Source: the human T2T-CHM13v2.0 reference genome, Homo sapiens. Taken from it: 64,000 bases of DNA. Made by a program: the position numbers and the translations under genes. The notes under the pieces were generated by a model, which saw only the letters and a list, made by a program, of their open reading frames with translations, was not told the origin of the DNA and made no database searches. The stretch lies in NCBI RefSeq assembly GCF_009914755.1, contig NC_060930.1; one strand, written 5' to 3'. This document shows, in pieces, positions 1-64,000 of this stretch. Position 1 is the stretch's first letter. The number at the start of each line of letters is the position of its first letter.

Positions 1-754
1 TGCCTGGCGGGGATGGGGTGGGGGTGGTCCTATGTGGTGCCTCTGCCTCTGGAGTTACCTTTAGGAAAGGTCAAGAGAACTATCCTCCCCTCCATGTCTG
101 CTGAAAAGGGGCTATTTTGCTAGTCTTGGTATCAGTAATTCACCACTTAATATAACCAGGTTTTAGGTTTGTATATGAGCGATCCTGGACATCCAATACC
201 ATCCCCCCAGTTCCCCAGCGCCACTCCTGGACATTCTAGACACCAGCGAGGCTTCTTCTGCAGCCATTCCTAATGTAGCAGATCCATTTTGGGGGGAGTC
301 TGGATGCAGGTGTGTGTGATCCAGCCTGAATTTGAGACTCTCAGTTTCTTTAACACCAGCTTGAAAAGTCTGCAATCACTAGCCCTGAGAGAGTACTTTG
401 GTTCCTAATGGGATATCCTGAGTCAGGGTGGCTGAAAGAGCTACCAGTTTACCTTGTACATGGCAGGCAGAATTCTCAATGCTAACTTACCACTTGCACT
501 TATTGAAGGCCTGGGGGAGATGGTTTCATCCTTCATAATTCCTGTATGTCTGATGCCAGTGGAGAGTCAATGTTTTGCTGTGTCACTGTGCAAAAAACAA
601 ACAAACAAACAAAAAACCTGTAAGGTGAGGGATTGTACTTTTCAATGACTGGGGAGCTAGTTCCAAAGCTGGCACAATCGCCAAGAGCTAAATGGAAGAA
701 GGTCCTTGCTCCTTCTCCAAAAAACCTTTCCTGGGGGTAATGGGTGACTTAGGG

Positions 755-880
755 CAGTGACCTTCAAACTTTGCTGTGTATTAGAGTCAGCTGGAGGGTT
801 GTAAAGTCGCGATGCCTGAGCGGCTCAACACAACAAAGAAATCAGAATATCTGGGAGTAAAACCCAGATTTGGGAACCAT
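755..880. mobile_element. MER5-type hAT DNA transposon fragment
   Basis: CAGTGACCTTCAAACTTTGCTGTGTATTAGAGTCAGCTGGAG resembles a MER5A terminus. Confidence 0.5.
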
Positions 881-1489
881 TTAGGGAAAGTCTGCCTCGA
901 TCTGTAGCAGAGTTTTGGGATTGACTTTCTAAACTGCAGCCACTCCTCATCTTTGGCCTTGTGAAAAACTTGAGACCCCGGCTTTATCAGTCCCCCTTTT
1001 GAAAAACAGGGCGTGTCTCAGCCCTAGGTATGCAAAGCTAAACGTCTCAAACCGCTCTGCATTCGAATTAGCCAACTTAAGAACAAGTCCAACAGCACTG
1101 CTAAGCAAGAGCCTAATAACTCAGCGTTTCGCGACATCTCTTGGCGGCGTTGACCGTTTGCCCGGGACACTGGTTTAGAAGCACGGCATAGGGTGTCTCT
1201 ACATCTTAGAAATCAAGACAGCCTCTAGGTTAGAATAAAGTTTACTCTGGACTGGGCATAACTCCACTCCACCTCTGCGATTCTTCTTCTCGTTTCCCGT
1301 CTTCTGTCTTTTCTTTCCTCCCTTCCCAACTCCTAGCGCGCTACTTTAACGTCTCAGTCTCGTTCGCTAAGCCCATGCGCCTGGGACTTGTTCTTTGAAT
1401 CTCAAGTCCGAAAAGCCAGGAATCCTCGATCATGGACTTCCTCCTGCTAAATTAGAGGGAGTGAAATTTCGCTCTCCTCTCCATCCTAC

Positions 1490-2420
1490 TTCCCCATCCC
1501 AAACTCGCTAGATTAAGTTCGCTGACCAGGCGCGCACCCAATGGCAGCACCCTCTCCAACATTTTCCCCACCAGAGAGGCAAGTGTCCTACATTTGTACG
1601 TAAAGGTCCCTGAGTGGCTAGGTGGAGAGGCTCGGATGTCTTTTCCTGGAGCGGGCCTCGGGGAGCTGCAGCAGCCCCAGCCTCAGGCACCACAGCCAAG
1701 CGAGCGCGCCTTGGGCTCGCTGCTCTGCACGCAGCTGGAGGTCTGGGCCGCTGACCCTCTGGCCACGTAGTCAACCCGAGGATGTGTGCCCCGGGGCTCG
1801 GCCTTGCCTCGGGTGAGAAGGCTAGTCACCATTCAGGGTGCAGGTGTCATGGCCTGGAAATGGCAATATCTGAGCAAACAGGTGGGCGTCGCTTCCCGGC
1901 GGTGCGGTGGCCGCTGGCTCGCAGCGCGCTCCAGCTTTCGGCGCCGCCGCCGCCCCTTTGCTCTGCGGACTCAGCCAGTTCCCGGGTGGCCCAGCTGGGT
2001 GGCTCCGAGGCCTGCCCCCTTGGGCTGCGGCGGGAGGCGGGGACTGCAGTGCCGAGTGTAGGGCGCCCCAGCCGGGCTGGCGGTTCACGCTGCGCTCGGG
2101 CCTCTGCCGGGAGGGCGCCCTGGCGCCAAACCCGGGCGGGCAGGGGGGTGGAGAGCCGATTGAGTTTATTCCCATTCAGAATTTAGAGGCTGGTGGAGAC
2201 AGAGAGTCTCCTAAATGGATGCAAGTCTCCTGAAAGTCTGGGCCGGAAGCCTCGAAACTTTCTGCCACGCAAAGCCCCAGCTAGTCTCCAGGGCTCGGTC
2301 CTGGTTCCCTTTGTGCAGGCCCGGAAGTGTCCGCCCGGTTTTCCCACTGCCTGGAGGGGCCCAGGGTCGCGGATAGACTCGGACAAGGCTCCGTTTACTT
2401 TCAGTTTGTCTTAGTTGACT
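1490..2420. promoter_or_regulatory. CpG island / GC-rich regulatory element
   Basis: High GC and dense CpG (e.g. GGCGCCGCCGCCGCC at ~1940), repeat-free; TFAP2-type GCCN3GGC sites at 1680-1688 and 1708-1716. Confidence 0.8.
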
Positions 2421-4039
2421 AATGGCGGGACTGGTTGTAATGCGTGCTCTGAGATTTTCTCCAGGATTTGTCACTTTAATTTTGCAATATGAGGTAAGGC
2501 CATGTTTTTTAAAGTGGAGACACTCTCTTTGCCTTTCCTGCCTTCCTAAAGGAAGCACATCCTCTTGATGTGCCCGACGGGACCTGCAGACTCCAGACTC
2601 CACTGCTTTTTCTCAAAACCACACACTTGAAAAGAATACACTTCGATTGCTGTTAAAACTTGTCAGATTTCCATGTTTTAATCGCTGGCAATGTCTTAAT
2701 AATGGAACCTTACCACTTTTGCACGTGTTGCTGAAAAGAGAGCTCTCCAGTAAAAGTGCCGTGCCCATGAGTCTCTTGAGGCTGTGCAAGGTTACTTATC
2801 AAGGATCTCAAAATGACAGGCAGGCTACCTCTGGATTTCCAATCACATGTTCAAAACTCAAAGATTCTCAGTCTGGAGAGGTTTGGTTTTGTTTTGGTTT
2901 GGTTTTAAAAGCTCATTCCTCCCCCCCCCCCACCCCCAATAACACAGTACTTAATTGTTTTATTAAATTGTTCCAGGCTCTGGAACCCTGGGGAGGCACT
3001 CTTCAAATGGTATTGTTTTTTCTGTATTTATGTCAACACAGGAAGTTGCATTAGAAACTTAAGTTGACAATTTAATAAGGCCTGATCAAGTATATGAGGT
3101 TTTTTTAAAAAAATTGACGTAGCACATATCACTTCATTTGTTTTCAAACTCAAAATGTGCTCTTTCTGAATCTTACGATGTAAATCGTAGAGTCTTTATA
3201 CTAGATAATTTTAGCTGTGATATTGTGAATATAAGAATTGTACAATTTTCCTTTGAAATGTGCTGCTGAGAAGAATAAAAATGAAGTTTTCTCTCTGGAA
3301 ATGGCTGGAAACAAACGTCAAAACCTGACAATTTACACACACAGTTCTCTTTCTGACTTGACTCACCCCTTTGAGAATTACTTTTTAAAACACCAAAGTT
3401 ATAGGATACTAAGTTAATTGTGGTCTTTCTAATTCTGAAAAACTGGTTTTCATTTGCCTCAAGAACTTTTAAGGCAAAGTTGTCTAAGATACTTCCTTGA
3501 ACAAAGACTCAGACAAAAGCATTTGACTGCTTTTAATTTCTCAGCATTTTTACATTTTAAAACTATAGCTTGAATGAAACTCAAGTGTCCTGAATAAAGA
3601 ATAAATACTTAAAAATTGTTTAAATACATATTTTCTCCTTTCATTGTTGGAGCATTCAAGCAAAGATTGTGTAAAATTCAGGTTAAGTAAAATGTAAAAA
3701 ATACATATCCAGTTTACATTACATATTCTTTTTGTGTACAAATATTTATACCAATAAAAACCCCCTAAGATATTTATATCTTTAACATCTATTTTTCTTT
3801 TACCTTTACTACTAGAAAGAGAAGCTAACAAAGGAAAGCCTCTTCAAAAAATGGGATTTCCTTGGCCTTAGCAGTTCTGGTGTGTTCCACTGCCAACACT
3901 AGGTAGGAAAAATCTGACTTGTGATGTTGTGATTAAATAGCGGCCTGGCTCAAACTGCCCAAAGAGAGGGAATTCACTATGAGTTCCACAGTTTTATCTT
4001 GAGGAAGAAACTAGCAGAAACACAGAATTTTAGAGCCTT

Positions 4040-4245
4040 AGAGCTCTCATTACAAAATGGCCCTCACTATAAAGTGGCATATACTGAACCCAGCTTAGAT
4101 GTGTGTACTGAGCCCAGTACAAATGTATATAGTGAACCCAGAGCTCTCATTACAAAATGCCTCTCACTATAAAGTGGCATATACTGAACCCAGCTTAGGT
4201 GTGTGTACTGAGCCCAGTACAAATGTATATACTGAGCCCAGAGCT
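4040..4245. repeat. Tandem duplication, 100-bp unit x2
   Basis: GAGCTCTCATTACAAAATG... starts at 4041 and 4141; only a few mismatches. Confidence 0.95.
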
Positions 4246-4727
4246 ATTCAGCTTGTTGGTGGTGGGGGTGGTTAGGATTAGATGACAACACCTATTCTCG
4301 AATGAGTTAGTCTATGATGCTGTGTCCTAGATTGTGCTCAAGATTAAAAACCTGATTAAAAGACCTTTTTGACTGAAGAGTGTTCTTAAACCTTAGCATC
4401 CAATCTGCTTTAAACAGGTTGCAATTAAACATAATGCTATGTGTTCATTGTTAATTGCAGACAGGAAATGTCCAGTGTTGATAGAAATTACCTCTAAAGT
4501 CTTGATTCTGGAAGAAGCTAGAGAAATGGCTCTTGGATTTCTAATACTGGCACTTCTTTGGTGACTGTTTCCCATGAATTACCTCAACTTGCACTGAAAG
4601 CCACAAGAAAACCAAAAAATGCAAACTACAAGCCTGAATATGCCTACAGATTACCTGTGTCTTTAATGTGTCTTGAGCAGTTTGGATACATGCTTGATAT
4701 TTTGTGGCAACAAAATACTAGTGCCAG

Positions 4728-4838
4728 ACCTGTATACCTATGTAACAAACCTGCACGTTCTGCACATGTATCCCAGAACATAACATATAATTTTAAAAAA
4801 TTCAAAAATAAATAAATAAAATTTAAAGACTCAAAAAA
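4728..4838 (+). mobile_element. Extremely 5'-truncated L1PA 3' end with 16-bp TSD
   Basis: TATACCTATGTAACAAACCTGCACGTTCTGCACATGTATCCC plus A-rich tail; TSD AAAATACTAGTGCCAG at 4712-4727 and 4839-4854. Confidence 0.9.
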
Positions 4839-5629
4839 AAAATACTAGTGCCAGGACTCCACTTTTAGTATCACTTTTCATATTTTAGTATTTAGTATTA
4901 TCATTTTATCTTTCAATGTATTAGTGAAGCTTCTACGGTATTGTTCTGTCTTTTCAAATCAACAGGTGATAGTAGGAAAGCAGGAATAATCTCCCAGGAA
5001 TCATTATTTTATTGAGAGTTATTAGGGAGTAATAAGAAACTTGACAATAAGAGTGGAAACATTAAATCAAGGTGGGGGGAAAAAAGAAGTATCTACCTAA
5101 AGAAAATGTTTTATTCATCAATAATCATAACAATGGAAATGGATTATGAAAACAGCTAAAGGAAATCTTCACCAATAAGTTTGACTATATTTATTCCAGT
5201 CTCTGTGACACCAAATCTCATGATTTTCTAAAAAGATGTGACTCAAAATTAGCAAACACTGCAAAGAAGACACACGTGCTATTTATGAGTGCTTTTAAGT
5301 CTCTTAGCAGAGACACATTTGGAAGCTAAATGGAATCACAGTGACTAAAACTTTTTCTGAAATCCCCAATCCGATGTTGAAGCACATGGCTCAGAAACAA
5401 TCTCAATATCATCAAATAACTAAACCACAAAAAAGAAAAAGAAGCTCTCAAATATCCCTTTCCCAAACGTTTCCCAAATGTATACACATATGTAGACAGT
5501 AGAGGCTAGAACTGGAATTGTTTTTGCCTAAACATTTGCTGCCCCCACGTGTCCCTTTAGAAAACTGAGTGTTAAAGCTAAATCATGTTCATTAGCACCT
5601 TCTATACAGCATTCGCAGGTTAGGTACGC

Positions 5630-5986
5630 TTAAGTGTGATCACAGAAACAGCCCAGTGTTGGTAGAAAGTACCAGAGACAGGGCGGGGAAGCAGGGAGGG
5701 AAGAAGCTGACTTTTGCCACAGACTCCTGGGGTAATCCCCAGTAATTACATAAGGTCCATGTGTCTTTGTCTCTTCAAACTTGAAATGGGTGGCAGGCTG
5801 GTGGGACGGGACGAGTAGCCAGATTTTCACTAAGGTTCCATCTAGCTCTAATATTTGGTCACTCTCATTGAGGATGATAAAAGAGAAGTAGGGAAACCCA
5901 GTTATCCCATTTCTGGCTAAGTCGTCACTTTGGAGGTGTGGCCAAAAACTCATGAATGAACTTCCTGTTTCATCACTCGAATCCAT
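5630..5986 (-). CDS. LINC00518: 118-aa putative ORF of LINC00518 (historic C6orf218); translation doubtful
   Basis: [13 protein letters not shown]...CDHT with strong Kozak (GTAATGG); recalled as the putative C6orf218 product; partly MIR-like sequence, no recognisable domain. Confidence 0.35.
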
Positions 5987-6193
5987 TACCTCGGTTCTCT
6001 GTCATCTTGACAAACTTGCTTCCCAATGTCTGAGTGGCTCTGAGCCTAAGGAGACAAGAAGGAGTTTGTTTTCTTTAATGTCCAACAATTATACATTATA
6101 CAGTATCCTGCTCATGACTACAAAAATGAAAATCATCTTCCACGTTTATAGTGTGTATCAGTAGCAGGTGCCTCAACACCTCAACAGCTCTGA

Positions 6194-6485
<292 letters not shown>

Positions 6486-7574
6486 ACTAGTTCTTAAATC
6501 TCCACAATACCATGATCAGCATGGCAAAGCCATTCTCTCCCTATTCCAGTTTTGTTCAACTCTCAGGCAACCACATGTTTAAAGAAAGGCTGGGTCCCTC
6601 CCTTGCCCAAGGGGGTGAATTTTGATTCATCTAAGAGAGATATTAGTTTTATCCTGATCACCATCTACGAAGACATGTAACTTAAAAATTCAAAGCCCCA
6701 AAGGCAGGAAATGCAAACTTTTAGGTTAACTAGGTGGATTTTCAAACATTTTCTCCATTACCAGATGGTCTAATATTTAACTGAATAGAAAACAGATTTA
6801 TAGTGTGAAAAATATTTGTGTATTCTTACCTAAATCATGAACCCATTATTTACCTTCTCTCTGTGTACCAAGAAACCAAAGACATTTAATGGGCATGATT
6901 ACCAACTATAATCAGAAGTATCTAGGGAGAGCCAGAGGGGATGTGATCTTAGAACAGGCTTTAGAGTGACAGACGTGAAGTCATTGTCCTTTGAGCTACA
7001 GTTCAGTTTGGTGGAAGAGCAAAGTGCCAGGACTATTGCAGGCCCATTCTTCATTCTCAGGGTTTTGTCATTTCTGCAATGATTCTCAAATGACAGTCTC
7101 TATTCCCATGCTGCACCCATATTTTCCCAAAGCTGATTAATTTAACTACAATATATACCCTTCTCAAAAACTGCTAATGTAACAGGTAGGAAACACTCAA
7201 TATTCGGGAATGCTGATGAGTTTCCTGAGTAGCATGCGACTGGAATGGGAAGAACAGGAATCTGGTATCAGCCTAGCCACAGGCTGGCTGTTATGTCCTT
7301 GGGCAAGTTTCATCTTGTCTCTGGGTTGTATTTCCTGACCTGTAATGCAAGAGTATCAGTCCCAACCATCTCTGAGGCCCTTTCCAGCTCTCAGAGACTC
7401 TGGAATCAGATTCATACATCTGTCAGCTGAGTTTCCAAACAACACAGCCTGGAAACAACAATTCTAAAAATAAAACATACAACTAAGAAACCAGTCACAA
7501 GACTAGAAAACATCATCACATGTATTCTGTCACTGGTAACAAAATAGTTGCATACATATGCGAGCCAGTCCTAT

Positions 7575-7873
7575 TTATTATTATTTTTTTTTTAGAGACA
7601 GGGTCTTGCTCTATTGCCCAGGCTGGAGTGCAGTCACCGCTAACTGCAGTCTTGAACTCCTGTGCTCCAACGATCCTCCTGCCTCAGCTTCCCAAGTAGC
7701 TGGGACCACAGGTGAACATTGCCACACCTGGCTAATTTTTTATTCTTATTTTTATTAGAGAAGAGTTCTCCCTTTGTTGCCGAGGCTGGTCTCAAACTCC
7801 TGGTTTCAAGTAATCCTACTGCCTCAGCCTCCCAAAGTGTTGGGGTTACAAGCACGAGCCACTATGCCCAGCC
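7575..7873 (-). mobile_element. AluJ
   Basis: Antisense Alu with J-type features. Confidence 0.85.
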
Positions 7874-8109
7874 AAGTCAATCCTATTTTAGATTCATCAT
7901 TATTCATTAGAAAAAGTATTTTCACTTATTTGTATCTCACCCTAACTTATAAAATCCAAATAACGTTTGACTGACATGAAGATAATATGCCACTTAATCA
8001 TGTTATTGACTTCACTTAAGTGGGCTACACAAATAACGCCAATAATATTCAGTAATATAAAAATTATGACATTTTTCTAAGGGAACTGAGTCATACAGGC
8101 CTTGAATGA

Positions 8110-8428
<319 letters not shown>

Positions 8429-8919
8429 CAATAATCTTTATAGTCAAGTTTGCTGTTGTGTGTTTTTTTTTTTTAAAAAACAGAATTAGTTGTTTTGTCT
8501 TTTATTTTGTTTTGTTTTAGAGGCAGAATCTCACTATGTTGCCCAGGCTTATTTTGCACCACTGGCCTCAAGCAGTCCTCCCAGCTCTGCCAAATTTTAG
8601 ACACCTGGACTTGGAAACCCATGAGAAGTTGGCCAGCGCTTCCTTTTGCATTTATGCAGAGCAATGGTAAACGTCAGCAGCAAATTTACAATCAATCTTA
8701 TTTTCCAGTGTCTCCAGAGATTTGATTGTTTTGCTTATATGGCTTATGGCAATACTTACCTCCAATGTCTGATTTTTCAAAAAAATTTCATCTAATCCTT
8801 TGTGCAATGGTTTACATCTAATTTTTTTTGTTCTGAGATGTAGACAGCTATTAAGAACTGATCTTTGCACAGTAAATTTTTCCTATTCTTAGTCATTATC
8901 CTTAGGTGAGGCAACATGG

Positions 8920-10160
<1,241 letters not shown>

Positions 10161-10331
10161 GCAGGGAGGTTAGAATCAGGGAGCTCTACCATTTTAGCCA
10201 AATTCACTACATAAAACCTAGGCACTGCTAAGCAATTTACTCACCCCTTTGATCCTCAGCGGTCTCATTAGTAACACAGATGGAATGATTCCTACCTCAG
10301 GCTGGTGAGCTCTTAAAGAGACAATGTTAGG

Positions 10332-10724
10332 AGTATTCATTTGCTAGGATGGCCTTCACAAAATACAACCGACCTGAATTGCAAACATTTATTTTCTCAC
10401 AGTTCCGGAGGCTGGAAGTCCAAGATGGAGCTGCTGTGAGGGTTGGTTTCCGGTGAGGCCTTTCTTCCTAGCTCGTAGACAGCCACCTTCTCTCTGTGTC
10501 CTCACATGGCTTTTCTTTTGTGTCCATGCCGAGAGAGAGGACTCTCTGAGGACTCTCCCTCTTCTTGTAAGGACACCAGTCCTATCAGACTAGGGCCCCA
10601 CTCTTATGACCTCATTTAATTTAATTATGTCTGTAAAGGCCCCTGCTCCAAATATAGTCACATTGAGGATTATGGCTTCATAATCCTGTGACTCTGGGGA
10701 GAGGACACATTTCAGTCCATAACA
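10332..10724 (-). mobile_element. MLT1A/B-type MaLR solo LTR, candidate LINC00518 promoter
   Basis: TTTCTCACAGTTCCGGAGGCTGGAAGTCCAAGAT ... TTCAGTCCATAACA MaLR hallmarks. Confidence 0.8.
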
Positions 10725-11041
10725 AAGCCCTTAGTGTGTTTTAGTGCTCAAAACTGTTCATTCATACCTCGGTTATTCCATTATTATTGCCTACGATATT
10801 ACCACTTCAGGGTTTTTGTTATTTTTTACAATATAGAGCACAACGTATAATAAACTACACATACGAATTCTCATTGAGGAATTACAGAAAATATATCTAT
10901 CGCGTCTAACAAGGTTTAATTAGCATCTTGGAAAAAAAAAAAAACACCTACGTTTTTAAGGAAAAAGTTGGCCAATACTGCCATCTGTTGGAATTTTGGT
11001 CAAAGCTCATGTGTTGGACTTTACTCATTCTTTGTCAATAT

Positions 11042-11352
11042 CTTTTCTTTCTTTCTTTCTTTCTTTTTTTCTGAGACGGAGCCTTGCTCTGTTACCCAGG
11101 CTGGAGTGTGGTGGCGCGATCTCGGCTCACTGCAACCTCCGCCTCCTAGGTTCAAGCGATTCTCCTGCCTTGGCCTCCTGAGTAGCTGGAATTACAGGCA
11201 CGCGCCACCACGCCCGGCTAATTTTTGTATTTTTAGTAGAGACGGAGTTTCACCATGTTGGTCAGGCTGGTTTCGAACTCCTGACCTCGTGATCCACCCA
11301 CCTCGGCCTCCCAAAGTGCTGGAATTACAGGCGTGAGCCACCGCGCCCGGCC
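11042..11352 (-). mobile_element. AluS
   Basis: Full-length antisense Alu, CpG-rich. Confidence 0.9.
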
Positions 11353-11883
11353 CTTTGTCAACATCTTATATGTTGCTGTGATTATTTTCTTCCCTAATAA
11401 GTGTAAAATTGGATGATTTTGTTTTCAATTTAAACCTACAATAAGTATTCTAAGAAATACACAAAGATTCTACTATGACAGAATGAGTCTTTTCCTACTT
11501 GCGACATTCATTCTAAATTTCACAAATGCAAGTTGTGGAAAGAGAGACATTGATGGAAAAATTTCTACTTTTGGAGACAAATTCTCATTCGCATTAGTTT
11601 TATTTTTATTTCTCAATTATAAGTTATTTGGCGTTCTGGCTCACCTAATCCGTGAACCAAGAGGGTTGCTTTCGGAAGCCTACTAGTGGAAAATGAAAGT
11701 TTCAGATCTGAAGCTAGCAAATGCTCACTTGCTGATGATGAGGAACAAGTTCTATTATAATAGAGTTGGTTACAAGGCTATGCAGCAAGAAAAAGGTGCT
11801 CAGCTTTATGAGAGAAGTGCAACAGATATTGGAATGTGGTGGCCTTGATGATGCTGTTCTTAGGAGACTCCATAGGCATTCTT

Positions 11884-12087
<204 letters not shown>

Positions 12088-12614
12088 TTATACTTTGATG
12101 GGAGTAGTGTAATATGGTATAGCTTCTTTGTGAAATCGATCCAAATAAATATGAGCACACCTTTGAACCTAGCGACTCCACTTGTTGGAATTTATCCTAC
12201 AGATGGAGTTGCAAGTGTGCGAAATGATGGGTTTATATATCGTGACTTTTTTAATAATAGCAAAGACTGGAAACAGTCTAAATGCTATCAATAAGACACA
12301 TTTAAATAAATGATGGGTCAGTCGTATAAAGGAATAACATTCAGTCATTACAAGGAATGAGGCAGTTCTCTATGTACTCTACAGATTCATTTCCAAGACA
12401 TATTGTTAAGGAAGAAAGCAAGGTGTAGTGCACTAGGTATGGTATACACATGTGTTAAGAATTGTGTTTTACTGTAGTATACCATACCTTATATGTTTAA
12501 TAGAACATATCTCATCTATATTTTGTAATTCATTTTTATAAAACTGCCTGTAAATAGAAAAATTTTATTATCTCTTTCATGTCTACAGCTTCTACATTTA
12601 TGTCCCCTCTTACT

Positions 12615-13247
<633 letters not shown>

Positions 13248-13999
13248 TAATTTTTCATTTTTGATCTTTGAATTTATTTTGCTGTTGTTTTCTAATTCTA
13301 ATTTGGATGACTAGCTAATTAAAAAAAATGTTTTCCCACTTCTTAAATGTCAGCATTTATAGGCTTTTGCGCTATACATTTCACTCAAAGTAGATTTTGT
13401 GAAATGCCACAATATTTGGCATGTGGCATTTTCACAATTGTCAATTCAAAATGTTTTCTAGTTTTCAGTGTGACTTATTTTTTGATCCATGGCTTTACTT
13501 ATAAGTGTATATTTAAAAATTTCCAAATATATCATTTGTTTTGACTATTACATTTTTCATTAAGGTATAACTGACAAATAAAAATTACGTATGTTTAAAA
13601 AAGGAATTGTATTTTGCTGCAAGTAACAGTGAGCTTGTTATGGTGTTTAAGCTGTTTCAACTGCTAAAAAACAACAACAACAAAACAGATATGGACAGGG
13701 CCATGGCTTATAAGGGAACTCCATCATTCTCAGGACCTAATTTCCTCCATCTTGTTGCTCTGCCATCCCAAGTGGGCTGTTTTACAGTCCAAGAAAGCTG
13801 CTTAAGCTCCAGTCATCACGTCCACATCCCAGCCAGCAGAAAGGCAAAAGATCTGACAAATGTTACATTCTAGTATCTTCCACTCCAGTATCGAAAACTT
13901 AGTTACATAGCCTGCATTATTAGCTAACAGAAAGGCTGAGAAATGCAGTTTTTTGCTGGACAGCAATGAGTGGCTTCAAATACATTTGGACGGCTGTTA

Positions 14000-14285
<286 letters not shown>

Positions 14286-14740
14286 AAGTGGGAGAATGGA
14301 TGTTGAGACAGGCGACTTGCTGTCTCTTTCATAGTATGCTAACATTTATGTGATGAGGAGAATATATAATCTGTATATGTTAAGAAAAGTTTGGGATGTC
14401 TAGAAATACACAAGTACCTAGTAACAGTATGTATAGGTGTCTTTGGGAAGATCTGATGACTAGGGGAAAGGAAGAGAGACAAGCTTTGCAACTTACCATT
14501 TTGCCTTTTGAATTTTATATTATGGCCATGTATTTTTTAAAGAAAAAAATTACATGCAAAAACTAGCATTTGATGTTAAGATTTTCCAACTGGATCTGCT
14601 TTGTGGCTAAAAGTTTCCCTCCCCTGTAGCTTGAATATATACAACTAAAAGATATGTATAGATATGTATATGCAACTATATATATACAACTAAAATGTGT
14701 ACAATGCAATGTTTTGATATATGTCTATCTTGTGAGGTGA

Positions 14741-15166
<426 letters not shown>

Positions 15167-15448
15167 TAAAGTGGAGGGCAGTTAAAATCCCTCTAGTGGA
15201 AGAAAAGACCTGGACAATATGAGCTGTGTTCATTATGACCACTGGGAAGATGAGTTTCACCCTTCACATGACTATATGGTGAGAACATGTTTCTCAGCTG
15301 AGACAAGATTTCAGGAAAGTTTGCAAGAACCGAGAGAAAATGGAAGAAAATGAAATATTTGTTCTTCAGAGTCACCAGTTTTATTATATGCCTGGACTCT
15401 GTCACTTATGTCAATAAATTTACAAATGCAAAATACACATTTAATTCC

Positions 15449-15526
15449 AGCGTGGTAGCATACACCTGTAGTCCTAGATACTCAGGAGGGTGAGTATCTA
15501 GGACTACAGGTGTGTGCTACCACGCT
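15449..15526 (+). ncRNA. MIR5689: pre-miRNA hairpin MIR5689 (mature ~15457-15478 AGCAUACACCUGUAGUCCUAGA)
   Basis: 36-bp near-perfect inverted repeat with a 6-nt loop; mature sequence recognised from memory. Confidence 0.85.
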
Positions 15527-15586
15527 TGAACTCAGGAGTTCAAGGCCAGCCTGGACAACACAGGGAGACCCCCTCTCTAAATGTAT

Positions 15587-15589
15587 ATA

Positions 15590-15625
<36 letters not shown>
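15587..15625. repeat. (CA)n microsatellite
   Basis: Direct reading. Confidence 0.95.
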
Positions 15626-15626
<1 letters not shown>

Positions 15627-15701
15627 TCAAACATTGGAATCAGATGTCCTGGACAAAATGCTCAAATCAGCTGAACACTTTGGAATGCTTAACTTTTCTT
15701 T

Positions 15702-17013
<1,312 letters not shown>

Positions 17014-17413
17014 TCAGCAGTGGCTGCAGGAAATAGAAGGAAAGGGAGTGAGGAGACAGGGTGCAAGCTGGAATGTGATCACAGGGGAGGGGGATCTCTG
17101 GACTATGGGGGAATGACGGGCAGCTTGAGGCCCTGAGATGAAAGACACTCCCTTTAAGAAAAACGTCTGTGACTCAGAGCCACAAGGCGTGTCAGGAGAA
17201 AGTTCTGATGAAACTGCATTCCATTCCTGGAGGAATACGCATTGCCATTGAAGTACAAACTCTAAAATGATGTAGGATTAATAATTAAGGCAACACTAGT
17301 AGTGGATGGTGGCCCAGAGAGCTTTCCCTAGCTTTGTTAATTTTCTTCTCTCCACAGCTTACGTAAGCAAATATTCACCCAAAGAGTAGAGAATGTTGAG
17401 ACATTTAGCATTA

Positions 17414-17790
17414 TGTATTAGTCTGTTCTCACAGTGCTATAAAAAAAAAATACCTGAGACTGGGTAATATATGAAGAGAAGTTTAATTGACTCAGTTCCG
17501 TAGACTGTACAGGAAGCACAGCTGAGGAGGCCTCAGGACACTTGCAGTCACGGCATGGGGCAAAGGGGAAGCAAGCACATCTTCACATGGCAACAGGAGA
17601 GAGAGCAAAGGGGGAAGCGCTACACACTTTTAAGCCACCAGATCTCATGAGAACTCACTCACTATCATGAGGACAGCAAGGGGGAAATTCTCCCCCATGA
17701 GCCAATCACCTCCCACCAGGTCCCTCCCCCAACATTAGGAATTACAATTTGCATGAGATTTGTGTGGCCACACGGAGCCAAACCATATCA
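17414..17790 (-). mobile_element. MST-type MaLR solo LTR
   Basis: TGTATTAGTCTGTTCTCAC ... CCAAACCATATCA termini. Confidence 0.9.
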
Positions 17791-17894
17791 CATTGGTCAA
17801 CCTATATAGTAATGTTTTTCTTAATCTAAATGTATACTAAGTTAGTGTTTTATCGATTTAAAAATACATCTTGAAAAGGATTTTGCAATTTACT

Positions 17895-18715
<821 letters not shown>

Positions 18716-18719
18716 CACC

Positions 18720-20120
<1,401 letters not shown>

Positions 20121-20663
20121 TGATCTCGAATTAGAATTAGGAGTTCTAACAAAGAGCTTCTGCTATAACTTACATATTTCTGTAGGAGGTATTCCCATGA
20201 AGTTGGGGCAGTGGGAAGGCAGAGAAGTTGCAAGGAGAAAAATCTGTCAGTAATGGAAGGCTCTTATATTGCATTCGTTTCCCAAACACTGGCATATCAT
20301 AGAGCTTCAATAAAAGCTTTTTGAATGAATGAAATGAATAAGACATTCCTCAACCAATGACTGCAGAAACTATAAAGGAATGATTCTGACATGAATATTA
20401 CAGAAAACTCCGTGAGGGTATATACTTAGGCCAAAGAATAAACAAGTGTCTGAAATTATCAGACTTTAATACTCATTCCAGTGAATGTTTCTAAAGGACC
20501 AAAGGGATGAAAAAGAGAAATTTAAAGTCATATCTAAGACTAGCTTTTTGACTTGACACGTGACTCAGCCACTTTTGTATTACCACTGCCATCTTTGAAT
20601 TAACACTGGAGAAGTATCTAGAACAATTGTGTTTTTCTCAGAGGTTGGAGGAAACGAGCATGA

Positions 20664-21700
<1,037 letters not shown>

Positions 21701-22404
21701 ACAGAGATCCTGGGGGACAAGGGTGACACCCTTTACCAGGACAAGAGGCGTATTCAGGGACAGTGGGCTGGGGTAACTCAGAAAATCAAGATGAAATTTT
21801 TTTCCCCAGAAAAATCTCAAATTTTTCTTTGTTTTAACTGATTTCCGGTTTGACACTCCACAAGCAAAGTTAATTTTTAGGAACTTCTTAAGTTTAAGGA
21901 CTATGTATTAGCACTGACCATGTGTCCCGCATTTTTGATGTATCGAGAAACAAGAGGGGCTCAGCTGTTTCTTGTCTGTCTTCACAGTCAAGGCCACATA
22001 CTTTTTCCTGCCTTTTTAAAAAAGTAAGCTCAATCAGAAAAGCTGAAAAATAGCACACAAACAGCCAAATACCCCTCACATGGATTTAACAACTGTTATT
22101 ATTTCATCATGTTTGCTTATCTCTTGATAGATAGGTAGGTAGATAAATAGACAGCAGATACCATATTTTTTTCCTAAGCCATTTGAAAGTAAGTTGCAGA
22201 TGATACGATGTATCATGCTGACACACTTCAGAATGCATCCCCTCAAAATATATATCAAGGCTAGATTTTGAAGAGAGAAGTGGTGATGCTTTTTTTTTCT
22301 TTTTTTTTTTTTTAAGCTTGACTGGGTCATTGAGAGAGACTATGTTCTGGGCATTGTATTGAAAGAAGGTAGGTTGAAGTTCAGGTAGTTTTGGAGCCTG
22401 CAAG

Positions 22405-23000
22405 TTTTTTGTATTTTTGTGTTTTTCAGACAGGGTCTTGCTCTGTCCCCCAGGCTGGTGTGCATTGGTGTGATCACCACTCACAGCAGCCTTGACCTCT
22501 GGGGCCCAAGCCATCCTCCCACCTCCGCCTCTGGAGTAGCTGGAACTACAGGCATGCACCACCATGCCCAGCTAATATCAGCCTGCAGTTTTGACTTGGA
22601 CTTGGATTTTATAACTGGCTCAACAAAATTATATCCACTGTTAGTCTGTTTGGGCTACTATGGCAAAAATACCTGAAACTGGGTGTCTTTTAAACAGAAA
22701 TTTATTTCTCACAGTTCTGAAGGCTGGGAAGTCCAAGATCAATACCTCAGCTGACTCAGTGTCTGATGAGGGCCTGTTTCCCAGTTCACAGACAGCCATC
22801 TTCTCCCTGTGTCCTCACATGGTGGAAGGGGCAAGGGAGCTCTCTGCAGTCTCTCTGTAAGGGCACTAATCCCACTCACAAGTGCTCCACCCTCATGTCC
22901 TAGTCACCTCCCAAAGGCCCCATCTGCTAATACCATCACCTTGGGGATTAGAATACCAGTGTATGAATTTGGAGGGGAGATAAGCATTCAGTCCATTGCA
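22405..23000 (-). mobile_element. Alu monomer (22405-22578) and MLT1/MST-type MaLR LTR (22640-23000)
   Basis: Antisense Alu arm; AACAGAAATTTATTTCTCACAGTTCTG ... CATTCAGTCCATTGCA. Confidence 0.75.
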
Positions 23001-24309
23001 CCCTTATTTCCAAGGCCCAGGGATAACGCTGAGCTCCTCTGTGGGTGAAGCACATTCAGCTATAAAACAGTATCTTAAGATTTTCTTCTCGAGTTAGATT
23101 TGGTACGTAGATAACGACCTTTAACTATTTGCATCTATGCAGCTTTTACTTCCACCTCCTCAACCCACTGTCTACAATTCTCACATAGAATTAAGAATAA
23201 TTTTGCATAGCAGATAATTGGCTGAGCATGCGGTATTCTTTTGACCCATTCAAGTGAATAAAATACTGTATAGGAACACTGTCACAATTTAAATGAAATT
23301 AAATTTCTTGCCCCTTTTCCTCCCCCGACCATTTAGTCTTTGGGTAGCAACAGAGATCACTAACATGATATAACAATTAATGTAGTTTTGTTTCAGGGCA
23401 TTAATTTGATACAAATTGTAATTCTGTTCTCATCAGTTCTGTAAATTGCTTTACTGTAATTACACCAAGTATTTGATCAAATATTGCCGATATTTCCATC
23501 TGTTTAGTGTATGGTATTATGATTTCAAAATTGATTCTAGATTTAGTCCAATAATTTTTAGAATGTCTCTTTCTATATAAAAGTCAATGCAGAAATAATA
23601 ATATTTTGAGATAAAAAATAAAGGCATCTTCTAGTTAATATAACAGATTTTAGTCACATTTATATTCTTTAATGTTCAGTGTATGTATCCACTACATGAG
23701 AAACTCAAGACACAAACAAAATGGTTATATTTACTGCAACACTAAGCAATATGGAACATTAAAAAGAATATGTATTCATAAACAAGACAAAAGATGGTAT
23801 AGCAACATAAAATTTACAAGAACATTATAGCTGGACTGTATAGGAAGAGCTTGACTGATTTCTTTCCACAATGCATTTTCATCAAAACTCATACATATTC
23901 AGAGATACAAATAGCATACCAGTGAATTCAATGAACTGCCACTGAAACCAAAACATTATTTCCTAGCATCTGTTTGTGGGAATTATGTAAAATACTTAAT
24001 GCAATGTGTTTTCATTGCAATCCTATTTTTGTTTCCCAAGCAGTGAATTTTCATTTAAACCAATATGTTTACCTGAGACCCACACACATGCATTTATTGG
24101 AACTGAAATACAGCTACAGATACAGGCAACACGTCTGAGGCCAAACCAATGCATTTTGATGCAACTCAGCCAATTTTCCACAACATGTGTTCTGATTCTC
24201 TAGGGATATAAAGCCCCATATAATGGTAAATGCACTGAATTGTGATGACAAGGAGGGGAAACTGATGTCTGGATTGTAAAGAAATACAGGAGCCTCAGCT
24301 CTCTGGAAA

Positions 24310-24480
24310 CCTTGCCACCAAAAGCGTGCTTCAGGGACCAGCAGCATTGGTGTCACCTGGGGAGATTGTCAGAAAGACAGAATCTCAGGCCCCACTCTAG
24401 ACCTACTGATTCAGAATCCAAATTTTAACAAGATCCCCAAGCGATTTGTTTCCACAGTAAAATTTGAAAAGCAGTGTTTT
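24310..24480. mobile_element. MER5 DNA transposon
   Basis: GGACCAGCAGCATTGGTGTCACCTGGG ... TTTTAACAAGATCCCCA. Confidence 0.75.
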
Positions 24481-24929
24481 AAAGCAAACTTCTAAATGGT
24501 CATAGTTAACTTTAGGGTAATACTCTAAGTTTTCTGAGATGGAAAGCACAGCATGGTGACTACAGTTAATAATAATGTACTATATACTTGATGAATATGT
24601 TAATTCATCAAGTTAATTACTACAAATTGGTTGTAATAATCCTTTCACAGTGTATACTTATATCAAAACATCACATTGTGCACCTTGGATATATGTACTT
24701 GTTATTTGTCAATTATACCTCAGTGAACCAGAAAAACAGTTTTCTGTGGCAAGCACTTTTCTCCAGTGGACAGAGAGTTCGGTTGAAACTAGCTTGCTTT
24801 ATATGCAAAAGCAACCCCAACCCCTTTTTCTTTTATAGGACATGTGATACATGAATTTATTTTTCTTGTGAACACTCAAAGAATTCAGAAGTCTGCTGAG
24901 CATTCTCTTCATTTTTATTAATTAATTAA

Positions 24930-25222
24930 TTTCTTTTAGAAATGGAGTCTCACTCGGTTGCCTAGGCTGGAGTGCAGTGACACAATCATAGCTCACTGTA
25001 GCCTCAAATTCCTGGGCTCAAGCAATCCTCCTGCCTCAGCCTCCCAAGTAGCTAGGATGACAGGACTATGTGCACCATCACACCTGGCTAATATTTTAAT
25101 TTTTTGTAGGGGCAGGGTTTTACTATGTTACCTAGGCTAGTCTCGAACTCCTGACCTCAAGCAATTATCCTGCCTCGGCCTCCCAAAGTGCTGGGATTAT
25201 AGGCATGAGCCACATGCCTGGA
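24930..25222 (-). mobile_element. AluJ
   Basis: Antisense Alu. Confidence 0.85.
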
Positions 25223-25550
25223 CCTTCTTTTACCAAAGTTACTCACCATCAATACTTTCACTTCCCTTTAGTTTCTTTTCTATGAATTTATGTACATATT
25301 ATATATATGCAAACATTTAAAAAACATAAGTGGGATATATTAGTATATTGTTACATATTATATACATATTATCTTTTTCATTTACCTACATGTTCCTGAG
25401 GTCTTTCTTTGTCTCTGCTGGTCAACTTCAATCTATAACCAACCGCATGGTCCTCTGCAGTATGGACACACCATAATTTCTATAGCCAGCTTCCTATTTA
25501 TGGACATTTGTATTATTTTTATTTTTGCTTCTATTATAAACAATGCCGTA

Positions 25551-25890
25551 GGACTATACGATTCTGACCCTCCCTAAACTGCTCCTAAGATCAGTGCTTG
25601 AGATATTTTGCATACCCTGCACTTGATAGATCAGCTGGCCCCACCCAGATAATAAACTGGCTCATCTGATCTTGTGGCCCCCACCCAGGAACTGACTGAA
25701 CACAACAAGACAGCTCTGACTTCCTATGATTTCATCTCTGACGAGTCAGCACTCCTAGCTCACTGGCTTCCCCCAACCCACCAACTTGTCCTTAAAAACT
25801 CTGCTCCCCGAATGCTTGAGGAGACTAATTTAAGTAATCATCAAACTCCGGTCTCCTGCAAAAATAAAAAATAAAAAATAAAAATAAAAA
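25551..25890 (+). mobile_element. Truncated, polyadenylated ERV1 LTR (LTR8-like) with LINE-type TSD
   Basis: TGATCTTGTGGCCCCCACCCAGGAACTGACT ... AAACTCCGGTCTCCTGC then A-rich tail; 15-bp imperfect TSD. Confidence 0.75.
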
Positions 25891-26789
25891 ATAAACTATG
25901 CCATATGAACATTCTTGAACATCTATCTTTTTGAGAATTTCTTTAGATTATATTCCCAGAAATGGAATTTTAGGGACAAGAGAAAGAGAGAAAAGCATAT
26001 GGTAATAGACTCACACTCAGTAGTGATCAAATGTAAATTAAACAATAGAGCCCTTTCCCTTCTTCAGGTTGGTAAAAATGAAAAAGAATGATGCACTTGT
26101 GGTAGGTGTATGAATTGGTAAAGCCTTCTAGGAAGAAAGTTTAGCAATAGCCAATCAAAAGCTTTGATGTTCAGGAAGGTGAGGTGCAGGCTGCTTCCAG
26201 GGCTGGTGGGGTTTGCCTCAGAGGGGCGGGCGTGGAGCCCCAGAAGGCCTGAGTCCCATGCCTTACAACTCGCAAACAAACCTCCTTCATTCCATGGGAC
26301 ACTTCCTTTAGGCAGGCAAGCCCCAGAGGGACAGTGAGAACTTGCTCCAGTGTCAGCAACCCCATGGCACTCACACTTCCACCTCCTCTTCCCGCGGGCT
26401 CCTTGACACCGGGGTTAGCCTGTAGCCCCCCTCTCTCTCCCGTCAGAGTGGCTTTACTTGAATTGTCCTACTGCCCTTCCCAGCACCTGGCTTTAATTGG
26501 GGCTGCTCTGGGCCACTTTGCCAGGAATCCTGAAGTTGATTTGTAGGGAACAGGGATTGAGTGACCGGGCCCTACCTCCGCTCCCCAAAAACAATGTCCT
26601 GTTCTCATGTGCTGGCCCACCTCCTCCCCAGGACCTGGGTCCCTACGCTGAACACTGAGGTGGCTTTTGCTCAGCTAGTCTCCAAGACAGCACGAGCCTA
26701 TTTTGCCTATATTGGTAAGAGTAATGGAGCTGTTCATTCCAGTTATCTTTCACTGGACTGAAAGGATTGGCTTAAAAAATTACTGTACC

Positions 26790-27635
26790 CTACTGCGATA
26801 TTGAAAAATATATATTTCATCTTCCACCTTGTTTCCCTGTGTACAACTCCTAAATTCCTTGGAATCTCCAAAGTGATGTCTTTTTTGTGTGCTGATGAGT
26901 TGACAGATGGCCGGCAGCCCATCGGTAGCTTCAGAACGGAGACTGGTCATGGGAAAGGCTAAGCCATGGTTAGAGGGTTGGGGCTTTCAGCCTCATCCCC
27001 CAACCTCTGGGAAGGGAAGAGGGGCTGAAGTAAAGTTAATCACCAATGACCAAGAGTTTAATCAATCATGCCTACATAATAAAGCCTCCATCAAAGCCCA
27101 AAAGAACCATGTTTGGAGACCTTCTGGGTAGCTGACCACGTGGAGGTTCCTGGAGGGTGTGGTGCTTGGGAAGGACGTGGAAACTGCTTCTGCCTTCCCC
27201 CATACTTTACCCTATGCATCTATTAATCTTTATCCTTTGTAATATCCTTTATAATAAATCGGTGTTTCCCTGAGTTCTGTGAGCTGCTCTAGCATATTAA
27301 TCAAACCCAAGGAAGGGCCACCGGAGGGGGCCATAGGACCCCTGATTTATAGCCAGTCAGATGCACAGATAAAACAACGTGGAGCTTGCAGTTGGCATCA
27401 GGAGTGAGGGGTGGTCTTGGGGAATGAGTCCTCAACCTGTGCCTTCTTACACTATCTCTAGGTAGCTAGTGTCTGAATTGAATTGAATTGGAAGAGTCTC
27501 GGCTAGAGTCCACAGAAGAATTGTTTGCTTCTTGGTATGTGGGGAAAAAAAACCCCACACATGCGGCCACAGAAGTCTTCTGTGTTGGGTGAGAGAATAG
27601 AAGAAACGCGTTCAGTCTGTATTTTTTTCCTCTCA
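26790..27635. mobile_element. MER21-type LTR
   Basis: CTCCTAAATTCCTTGGAATCTCCAAAGTGATGTC, GTTTCCCTGAGTTCTGTGAGCTGCTCTAGCA motifs. Confidence 0.75.
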
Positions 27636-28569
27636 GGTCTGCTGTGCTGAGACTCATGGCAAACCCCAGGAGCCACCTATGATGTGCCAGACACATAAGC
27701 CCCTCCCTCACAGGCGTGGGTGCAGCCGGGGCCGACCGCATTCCAAGGAGCATTTCCTCTGAAAGCCAGGCCAAGTGCCCGCTCTCCAGCGTGAGTCAAG
27801 CAGTGCCATGCCTCCCACACCCCTTGCATCACATCTCTGGGAATGCACAGACCTTGCTGTTACGCTCTCTCTTCCCACCCTTTATGGGTGTTTTCTTTAA
27901 GTGGCAGAAGGAAGTGGGCATGGGTTGGGAGAGGACCATGAATTCTAGTTTCTGCCATACTGCAGGTGGATTTGGGGAAGAAGAGAGTCTCCTTTCTGGC
28001 CCACACCACAGGGACATTCAGAAGCAGTTGTTAAAGGGGGAGCAGCATTGGCTGGGCCCAGGGAAGGACAAGTAGATGACTGTATAAAGCCAGGCATGAG
28101 AGCAGTTGGAATAAGTTGTTTCACTCATAAATTTATGGTGAGCCTTGTCCATATTGTTAATGGCATATTCTTGTGAAGCAGACCTACATACTTCTGAAAA
28201 GCACGGCCTTGTTCCCTGCTCAGCTAACTCTGTCTGATCTCCTGACATATATATGTGGCAATTTGGAATTCTAAGCAGAGTTCAAAATTCTAGGCCAAGA
28301 TTGGGATTTGGAGGAGAAAAGGGGCCAGTTCCAGAGCAAGGGGAAGAATAAAATCTCTCCACTGTGGACACTGAAATGAGACTGATAATGACCTATTTAT
28401 TATCCATCTAGGGCAGACCCCACAGGCAGGGGTCATGCATGGGGGAGTTCAAAACCTAGTTCATCAGGTTCTTTCCTCCAGGATTTTGGTCTAGGCAACA
28501 TCAGATGAAAACGAACACTAAGGGCAATCCTGAAGAACCAAAAGAAACTGGCAATGGACAGGTATAAAA

Positions 28570-28701
28570 GTGTGTGTGCGCGTACCTGTGTGTGCGCGCG
28601 CATCTGTGTGTGTGCGCGCACCTGTGTGCTTGCACCTGTGTGTGTGCGCGTACCTGTGTGTGCCCGTGTGTGCGCGCACCTGTGTGTGTGTGTGCACGTG
28701 C
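28570..28701. repeat. Compound (TG)n/(CG)n minisatellite
   Basis: Units like CCTGTGTGTGCGCGYA repeated about 7 times. Confidence 0.9.
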
Positions 28702-29007
28702 TGACATTCAAGGCAACAGCAGGGCTTCTTTACTACTAATCAACCTTTTTCTTCTCTGTTGGCCATGCACTTCCGTATGGCTCAGCAAACGTGCAAAGGA
28801 AGGAATAGTGGGAGTTGGAGAGGAAGAAGGCAAAACCTGGTCTATGTGTGGCTCTGAGGTTTTTGTTTGTTTTTTAAAATGTAATCCACTAAATTCACCT
28901 CTGGGACCATGTGAAATGTGACTCAGGAATGGGAAAATGATTTTAGCTCAGGAAATGCCACTGCCTTCCTAGAAATAGCTTTGGCTCAAGTGAAAAAGAG
29001 ATGGGCA

Positions 29008-31400
<2,393 letters not shown>

Positions 31401-32224
31401 CCTATGCACATTTTCACAAAGATATTTTGAACCCTAGCAGTGGGAAAGGATACTTTTTGACTGGTGACATCCCAGAGCTACCTTGAGTTCTTGTGGTTTT
31501 CAATGGATATTGCTGATTTTTGTTTAAATTTTGGTCAAATTTGTTTACATTAAAGGAGCATAGTTTTGTGTTTATTTCGGTTGGCTTGGCGACATTGTCT
31601 TAAACATGGTATGATACACATAAGCCTATAATTTTTTTTAATTAAGTGAAGTAAAAGCCTGACATTAACACTTTGTGTAGGTTTATGTAAGTAATTTATT
31701 CCTGAAACTAATGCCTCTTCAAATGGAGGGTTTTGTTTGTTTGTTTGTTTATGGGAATTTTAAGTAATTTTCAGTGCCTGAGAATGTTCTCCATAAAACC
31801 TGTAACAAAACACATAATAATGGTTCCAGTGAAAATAGTTATCTCAAAGTTGGATTGGATTTGAAATTCTAAATACCCTATGACTAGGGTATCAAAATTT
31901 AAGGTTTGGTCAAATGTAACTTTTTAGGTGTCTTGTGTATGGTACAAGTTTGAAAGTGTTTATGTGCACTACCTGTTCCATTCATCATATCTACCCATAT
32001 CTGTATCACTTAAAATGAATACTTTTAGGTTTATTAAAAAGTAACACTTCAAGCAAGCAAATGGAAATTATTTTGCAGTAACTACAAATAATAGAGAAGT
32101 ATTAACATAGAGTTGTGGGCCATGACCTAGTGGGTTGTTTGTCACTGTTTATTTTCTGCCATTTCCTAGGGGTGAATTGCATCCTGTACTGTTTACAGCC
32201 TTATCTCCAACTTTTGCAGAGTCA

Positions 32225-33522
<1,298 letters not shown>

Positions 33523-33564
33523 TCAATCCCAAGTCTCAATTTTCTTTTCAAATTCTTCACTTAC

Positions 33565-33990
33565 TATATCCGTTTCCTGTTGCTGCTGTAGCACGTTACT
33601 GTGCACTTTCTCACGGTGCAGGAGATGAGAAGTCTGAAATCAAGGAGTCAGCAAGGCCACAGTCCCTCCAGAGGCTCCAGGAGAGAATCCATTCCTTGCC
33701 TCTTCTGGCTGTCAAAATTCTGTGGCTTGGAGCCGCATGGCTCCAATGTCTGCCTCCAAGGTCACACGGCTTCCTCCTCTTCTGTCTGTGTGAAGTCTCC
33801 CTCTGCCTCTGTCTTATAAAGACACTTGTGATTGCATTTAGGATACCCCTAGAGAATCCAGGATAATTGCCTCATCCCAAGATCCTTAACTTTACATCTG
33901 TAAAGTCTTTTTTTTTTTTTTTTTTTTTGCCATATAAGGTAACACTCACAGGTCCAGGGTTAAGATGTGGATATCTTTTGGAGAGCCTAA
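33565..33990 (-). mobile_element. MLT1-type MaLR LTR
   Basis: GAAGTCTGAAATCAAGG ... GAGAATCCATTCCTTGCCTCTTC ... CCATATAAGGTAACA. Confidence 0.75.
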
Positions 33991-34689
33991 CACACACATC
34001 TTAAAAAGAGAATTTGTGCTCAGGTCCCCAGGGCCAAGACAAGGCGTGCTCTCCAGCACAGTCATGCCAATTACAACACTCAGGCAAAGCCCAAGGGGTG
34101 CTGGGGTCCTTTACAAGATGCAGTCACTTTTGTCTGGATCTGGACCTTATAACCTGAGCCTAGTGCAGCAGAGGGGGTTGGAGGAGTGAGGACTGGATGG
34201 GCCAGATGCCAGGAAGGTAAAAAGATAAATGCTGATTTGTCAGATATGAGTGCTTGGTGACTGTAGGGTTCCTGAAAACAGAAGGAAGAGAGAGGAAGGA
34301 AATATGTTTCATGAATATAAAAAGAATTTAAGTATTCACTTTAACCAAGTGATCAGGCTTAGTGTCACCAATATGAAAAAAAAAAGGTGACATTGTTCAC
34401 TTCTGGTGTGATTCAATAAGATACTCAACATCACCTGTTCAACACTCTTAACAAAGCTAAAAAGTAAATAAATAAATAAAGGTTAAATCACTTGGAAACC
34501 ATCAGACAAATCCAGAATGTGGGACATTTTATGAAACAACTGTCTTGGATGCTTCAAAATATTTCAGTACCATGAAAAAAATCTGAGGAGATTGTTCTAA
34601 ATTAAAAGGCACTAAAGACACATAGACCAAAGTAGCACTTGAACCTTAATTGGATCCTGGGTGGTGGTGGTGGTGGTTGTTGTTGTTGT

Positions 34690-35297
34690 TTTTCATTTTT
34701 TTATTATTATACTTTAAGTTTTAGGGTACATGTGCACAACCTGCAGGTTTGTTACATATGTATACATGTGCCATGCTGGTGTGCTGCACCCATTAACTCG
34801 TCATTTAGCATTAGGTATATCTCCTAATGCTATCCCTCCCCCCTCCCCCCACCCCACAACAGTCCCTGGTGTGGTGTGTGATGTTCCCCTTCCTGTGTCC
34901 ATGTGTTCTCATTGTTCAATTCCCACCTATGAGTGAGAACATGCGGTGTTTGGTTTTTTTGTCCTTGCGATAGTTTGCTGAGAATGATGGTTTCCAGCTT
35001 CATCCATGTCCCTACAAAGGACATGAACTCATCATTTTTTATGGCTGCATAGTATTCCATGGTGTATATGTGCCACATTTTCTTGATCCAGTCTATCATT
35101 GCTGGCTGGACATTTAGGTTGGTTCCAAGTCTTTGCTATTGTGAATAGTGCCGCAATAAACATACGTGTGCATGTGTCTTTATAGCAGCACGATTTATAA
35201 TCCTCTGGGTACATACCCAGTAATGGGATGGCTGGGTCAAATGGTATTTCTAGTTCTAGATCCCTGAGGAACCGCCACACTGACTTCCACAATGGTT
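34690..35297 (-). mobile_element. 5'-truncated young L1PA inserted in an old L1M
   Basis: L1 3'UTR TTATACTTTAAGTTTTAGGGTACATGTGCAC and ORF2 C-terminal peptides, frameshifted. Confidence 0.9.
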
Positions 35298-35403
35298 TTA
35301 AAAAAACAAAAAAAACAGCTATTAAGGGCATTCTGGGAACAATTAGGAAAATATAAATAGGAACTATTTTATCATAGGATATTGAATTAACATTAATTTT
35401 CTT

Positions 35404-36327
35404 TTTTTAAAATACATGTTAGCAGCAGATTTGTATTAGATGGAGGATAACAAGGGTTAGGTAAGCAGTAACAAATGGCAAGTACAGCCATGCTACAGAG
35501 GAGTGAAGGCATTACTGGGTATGGGAATGGGCACTTATGAAATCTAAGGGTCAGGTCTCCTGACGAACTCTGACCACCCAGTAAGCTCTTCTCCTTGGCA
35601 CGCAATATGACCAGTGCTGGCATGAAAGCGTCTACAGTAGCTAGTTCAACTTGGCCAACCGTTCTTCCAGTTCTGGTCGAGCTTTGAATCTTCCCTTGAA
35701 GTCTTCTTCAGTGTGCTCCTTCAACGACAATCTGACTCCTTCAGGAAGACTGCTTTGGATTATTTCCAAGAAAATCTCTGCAAACGTAGCACTCAAACTG
35801 CTGATGTGAACCACTCGCTCATGGGTGGTAAGCACTGAGTCCAGGAACGTTTTGCTGCCTTGGTCCTGCAACCACAACACTTCAGTGGTTTTGGTTGGCA
35901 TCACATAACTTTCCTCGACTTTAATGGAGAGAGAGTTGCAGAAGTTGTGAACATACTGGGCATAACTCTCTGCCAGGGTCATGTCATATGCAGGCAGGTG
36001 AATGTTTAAAACCCCATATTCATCATCTGTCCCCAAATTAATGAGTTTCACTTCCACTTTTTGCTTCTTCTCGGGCTCTTCTGCTTTAATTAGGTGCTTG
36101 TACTTTCCAATGGCGTGGGTGGGCTTTGTCTTGTAGGGCCGACTAGTACTTAGTAGAATGCCACCTACAGAATAGATGGGCTTCTCTGCTGAAGTTCTAA
36201 GCCTTAAGAGTGAAAAGCCTTGCTTAAAAGTGGTATTGTTCCTCAGGCACAGCACTTTTTCCAAGGTTCTGCTCATCCTTTGCTGCTGCATGGCCTCTAG
36301 CTGTGCAAACCGAAGACCCGCCCCCCC
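35404..36327 (-). pseudogene. MRPL48P1: Processed pseudogene of mitochondrial ribosomal protein L48; ORF 35641-36291 uninterrupted
   Basis: Protein matches MRPL48 as recalled ([11 protein letters not shown]...[16 protein letters not shown]); intronless; TSD AACATTAATTTTCTT at 35389-35403 and 36328-36342; short A tail. Confidence 0.93.
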
Positions 36328-36763
36328 AACATTAATTTTCTTAGATGTGATAATGTTTTATGTCAGAAAGAAATTTTTAATCTCACAAGATACATGTGAA
36401 GTATTTAGGGATGAAGTATCCTGGTGTTTGCAACCAACACGGAGTACAATTAAATGAAGGGTATGTGGGTGTTTGTTGGACTATTCCTCCAACTTTTCTG
36501 TAGGTTATACTTTCTTTCCACATAAAAAAGAAAAAAAATGTTGATGCTTATCTGGTGAATTTGGTGGTGCTCTTCACCAGTGATGAGTGACGGGAGTTTG
36601 TCAGTAACTTATAATTGCTGCGCTGTCTTTGGATTGCTCTATTTTCAGTAATCATCAGTAAACTGACACAGTGTGGGAGACTCACTAAGGGCCCTGGGCT
36701 AAGCCATTCTTAACGCAATACTCCTCAAAATTGAAGCCACTAATATAAATAAATTAGTTGTAG

Positions 36764-37089
<326 letters not shown>

Positions 37090-37449
37090 TGTAGTTTGCC
37101 TATTATCTGTGATTCTGTTCTCCTCTATTTGGATGGAAAACAAAGCACTAATGATGGATGTAACCTTTGTGAGCATTTTTTCACCATGAGCATTTATTCA
37201 TTCAATGAATTTGCACTGGGCAGCTACAATGGACTGCTGTAGTCACAGGGGATTCAGTGGACAGGATATGGTGCTTGCTATTATGGAGATTATATTCTGA
37301 GTAGAAGCATTAGAAACAAGCACTTAAAAAATCTACAAAGAGTGATTCTACTTACTCACTGCTCTTTTATTAACTCTCATTATATCTACCAGGACACAAG
37401 CTGAAGATGTTTACAATACCATAAAGCAGATGTCAAGATGGCTCCTGCA

Positions 37450-38158
37450 GGTCAGGCATGGTGCCTGATACCTGTAATCCCAGTGCTTTTGGAGGCCAAG
37501 GTGGGAGGATCAGTTAAGGCCAGGAGTTTGAGGCCAGTCTAGGCAATATATTAAGACACCATCAAGAAAGAAAGAAGGAAGGAAGGAAGGAAGGAAGGAA
37601 GAGAAAGAAAGGAGGGAGGGAGGGAAGGAGAAAGGAAGGAAGGAAGGGAAGGAGGGAGAGAGGGAGGGAAGGAGAATAGAAGGAAGGAGAGAAAGAGAGA
37701 GAGAAAGAAAGAGAAAGGAAGGAAGGAAGGAGGGAAAAGGAAGGAAAGGAAGGAAGGAAAGGTAGGAAGGAAGGAAAGGTAGGAAGGAAAGGTAGGAAGG
37801 AAGGAAGGAGGGAAGGAAGGAAGGAAAGGACGGAAAGAGGGAAGGAGGGAAGGAAGGGAAGGGAGGGGAGGGAAGGGAGGGAGGAAGGAAGGAAGGAGAG
37901 AGAAAGAAAGAAAGAGGGGAAGGAAGGAAGGAGAAGAAAAAGAGAAAAGAAAAGAAAGAAAGGAGGGAGGGAGGGAGAAAGAAAGAAAGATTAGTCCAGC
38001 ATGGTGGCAGTATATGCCTGTAGTTCCAGCTACTCAGGAGGCTGAGGTGGGAGGATCATTTGAGCCCAGGAGTTGGAGGCTGCAGGGAGCCGTGATCGCA
38101 TCACTGCACTCCAGCCTGGGCAGCAGAGCAAGACCATGTCTGGAAAAAAAAAAAAAAA
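37450..38158 (+). mobile_element. AluJ with arms separated by a ~425-bp GA-rich expansion
   Basis: Left arm 37450-37562, right arm 37991-38158. Confidence 0.85.
37564..37990. repeat. Polypurine (GGAA/GAAA/GGGA)n tract
   Basis: Almost pure purine on the + strand. Confidence 0.95.
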
Positions 38159-38792
38159 CTTGCAGTCCCCCATTATTTCTAGTCTCCTGGTATCCATACC
38201 CTCATTTAGTCCCCTTCTATTAGCCTGCTCAATAAATGTCAGCTTATTTTTGGAATTTAAAGTCATAAGAATGGAAATGGATGAAATGACTTACGGAGAA
38301 AACATGGATAGAAGAAAGCTCCAAAATCTGAGCCCTTGGGACTTAGTCCATTTGGGCGGCCACAACAAAAGACCTCAGCCTGGGTGATTTATAAACTGCA
38401 GAAATGGATTGCTCACAGTTCTGGAGGCTGGGAGTCCAAGATCAAGGCACTGGCAGATTCCGTATCTGCTGAGGTCTCTGTCTATTACACAGATGGTGCC
38501 TTCTATGTGTCCTTACATGGCAGAAGAGCCAAGGGAGGTCCCTTAAGCCACTTTTATAAGGCACTAATTCTGTTCATGAGAGATAAGGAGGACCCCGCAA
38601 GAGAGACTAAGAGGGAGCATCCAGAAAGGTAGGATAAATATCAGGAAAATATGATGTCTGGAAACCAAGTAAGGTAAGTTTTCTAAGGAAGAGAGAGAGA
38701 GCGAGAGGAGATTAACTTTCAAATGCCATTGAGAGTTGCTAGGAATAACAATTAAAATGAGCAATGTGGAGGTCATCGGTGACCTTGATTTA

Positions 38793-39408
<616 letters not shown>

Positions 39409-40869
39409 TTGTCAGTAGTGTTAAGAGAAAGAACCTCTTTGGAATGCGTTAATGAATGAGAAAACATAAACTGAAAGCAGTACCTAGACACATCATTTTG
39501 AAAGAATGTTGCTATAAAAGGAAGGTGATAGATGAGGTAGCAGACGGAGGGGTAAGTGGAGTCAGGAAGGAATCGTTTTTGGGATGGGGGAAATAAGAGT
39601 ATGCTTTATGAGGATTAGTATAATATGGTAACAAGAGGAAATTTTATAGCACAGGGGAGGGACAGAATTGCTAGAGTGATGTCCGTGAGTAGGAGAAGGT
39701 TGGATGGGATCACGGGCTTTGGGAAGAGGGTCAATTCATCCACACCAGCAAGGGAGAAGGGAGCGTATATGGGCACAGAGGTTAGTGTGCTGGTGGGAGC
39801 TTGTGGCACTTGTGATCACTTTACTCTTTACCAACCTCCAGAACTGTGAGAAAATAAACTTCTGTTGCTTAAGCCAAAAACAAAACAAAAAAAGACACCT
39901 CTTATTACTGGTCAGATGACTGTGTTTGCTGAATCAACTGAAAAGCTTTGTCTGAACAACCCCCTACAGGCTGTCATTTGGCGGAGAATGTGAGAGCCTT
40001 CGATAAACTTATCCGGGACCTCCCTGTCGTCTTCTTCTCACTGAAACCTGGCTCCCTGGGACTCGGCCTTCCCTGAGCATCTCAAATGGTGTTTTCTCTC
40101 CTATAACCTTTGTGCCACTGAAACTAGGGGTGGAGTAGGTCTCTTCCTCATTCCTCATCACTGCTTCAAACCATCTTCCCTTTCATCTTCACAGATACAT
40201 CCAGCTACAAATCTCACGCCATTATCAGACTCTTCCACACATTTTTCCACTTCGTAAGCAGTCATCTTCTGGGGTCACACCCCCATTCCTTGCAGAGATA
40301 CACTGCCACTCTAGGCAATACACTTCTGCCCCAATTCCTGGTGATTTCAATGTCCACTTAGACGACCTCTCCTCCAATGACCCCCTTGTCCGCCCTACCT
40401 CAGCGGCTCACTTCTGTGGTCATATCCTTGACGTTGCAACCAAGTAACAACAACCCTGACATAACATCAATTGCCACAACTCACTCTCCTCCTCACCACC
40501 ATCTTGGCATTCTCCCTCTCATTTCTCCAACTCCAACAATACTTTGACCCCATTGGGACTTCACTTATGATCCTATCACCATTTTGCTTCTTTCAATGCT
40601 ACCATATCCGTTCTTCCCTTCTTATTCAGCTAAACTCTGTGGTCAGTTATTATCATGACTTCTTGCTTGAACCCTGAGCTCTCTTGCCCTCTCTTCTCCG
40701 TCACTTCAGGAGGCTCCACCACAACCCTGATGAAATCCAACTCTGCCTGTTCCACGCTTGTCCCTATAGAAAAGCATCCAACCCTGCAGAATGTTTTAAA
40801 TTTGTGGTCACTCACCTATGTGGGCCTTGTTCATTCTCCCTGTTTCCTAGAAAATTATTTCATCACTTA

Positions 40870-41233
<364 letters not shown>

Positions 41234-42270
41234 TTAAAAAATAGACTTGTGACAATGGAACATAGTAGCTCTGGCACATAGTAGTTGATTAAAAAAATAG
41301 TAGCTGCGATTTTTGCACTTGCAATGGTTTATGTTATTCAATTAATCAACCAGGATTGAAAACCAGGTTATCAGGTGGGCCAAGGAAAAGGTCAGAAGAG
41401 GTGCCGTCCACAGAGACAAATCTGAGCAGAGGTCTGAATGAGGGGAGGAGGGAGCAGGAGCTGCTTGAGGGGGCTGAGGGGTCTGGAGGTGGGGTGGGGG
41501 AGGGGCGATTTAAGGGTGGAAGAGAGCCACAGGCACTGAGGTCGCCTGCTCCACGGCTCCACCTGGTGGAAATCATCCTTGCAGAGCTCAAGCTACAGAC
41601 AAACCCAAGGAAAAAAGATGTAATACTCAAATATTGCAGCCAATACTTCTGTTATAAATGTTTTTAATGTAGCGGTGTTCTTCTAATTATTACTTGTCTT
41701 TCGGAAGTACACATTTAAATGTTTTTGCACCTTTGTTCTTAGATCATTTTGCAGCATCAACTTTTCTCCCTGGGGTTCCTGAGCCCCCTTTTCTCTAGCC
41801 TCGGAGGCAGAATATTTGTGGAGTCGAATCAGCCCTGCTCAGTAGTCCAGCAAACTCTTTTCTTTTTAAACTAGTATCTCTGCAAGCAAACTCTTCTTCC
41901 ACATCCCACAACCCAACTCCTCATCCCCACAAACACAAAGGCACCTCGCACCACACCTTACTGCTGCTTCTCGGCCCCCAGCGCACACTCCCTTTGCTCT
42001 GCGACATTGCACCTGGGAGCTCCACAGCTGCGCTTCTGCCTTGCCGGCTGGCTTGGGTTCTATTCTGGCGGAGATTTGAAGGCAGTAGGAGGAGGGCAGG
42101 ACTGCCTTTTTCTGGTTTGAGCGCTGTCCCTGCAATGGCGCTTCCCCCTCAGCAGCAGCTGGTTCCAGCCTCCGTTTCCCCTCAGCGCTAACGTCATTGC
42201 TCCCCCTAAACAGATCAGCAGCAGCCGTGTGCCCTTCTCGGAGGTCTGAGCCCCAGCTTCATAGGGCCAT

Positions 42271-43040
<770 letters not shown>

Positions 43041-43340
43041 GTGATTGCCTCCTCCACCAAGTCTCTCAGTTCCAATAACTCCAGACTCTTCTCTTTAAGG
43101 GAAGAGTTATTCTAACCCTTAGAATAACTTCTAACCCTTAAGGGAAGAAGTTATTTTATATTAGCATGGTGCTTTATTTCATTTTGTTTGATGTTTGTTT
43201 GTTCCGCTCTTCAACACGTGTTACCAATTACCTTTAGTGAATTCCCTCCATTGAAATAACATTATGTGGTTTCTTCTTTCCTGATTCAACCCTGACACAG
43301 TGCTTGTTACCGGGAGAGGTTCTAGGAAACAAGACTATCA

Positions 43341-43678
<338 letters not shown>

Positions 43679-43726
43679 TCAGGAAGCTGACACAGAAGTA
43701 TTGCTTGAAGCCAGGAGTTTGAGTCT

Positions 43727-44064
43727 TGATATGGTTTGGATCTGTGTCCTCACCCAAATCTCATGTTAAATTGTAATCTCCAGTGTTCGAGGTGGGGCCT
43801 GGTGGTAGATGATTTCTTCATGGGGACAGTTTCTCATGGTTTACCACCACTGCCCCTTGGTATTGGAAGGTGAGTGATATCTGGTTGTTTAAAAATGCAC
43901 GGCACCTCCCCCCCACCTCTTCCTCTTGCTCCCAGCCATGTGAAGTGTTGGCAACCCTGCTGCCCTCCGCCATGATTGTAAGTTTCCTGAGGCCTCCCCA
44001 GAGGCCAAGCAGATGCCAGAATCATGCTTCCTGTACAGCCTGTGGAACCGTGAGCCAATTAAAC

Positions 44065-44095
<31 letters not shown>

Positions 44096-44156
44096 CATAT
44101 ATATATTACCTAATCTCAGGTATTTCCTTCTAGCAATGTGAGAATAGACTAATACA
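43727..44156 (+). mobile_element. MST solo LTR inserted in a FAM/7SL-like monomer (43650-44237)
   Basis: TGATATGGTTTGGATCTGTGTCC ... GACTAATACA; flanks AGTCT/AGGCT. Confidence 0.85.
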
Positions 44157-44454
44157 AGGCTGAAGTGCACTATAATCGTGCCTGCAAAGAGCCTCCATCC
44201 TGGGCAATATAGCAAAACCCCATCTTTATAAAAAAAAATTCTGGGATTAGCTTGGAAATGCCACTTGCCTTAAAAAGAGTGCTGAGCTCCTTGCAAATGG
44301 GACAGTAATGCATGTCATGCCATAGCATTATGATTAATTGCAGTATCACCTCTAGTGATTGTGATGAAATGCCTAATAAAGCAACTATTAGGAGACCAGT
44401 TAGCTGCTGCACTTGACCACTTCGTTAGTAATGATTACTACCAGGGCTGTGGAC

Positions 44455-47790
<3,336 letters not shown>

Positions 47791-48089
47791 CATGAATGAG
47801 AATGAGCTTTTCCTCAAAGCATGAGAAACTAGGCCAAAGCAAACAACAAAAGGATCTTAGACAGACAGACAGACAGACACACACACACACACACACACAC
47901 ACAGAACTTCTCTTTCTCTCCTTTTATTTATTTACTTGACCACATCATCTGCTAAAACGTTAAAAGCAAATAAGATGCATTTTCCATTTTGTGATTTTAG
48001 AAAAATTTACATTATTACAATAGTAGTACATTCTTGCCTGTGAGTGTAGGTGATTGATTGTATGCAATGCAGTTCTGCTCAGAGCATGA

Positions 48090-50225
<2,136 letters not shown>

Positions 50226-50399
50226 ACTGTGTGTGTCTCCTTTTGTTTTCTTTTTTCCTTGGGCTGCATCTGGGTCCTGGTAATACTCCTTCCATTGCAC
50301 AACTAATTCAATGTTTGAACTCTGGAAAGGAACACAAGTGGATATAAAAAGTTTAAAATTTGACATTGATAAAATAGTTGGAAATGTGCATGCAGTAGC

Positions 50400-53900
<3,501 letters not shown>

Positions 53901-54891
53901 CTTTCCTAAGGGTCACTGAGTACCTGATTTACTGACATGGGATCCAGAGTAACAGTGCCTAGGACATTCTAAAGAGAATGAGGTGAGGCAGGGGGCGCAT
54001 AACCAGAGGACCTGCTGATCCCGACCATACACTTCATCACCCAAAAAGCTACTGACCTGATGGGAGTTGAGATGAACCCCTGGGTTGCCACTATGCCTAC
54101 AGCTTGGGGATGACACCCCACAGGGCCAGGCACTGTCCTTCAACATGTGGAATGTACTTTGCCCTTTATATGGTTCCAAAGTATTTCAGTGATACTGAAT
54201 CAAACACGGGGCTAGTATCTTCCTCTGTTTCCAGTTTGTAGCTTTTGATGTTGATCTGAAATGACCGCCCAGCAGGAAAGTTAAATGAAGAGCTAGTACA
54301 TTACATGCAACACAAATCATTGTAATTCACAAGTTAACCTGCAGATGGTGCCATATTATTGCTGTCTCTTTGTTGATCTTTTTAAAAAATTACCTCCCTG
54401 ACCCCTGTGGGTCCATATCTGGTTGTGACAAACTCATGAGGAAAGACCACAGTCACTGAGTCCCAAAACATTTGGAGTTGAATTTTTACTAACACTGTCT
54501 GATGTGCAACCTTCCTTCAAGAAAAAAAAAAAGAGATGCTCAGGACAAATAGCTAATGCATGTGGGGCTTAAAACCTAGATGGCGGGTCGATAGTTGCAG
54601 CAAAACACCATGGCGCACATATACCTATGTAGCAAACCTGCACGTTCTGTACATGTACCCCGGAACTTAAAGTTAAAAAATGGAAAATAAAGCTTAAAAA
54701 AAATTGTTATCTAGCCCTTCACAGAAAAAGGCTGACTCCTGCTTTAGGAGAAAGCACAAAAAAGGAGGTAAAAATAAACAGTGCAATCAGACTTCTGTTG
54801 GACCCTGAGAGTTTAATTATGGAAGGTGAAGGGGGAAAAAAACAGAAGAGGAAAAGAGAGCTAAGTGGAAAAAGTCTTTGAAAATTTAGTA

Positions 54892-55500
<609 letters not shown>

Positions 55501-55519
55501 TAGTACAAAAATGCACTTT

Positions 55520-56697
<1,178 letters not shown>

Positions 56698-57269
56698 AAA
56701 GTTTTTTATAGTTTTTATAAGTGACCCCACTTCCACCAACCCTCACTTTTGGACGCTGGAATCAGCTTTGGAGATTTGTGTTTGCACCCAGACTTCATTC
56801 CTTACTAGCTTGGCGCCCTGCACTAGAAACCTCCATCTCTATTCTGTAAAAGTGAAGCAATAATGCCAATCTAATTGATGGAATGAGGAATAAGCTAATC
56901 CATTCAGGCAGTTTACTTAGCAATTGTAGGAAATTAAAGCTTTTTCTCTCCTCTTGTCTCCTTTACACTAAAACAGGGTGGACTGGGCACAATTTAACCC
57001 CTCCTGAATAACACGGATGTTTTTGAGATGAGTAACTATTGCTTTTTTTTTTCCACTGAGGTGTGGAAAAGCAGAGAAGCAGAGAAGTAGAGAAGCTTCA
57101 GAAATTGCTTTGTGAAGTTGAATGTGGATGTAAATAGGCAGCAGTTGCTGCCTCCTCCTTTCCCAAGGCTCAGCTCCCATTTCTAGTAGTTTAATTTAGA
57201 ATCCAAGAAACTGTGGACCTGTGCCTTCCCTCTAAATGACAAGGAGTAATAGAAGATGAGGATAACAAG

Positions 57270-59148
57270 GTAAAGGTAGCTTACCTTTGCAATTCCAGCA
57301 CTTTTGAGAAGCACAAAAATTACTTGAGAGCCACGACTTCAAAACCAACCCAGGGAACAGAGTAACACCTGCTCACTCCCAAAAACGTAAAATGTAGCCT
57401 GACAGAGCATCCAGACTTGGTGCGTTCGTCTCACAGGCTTCACTCAGCAGATCTTTGTGGTGAGTGTTACAGCTTTTAAGAATATATATGTGGAGATTTC
57501 TATTCCCCTCTCCCGACTTACTTATTCTTTGTTAAGTTTAATGACCTGCCTGGCCTACAGACATAAACCTACGAACCTTCATAATAAGCACTACAAAACA
57601 AAGAAAATACAAACAAACTGCAACAAAAATCTATTGCAAAAAACAAACACTTCCACACCACACAAAAAGTACTGCAGCTGGTTACCAGTACTGGCTCCCG
57701 CAGCCTGCTATTATACTCTTATCTGGCCCCACCCACATCCTGCTGATAGGTCCATTTTACAGAAAGCTGATTGGTCTGTTTTACAGAGAGCTGATTGGTC
57801 TGTTTTACAGAGAGCTGATTGGTCTGTTTCACAGAGAGCTGATTTGTCCATTTTGACAGGGTGCTGTTTGGTGCATGTACAATCCCTGAGCTAGACACAT
57901 AGTGCTGATTGGTGTATTTGCAATCCTCTAGCTAGACATAAAAGTTCTCCAAGTCCTCCCCAGATTAACTAGACACAGAGCACTGATTGGTGCGCTTACA
58001 AACCTTGAGCTAGACACAGGGTGCTGATTGGTGCATTTACAACCTTTAGCTAGACACAAAAGTTCTCCAAGTTCCCACTAGATGAGCTAAACACAGAGCG
58101 CCGATTGGTGCATTTACAAACCTTGAGCTAGGTACAGGGTGCTGATGGGTGTGTTTACAAACTTGAGCTAGACACCGAGCACTGATTAGTGCATTTATAA
58201 TCGTTTAGCTAGACAGAAAAGTTCTCCAAATCTCCACCAGATTAGCTAGATACAGAGTGCTGATTGGTGCACCCATGAACCCCAAGGTAGACAGAGTGCT
58301 GATTGGCACATATACAATCCTCCGGCTAGACATAAAAGTTCTCCGCGTCCCAACTCTACTGAGGAAGCCAGCTGGCTTCACCTAGTGAATCCACCATCAG
58401 GGCCGTGGGCGGAGCTGCCCTCCAGTCCGGCGGTGTGCGCCCGCACTCCTCAGCCCTTGGGCAGTTAATGAGACCGGGTGCCGGCGGAGGAGGGGGGCGC
58501 CCGTTAGGGGAGGCTTGGGCCGCCTGGGAGTCCACTGCGGGGGACTCGGGCGTGGCGGGCTGCAGGTCCCAAGCCCTGCCCCGCGGGAGGTGGCTGAAGC
58601 CCGGAGAGAATTCGAGCGCGGCGAGAGCGGGCCAGCGGTGCTGGGGGACCCGGCGCCCCCTCTGCAGCTGCTGGCCCGGGTGCTAAACCCCTCACTGCCT
58701 GGGGCCGGCAGCGCTGACGGCCCCTCCCAGTGCGGAACCCGCGCCCGCTGGGAACTCGCACTGGCCCGCGAGCGCCGTGAGCAGCCCCGGTTCCCGCCCA
58801 GCGCCTCTCTCTCCACATCTCGCAAGCCACACCTCCCCGCAAACACAGGGAGCAGGCTCAGGCCTCAGCCAGCCCAGGGAGGGGCTCCTACAGTGCAGCG
58901 GCAGGCTGAAGGGCTCCTCAATCTTGGCCAGAGCGGACACCAAGGCCGAGCAGGTGCTGAGAGCGAGCCAGGGCTGCTAGCACGTTGTCACCTCTCAGCA
59001 TGGTGGCACGCACCTGTGGTCTCAGCTATTTGGAAGGATCACTTGAGCCCAGGAATTAGAGGTTGCAGTGAGCTGGGATGGCACCACTGCACCGCAGCTT
59101 GGGTGTCAGAGCAGCAAGACTCTGTCTCTGAAAAAAGATAAAAATAAA
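57270..59148 (+). mobile_element. AluJ split by LTR12 (left arm ~57270-57405, right arm 58998-59148)
   Basis: Left arm ends ...TGTAGCCTGAC; right arm resumes GCATGGTGGCACGCACCTGT. Confidence 0.75.
57406..58997 (-). mobile_element. LTR12 (ERV9) solo LTR, copy 1
   Basis: Minus strand begins TGAGAGGTGACAACGTGCT; GC-rich U3; about 9 CCAAT (ATTGG) boxes in GCTAGACAC repeats. Confidence 0.93.
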
Positions 59149-59715
59149 AGAGACAGATGAATTGTGCCCAATGGCCCTAGATGTAGGGCCTCCACTATAC
59201 CACATATGGGATGGGGGCGTGAGTCACAGAATAGCATCCTTTCTGGAGTGTCCTGGCGGAGACACATGTTCTCATAGTGTAGCAGCAGAGTTACCTATTC
59301 CTCACTTCCAGCTTTTGATGGTTTTGCTATTTTTCATGTCTGTTTTTCTAATGGTTCTAGCACAGCTCTTACTAAGTCAAGTTGAGAAGCTGGCCGAGTG
59401 GCTTCCATCCCTTCGCCCTTTCTCCCCACCTGGCAGCTCCGTGGGGCAGTCAGGGGCATGGGCCTGGGAGCTGCCCTGGCTGACGTGAAAACAGGCTCCT
59501 TCCAGTGTGAAATGGGGCCAGTAATCCTTGCCGCCCCTGCTCTTAGGAGGGTTGTGTGCAGTGGCTGTTCCCTCCAGGTTTTCCAAAGTGCCCACGGAGA
59601 GTGAAACGGTGAATGAATGAATCTAAGCCAAGGCATCATGTAGGAGTCAGTGGCTCACAATAATTTGTGGTGAGGTGTGCCTGAAGATACAAAATGTGTC
59701 ATTAAAACACACACA

Positions 59716-60284
59716 GGGGCACCGTGGCTCACATCTATAATCCCAGCACTTTGGTAGGCCGAGGTGGGCAGATTACCTTAGGTCAGGCGTTCGAGACCAG
59801 CCTGGCCAACATAGTGAAACCCCATCTCTACTAAAAATACAAAAATTAGGCGTGGTGGCACATGCCTGTAATTCCAGCTACTTTTGTTGGGTGGGGGGGC
59901 GGCGCTGAGGCAGGAGAATTGCTTGAACCCAGGAGGCGGAGGTTGCAGTGAGCCGAGATTGTGCATTCCAGGCATTCTAGCCTGGGTGACAGAGTGAGAC
60001 TCGATCTCAAAACAAAAAACAAAAAAAAAACTAGCTCCATCAATTTTAATGGCTTACTAATTTTAATGCTCTTGAGAAAAACCACGTCTGGGTTGGTTCC
60101 CTCCTTTACAAAATGGAGATAACAGTTTTGTTTTTTTAAGAAGGGGTTCTTGCTCTGTCACCCAGGCTATAGGCCAGTGGCATAATCATAGCTCACTGCA
60201 GCCTATAACTCCTGGCCTCAAGCGATCCTCCCACCTCAGCCTCCCAAAGCATTGGGTTACAGGCATAAGCCACTATGTCCGGCC
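59716..60284. mobile_element. AluS (+, 59716-60030) and internally deleted AluJ (-, 60125-60284)
   Basis: Alu consensus matches. Confidence 0.8.
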
Positions 60285-60289
60285 AATAT

Positions 60290-60975
60290 TATCTATTTTT
60301 TTAATTAAAATTTTTATTTGGGGATAACTGTAGATCCAATTGTAAAAAGTACTACAGAAAGATTCCATGTACCCTTTACCCAGCTTCCCGCAGTAAAGTT
60401 TGCAAAACTATCATACAATATTGCATCTAGTATATTAAAATGTACATAAACTACCAATTTTATTCAGTTTCACTGTTACTCATGTGTATTTTGTTCTAAA
60501 TAACTATATCGCATGTGTAGGTTTGTGTATTTACTTCCCCAGCCATGACCACAAAGAACTCTGACCTCTCCTGTTGCCCTTTTACAGCCACACCTACCTG
60601 TCTTCATCATGACCCCCCTCAATGCCTGGCAGCCACAAATCTGTTCACTTCCAAAACTTTGTATTATCAATAATGTTATATACATAGAATCATGTAGGCG
60701 TGTGTGGGATTTTTTTCCACTCTGCATACTTCCTTGGAGCTTCATCCAAGTTGTTGCATTTATTGTGAATTTGTTCCTTTTGATTGCTAAGTGATAGTTT
60801 GTGGTTTGGATGTACACAGTTTAACTATTCATTAAAGGACATTTGGACTGTCTCCAAATTTTGGGCTATTATGAACAAGACTCCTATGAACATTCTTATA
60901 TGGGTTTTTATGTTAATGTACATTGTAATTTCTCTGGGATAAATACCTAAGAGTACAATTGCTAGGTTAATATCT
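60290..60975 (-). mobile_element. Old L1M 3' fragment
   Basis: GTACCCTTTACCCAGCTTCCC ... TCTCTGGGATAAATACCTAAGAGTACAATTGCTAGG. Confidence 0.75.
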
Positions 60976-61439
60976 ATTTTTATAGGTCTTGGCGAGCAAT
61001 AAATTGAATGAGATCGTGTATGTAAAATCACTCATCTGACTTTTTTTTTCATTCCTCAACCTTCTTCCTTTCCTTCCTTTTGATGACGTTTTGGTCATAG
61101 GTTTGTGCTAGGATGAAAGTCTTGTTTAAAAAGAAAAAATGAGAGGATGGACTTCTTTTTGGAAAAGATGTAATGAACAGATGCCGTTGAGACCTGTTAG
61201 GATTTTCTGTCCTTAAATTTCTTTCCACAGATTTTCAGAGCTTGAGTCACTTTATAATTTCAGAGAACACATCTTCGTCACCTGCTGTGGCGTAGTGACT
61301 TTAATCTAGATGATCTTGCTGGCAGCTGTGCTGGATGAACAAGTGTCTTCTGTTTTATAGGCAGCATCGTCACAAACACTGTCAGGTCAGGAAAAGAAAA
61401 AGAAACACACACCACAGCACTTTATTCCAGGCAGATTGA

Positions 61440-62462
<1,023 letters not shown>

Positions 62463-62557
62463 ACAACCACACACACACACAGAAAAGACACACTCCAGGG
62501 ACAGGGGCTCAGACTTTCCAAAGTCTTCGCAAACTTATGCTTTTCCAGGGCTGCTGG

Positions 62558-64000
62558 TGTGTCCAGAATTGGTCAGTGCCCGGTTTCACCGACTTCAAAA
62601 ATGAAACCATGGGCCCTTAACAGTGAGTATTAAATTTCTTATAGGCGGCATGTCTGGAGCTTGCTCCTTCTAATGTTCCAATGTGTTCAGTTTTTTTCCT
62701 TTTGGTGGATTATGTAGTCTTCCTTGCTCAGAAGTGAGGCTACTAACTTTCACAGTGAATGTTATAGCTCGTAAAACTGGCACGTCTGGAGTTATGTCTC
62801 AGTGAATTTGTGGGCTCACTGGCTTCAGAAGTGAAGCCACAGACCTTCATAATGAGTGCTACAATTCACAAAAGCAGCACAGACCTAAAGACCAAGCAGA
62901 AACAAGACGAGGGAGGAGGAGGAAGAGAAAAAGCTTCCACACAGCAAAAGTAGGTTACAGCTTATTACTACTGGAAGCTCAAGGCAGCCTGCTTTTATTC
63001 TCTCATCTGGCCCCACCCACATCCTGCTGATTGGTCCATTTTACAGAGAGCTGACTGGTCTGTTTTGACAGGGTGCTGATTGGTGCGTTTACAATCCCTG
63101 AGCTAGACACAAAAATTCTCCATGTCCCCGCTAGATTACCTAGATACAGAGTGTTGACTGATGTATTTACAAATCGTGAGCTAGTCACAGAGTGCCGATT
63201 GGTGTATTCACAATCCCTTAGCTAGACATAAAGATTCTCCAAGTCCCCAACAGATTAACTAGATACAGAGTGCCGATTGGTGCATTCACAAACCCTGAGC
63301 TAGACACAGGGTGCTGATTGGTGTGTTTACAAACCTTGAGCTAGAGACAGTGCTGATTGGTGTATTTACAATCCCTTAGCTAGACATAAAGGTACTCCAT
63401 AGTCCCACACCAGACTCAGGACCCAAGCTGGCTTCACCCAGTGGATCCTGCACTAGGGCCGCAAGCGGAGCTGCCTGCTGGTCCCGCGCTGTGCGCCTGC
63501 ACTTCTGCACTCCTCAGCCCTTGGGCAGTCGTATGGGATCTGGGCGCTCTGGAGCACGGAGTGGCGCTCGTCGGGGAGGCTTGGGCTGTTGGGGAGGCTT
63601 AGGCTTGGCGGGCTGCAAGTCCGGAGCCCTGCCCCGCGGGGAGGCAGCTAAGGCCCGGCGAGAAATACGAGTACAGCAGCTCCTGGTCTAGGTGCTAAGC
63701 CCCTCACTGCCCCGGACTTGCGAGCCGGCGGCTGCTCCGAGTGCGGAGCCCGCTGAGCCCACAACCCGCCCGGAACTCGCGCTGGCCCGCAAGCGCTGCA
63801 CGCAGCCCCGGTTCCCGCCCGGCTTGTCTCTCCACACCTCCCCGCAAGTTGAGGGAGCCGGCTCCGGCCTTGGCTAGCCCAGTAAGGGGCTCCCACAGTG
63901 CAGTGGTGGGCTGAAGTGCTTCTCAAGCGCTGCCAGAGTGGGCGCCCAGGCCCAGGAGGCGCTGAGAGCGAGCCAGGGCTGAGGGCTGTCAGCACGCTGT
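62558..64000 (-). mobile_element. LTR12 (ERV9) solo LTR, copy 2 (5' end clipped by the window edge)
   Basis: TGTGTCCAGAATTGG terminus at 62558; about 6 CCAAT boxes; GC-rich U3 running to the window end. Confidence 0.93.

What the first reader, a model, noticed from the sequence alone, without database searches (positions are those of the whole stretch)
57270..57715. Strand-asymmetric G-loss hypermutation zone just downstream of the LTR12 TSS, extending into the host Alu
Seen: 57561-57670 has only 6 G in 110 nt on +, against 29 G in the 120-nt homologous stretch of copy 2 (62831-62950). The U3 to the right of ~57715 still aligns closely with copy 2. The host Alu is an internal control: its left arm is heavily eroded (consensus AGGAGTTCGAGACCAGCC reads ACGACTTCAAAACCAACC, all changes G>A or G>C), while the right arm of the same insertion (58998-59148) looks ordinary. 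Established: LTR12 initiates a short distance downstream of its AATAAAA TATA-like box, here ~57685 heading leftward. APOBEC3 editing of retroviral cDNA gives G>A on the LTR sense strand, the opposite polarity, and could not reach flanking DNA. Inference: post-integration cytosine damage on the non-template strand over the first ~400 nt of a very active germline transcription unit (R-loop or ssDNA), i.e. a local accelerated-evolution hotspot.
Basis: partly seen in the sequence, partly recalled or inferred. Interest (0 to 1): 0.85.

Follow-up and report, generated by a model that had tools for sequence, protein, structure and literature searches.

The report
Hypermutated first exon behind LTR12 promoter
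Just downstream of the transcription start of an old retroviral LTR, and of a second LTR 5 kb away, the DNA has changed several times faster than its surroundings, mostly by losing C on the non-template strand, and the damage runs on into a host Alu, which fits transcription-linked mutation in the germ line better than editing of the virus before it integrated.

Summary
Copy 1 is an ERV9/LTR12 solo LTR on the minus strand (57401-58997), inserted into a plus-oriented Alu. All seven RefSeq LINC02522 transcripts start in it (exon 1 = 57285-57683).

Divergence from 63-64 other LTR12 copies steps up within about 10 nt of the start site, from 5/88 to 85/244 shared columns changed.

- **First 140 nt (57551-57690):** the non-template strand lost 31/42 shared C (26 to T, 5 to G, none CpG) but only 5/27 G.
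- **Next 100 nt:** the polarity is not kept (G 15/21, C 8/20).
- **Alu left piece:** lost 20/35 plus-strand G and 11/31 C. The right piece lost 4/32 and 4/27.
- **A>G over T>C** on the non-template strand: 13/82 against 2/84.

This sequence has no other copy in the genome. Unexpectedly, the second LTR12 (62548 to about 64009) shows the same step (1/70 to 110/409).

Best reading: post-integration mutagenesis anchored at the start site, a known kind seen at start-site hotspots and at snRNA and tRNA genes, here in extreme fossil form. Germline activity, R-loops and the deaminase are not shown. Subfamily and exact age are undetermined.

The parts
57401..58997 (-). Copy 1: ERV9/LTR12 solo LTR, 1,597 nt. 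The 5' end is at 58997. The 3' end is at 57401 and is uncertain by up to about 8 nt. No target-site duplication was recognisable.
   Evidence: the genome search own gave 4003 first-look candidates, of which 40 were scored. Best matches were 75-81% identical over query positions 1 to about 1200-1360. U3 tandem repeats of period 41 carry CCAAT. Ends read TG..CA on the sense strand. It is flanked by the two pieces of one Alu.
57684..58997 (-). U3 of copy 1 (control region): ordinary, strand-symmetric divergence.
   Evidence: Pairwise identity is 0.71-0.88 per 50 nt, with C>T about equal to G>A. The 5' part 58350-58997 has 64/534 shared columns changed (C 31/202, G 24/204), rank 3 of 64, against a family median of 7.1%. 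The last 100 nt have 5/88 changed.
57709..57715 (-). TATA-like heptamer. It reads TATAATA on the sense strand, where the family has AATAAAA according to the review.
   Evidence: Sequence. Its position is 26-32 nt upstream of the RefSeq 5' end. The family motif and spacing are from PMC11853044 (passages).
57684..57695 (-). Initiator-like inverted-repeat motif. The annotated LINC02522 5' end (57683) follows it directly.
   Evidence: Sequence. The motif GCCANNNNTGGC and start-site use are described in PMC11853044. All 7 RefSeq transcripts NR_183332-NR_183338 start at 57683.
57285..57683 (-). LINC02522 exon 1: R-U5 of the LTR plus antisense Alu left arm. The splice donor lies in the Alu.
   Evidence: RefSeq table given with the finding.
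57551..57690 (-). Zone I: near-saturating loss of C on the non-template (sense) strand.
   Evidence: Shared C columns: 31/42 lost (26 to T, 5 to G, 0 to A; none CpG). G: 5/27 lost. Fisher p=7.7e-6. Other copies pooled lost C 248/2666 and G 150/1711. Median pairwise C>T 24-26 vs G>A 3. Copy 1 is the top outlier of 38 and of 65 copies. No other genomic match exists for this stretch.
57451..57550 (-). Zone II: strongly diverged, with the polarity not kept. More G than C is lost on the non-template strand.
   Evidence: G 15/21 lost (10 to A) and C 8/20 lost, p=0.06. G loss differs from zone I (5/27), p=3.5e-4.
57401..57450 (-). Zone III: end of U5, moderately diverged.
   Evidence: C 6/17 lost and G 0/7 lost; 12/43 shared columns changed.
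57262..57400 (+). Left piece of the host Alu. It is hypermutated, with plus-strand G lost most.
   Evidence: 43/122 shared columns changed. G 20/35 lost (13 to A, 5 to C, 2 to T), C 11/31, T 8/23 (5 to C), A 4/33. Identity to 31 window Alus is 0.649 against 0.76-0.87 for their own left arms. The highest whole-Alu G or C loss in the 31 controls is 22%.
58998..59148 (+). Right piece of the same Alu (control): ordinary.
   Evidence: 18/114 shared columns changed. G 4/32 lost and C 4/27 lost. Identity 0.748, with controls at 0.74-0.84.
62548..64000 (-). Copy 2: a second LTR12 in the same orientation. Its 5' end lies about 9 nt beyond the window end (about 64009). No RefSeq gene starts in it.
   Evidence: Its U3 5' part has 52/500 shared columns changed, symmetrically.
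62553..62975 (-). R-U5 of copy 2. It shows the same step at the homologous start site (62966), with a weaker strand bias.
   Evidence: 1/70 shared columns changed in 62993-63072 against 110/409 in 62553-62992. Losses: C 48/128, G 25/91, A 27/111, T 10/79. Onset is in the -10..-1 bin. Pairwise identity is 0.90-0.93 upstream and 0.54-0.77 downstream. The best genomic matches to its R-U5 are only 73-75% identical.
62165..62465 (+). Host Alu directly downstream of copy 2. Divergence falls with distance from the LTR.
   Evidence: Non-template C lost 6/15, 5/24, 2/17 and 4/23, and G lost 6/14, 0/12, 2/19 and 2/13, in 75-nt bins at 520-819 nt from the start site. This Alu has the highest G loss of the 31 window Alus (17/79). 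This is weak evidence on its own.
56405..56710 (-). Intronic Alu about 1.0-1.3 kb downstream of the copy 1 start site. It shows a mild asymmetry of the same polarity.
   Evidence: Non-template C lost 11/61 against G 4/76, p=0.026.
57742..57872 (-). Tandem array of 5.4 units of 24 nt, each with a CCAAT box, just upstream of the TATA-like box.
   Evidence: The CCAAT count in the 250 nt upstream of the start is 4, against 1-6 (mode 4) in 63 copies, so it is not unusual.

Best explanation
After this ERV9/LTR12 solo LTR had integrated into an Alu, the DNA from its start site onward accumulated substitutions several-fold faster than the DNA just upstream. The affected stretch is at least 57262-57690, roughly LINC02522 exon 1.

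The main component is loss of cytosine on the non-template strand (C>T, then C>G), strongest in the first 140 nt. It comes with an A>G excess on the same strand and smaller rises at G.

This is the pattern expected of transcription-associated mutagenesis in the germ line. The non-template strand near an active start site is exposed as single-stranded DNA (open complex, paused polymerase, possibly R-loops). Its cytosines are then deaminated, either spontaneously or by an APOBEC3-type enzyme.

Shown: the step at the start site, the polarity, independence from CpG, the reach into host DNA, and the replicate at copy 2. Inferred: germline activity of these two promoters, single-strandedness, and the agent of deamination.
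For: 1. **Step at the start site.** Changed/shared columns per 10-nt bin are at most 1/9-1/10 upstream of -10, then 3/10 and more from -10 onward, in copy 1 and independently in copy 2. Copy 1 goes from 5/88 to 85/244 (p=1e-8) and copy 2 from 1/70 to 110/409 (p=6e-8). The pairwise-only check agrees.
2. **Polarity.** Zone I lost C 31/42 against G 5/27 (p=7.7e-6), none at CpG. Over the whole zone the non-template strand lost C 65/114 against G 31/86 (p=0.004). A>G is 13/82 against T>C 2/84 (p=0.0025). Whole R-U5 pairwise medians are: copy 1 C>T 34 / G>A 13 and A>G 11 / T>C 3; copy 2 C>T 38 / G>A 19 and A>G 18 / T>C 12.
3. **Host DNA is hit.** See the Alu left piece against the right piece and against 31 controls.
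4. **Decay with distance.** See the Alus at 520-819 nt and at about 1-1.3 kb.
5. **Not inherited.** The sequence is unique in the genome. Copy 2 shares only 13 of copy 1's 47 derived states in zone I.
6. **Two outliers in one window.** The R-U5/U3 divergence ratio is 2.93 for copy 1 and 2.76 for copy 2, the two highest of 63 copies. The others have a median of 0.83.
7. **Size of the effect.** The rate ratio is about 13.7x for zone I C against other copies, and 6.7x (C) and 5.7x (G) against copy 1's own flanks.
8. **Copy 1 is an annotated promoter**, and 0 of 63 comparators are.
9. **Print.**
   - A local C>T over G>A asymmetry in the first 1-2 kb and a global A>G over T>C asymmetry on the non-template strand (PMC2927911, passages).
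   - A start-site hypermutation peak inside exon 1, dependent on testis expression and also seen at lncRNA starts (PMC13712754, abstract and sections 7 and 10).
   - A 37-46-fold non-CpG C>T excess on the non-transcribed strand of Pol II snRNA genes (bioRxiv 10.64898/2026.10.12.758683, section 7).
   - LTR12C is the leading LTR promoter of chimeric transcripts in human oocyte and testis (PMC8767690, passages).
Against: - The polarity is not uniform. Zone II loses G (15/21) more than C (8/20) on the non-template strand, and its G loss differs from zone I at p=3.5e-4. A simple non-template-strand model does not predict this.
- In copy 2 the C-over-G and A-over-T biases at shared columns are not significant (p=0.15 and 0.06).
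- The effect is 6-14x. The genome-wide start-site excess in print is tens of per cent (PMC12658150 passages), so an exceptional, long-lasting activity must be assumed.
- No germline expression, R-loop or variant data for this locus were available.
- None of 6 known LTR12 promoter copies (GBP5, IRGM, ZNF80, SCHLAP1, LINC01419, PGPEP1L) shows the step. PGPEP1L shows a mild one: C 10/42, G 3/28.
- The U3/R border is also the end of retroviral strong-stop DNA, so the position of the step alone does not separate transcription from reverse transcription.
- Family members before the C loss were C-rich, not G-rich, on the non-template strand here (median 43 C and 31 G), which is not what R-loop-prone sequence usually looks like.
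Confidence: 0.6

Rival explanations
1. One or a few bursts of enzymatic cytosine deamination (APOBEC3 or AID type) struck single-stranded genomic DNA in a germline cell, as in kataegis-like clusters. The DNA could have been exposed by break resection or replication rather than by steady transcription. Different patches would then have been hit on different strands.
For: - C loss in zone I is near-saturating (31/42) and gives only C>T (26) and C>G (5), with no C>A.
- Patches of opposite polarity lie next to each other: zone I against zone II, p=3.5e-4. From memory, break resection would give this pattern.
- TC context is lost most (11/12 against 20/30 in other contexts).
- Strand-coordinated C or G clusters attributed to APOBEC3G, enriched in transcribed regions, are described for hominid evolution (PMC4864454, passages).
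Against: - The context preference is not significant (p=0.13).
- A columns are also raised, and A>G is strand-biased (13/82 against 2/84). A cytosine deaminase does not explain that.
- The step sits at the start site in two separate LTRs, which random bursts would not do.
- The density is far above the small clusters described in PMC4864454.
- The signal decays into flanking Alus over about 1 kb.
Confidence: 0.2
2. The R-U5 damage arose before integration, during reverse transcription (editing or error-prone synthesis of strong-stop DNA, which spans exactly R-U5). The Alu left arm would then have been damaged separately, for example during Alu retrotransposition.
For: - The step coincides with the U3/R border in both copies.
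- In copy 2 the raised divergence runs to the very end of U5.
- Zone II of copy 1 has the classical polarity, G>A on the sense strand (10 of 15 G losses).
- G>A on the Alu sense strand is the polarity expected of cDNA editing during Alu insertion (established knowledge).
Against: - The dominant signal in zone I has the opposite polarity, C>T on the sense strand.
- It needs two or three independent rare events lying side by side. None of the 31 control Alus approaches the left piece.
- Only the Alu half that adjoins the LTR's downstream end is affected.
- Intronic and flanking Alus show a weaker bias of the same polarity.
- A>G is strand-biased in both the LTR part and the Alu part.
Confidence: 0.07
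3. There is no local hypermutation. Copies 1 and 2 belong to an old or unusual LTR12 subfamily whose R-U5 differs from the majority, or their U3 regions were renewed by gene conversion and so look younger than R-U5.
For: - Both copies are among the more diverged in U3 (12.0% and 10.4% against a median of 7.1%).
- They share 13 of 47 derived states in zone I, against a median of 2 for other copies.
- The comparators are probably dominated by the large LTR12C group. That name is recalled and was not tested.
Against: - No other genomic copy matches copy 1's R zone, and the best matches to copy 2's R-U5 are only 73-75% identical. A subfamily should have closer members.
- The loss is base-specific (C 31/42 against T 4/37), not a general difference.
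- Other old copies have R-U5 divergence of 5-15%.
- The two halves of one Alu are the same age yet differ 35% against 16%.
- Divergence of 27-35% would imply an age far beyond the roughly 30 My of the family (PMC11853044).
Confidence: 0.05
4. Assembly or sequencing artefact in T2T-CHM13.
For: None was found.
Against: - Seven curated RefSeq transcripts place their first exon exactly on 57285-57683, so the sequence matches independent transcript evidence.
- The pattern is base-specific and bounded by biological landmarks in two separate LTRs.
Confidence: 0.02

Closest known systems
[quoted passage not shown]
   Same: It is anchored at the start site. The peak lies just downstream, inside the first exon. 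All mutation types are raised. It is also seen at lncRNA starts expressed in testis and is linked to polymerase pausing and R-loops.
   Different: The published effect is a statistical excess of tens of per cent over thousands of genes, measured in polymorphism and de novo data. Here it is a 6-14x excess fixed as substitutions at single loci, with near-saturation of one base on one strand, at promoters supplied by retroviral LTRs.
Hypermutable Pol II snRNA genes, and tRNA genes as cited there (bioRxiv 10.64898/2026.10.12.758683)
   Same: These are locus-level extremes. There is a non-CpG C>T excess of tens of fold biased to the non-transcribed strand, with C>G in the same direction. Transcription-exposed single-stranded DNA is the proposed substrate.
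   Different: Those are short structured-RNA genes with TCW enrichment and APOBEC3B binding data. Here the unit is a spliced lncRNA first exon, no significant sequence context was found (TC 11/12 against others 20/30, p=0.13), and there are no binding data.
Transcription-associated strand asymmetries in mammalian genes (PMC2927911 and the 2008 study it cites)
   Same: The same two polarities on the non-template strand: C>T over G>A confined to the first 1-2 kb, and A>G over T>C.
   Different: Those are small ratios seen only in pooled data. Here they are visible at one locus. A 100-nt patch of opposite C/G polarity has no counterpart there.
APOBEC3 editing of retroviral or retroelement cDNA (classical G>A hypermutation of proviruses)
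   Same: Dense cytosine-deamination-type changes in an LTR, possibly the same enzyme family.
   Different: The classical footprint is G>A on the element's sense strand and stops at the element's ends. Here the main footprint is C>T on the sense strand, begins at the U3/R border, leaves U3 untouched and continues into host Alu DNA.
APOBEC3G-like strand-coordinated mutation clusters in hominid genomes (PMC4864454)
   Same: Strand-coordinated C (or G) changes in genomic DNA of the germ line, enriched in transcribed regions and exons.
   Different: Those are small clusters defined by a CCC context and arising in one generation. Here there are dozens of changes with no clear context, plus A-site changes.

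Membership tests
ERV9 / LTR12 long terminal repeat | U3 enhancer made of tandem repeats of about 41 nt carrying CCAAT (NF-Y) motifs (PMC11853044). | tested here: met
   TRF finds arrays of period 41 in 57861-58215. There are 4 CCAAT boxes in the 250 nt upstream of the start.
ERV9 / LTR12 long terminal repeat | AATAAAA-type TATA-like box about 30 nt upstream of a start site lying in or next to a GCCANNNNTGGC-type inverted repeat (PMC11853044). | tested here: met
   A TATA-like heptamer lies at 57709-57715. The inverted-repeat-like motif lies at 57684-57695 and departs from the published pattern at its last base. The RefSeq 5' end is at 57683.
ERV9 / LTR12 long terminal repeat | Sequence homology along the LTR to the several thousand genomic copies. 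| tested here: met
   4003 first-look candidates, of which 40 were scored. Matches are 75-81% identical over U3. R-U5 is alignable column by column with 63-64 copies.
ERV9 / LTR12 long terminal repeat | Assignment to a named subfamily (LTR12, B, C, D, E, F). | not testable with these tools
No repeat library (Dfam or RepeatMasker) is on hand, and the mask track carries no family names.
Solo LTR (recombined provirus) | A single LTR flanked directly by host DNA, with a short target-site duplication. | tested here: inconclusive
   The flanks are the two pieces of one Alu, which abut to within 1 nt in all 31 comparator alignments. No duplication could be recognised. The 3' flank lies in the hypermutated zone.
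Transcription-associated germline hypermutation at a start site | The excess begins at the start site and lies mainly in the first exon. | tested here: met
   Onset is in the -10..-1 bin in both LTRs. The zone 57262-57690 compares with exon 1 at 57285-57683.
Transcription-associated germline hypermutation at a start site | Strand asymmetry: C>T (and C>G) and A>G in excess on the non-template strand. | tested here: met
   Met overall: C 65/114 against G 31/86, p=0.004, and A>G 13/82 against T>C 2/84. One 100-nt patch has the reverse C/G bias. Copy 2 shows the same direction in pairwise medians but is not significant at shared columns.
Transcription-associated germline hypermutation at a start site | Decay with distance over about 1-2 kb. 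| tested here: inconclusive
   Only Alus can be scored. At 283-421 nt C loss is 57%. At about 1-1.3 kb it is 18% (G 5%). At 2.5 kb it is 4%. The points are few and unique DNA cannot be scored.
Transcription-associated germline hypermutation at a start site | The promoter is active in germline cells, and there is an ongoing excess of rare or de novo variants. | not testable with these tools
   No expression, variant or R-loop data could be reached. Family-level germline activity of LTR12C is in print (PMC8767690).
APOBEC3 editing of retroviral cDNA | G>A on the element's sense strand in GG or GA context, confined to the element. | tested here: not met
   In zone I G>A is 3 against C>T 24-26. 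Host Alu DNA is affected. Only zone II has that polarity, and context counts are too small to judge (GA 7/9, GG 3/4).
APOBEC3A/B-type genomic cluster (kataegis-like) | Strand-coordinated C>T and C>G at TC. | tested here: inconclusive
   Zone I is strand-coordinated (C>T 26, C>G 5, C>A 0). TC is lost 11/12 against 20/30 for other contexts, p=0.13.

The most novel reading that the evidence does not exclude
In the primate germ line, transcribed LTR12 promoters can become extreme targets of cytosine deamination on their exposed non-template strand, possibly by APOBEC3 enzymes acting on integrated rather than reverse-transcribing retroviral DNA. The process would erode R-U5 and adjoining host DNA from the start site onward while sparing the U3 promoter. 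It would wear down the LTR's own R-U5 signals and leave a read-through host promoter. The two neighbouring LTRs of this window would be fossil records of such post-integration erosion, readable base by base because repeats supply the earlier state.
Probability: 0.12. Interest if true: 0.8.

Novelty: new member of a known kind. Interest (0 to 1): 0.5.

Why it matters
Start-site hypermutation in the human germ line has so far been shown statistically over thousands of genes, or at special small-RNA genes. Here the earlier state can be read from hundreds of sister repeats. One locus therefore shows the start, the polarity, the spectrum and the reach of the process at single-base scale. A second LTR 5 kb away serves as a replicate, and a split Alu serves as an internal control of equal age.

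If the pattern tracks germline activity across the roughly 5,000 LTR12 copies, the R-U5/U3 divergence ratio would be a simple sequence-only record of which retroviral promoters have been active in the germ line over millions of years. It would also show how such promoters lose their own downstream signals.

There is a practical point for annotation. The worn R-U5 and Alu arm escape the repeat mask, so exon 1 of LINC02522 looks like unique sequence although it is entirely repeat-derived.

Tried and rejected
**Inherited variant or duplication.** I searched the reference genome with 57401-57715. Only the locus itself covers the G-poor stretch, so this was rejected.

**Subfamily difference.** I searched with copy 2's R-U5 (best 73-75% identity), counted shared derived states and compared U3 with R-U5 divergence over 63 copies. 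Rejected as the main cause.

**CpG decay.** None of the 42 shared C columns of zone I is CpG. Rejected.

**Unrelated or simple-repeat sequence replacing R.** Non-C columns of zone I are largely kept (T 33/37, G 22/27, A 17/24). Rejected.

**A stronger promoter through extra CCAAT boxes.** There are 4 in 250 nt against 1-6 in 63 copies. Nothing unusual.

**A general property of LTR12 promoters.** I fetched 8 gene 5' ends named in the review's Table 1. Six held the LTR12 anchor. LINC01194 and SEMA4D did not within the 1,001 nt fetched and were dropped. None of the 6 shows the step.

**Annotated starts among comparators.** 0 of 63.

**Target-site duplication.** Not recognisable.

**Other scans.** Rfam found no family in 56300-64000. 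The promoter/terminator scan is of bacterial type and says nothing here.

**Dating in years.** Abandoned. 12% change in a CpG-rich U3, measured against a family state dominated by other subfamilies, cannot be turned into an age. Only a rank is given.

**Literature on this effect at LTRs.** I ran 'LTR12' with 'hypermutation' (12 papers; 10 listed, none on this by title). I also ran 'transcription-associated mutagenesis' with retrovirus terms (only the top 12 of 2,134 seen, listing only). LINC02522 occurs in 2 papers, listing only. Supplementary tables of PMC8767690 may list which LTR12 loci are expressed in oocyte and testis.

**Rows dropped.**
- 2 of 65 loci lacked the U3-end anchor.
- 2 of 65 lacked a 400-nt U3 match.
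- 9 of 40 Alu hits shorter than 220 nt were not used as comparators.
- Comparators aligned over less than half a region were left out of medians.
- L014 is truncated by an insertion, so its high values are alignment artefacts.


Full report
**What is there.** The plus strand of 57401-58997 is the reverse complement of a long terminal repeat of the ERV9/LTR12 family.
- The reference genome holds thousands of relatives: 4003 first-look candidates, of which 40 were scored, the best 75-81% identical over U3.
- U3 carries the family's roughly 41-nt tandem repeats with CCAAT boxes.
- A TATA-like heptamer sits at 57709-57715. An initiator-like inverted repeat sits at 57684-57695.
- These features are described in the LTR12 review PMC11853044 (passages).
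- The LTR is solitary. Its two flanks are the left piece (about 57262-57400) and the right piece (58998 to about 59148) of one plus-oriented Alu. The pieces abut to within one base in alignments with all 31 comparator Alus.
- No target-site duplication could be recognised, and the 3' end of the LTR is uncertain by a few bases.
- All seven RefSeq LINC02522 transcripts begin at 57683. They share a first exon, 57285-57683, whose donor lies in the antisense Alu arm.
- A second LTR12 (copy 2) lies in the same orientation from 62548 to about 64009, just past the window end. No RefSeq gene starts in it.

**The observation.** I aligned the end of U3 plus R-U5 of copy 1 with 36 and later 63 other genomic copies and with copy 2. 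Two of 65 fetched loci lacked the anchor and were dropped.
- In pairwise counts on the LTR sense strand (the window's minus strand), 57546-57690 shows a median of 24-26 C>T against 3 G>A, 6 C>G against 2 G>C, and 6 A>G against 2 T>C.
- Identity there is 0.59-0.60, where other copies have a median of 0.825.
- Copy 1 is the most extreme of 38 copies.
- The stretch has no other match in the genome, so it is not an inherited variant.

**Anatomy of the zone.** I counted at columns where at least 70% of the relatives agree.
- The 100 nt upstream of 57690 are ordinary: 5/88 changed, C 2/19 and G 0/26.
- Zone I (57551-57690) lost 31/42 C (26 to T, 5 to G, none to A) but only 5/27 G, 7/24 A and 4/37 T. 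None of the C columns is CpG, and the C-against-G contrast has p=7.7e-6.
- Other copies pooled lost 9.3% of C and 8.8% of G here. This gives a rate ratio of about 14 for C.
- Sequence context is not decisive: TC 11/12, AC 7/9, CC 6/9, GC 7/11, and TC against the rest has p=0.13.
- Zone II (57451-57550) is as diverged, but with G lost more than C (15/21 against 8/20).
- Zone III (57401-57450) lost C 6/17 and G 0/7.
G loss differs between zones I and II at p=3.5e-4. I have no tested explanation for that patch.

**The host Alu.** I compared the two pieces separately with 31 Alus of the window.
- The left piece is outside the control range. Identity is 0.649 against 0.76-0.87, and it has 18 G against 26-35.
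- The right piece is inside the range: 0.748 against 0.74-0.84.
- At shared columns the left piece lost 20/35 G (13 to A, 5 to C, 2 to T), 11/31 C, 8/23 T (5 to C) and 4/33 A. The right piece lost 4/32 G and 4/27 C.
- G loss left against right has p=2.6e-4. No control Alu loses more than 22% of either base.
- The two halves are the same age, so host DNA next to the downstream end of the LTR has been hypermutated with plus-strand G loss leading. Not all changes are at G, as the finding had it.
- Over the LTR's R-U5 and the Alu piece together, the non-template strand lost C 65/114 and G 31/86, against 6/51 and 4/53 in the flanking controls.
- A>G outnumbers T>C 13/82 to 2/84 on that strand (p=0.0025; counts, test).

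**Where it starts.** In 10-nt bins relative to the annotated start, at most one column per bin is changed upstream of -10. From the -10..-1 bin onward 1 to 6 of 8-10 columns are changed. U3 as a whole is ordinary and symmetric: pairwise identity is 0.71-0.88, and the 5' part has 64/534 changed, with C 31/202 and G 24/204.

**The second LTR.** Copy 2 was meant as a comparator but shows the same thing.
- 1/70 shared columns are changed upstream of 62993, and 110/409 are changed over 62553-62992. Losses are C 48/128, G 25/91, A 27/111 and T 10/79.
- The onset is again in the -10..-1 bin of the homologous start (62966).
- Its U3 5' part is ordinary (52/500, symmetric).
- A check that uses pairwise identities only confirms both steps. 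Identity is 0.85-0.93 upstream, then 0.50-0.72 in copy 1 and 0.54-0.77 in copy 2, where other copies have 0.75-0.91.
- In pairwise medians over R-U5 both copies have the same polarities. Copy 1 has C>T 34 / G>A 13 and A>G 11 / T>C 3. Copy 2 has C>T 38 / G>A 19 and A>G 18 / T>C 12. At shared columns, however, copy 2's biases are not significant (p=0.15 and 0.06).
- The two copies share only 13 of copy 1's 47 derived states in zone I, so the damage is largely independent.
- Among 63 copies, their R-U5/U3 divergence ratios (2.93 and 2.76) are the two highest. The others have a median of 0.83.
- The best genomic matches to copy 2's R-U5 are only 73-75% identical, which argues against an unseen subfamily.

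**Distance.** Only repeats can be scored.
- The Alu just downstream of copy 2 loses non-template C at 6/15, 5/24, 2/17 and 4/23, and G at 6/14, 0/12, 2/19 and 2/13, over 520-819 nt from the start.
- The intronic Alu at about 1.0-1.3 kb from the copy 1 start loses C 11/61 against G 4/76 (p=0.026).
- Alus at 2.5 kb and beyond are unremarkable.
- This fits a decay over about 1 kb but rests on few points.

**Mechanism.** The position of the step, the reach into host DNA, and the polarities at C and at A together match transcription-associated mutagenesis, as follows.
- In mammals C>T exceeds G>A on the non-template strand only in the first 1-2 kb of transcripts, and A>G exceeds T>C throughout. The first is ascribed to single-stranded exposure near the start (PMC2927911, passages).
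- Recent work describes a germline hypermutation peak just downstream of start sites. It lies within the first exon, depends on testis expression and is also present at lncRNA starts (PMC13712754, abstract and sections 7 and 10; PMC12658150, passages).
- At Pol II snRNA genes non-CpG C>T is raised 37-46-fold with a bias to the non-transcribed strand, and APOBEC3 is proposed as a contributor (bioRxiv 10.64898/2026.10.12.758683, abstract and section 7).
- LTR12C is the leading LTR promoter of chimeric transcripts in human oocyte and testis (PMC8767690, passages).

What I could not show is that these two particular LTRs are or were active in germline cells, that R-loops form here, or which agent deaminates. 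The spectrum of zone I (C>T 26, C>G 5, C>A 0) suits uracil-type lesions, but the context test is not significant.

Against a simple model stand four things:
- the reversed patch in zone II;
- the size of the effect compared with the genome-wide average;
- six known LTR12 promoter copies (GBP5, IRGM, ZNF80, SCHLAP1, LINC01419, PGPEP1L) showing no such step, with PGPEP1L only mildly (C 10/42, G 3/28);
- none of the 63 comparator copies being an annotated start, so the link to promoter use rests on copy 1 alone.

**Rivals.**
- *Enzymatic bursts.* One or a few bursts on exposed genomic single strands would explain the saturation and the adjacent patches of opposite polarity. Such germline clusters are in print (PMC4864454, passages). 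Bursts do not explain the A-site changes, the identical anchoring at two start sites, or the decay into neighbouring Alus.
- *Damage during reverse transcription.* This would explain a boundary at the U3/R border, which is also the end of strong-stop DNA. The main polarity is the wrong one, and the Alu arm would need a separate, equally rare event next door.
- *A subfamily or gene-conversion artefact.* This is contradicted by the base specificity, the lack of closer relatives and the unequal halves of one Alu.
- *An assembly artefact.* This is unlikely, because curated transcripts map their first exon exactly here. I could not compare other assemblies.

**Family and age.** The element is real and belongs to ERV9/LTR12. 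The subfamily cannot be named with the tools at hand.
- By change at shared U3 columns, copy 1 (12.0%, rank 3 of 64) and copy 2 (10.4%) are among the older copies sampled, against a median of 7.1%.
- Copy 1 entered an Alu that is itself moderately old. The Alu's right piece has 18/114 shared columns changed, which is 15.8%. This was not scored the same way as the controls: the 31 window Alus' per-base G or C loss is 3-22%.
- I give no age in years. The U3 is CpG-rich, and the shared state is dominated by other subfamilies.

**Verdict.** This is a real, strongly non-random feature, and its core claim (post-integration, start-site-anchored, strand-biased cytosine loss reaching host DNA) stands. 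It is an extreme single-locus example, with a replicate, of a known kind of process rather than a new kind. The germline-activity and R-loop parts remain inference.

Noticed in passing
window 62553-62992 (copy 2 R-U5); start-site homologue 62966: The second LTR12 of the window shows the same abrupt rise in divergence at its start site (1/70 then 110/409 shared columns changed). All four bases are raised and the strand bias is weaker. No RefSeq gene starts there.
   Followed up: yes
window 62165-62465: The Alu directly downstream of copy 2 is the most G-depleted of the 31 window Alus (plus-strand G loss 17/79). Its divergence falls with distance from the LTR end.
   Followed up: partly
window 56405-56710: An intronic Alu about 1-1.3 kb downstream of the LINC02522 start loses non-template C 11/61 against G 4/76 (p=0.026). 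This is the same polarity as the main zone.
   Followed up: partly
window 57630-57635 (copy 1) and 62873-62912 (copy 2): The place of the LTR's own polyadenylation hexamer departs from the family state in copy 1. It is unrecognisable in copy 2, where none of 6 shared A columns in that bin is kept. That would favour read-through from the LTR into host DNA, as LINC02522 exon 1 does.
   Followed up: no
window 57284/57285: The splice donor of LINC02522 exon 1 lies in the antisense, hypermutated left arm of the Alu. The first exon is therefore entirely repeat-derived (LTR R-U5 plus Alu).
   Followed up: no
window 57262-57713 and 62548-62979: The reference's repeat mask (stretches of 100 nt or more) leaves both worn R-U5 regions and the Alu left piece unmasked. 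It does mask the adjoining U3 ends (57714-57868 and 62980-63122).
   Followed up: no
L038 (G000:C13:61265027-61269181), L004 (C6:20172813-20175899), L020 (C4:17747037-17751214), L016 (C1:188202022-188206235), L076 (PGPEP1L promoter copy, C15:96771441-96772441): A few other LTR12 copies show a milder C-biased loss in the same 140 nt after the start site: 13/42 against 2/27, 11/41 against 1/27, 10/40 against 2/23, 9/42 against 1/27 and 10/42 against 3/28. The family as a whole shows no bias (C 9.3%, G 8.8%).
   Followed up: partly
window 57742-57872: A tandem array of 5.4 units of 24 nt, each with a CCAAT box, lies just upstream of the TATA-like box. The CCAAT count near the start is not unusual for the family.
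   Followed up: yes
window 57401-57409 and 58998: No target-site duplication can be recognised at the solo LTR. The 3' junction lies in the hypermutated zone, and the exact LTR end is uncertain by a few bases.
   Followed up: partly

What the first reader, a model, noticed from the sequence alone, without database searches (positions are those of the whole stretch)
57680..58997. LTR12 copy 1 looks like an upgraded spermatocyte promoter: MYB sites and a TATA-like box absent from copy 2
Seen: GGCAGTTA (58460-58467) and CCGTTA (58501-58506) match MYB YAACNG; copy 2 has GGCAGTCG and TCGTCG at those positions. The TATA-like AATAAAA of copy 2 (62999-62993) is TATAATA in copy 1 (57715-57709). There are about 9 CCAAT boxes and CpGs are retained at 58400-58990. 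Established: NF-Y drives LTR12, LTR12s are testis-active, and A-MYB (MYBL1) drives pachytene genes and piRNA precursors. Inference: a tandem LTR12 pair driving a leftward meiotic lncRNA or pachytene piRNA precursor.
Basis: partly seen in the sequence, partly recalled or inferred. Interest (0 to 1): 0.7.

Follow-up and report, generated by a model that had tools for sequence, protein, structure and literature searches.

The report
Old retroviral LTR12 drives LINC02522
Two separate leftover ends (solo LTRs) of the ancient ERV9 retrovirus sit here, and one of them is the ordinary, already annotated promoter and first exon of the non-coding gene LINC02522; the supposed MYB upgrade is no more than chance.

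Summary

**The elements.** Both are real ERV9 LTR12 solo LTRs on the minus strand:
- Copy 1 is at about 57411-58997. It split an old Alu.
- Copy 2 is at 62558-64009 and has a 4-bp target duplication, CTGG.
- They are independent insertions, about 28% apart. They are not a tandem pair and not the two ends of one provirus.
- Both carry the roughly 600-nt 5' extension that print assigns to LTR12C/D/E. Copy 2 clusters with labelled LTR12C. Copy 1 sits in an older, non-C cluster, and I could not resolve D from E.
- Age is roughly 15-30 My. Divergence overstates it here.

**The promoter.** All 7 RefSeq LINC02522 transcripts start at 57683, 32 nt after the TATA-like box. This is the usual LTR12 start point.

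**The "upgrade".**
- The two MYB-like hexamers lie 779-823 nt upstream and are at or below chance density.
- One of them recurs in 9 of 72 relatives through CpG decay.
- Nine CCAAT boxes is the family median.
- TATAATA is private to copy 1 (0 of 72 relatives), and its effect is untested.
- Copy 2 is the degraded copy.
- CpG retention is real but equal in both copies.

**New finding.** Exon 1 has lost about half of its sense-strand cytosines to T, including in the host Alu. This happened in place. It suggests long germline transcription, but other LTR12 promoters lack the pattern.

Nothing here supports a pachytene piRNA precursor.

The parts
57411..58997 (-). LTR12 copy 1: solo LTR of ERV9/HERV9, 5'-extended kind, non-C cluster (D/E-like), 1587 nt
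   Evidence: BLAST to 16 of 16 labelled LTR12 loci. The 5' end shares the same terminal letters as copy 2. Homology to other copies stops at 57410 in 17 HSPs and at 57399 in 2 of 102 HSPs. It falls outside the labelled LTR12C cluster.
58358..58997 (-). GC-rich 5' extension of copy 1 (first 640 nt in sense)
   Evidence: Probe hits: 58 of 58 genome relatives, 14 of 14 labelled LTR12C, only 202 nt of the labelled LTR12D, and nothing in the plain LTR12 at ADH1C. CpG o/e 0.62, rank 6 of 74.
58462..58467 (-). MYB-like hexamer 1 (TAACTG in sense), 779-784 nt upstream of the TSS
   Evidence: The two changed columns are CG in 35, CA in 13 and TG in 7 of 72 relatives. 9 of 72 relatives also match YAACNG at this site.
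58501..58506 (-). MYB-like hexamer 2 (TAACGG in sense), 818-823 nt upstream of the TSS
   Evidence: Private to copy 1 (0 of 72 relatives). The alignment with copy 2 shows a one-base length difference at this spot.
57742..58271 (-). U3 tandem repeats bearing the CCAAT (NF-Y) boxes: 24-nt unit x5.4 at 57742-57872, then 41-nt and longer periods
   Evidence: 9 CCAAT boxes on the minus strand, equal to the median of 71 relatives.
57709..57715 (-). TATA-like box, TATAATA in sense. Private variant of the family's AATAAAA.
   Evidence: AATAAAA in 62 of 72 recovered relatives, TATAATA in 0 of 72. It lies 32 nt upstream of the RefSeq start.
57684..57695 (-). Initiator inverted repeat (GCCAGTACTGGT in sense). 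The TSS at 57683 follows directly.
   Evidence: 1 mismatch to GCCANNNNTGGC, the motif printed in PMC11853044 section 5. 47 of 71 relatives have 0 or 1 mismatch.
57285..57683 (-). LINC02522 exon 1 = R/U5 of copy 1 (57411-57683) plus 126 nt of host Alu. The splice donor lies in the Alu.
   Evidence: 7 of 7 transcripts. (the intron starts with GT on the minus strand). Strong sense-strand C>T loss.
57255..57410 (+). Left (transcribed) half of the Alu that copy 1 split
   Evidence: Net G>A on the + strand is 10.1 per 100 nt. S = +10.0, z = 5.4.
58998..59135 (+). Right (upstream, untranscribed) half of the same Alu
   Evidence: 41 comparator Alus. Balanced changes, S = -2.2.
57407..57410 (.). Candidate target-site duplication GCAT, left copy. 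The right copy is at 58998-59001.
   Evidence: The two Alu halves overlap by alignment columns 195-202. The exact length is uncertain, and the last few bases of the LTR's 3' end are not recognisable.
62558..64000 (-). LTR12 copy 2: solo LTR of LTR12C type. Runs 9 nt past the window end (to 64009), 1452 nt in all.
   Evidence: Nests among 14 labelled LTR12C copies (bootstrap 300 of 300). No RefSeq transcript starts in it.
62554..62557 (.). Target-site duplication CTGG of copy 2. The partner lies just outside the window at 64010-64013.
62993..62999 (-). TATA-like box of copy 2, the family's usual AATAAAA
   Evidence: The initiator downstream is degraded: 5 mismatches in the 12-mer, and only 1 of 71 relatives is worse.

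Best explanation
Copy 1 is a solo LTR of the endogenous retrovirus ERV9 (HERV9; LTR12 group, the 5'-extended kind). It inserted into an Alu and now serves as the promoter and first exon of the lncRNA gene LINC02522.

It works through the ordinary LTR12 layout:
- an array of CCAAT boxes in the U3 tandem repeats, which print identifies as NF-Y sites;
- a TATA-like box at -32;
- the family's initiator inverted repeat at the U3/R border.

The transcript runs through R/U5 into the flanking Alu, where a donor site splices it to downstream exons.

The two MYB-like hexamers are by-products of sequence decay, about 800 nt upstream, and nothing in the evidence requires them. Copy 2 is an unrelated, later-type (LTR12C) solo LTR whose core promoter has decayed.

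Shown: the anatomy, the TSS position and the family. Inferred: NF-Y dependence (from print) and long germline activity (from mutational footprints).
For: **Family**
- BLAST hits to 16 of 16 labelled LTR12 loci.
- 41-nt U3 repeats.
- 5' extension present.
- HERV9 is paired with LTR12 to LTR12F in print (PMC5753468, passages).

**Solo and independent**
- CTGG duplication around copy 2.
- Copy 1 lies between two halves of one Alu.
- The DNA between the copies matches only Alu-type repeats among the 40 candidates scored.

**Promoter**
- 7 of 7 RefSeq transcripts start at 57683.
- The rule "TATA-like box + 32 nt" lands within 3 nt of the RefSeq 5' end at the labelled LTR12C promoters of ZFP90, PGPEP1L, IRGM and TP63.
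- CCAAT count is 9, the median of 71 relatives.
- The initiator repeat has 1 mismatch.

**Print**
- NF-Y binds the CCAAT repeats, and AATAAAA sits about 30 nt before the TSS (PMC11853044, sections 3-5 read).
- LTR12C/D/E are open, hypomethylated and expressed in human spermatogonial stem cells, with the NFYA/B motif (PMC5832720, passages).
- LTR12C/D/E-started transcripts are enriched in testis (PMC12587700, passages).

**Germline footprints**
- CpG o/e of the 5' extension is 0.62, rank 6 of 74 and above all 29 nearest relatives.
- Sense-strand C>T loss begins at the TSS and reaches into host DNA.
Against: - No expression, methylation or binding data could be read here. Tissue and cell stage are therefore inferred.
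- The only 2 papers that name LINC02522 are tumour-signature studies, seen as search listings only.
- The footprint is not a general mark of LTR12 promoters. Median net C>T is -1.0 for the 9 relatives with an annotated 5' end and -1.1 for the 62 without (p = 0.53). The TP63 LTR12C, a male-germline promoter in print, scores -1.8.
- CpG retention and the footprint correlate only weakly among relatives (rho 0.22, p = 0.07, n = 69).
- Copy 1 has 3 mismatches in the printed 12-nt TSS motif, and its TATA-like box differs from the family's.
- The subfamily name (D or E) is unresolved. The one labelled LTR12D is no closer to copy 1's cluster than to LTR12C.
Confidence: 0.72

Rival explanations
1. Copy 1 gained two A-MYB (MYBL1) sites and a better TATA box. 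It is a pachytene-spermatocyte promoter for a meiotic lncRNA or a pachytene piRNA precursor.
For: - Two YAACNG matches lie in the LTR's sense orientation, 39 nt apart. Hexamer 2 and the TATAATA box are private to copy 1 (0 of 72 each).
- Only 8 of 72 relatives have 2 or more YAACNG in the 5' extension.
- In mouse, an ERV family with CCAAT and A-MYB sites drives meiotic genes (Sakashita et al., as described in PMC12065363, passage).
- Mutational footprints fit some form of germline activity.
Against: - Motif density is at or below background: 2 seen against about 3.1 expected from the window's own 2.0 per kb.
- The sites lie 779-823 nt upstream, and there are 0 YAACNG within TSS +/-500 nt. The print criterion for A-MYB targets is a peak within 500 bp of the TSS (PMC7782496, methods passage).
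- Site 1 arises repeatedly by CpG decay (9 of 72 relatives).
- By the recalled 8-nt TATA consensus, both boxes differ at one position. This rests on recall, not on a call.
- The gene has a 399-nt first exon and all 7 transcripts are spliced. Long first exons or intronless units mark about half of pachytene clusters (PMC7782496).
- No paper holds both LTR12 and MYBL1. Only one holds LTR12 and A-MYB, and there the A-MYB passage concerns the mouse RLTR10B family.
- Lists of the 89 human pachytene loci are in supplements that I could not open.
Confidence: 0.07
2. The LTR is normally silent in the germline, and LINC02522 is a product of derepressed LTR12 promoters in tumours or stressed somatic cells. 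On this view the C>T erosion of exon 1 comes from one or a few clustered single-strand deamination events, for example during break repair, and not from transcription.
For: - The only papers naming LINC02522 are tumour-expression signatures (listings).
- LTR12 promoters are widely derepressed in tumours and by HDAC/DNMT inhibitors (PMC11853044, passages).
- The footprint is absent from other LTR12 promoters, including TP63's. Its size is about half of all sense-strand C in roughly 430 nt, which is far beyond the usual transcription asymmetry.
Against: - The erosion starts at the TSS, is on the non-template strand and fades with distance. S is +10.0 at 0-430 nt, +3.2 at about 1-1.3 kb and -2.0 at about 2.5 kb.
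- It shows no TC, CC or CpG neighbour preference, as enzyme-driven clusters would.
- Copy 2 and the Alu just downstream of it show a weaker version of the same pattern.
- CpG retention in both copies fits low germline methylation.
Confidence: 0.15
3. The two LTRs are the 5' and 3' ends of one degraded provirus, or a tandem duplication of a single LTR.
For: They have the same orientation and lie 3.56 kb apart.
Against: - Each has its own flanks. CTGG sits on both sides of copy 2, and two halves of one Alu sit on either side of copy 1.
- K2P between the copies is 0.284, larger than either copy's distance to its own relatives.
- They fall in different clusters.
- The DNA between them gave only Alu-type matches (40 of 27,435 candidates scored).
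Confidence: 0.01

Closest known systems
LTR12C-type promoters of host genes and lncRNAs (ZFP90, PGPEP1L, IRGM, TP63/GTAp63, SCHLAP1, LINC01419; Table 1 of PMC11853044)
   Same: - Solo ERV9 LTR in sense orientation supplies the TSS.
- CCAAT/NF-Y repeat array, A/T-rich box about 30 nt upstream and an initiator inverted repeat.
- The annotated 5' end falls at the same distance from the box.
- R/U5 forms the start of exon 1.
   Different: - Copy 1 is not of the LTR12C cluster.
- Its box reads TATAATA instead of AATAAAA (0 of 72).
- It is much more diverged: terminal branch rank 3-4 of 74.
- Its exon 1 shows an extreme sense-strand C>T loss that these labelled promoters lack.
LTR12D / LTR12E (the other 5'-extended LTR12 subfamilies; PMC8767690: n = 377 and 104)
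   Same: - Has the ~600-nt 5' extension.
- Lies outside the labelled LTR12C cluster and in a more diverged one: within-cluster median K2P 0.225 against 0.154.
   Different: The single labelled LTR12D (DHRS2) lacks most of the extension and is no closer to copy 1's cluster than to LTR12C (0.370 against 0.349). No labelled LTR12E was available. The name is therefore open.
Mouse RLTR10B-type ERV enhancers bound by A-MYB in meiosis (Sakashita et al., via PMC12065363)
   Same: An ERV LTR with CCAAT boxes that is active in the male germline.
   Different: - A different virus class and host.
- Here the MYB-like hexamers are at chance density and far from the TSS.
- Human LTR12C/D/E activity in print is in spermatogonial stem cells and oocytes with NF-Y (PMC5832720).
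Transcription-associated strand asymmetry at the 5' ends of human genes (Polak and Arndt 2008; recalled, the paper is not held; general statement in PMC10030826)
   Same: Excess C>T on the non-template strand, starting at the TSS and fading within about 1-2 kb.
   Different: The size here is far larger. About half of the sense-strand cytosines are lost in roughly 430 nt. It is seen at one LTR promoter and not at most of its relatives.

Membership tests
ERV9 / LTR12 (LTR of HERV9, ERV1 superfamily) | Sequence homology to loci that print labels as LTR12 | tested here: met
   Both copies hit 16 of 16 labelled loci. There were about 4002 and 3564 first-look candidates in the genome.
ERV9 / LTR12 (LTR of HERV9, ERV1 superfamily) | U3 tandem repeats of about 41 nt (5-17 units) carrying CCAAT boxes (PMC11853044) | tested here: met
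   Period-41 arrays in both copies. 9 and 6 CCAAT boxes in U3.
ERV9 / LTR12 (LTR of HERV9, ERV1 superfamily) | A/T-rich box about 30 nt before the TSS, and the GCCANNNNTGGC initiator repeat at the U3/R border | tested here: met
   Copy 1: variant box TATAATA at -32 and 1 mismatch in the repeat. Copy 2: AATAAAA, but 3 mismatches in the repeat.
ERV9 / LTR12 (LTR of HERV9, ERV1 superfamily) | Short target-site duplication flanking the LTR (solo LTR after recombination) | tested here: met
   Copy 2: CTGG on both sides. Copy 1: candidate GCAT, with the Alu halves overlapping by 4-8 positions. The exact length is uncertain.
5'-extended LTR12 (LTR12C/D/E) | About 600-nt GC-rich 5' extension that plain LTR12 lacks (PMC8767690) | tested here: met
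   The probe from either copy hits 14 of 14 labelled LTR12C and 58 of 58 genome relatives, and gives no hit in the plain LTR12 at ADH1C.
LTR12C | Clusters with loci labelled LTR12C | tested here: not met
   For copy 1: it sits in a separate cluster with none of the 14 labelled copies, and is closer to its own hits in 298 of 300 resamples (partly circular). Copy 2 meets this test (300 of 300).
LTR12D | Closer to a labelled LTR12D than to LTR12C | tested here: inconclusive
   Only one labelled copy (DHRS2) was available and it lacks most of the extension. Its median K2P is 0.370 to copy 1's cluster and 0.349 to LTR12C.
LTR12E | Match to the LTR12E reference (Repbase/Dfam) | not testable with these tools
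   No labelled LTR12E locus with a usable position was found in print, and no repeat library is on hand.
A-MYB-driven pachytene gene or piRNA cluster | A-MYB bound within 500 bp of the TSS (PMC7782496 methods) | not testable with these tools
   There are no binding data. At motif level there are 0 YAACNG within 57183-58183, and the nearest lie at +536 and -779.
A-MYB-driven pachytene gene or piRNA cluster | Long first exon or a long intronless unit (about half of clusters; PMC7782496) | tested here: not met
   The first exon is 399 nt and 7 of 7 transcripts are spliced. This feature is not obligatory for the class.
A-MYB-driven pachytene gene or piRNA cluster | Abundant 26-31-nt piRNAs from the transcript strand | not testable with these tools
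   No small-RNA data. The lists of human loci are in closed supplements.
Provirus (paired LTRs) | One shared target duplication outside both LTRs, and viral inner sequence between them | tested here: not met
   Each LTR has its own flanks. Only Alu-type matches were found between them. No frames were listed or translated.

The most novel reading that the evidence does not exclude
Exon 1 of LINC02522 carries one of the strongest natural strand-specific mutational footprints at a human promoter. About half of the non-template-strand cytosines have changed to T over roughly 430 nt from the TSS, with no neighbour preference, and the change reaches into host Alu DNA. A weaker echo appears at copy 2.

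This would record millions of years of R-loop-prone germline transcription from an LTR. It would also mean that long-term germline promoter use by individual repeats can be read from sequence alone.
Probability: 0.35. Interest if true: 0.55.

Novelty: new member of a known kind. Interest (0 to 1): 0.3.

Why it matters
The finding is mostly ordinary. It adds one more lncRNA whose promoter and first exon are a solo ERV9 LTR, which is a well-described class, and the gene is already in RefSeq. Three points are still useful.

1. **Private motifs can be checked against relatives.** Once copies elsewhere in the genome are counted, both MYB sites turn out to be decay products at chance density, and the copy that looks "weaker" is simply the decayed one.
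2. **Divergence dating fails here.** Both copies look two to three times older than their kind allows, while keeping more CpG than their relatives.
3. **The cytosine loss deserves a genome-wide look.** If the extreme sense-strand loss across exon 1 reflects germline R-loops or transcription, it would give a sequence-only readout of long-term promoter use by repeats.

Tried and rejected
1. **Provirus or tandem duplication.** Rejected from the flanks and target duplications, the distance between the copies and the intervening DNA.
2. **CCAAT expansion as an upgrade.** I first took the 24-nt unit (5.4 copies against 2.4) for an expansion in copy 1. One search shows copy 1 is at the family median (9 boxes, 4 of them in the proximal 200 nt) and copy 2 is depleted.
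3. **Absolute dating from non-CpG terminal branches.** This gave 30-74 My, which is beyond what print allows for 5'-extended LTR12. I treat it as an overestimate. Only 39-40 of about 4000 candidates were scored, so unsampled closer relatives are also possible.
4. **Naming copy 1 D or E through the labelled DHRS2 LTR12D.** Uninformative.
5. **APOBEC-type editing as the cause of the C>T loss.** Rejected for three reasons. The change is on the wrong strand for editing of viral cDNA. It extends into host Alu. It shows no TC or CC preference.
6. **Footprint as a general mark of annotated LTR12 promoters.** Not supported (9 against 62 relatives, p = 0.53).
7. **GC/AT skew profile.** Confounded by the repeats' own composition, so not used.
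8. **Rfam scan of the window.** Nothing at the LTRs.
9. **Bootstrap of cluster membership.** Partly circular for copy 1, because its comparison set was chosen as its own best hits.
Full report
**1. The observation**

All quoted letters are at the quoted places.
- GGCAGTTA is at 58460-58467 and CCGTTA at 58501-58506.
- Copy 2 reads GGCAGTCG (63524-63531) and TCGTCG (63568-63573) at the matching places.
- On the minus strand, copy 1 reads TATAATA at 57715-57709 and copy 2 reads AATAAAA at 62999-62993.
- Copy 1 has exactly 9 CCAAT boxes, all on the minus strand.
- 58400-58997 holds 50 CpG (o/e 0.64).

Three corrections are needed.
- Both elements lie on the minus strand, and copy 1 does not begin at 57680. 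That point is the transcription start, and R/U5 continues to about 57411.
- Copy 2 also has YAACNG matches: 3, against 2 in copy 1.
- The CpG o/e of copy 2's matching part is also 0.64.

**2. What the elements are**

*Ends and flanks.*
- In sense, both copies begin with the same terminal letters.
- Copy 2 spans 62558-64009, which is 9 nt past the window (read from L001). CTGG flanks it on both sides, so it is a solo LTR.
- Copy 1 is flanked on the right by the 3' part of an Alu (58998-59135) and on the left by the 5' part of the same Alu (57255-57410).
- In an alignment with 44 other Alu pieces of the window, the two halves abut and overlap by alignment columns 195-202. GCAT (57407-57410 and 58998-59001) is the best exact candidate for the duplication.
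- The last few bases of copy 1's 3' end cannot be recognised. Homology to other copies stops at 57410 in 17 of 102 HSPs and at 57399 in 2.

*Independence.*
- The 3.4 kb between the copies gave only Alu-type matches elsewhere in the genome (only 40 of 27,435 candidates were scored).
- The copies align at 76% mean column identity and K2P 0.284 in the 5' extension.
- They are therefore two independent solo LTRs. They are neither a tandem duplication nor the two ends of one provirus.
- I listed no reading frames and translated nothing.

**3. Family**

- Both copies hit all 16 loci that Table 1 of PMC11853044 labels as LTR12, LTR12C or LTR12D.
- Both have the 41-nt U3 repeats with CCAAT.
- Print pairs LTR12 to LTR12F with the inner sequence HERV9, in the ERV1 superfamily (PMC5753468, passage).
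- PMC8767690 (passages) states that only LTR12C (n = 2453), D (377) and E (104) carry a roughly 600-nt 5' extension. A probe of that part from either copy hits 14 of 14 labelled LTR12C and 58 of 58 genome relatives. It hits only 202 nt of the labelled LTR12D and nothing in the plain LTR12 at ADH1C. Both copies are therefore of the 5'-extended kind.
- In a neighbour-joining tree of that part (74 sequences), copy 2 nests among the 14 labelled LTR12C copies. Copy 1 sits with its own 29 best hits in a separate, more diverged cluster that holds no labelled LTR12C.
- Column resampling agrees: 298 of 300 for copy 1 and 300 of 300 for copy 2. For copy 1 this is partly circular, because its comparison set was chosen as its best hits.
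- The one labelled LTR12D is no closer to copy 1's cluster than to LTR12C (0.370 against 0.349).
- My naming is therefore copy 2 = LTR12C type and copy 1 = non-C, D/E-like. A repeat library is needed for the last letter.

**4. Age**

*What print says.*
- ERV9 entered more than 30 My ago.
- The 5'-extended forms are almost only in hominoids, at about 20 My (PMC8767690).
- Spread ended about 6 My ago (PMC11853044, section 4).

*What I measured in the 5' extension.*

| Comparison (median K2P) | All columns | 435 non-CpG columns |
|---|---|---|
| Among labelled LTR12C | 0.154 | 0.073 |
| Copy 2 to labelled LTR12C | 0.197 | 0.113 |
| Copy 1 to its own cluster | 0.254 | 0.136 |

- Non-CpG terminal branches are 0.074 for copy 1 and 0.065 for copy 2, against a median of 0.025 for labelled LTR12C. 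These rank 4 and 5 of 74.
- Taken at face value with 1.0-2.2e-9 per site per year, this gives 30-74 My, which is older than print allows for this kind.
- Yet both copies keep more CpG than their relatives: o/e 0.62, ranks 6 and 7 of 74. Copy 1 is above all 29 of its nearest relatives.
- High non-CpG change together with high CpG retention points to a locally unusual mutation regime and not to great age. A paper seen only as a search listing reports a germline mutation hotspot at TSSs (PMC12658150).
- Closer relatives may also have been missed, since 39 of 4002 and 40 of 3564 candidates were scored.
- My estimate is that both copies are early members of their kind, roughly 15-30 My old, with copy 1's lineage the older. 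Orthologous primate loci would settle this.

**5. What copy 1 does**

- All 7 RefSeq LINC02522 transcripts begin at 57683 on the minus strand. This is 32 nt after the first base of the TATA-like box and directly after GCCAGTACTGGT, which has 1 mismatch to the initiator repeat GCCANNNNTGGC printed in PMC11853044.
- The same rule (box + 32 nt) lands within 3 nt of the RefSeq 5' end at the labelled LTR12C promoters of ZFP90, PGPEP1L, IRGM and TP63.
- Exon 1 (57285-57683) is R/U5 plus 126 nt of the Alu. A GT donor on the Alu's antisense strand ends it.
It starts at the canonical LTR12 start point.

**6. Is copy 1 "upgraded"?**

*MYB-like hexamers.*
- The window holds 127 YAACNG in 64 kb. Dinucleotide shuffles give 211 +/- 15, so the motif is under-represented.
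- At that density, 3.1 are expected in copy 1 and 2 are seen.
- None lies between 57183 and 58183.
- In the 5' extension, copy 1 has 2. Of the 72 other copies, 40 have 0, 24 have 1, 7 have 2 and 1 has 3.
- At site 1, the two columns that differ from copy 2 are CG in 35, CA in 13 and TG in 7 of the 72 others. Nine of the 72 also match YAACNG there. It is a recurrent product of CpG decay.
- Site 2 is private to copy 1 (0 of 72).

*CCAAT boxes.*
- Nine is the median of 71 relatives (range 1-13).
- Within 200 nt of the box, copy 1 has 4, which is also the median. Copy 2 has 2.

*Initiator.* Copy 2 has 5 mismatches in the 12-mer, and only 1 of 71 relatives is worse.

*TATA-like box.*
- AATAAAA occurs in 62 of 72 recovered relatives and TATAATA in 0. 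The variant is real and private.
- By the 8-nt TATA consensus as I recall it, each version misses one position, so I cannot call it stronger.

In short, copy 1 is a typical LTR12 core promoter with one private box variant, and copy 2 is a decayed one.

**7. A footprint I did not expect**

*In the LTR.*
- In the first 240 nt after the TSS, copy 1's sense strand has C 13.3% (lowest of 73 copies) and T 36.7% (highest). G and A are ordinary.
- In aligned comparisons over 150 nt, copy 1 has T where a relative has C at 23.7 positions on average, and the reverse at 1.9. The net figure ranks 1 of 73. G/A exchanges are balanced at 3.7 against 5.9.
- Nothing of the kind appears in the 5' extension (net -6.2 and -4.1).

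*In the host Alu.*
- The Alu half downstream of the TSS shows the same bias: net G>A on the + strand of 10.1 per 100 nt, S = +10.0, z = 5.4 against 44 other Alu pieces whose S ranges from -2.7 to +3.9.
- The half upstream of the LTR does not (S = -2.2).
- The change therefore happened in place, after insertion. It is not editing of viral cDNA.

*Context and spread.*
- It shows no neighbour preference. The 5' base shares are A .24, C .23, G .24 and T .29, against a background of .22.22.28 and .29. The 3' G share is .07 against .07.
- It fades with distance: S is +3.2 in the Alu at about 1-1.3 kb and -2.0 at about 2.5 kb.
- Copy 2 shows a weaker version: net +8.1 (rank 3 of 73), with S = +3.5 in the Alu just downstream of it.

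*Reading.*
- The pattern fits deamination of the single-stranded non-template strand during transcription in the germline. The general statement is in PMC10030826. The 5'-end effect of Polak and Arndt 2008 is recalled, because that paper is not held.

*Evidence against a simple reading.*
- Among 71 relatives, the 9 with an annotated 5' end within 150 nt of the predicted start have a median net value of -1.0, against -1.1 for the other 62 (p = 0.53).
- The TP63 LTR12C, which print describes as a male-germline promoter, has -1.8.
- The link with CpG retention is weak (rho 0.22, p = 0.07, n = 69).
- The size of the effect at copy 1 therefore remains unexplained. Long-lived R-loops are my best guess.

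**8.

- No paper in the library holds both LTR12 and MYBL1. One holds LTR12 and A-MYB, and there A-MYB is mentioned for the mouse RLTR10B family (PMC12065363, passage).
- Print places human LTR12C/D/E activity in spermatogonial stem cells and oocytes, with open, hypomethylated chromatin and the NFYA/B motif (PMC5832720, passages). It also finds LTR12C/D/E-started transcripts enriched in testis (PMC12587700, passages).
- A subset of LTR12C/D copies is lowly methylated from primordial germ cells through to sperm (PMC8967385, passages).
- A-MYB targets are defined in print by a peak within 500 bp of the TSS, and about half of pachytene piRNA clusters are long intronless units or have very long first exons (PMC7782496, passages). 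LINC02522 has a 399-nt first exon and only spliced forms.
- LINC02522 itself appears in 2 papers, both tumour-signature studies seen as listings only.
- Lists of human pachytene loci and per-locus tables are in supplements that I could not open.

**9. Verdict**

- This is a real, old ERV9 remnant. It consists of two independent solo LTRs of the 5'-extended LTR12 kind.
- One of them is the ordinary promoter of an annotated lncRNA.
- The MYB and piRNA story is not supported.
- A germline-active promoter remains plausible on indirect sequence grounds.
- The strand-specific cytosine loss over exon 1 is the one feature worth following up.

Noticed in passing
window 57255-57683 (minus strand); also 62177-62557: Extreme sense-strand C>T loss over LINC02522 exon 1. 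It reaches into the host Alu (S = +10.0 per 100 nt against -2.7 to +3.9 for 44 other Alu pieces). A weaker version lies downstream of copy 2. Other LTR12 promoters, including TP63's, lack it.
   Followed up: yes
L055 (chr17:68956746-68958745), predicted TSS chr17:68958530 +: Another LTR12 copy with a strong sense-strand C>T excess after its predicted start (net +13.1, second of 73). No RefSeq gene 5' end lies within 150 nt.
   Followed up: partly
whole window: YAACNG is markedly under-represented: 127 matches against 211 +/- 15 in dinucleotide-preserving shuffles. Unexplained.
   Followed up: no
L045 (chr6:15630462 -) and L034 (chr3:42788647 +): Two unlabelled LTR12 relatives whose predicted start coincides with the RefSeq 5' end of a lncRNA, LOC102724520 and CCDC13-AS2. 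These are further LTR12-driven lncRNAs.
   Followed up: no
L066 1352-2441 (LINC01194 locus, chr5:12.51 Mb): Two 5'-extension pieces of LTR12C lie head to tail (1352-1910 and 1913/1921-2441). This is a partial internal duplication of that LTR.
   Followed up: no
chr6:10483713-10485267 (128 kb right of the window, inside GCNT2): A further LTR12 copy on the minus strand, 72% identical to copy 2.
   Followed up: no
window 57280-57290: The splice donor of LINC02522 exon 1 lies on the antisense strand of the Alu that the LTR split.
   Followed up: partly
window 42074-42580: RefSeq lists an "H3K4me1 hESC enhancer" inside the last exon of LINC02522.
   Followed up: no
window 29674-29821: The only Rfam match in the window reaching a gathering score is an Alu read as Metazoa_SRP.
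   Followed up: no
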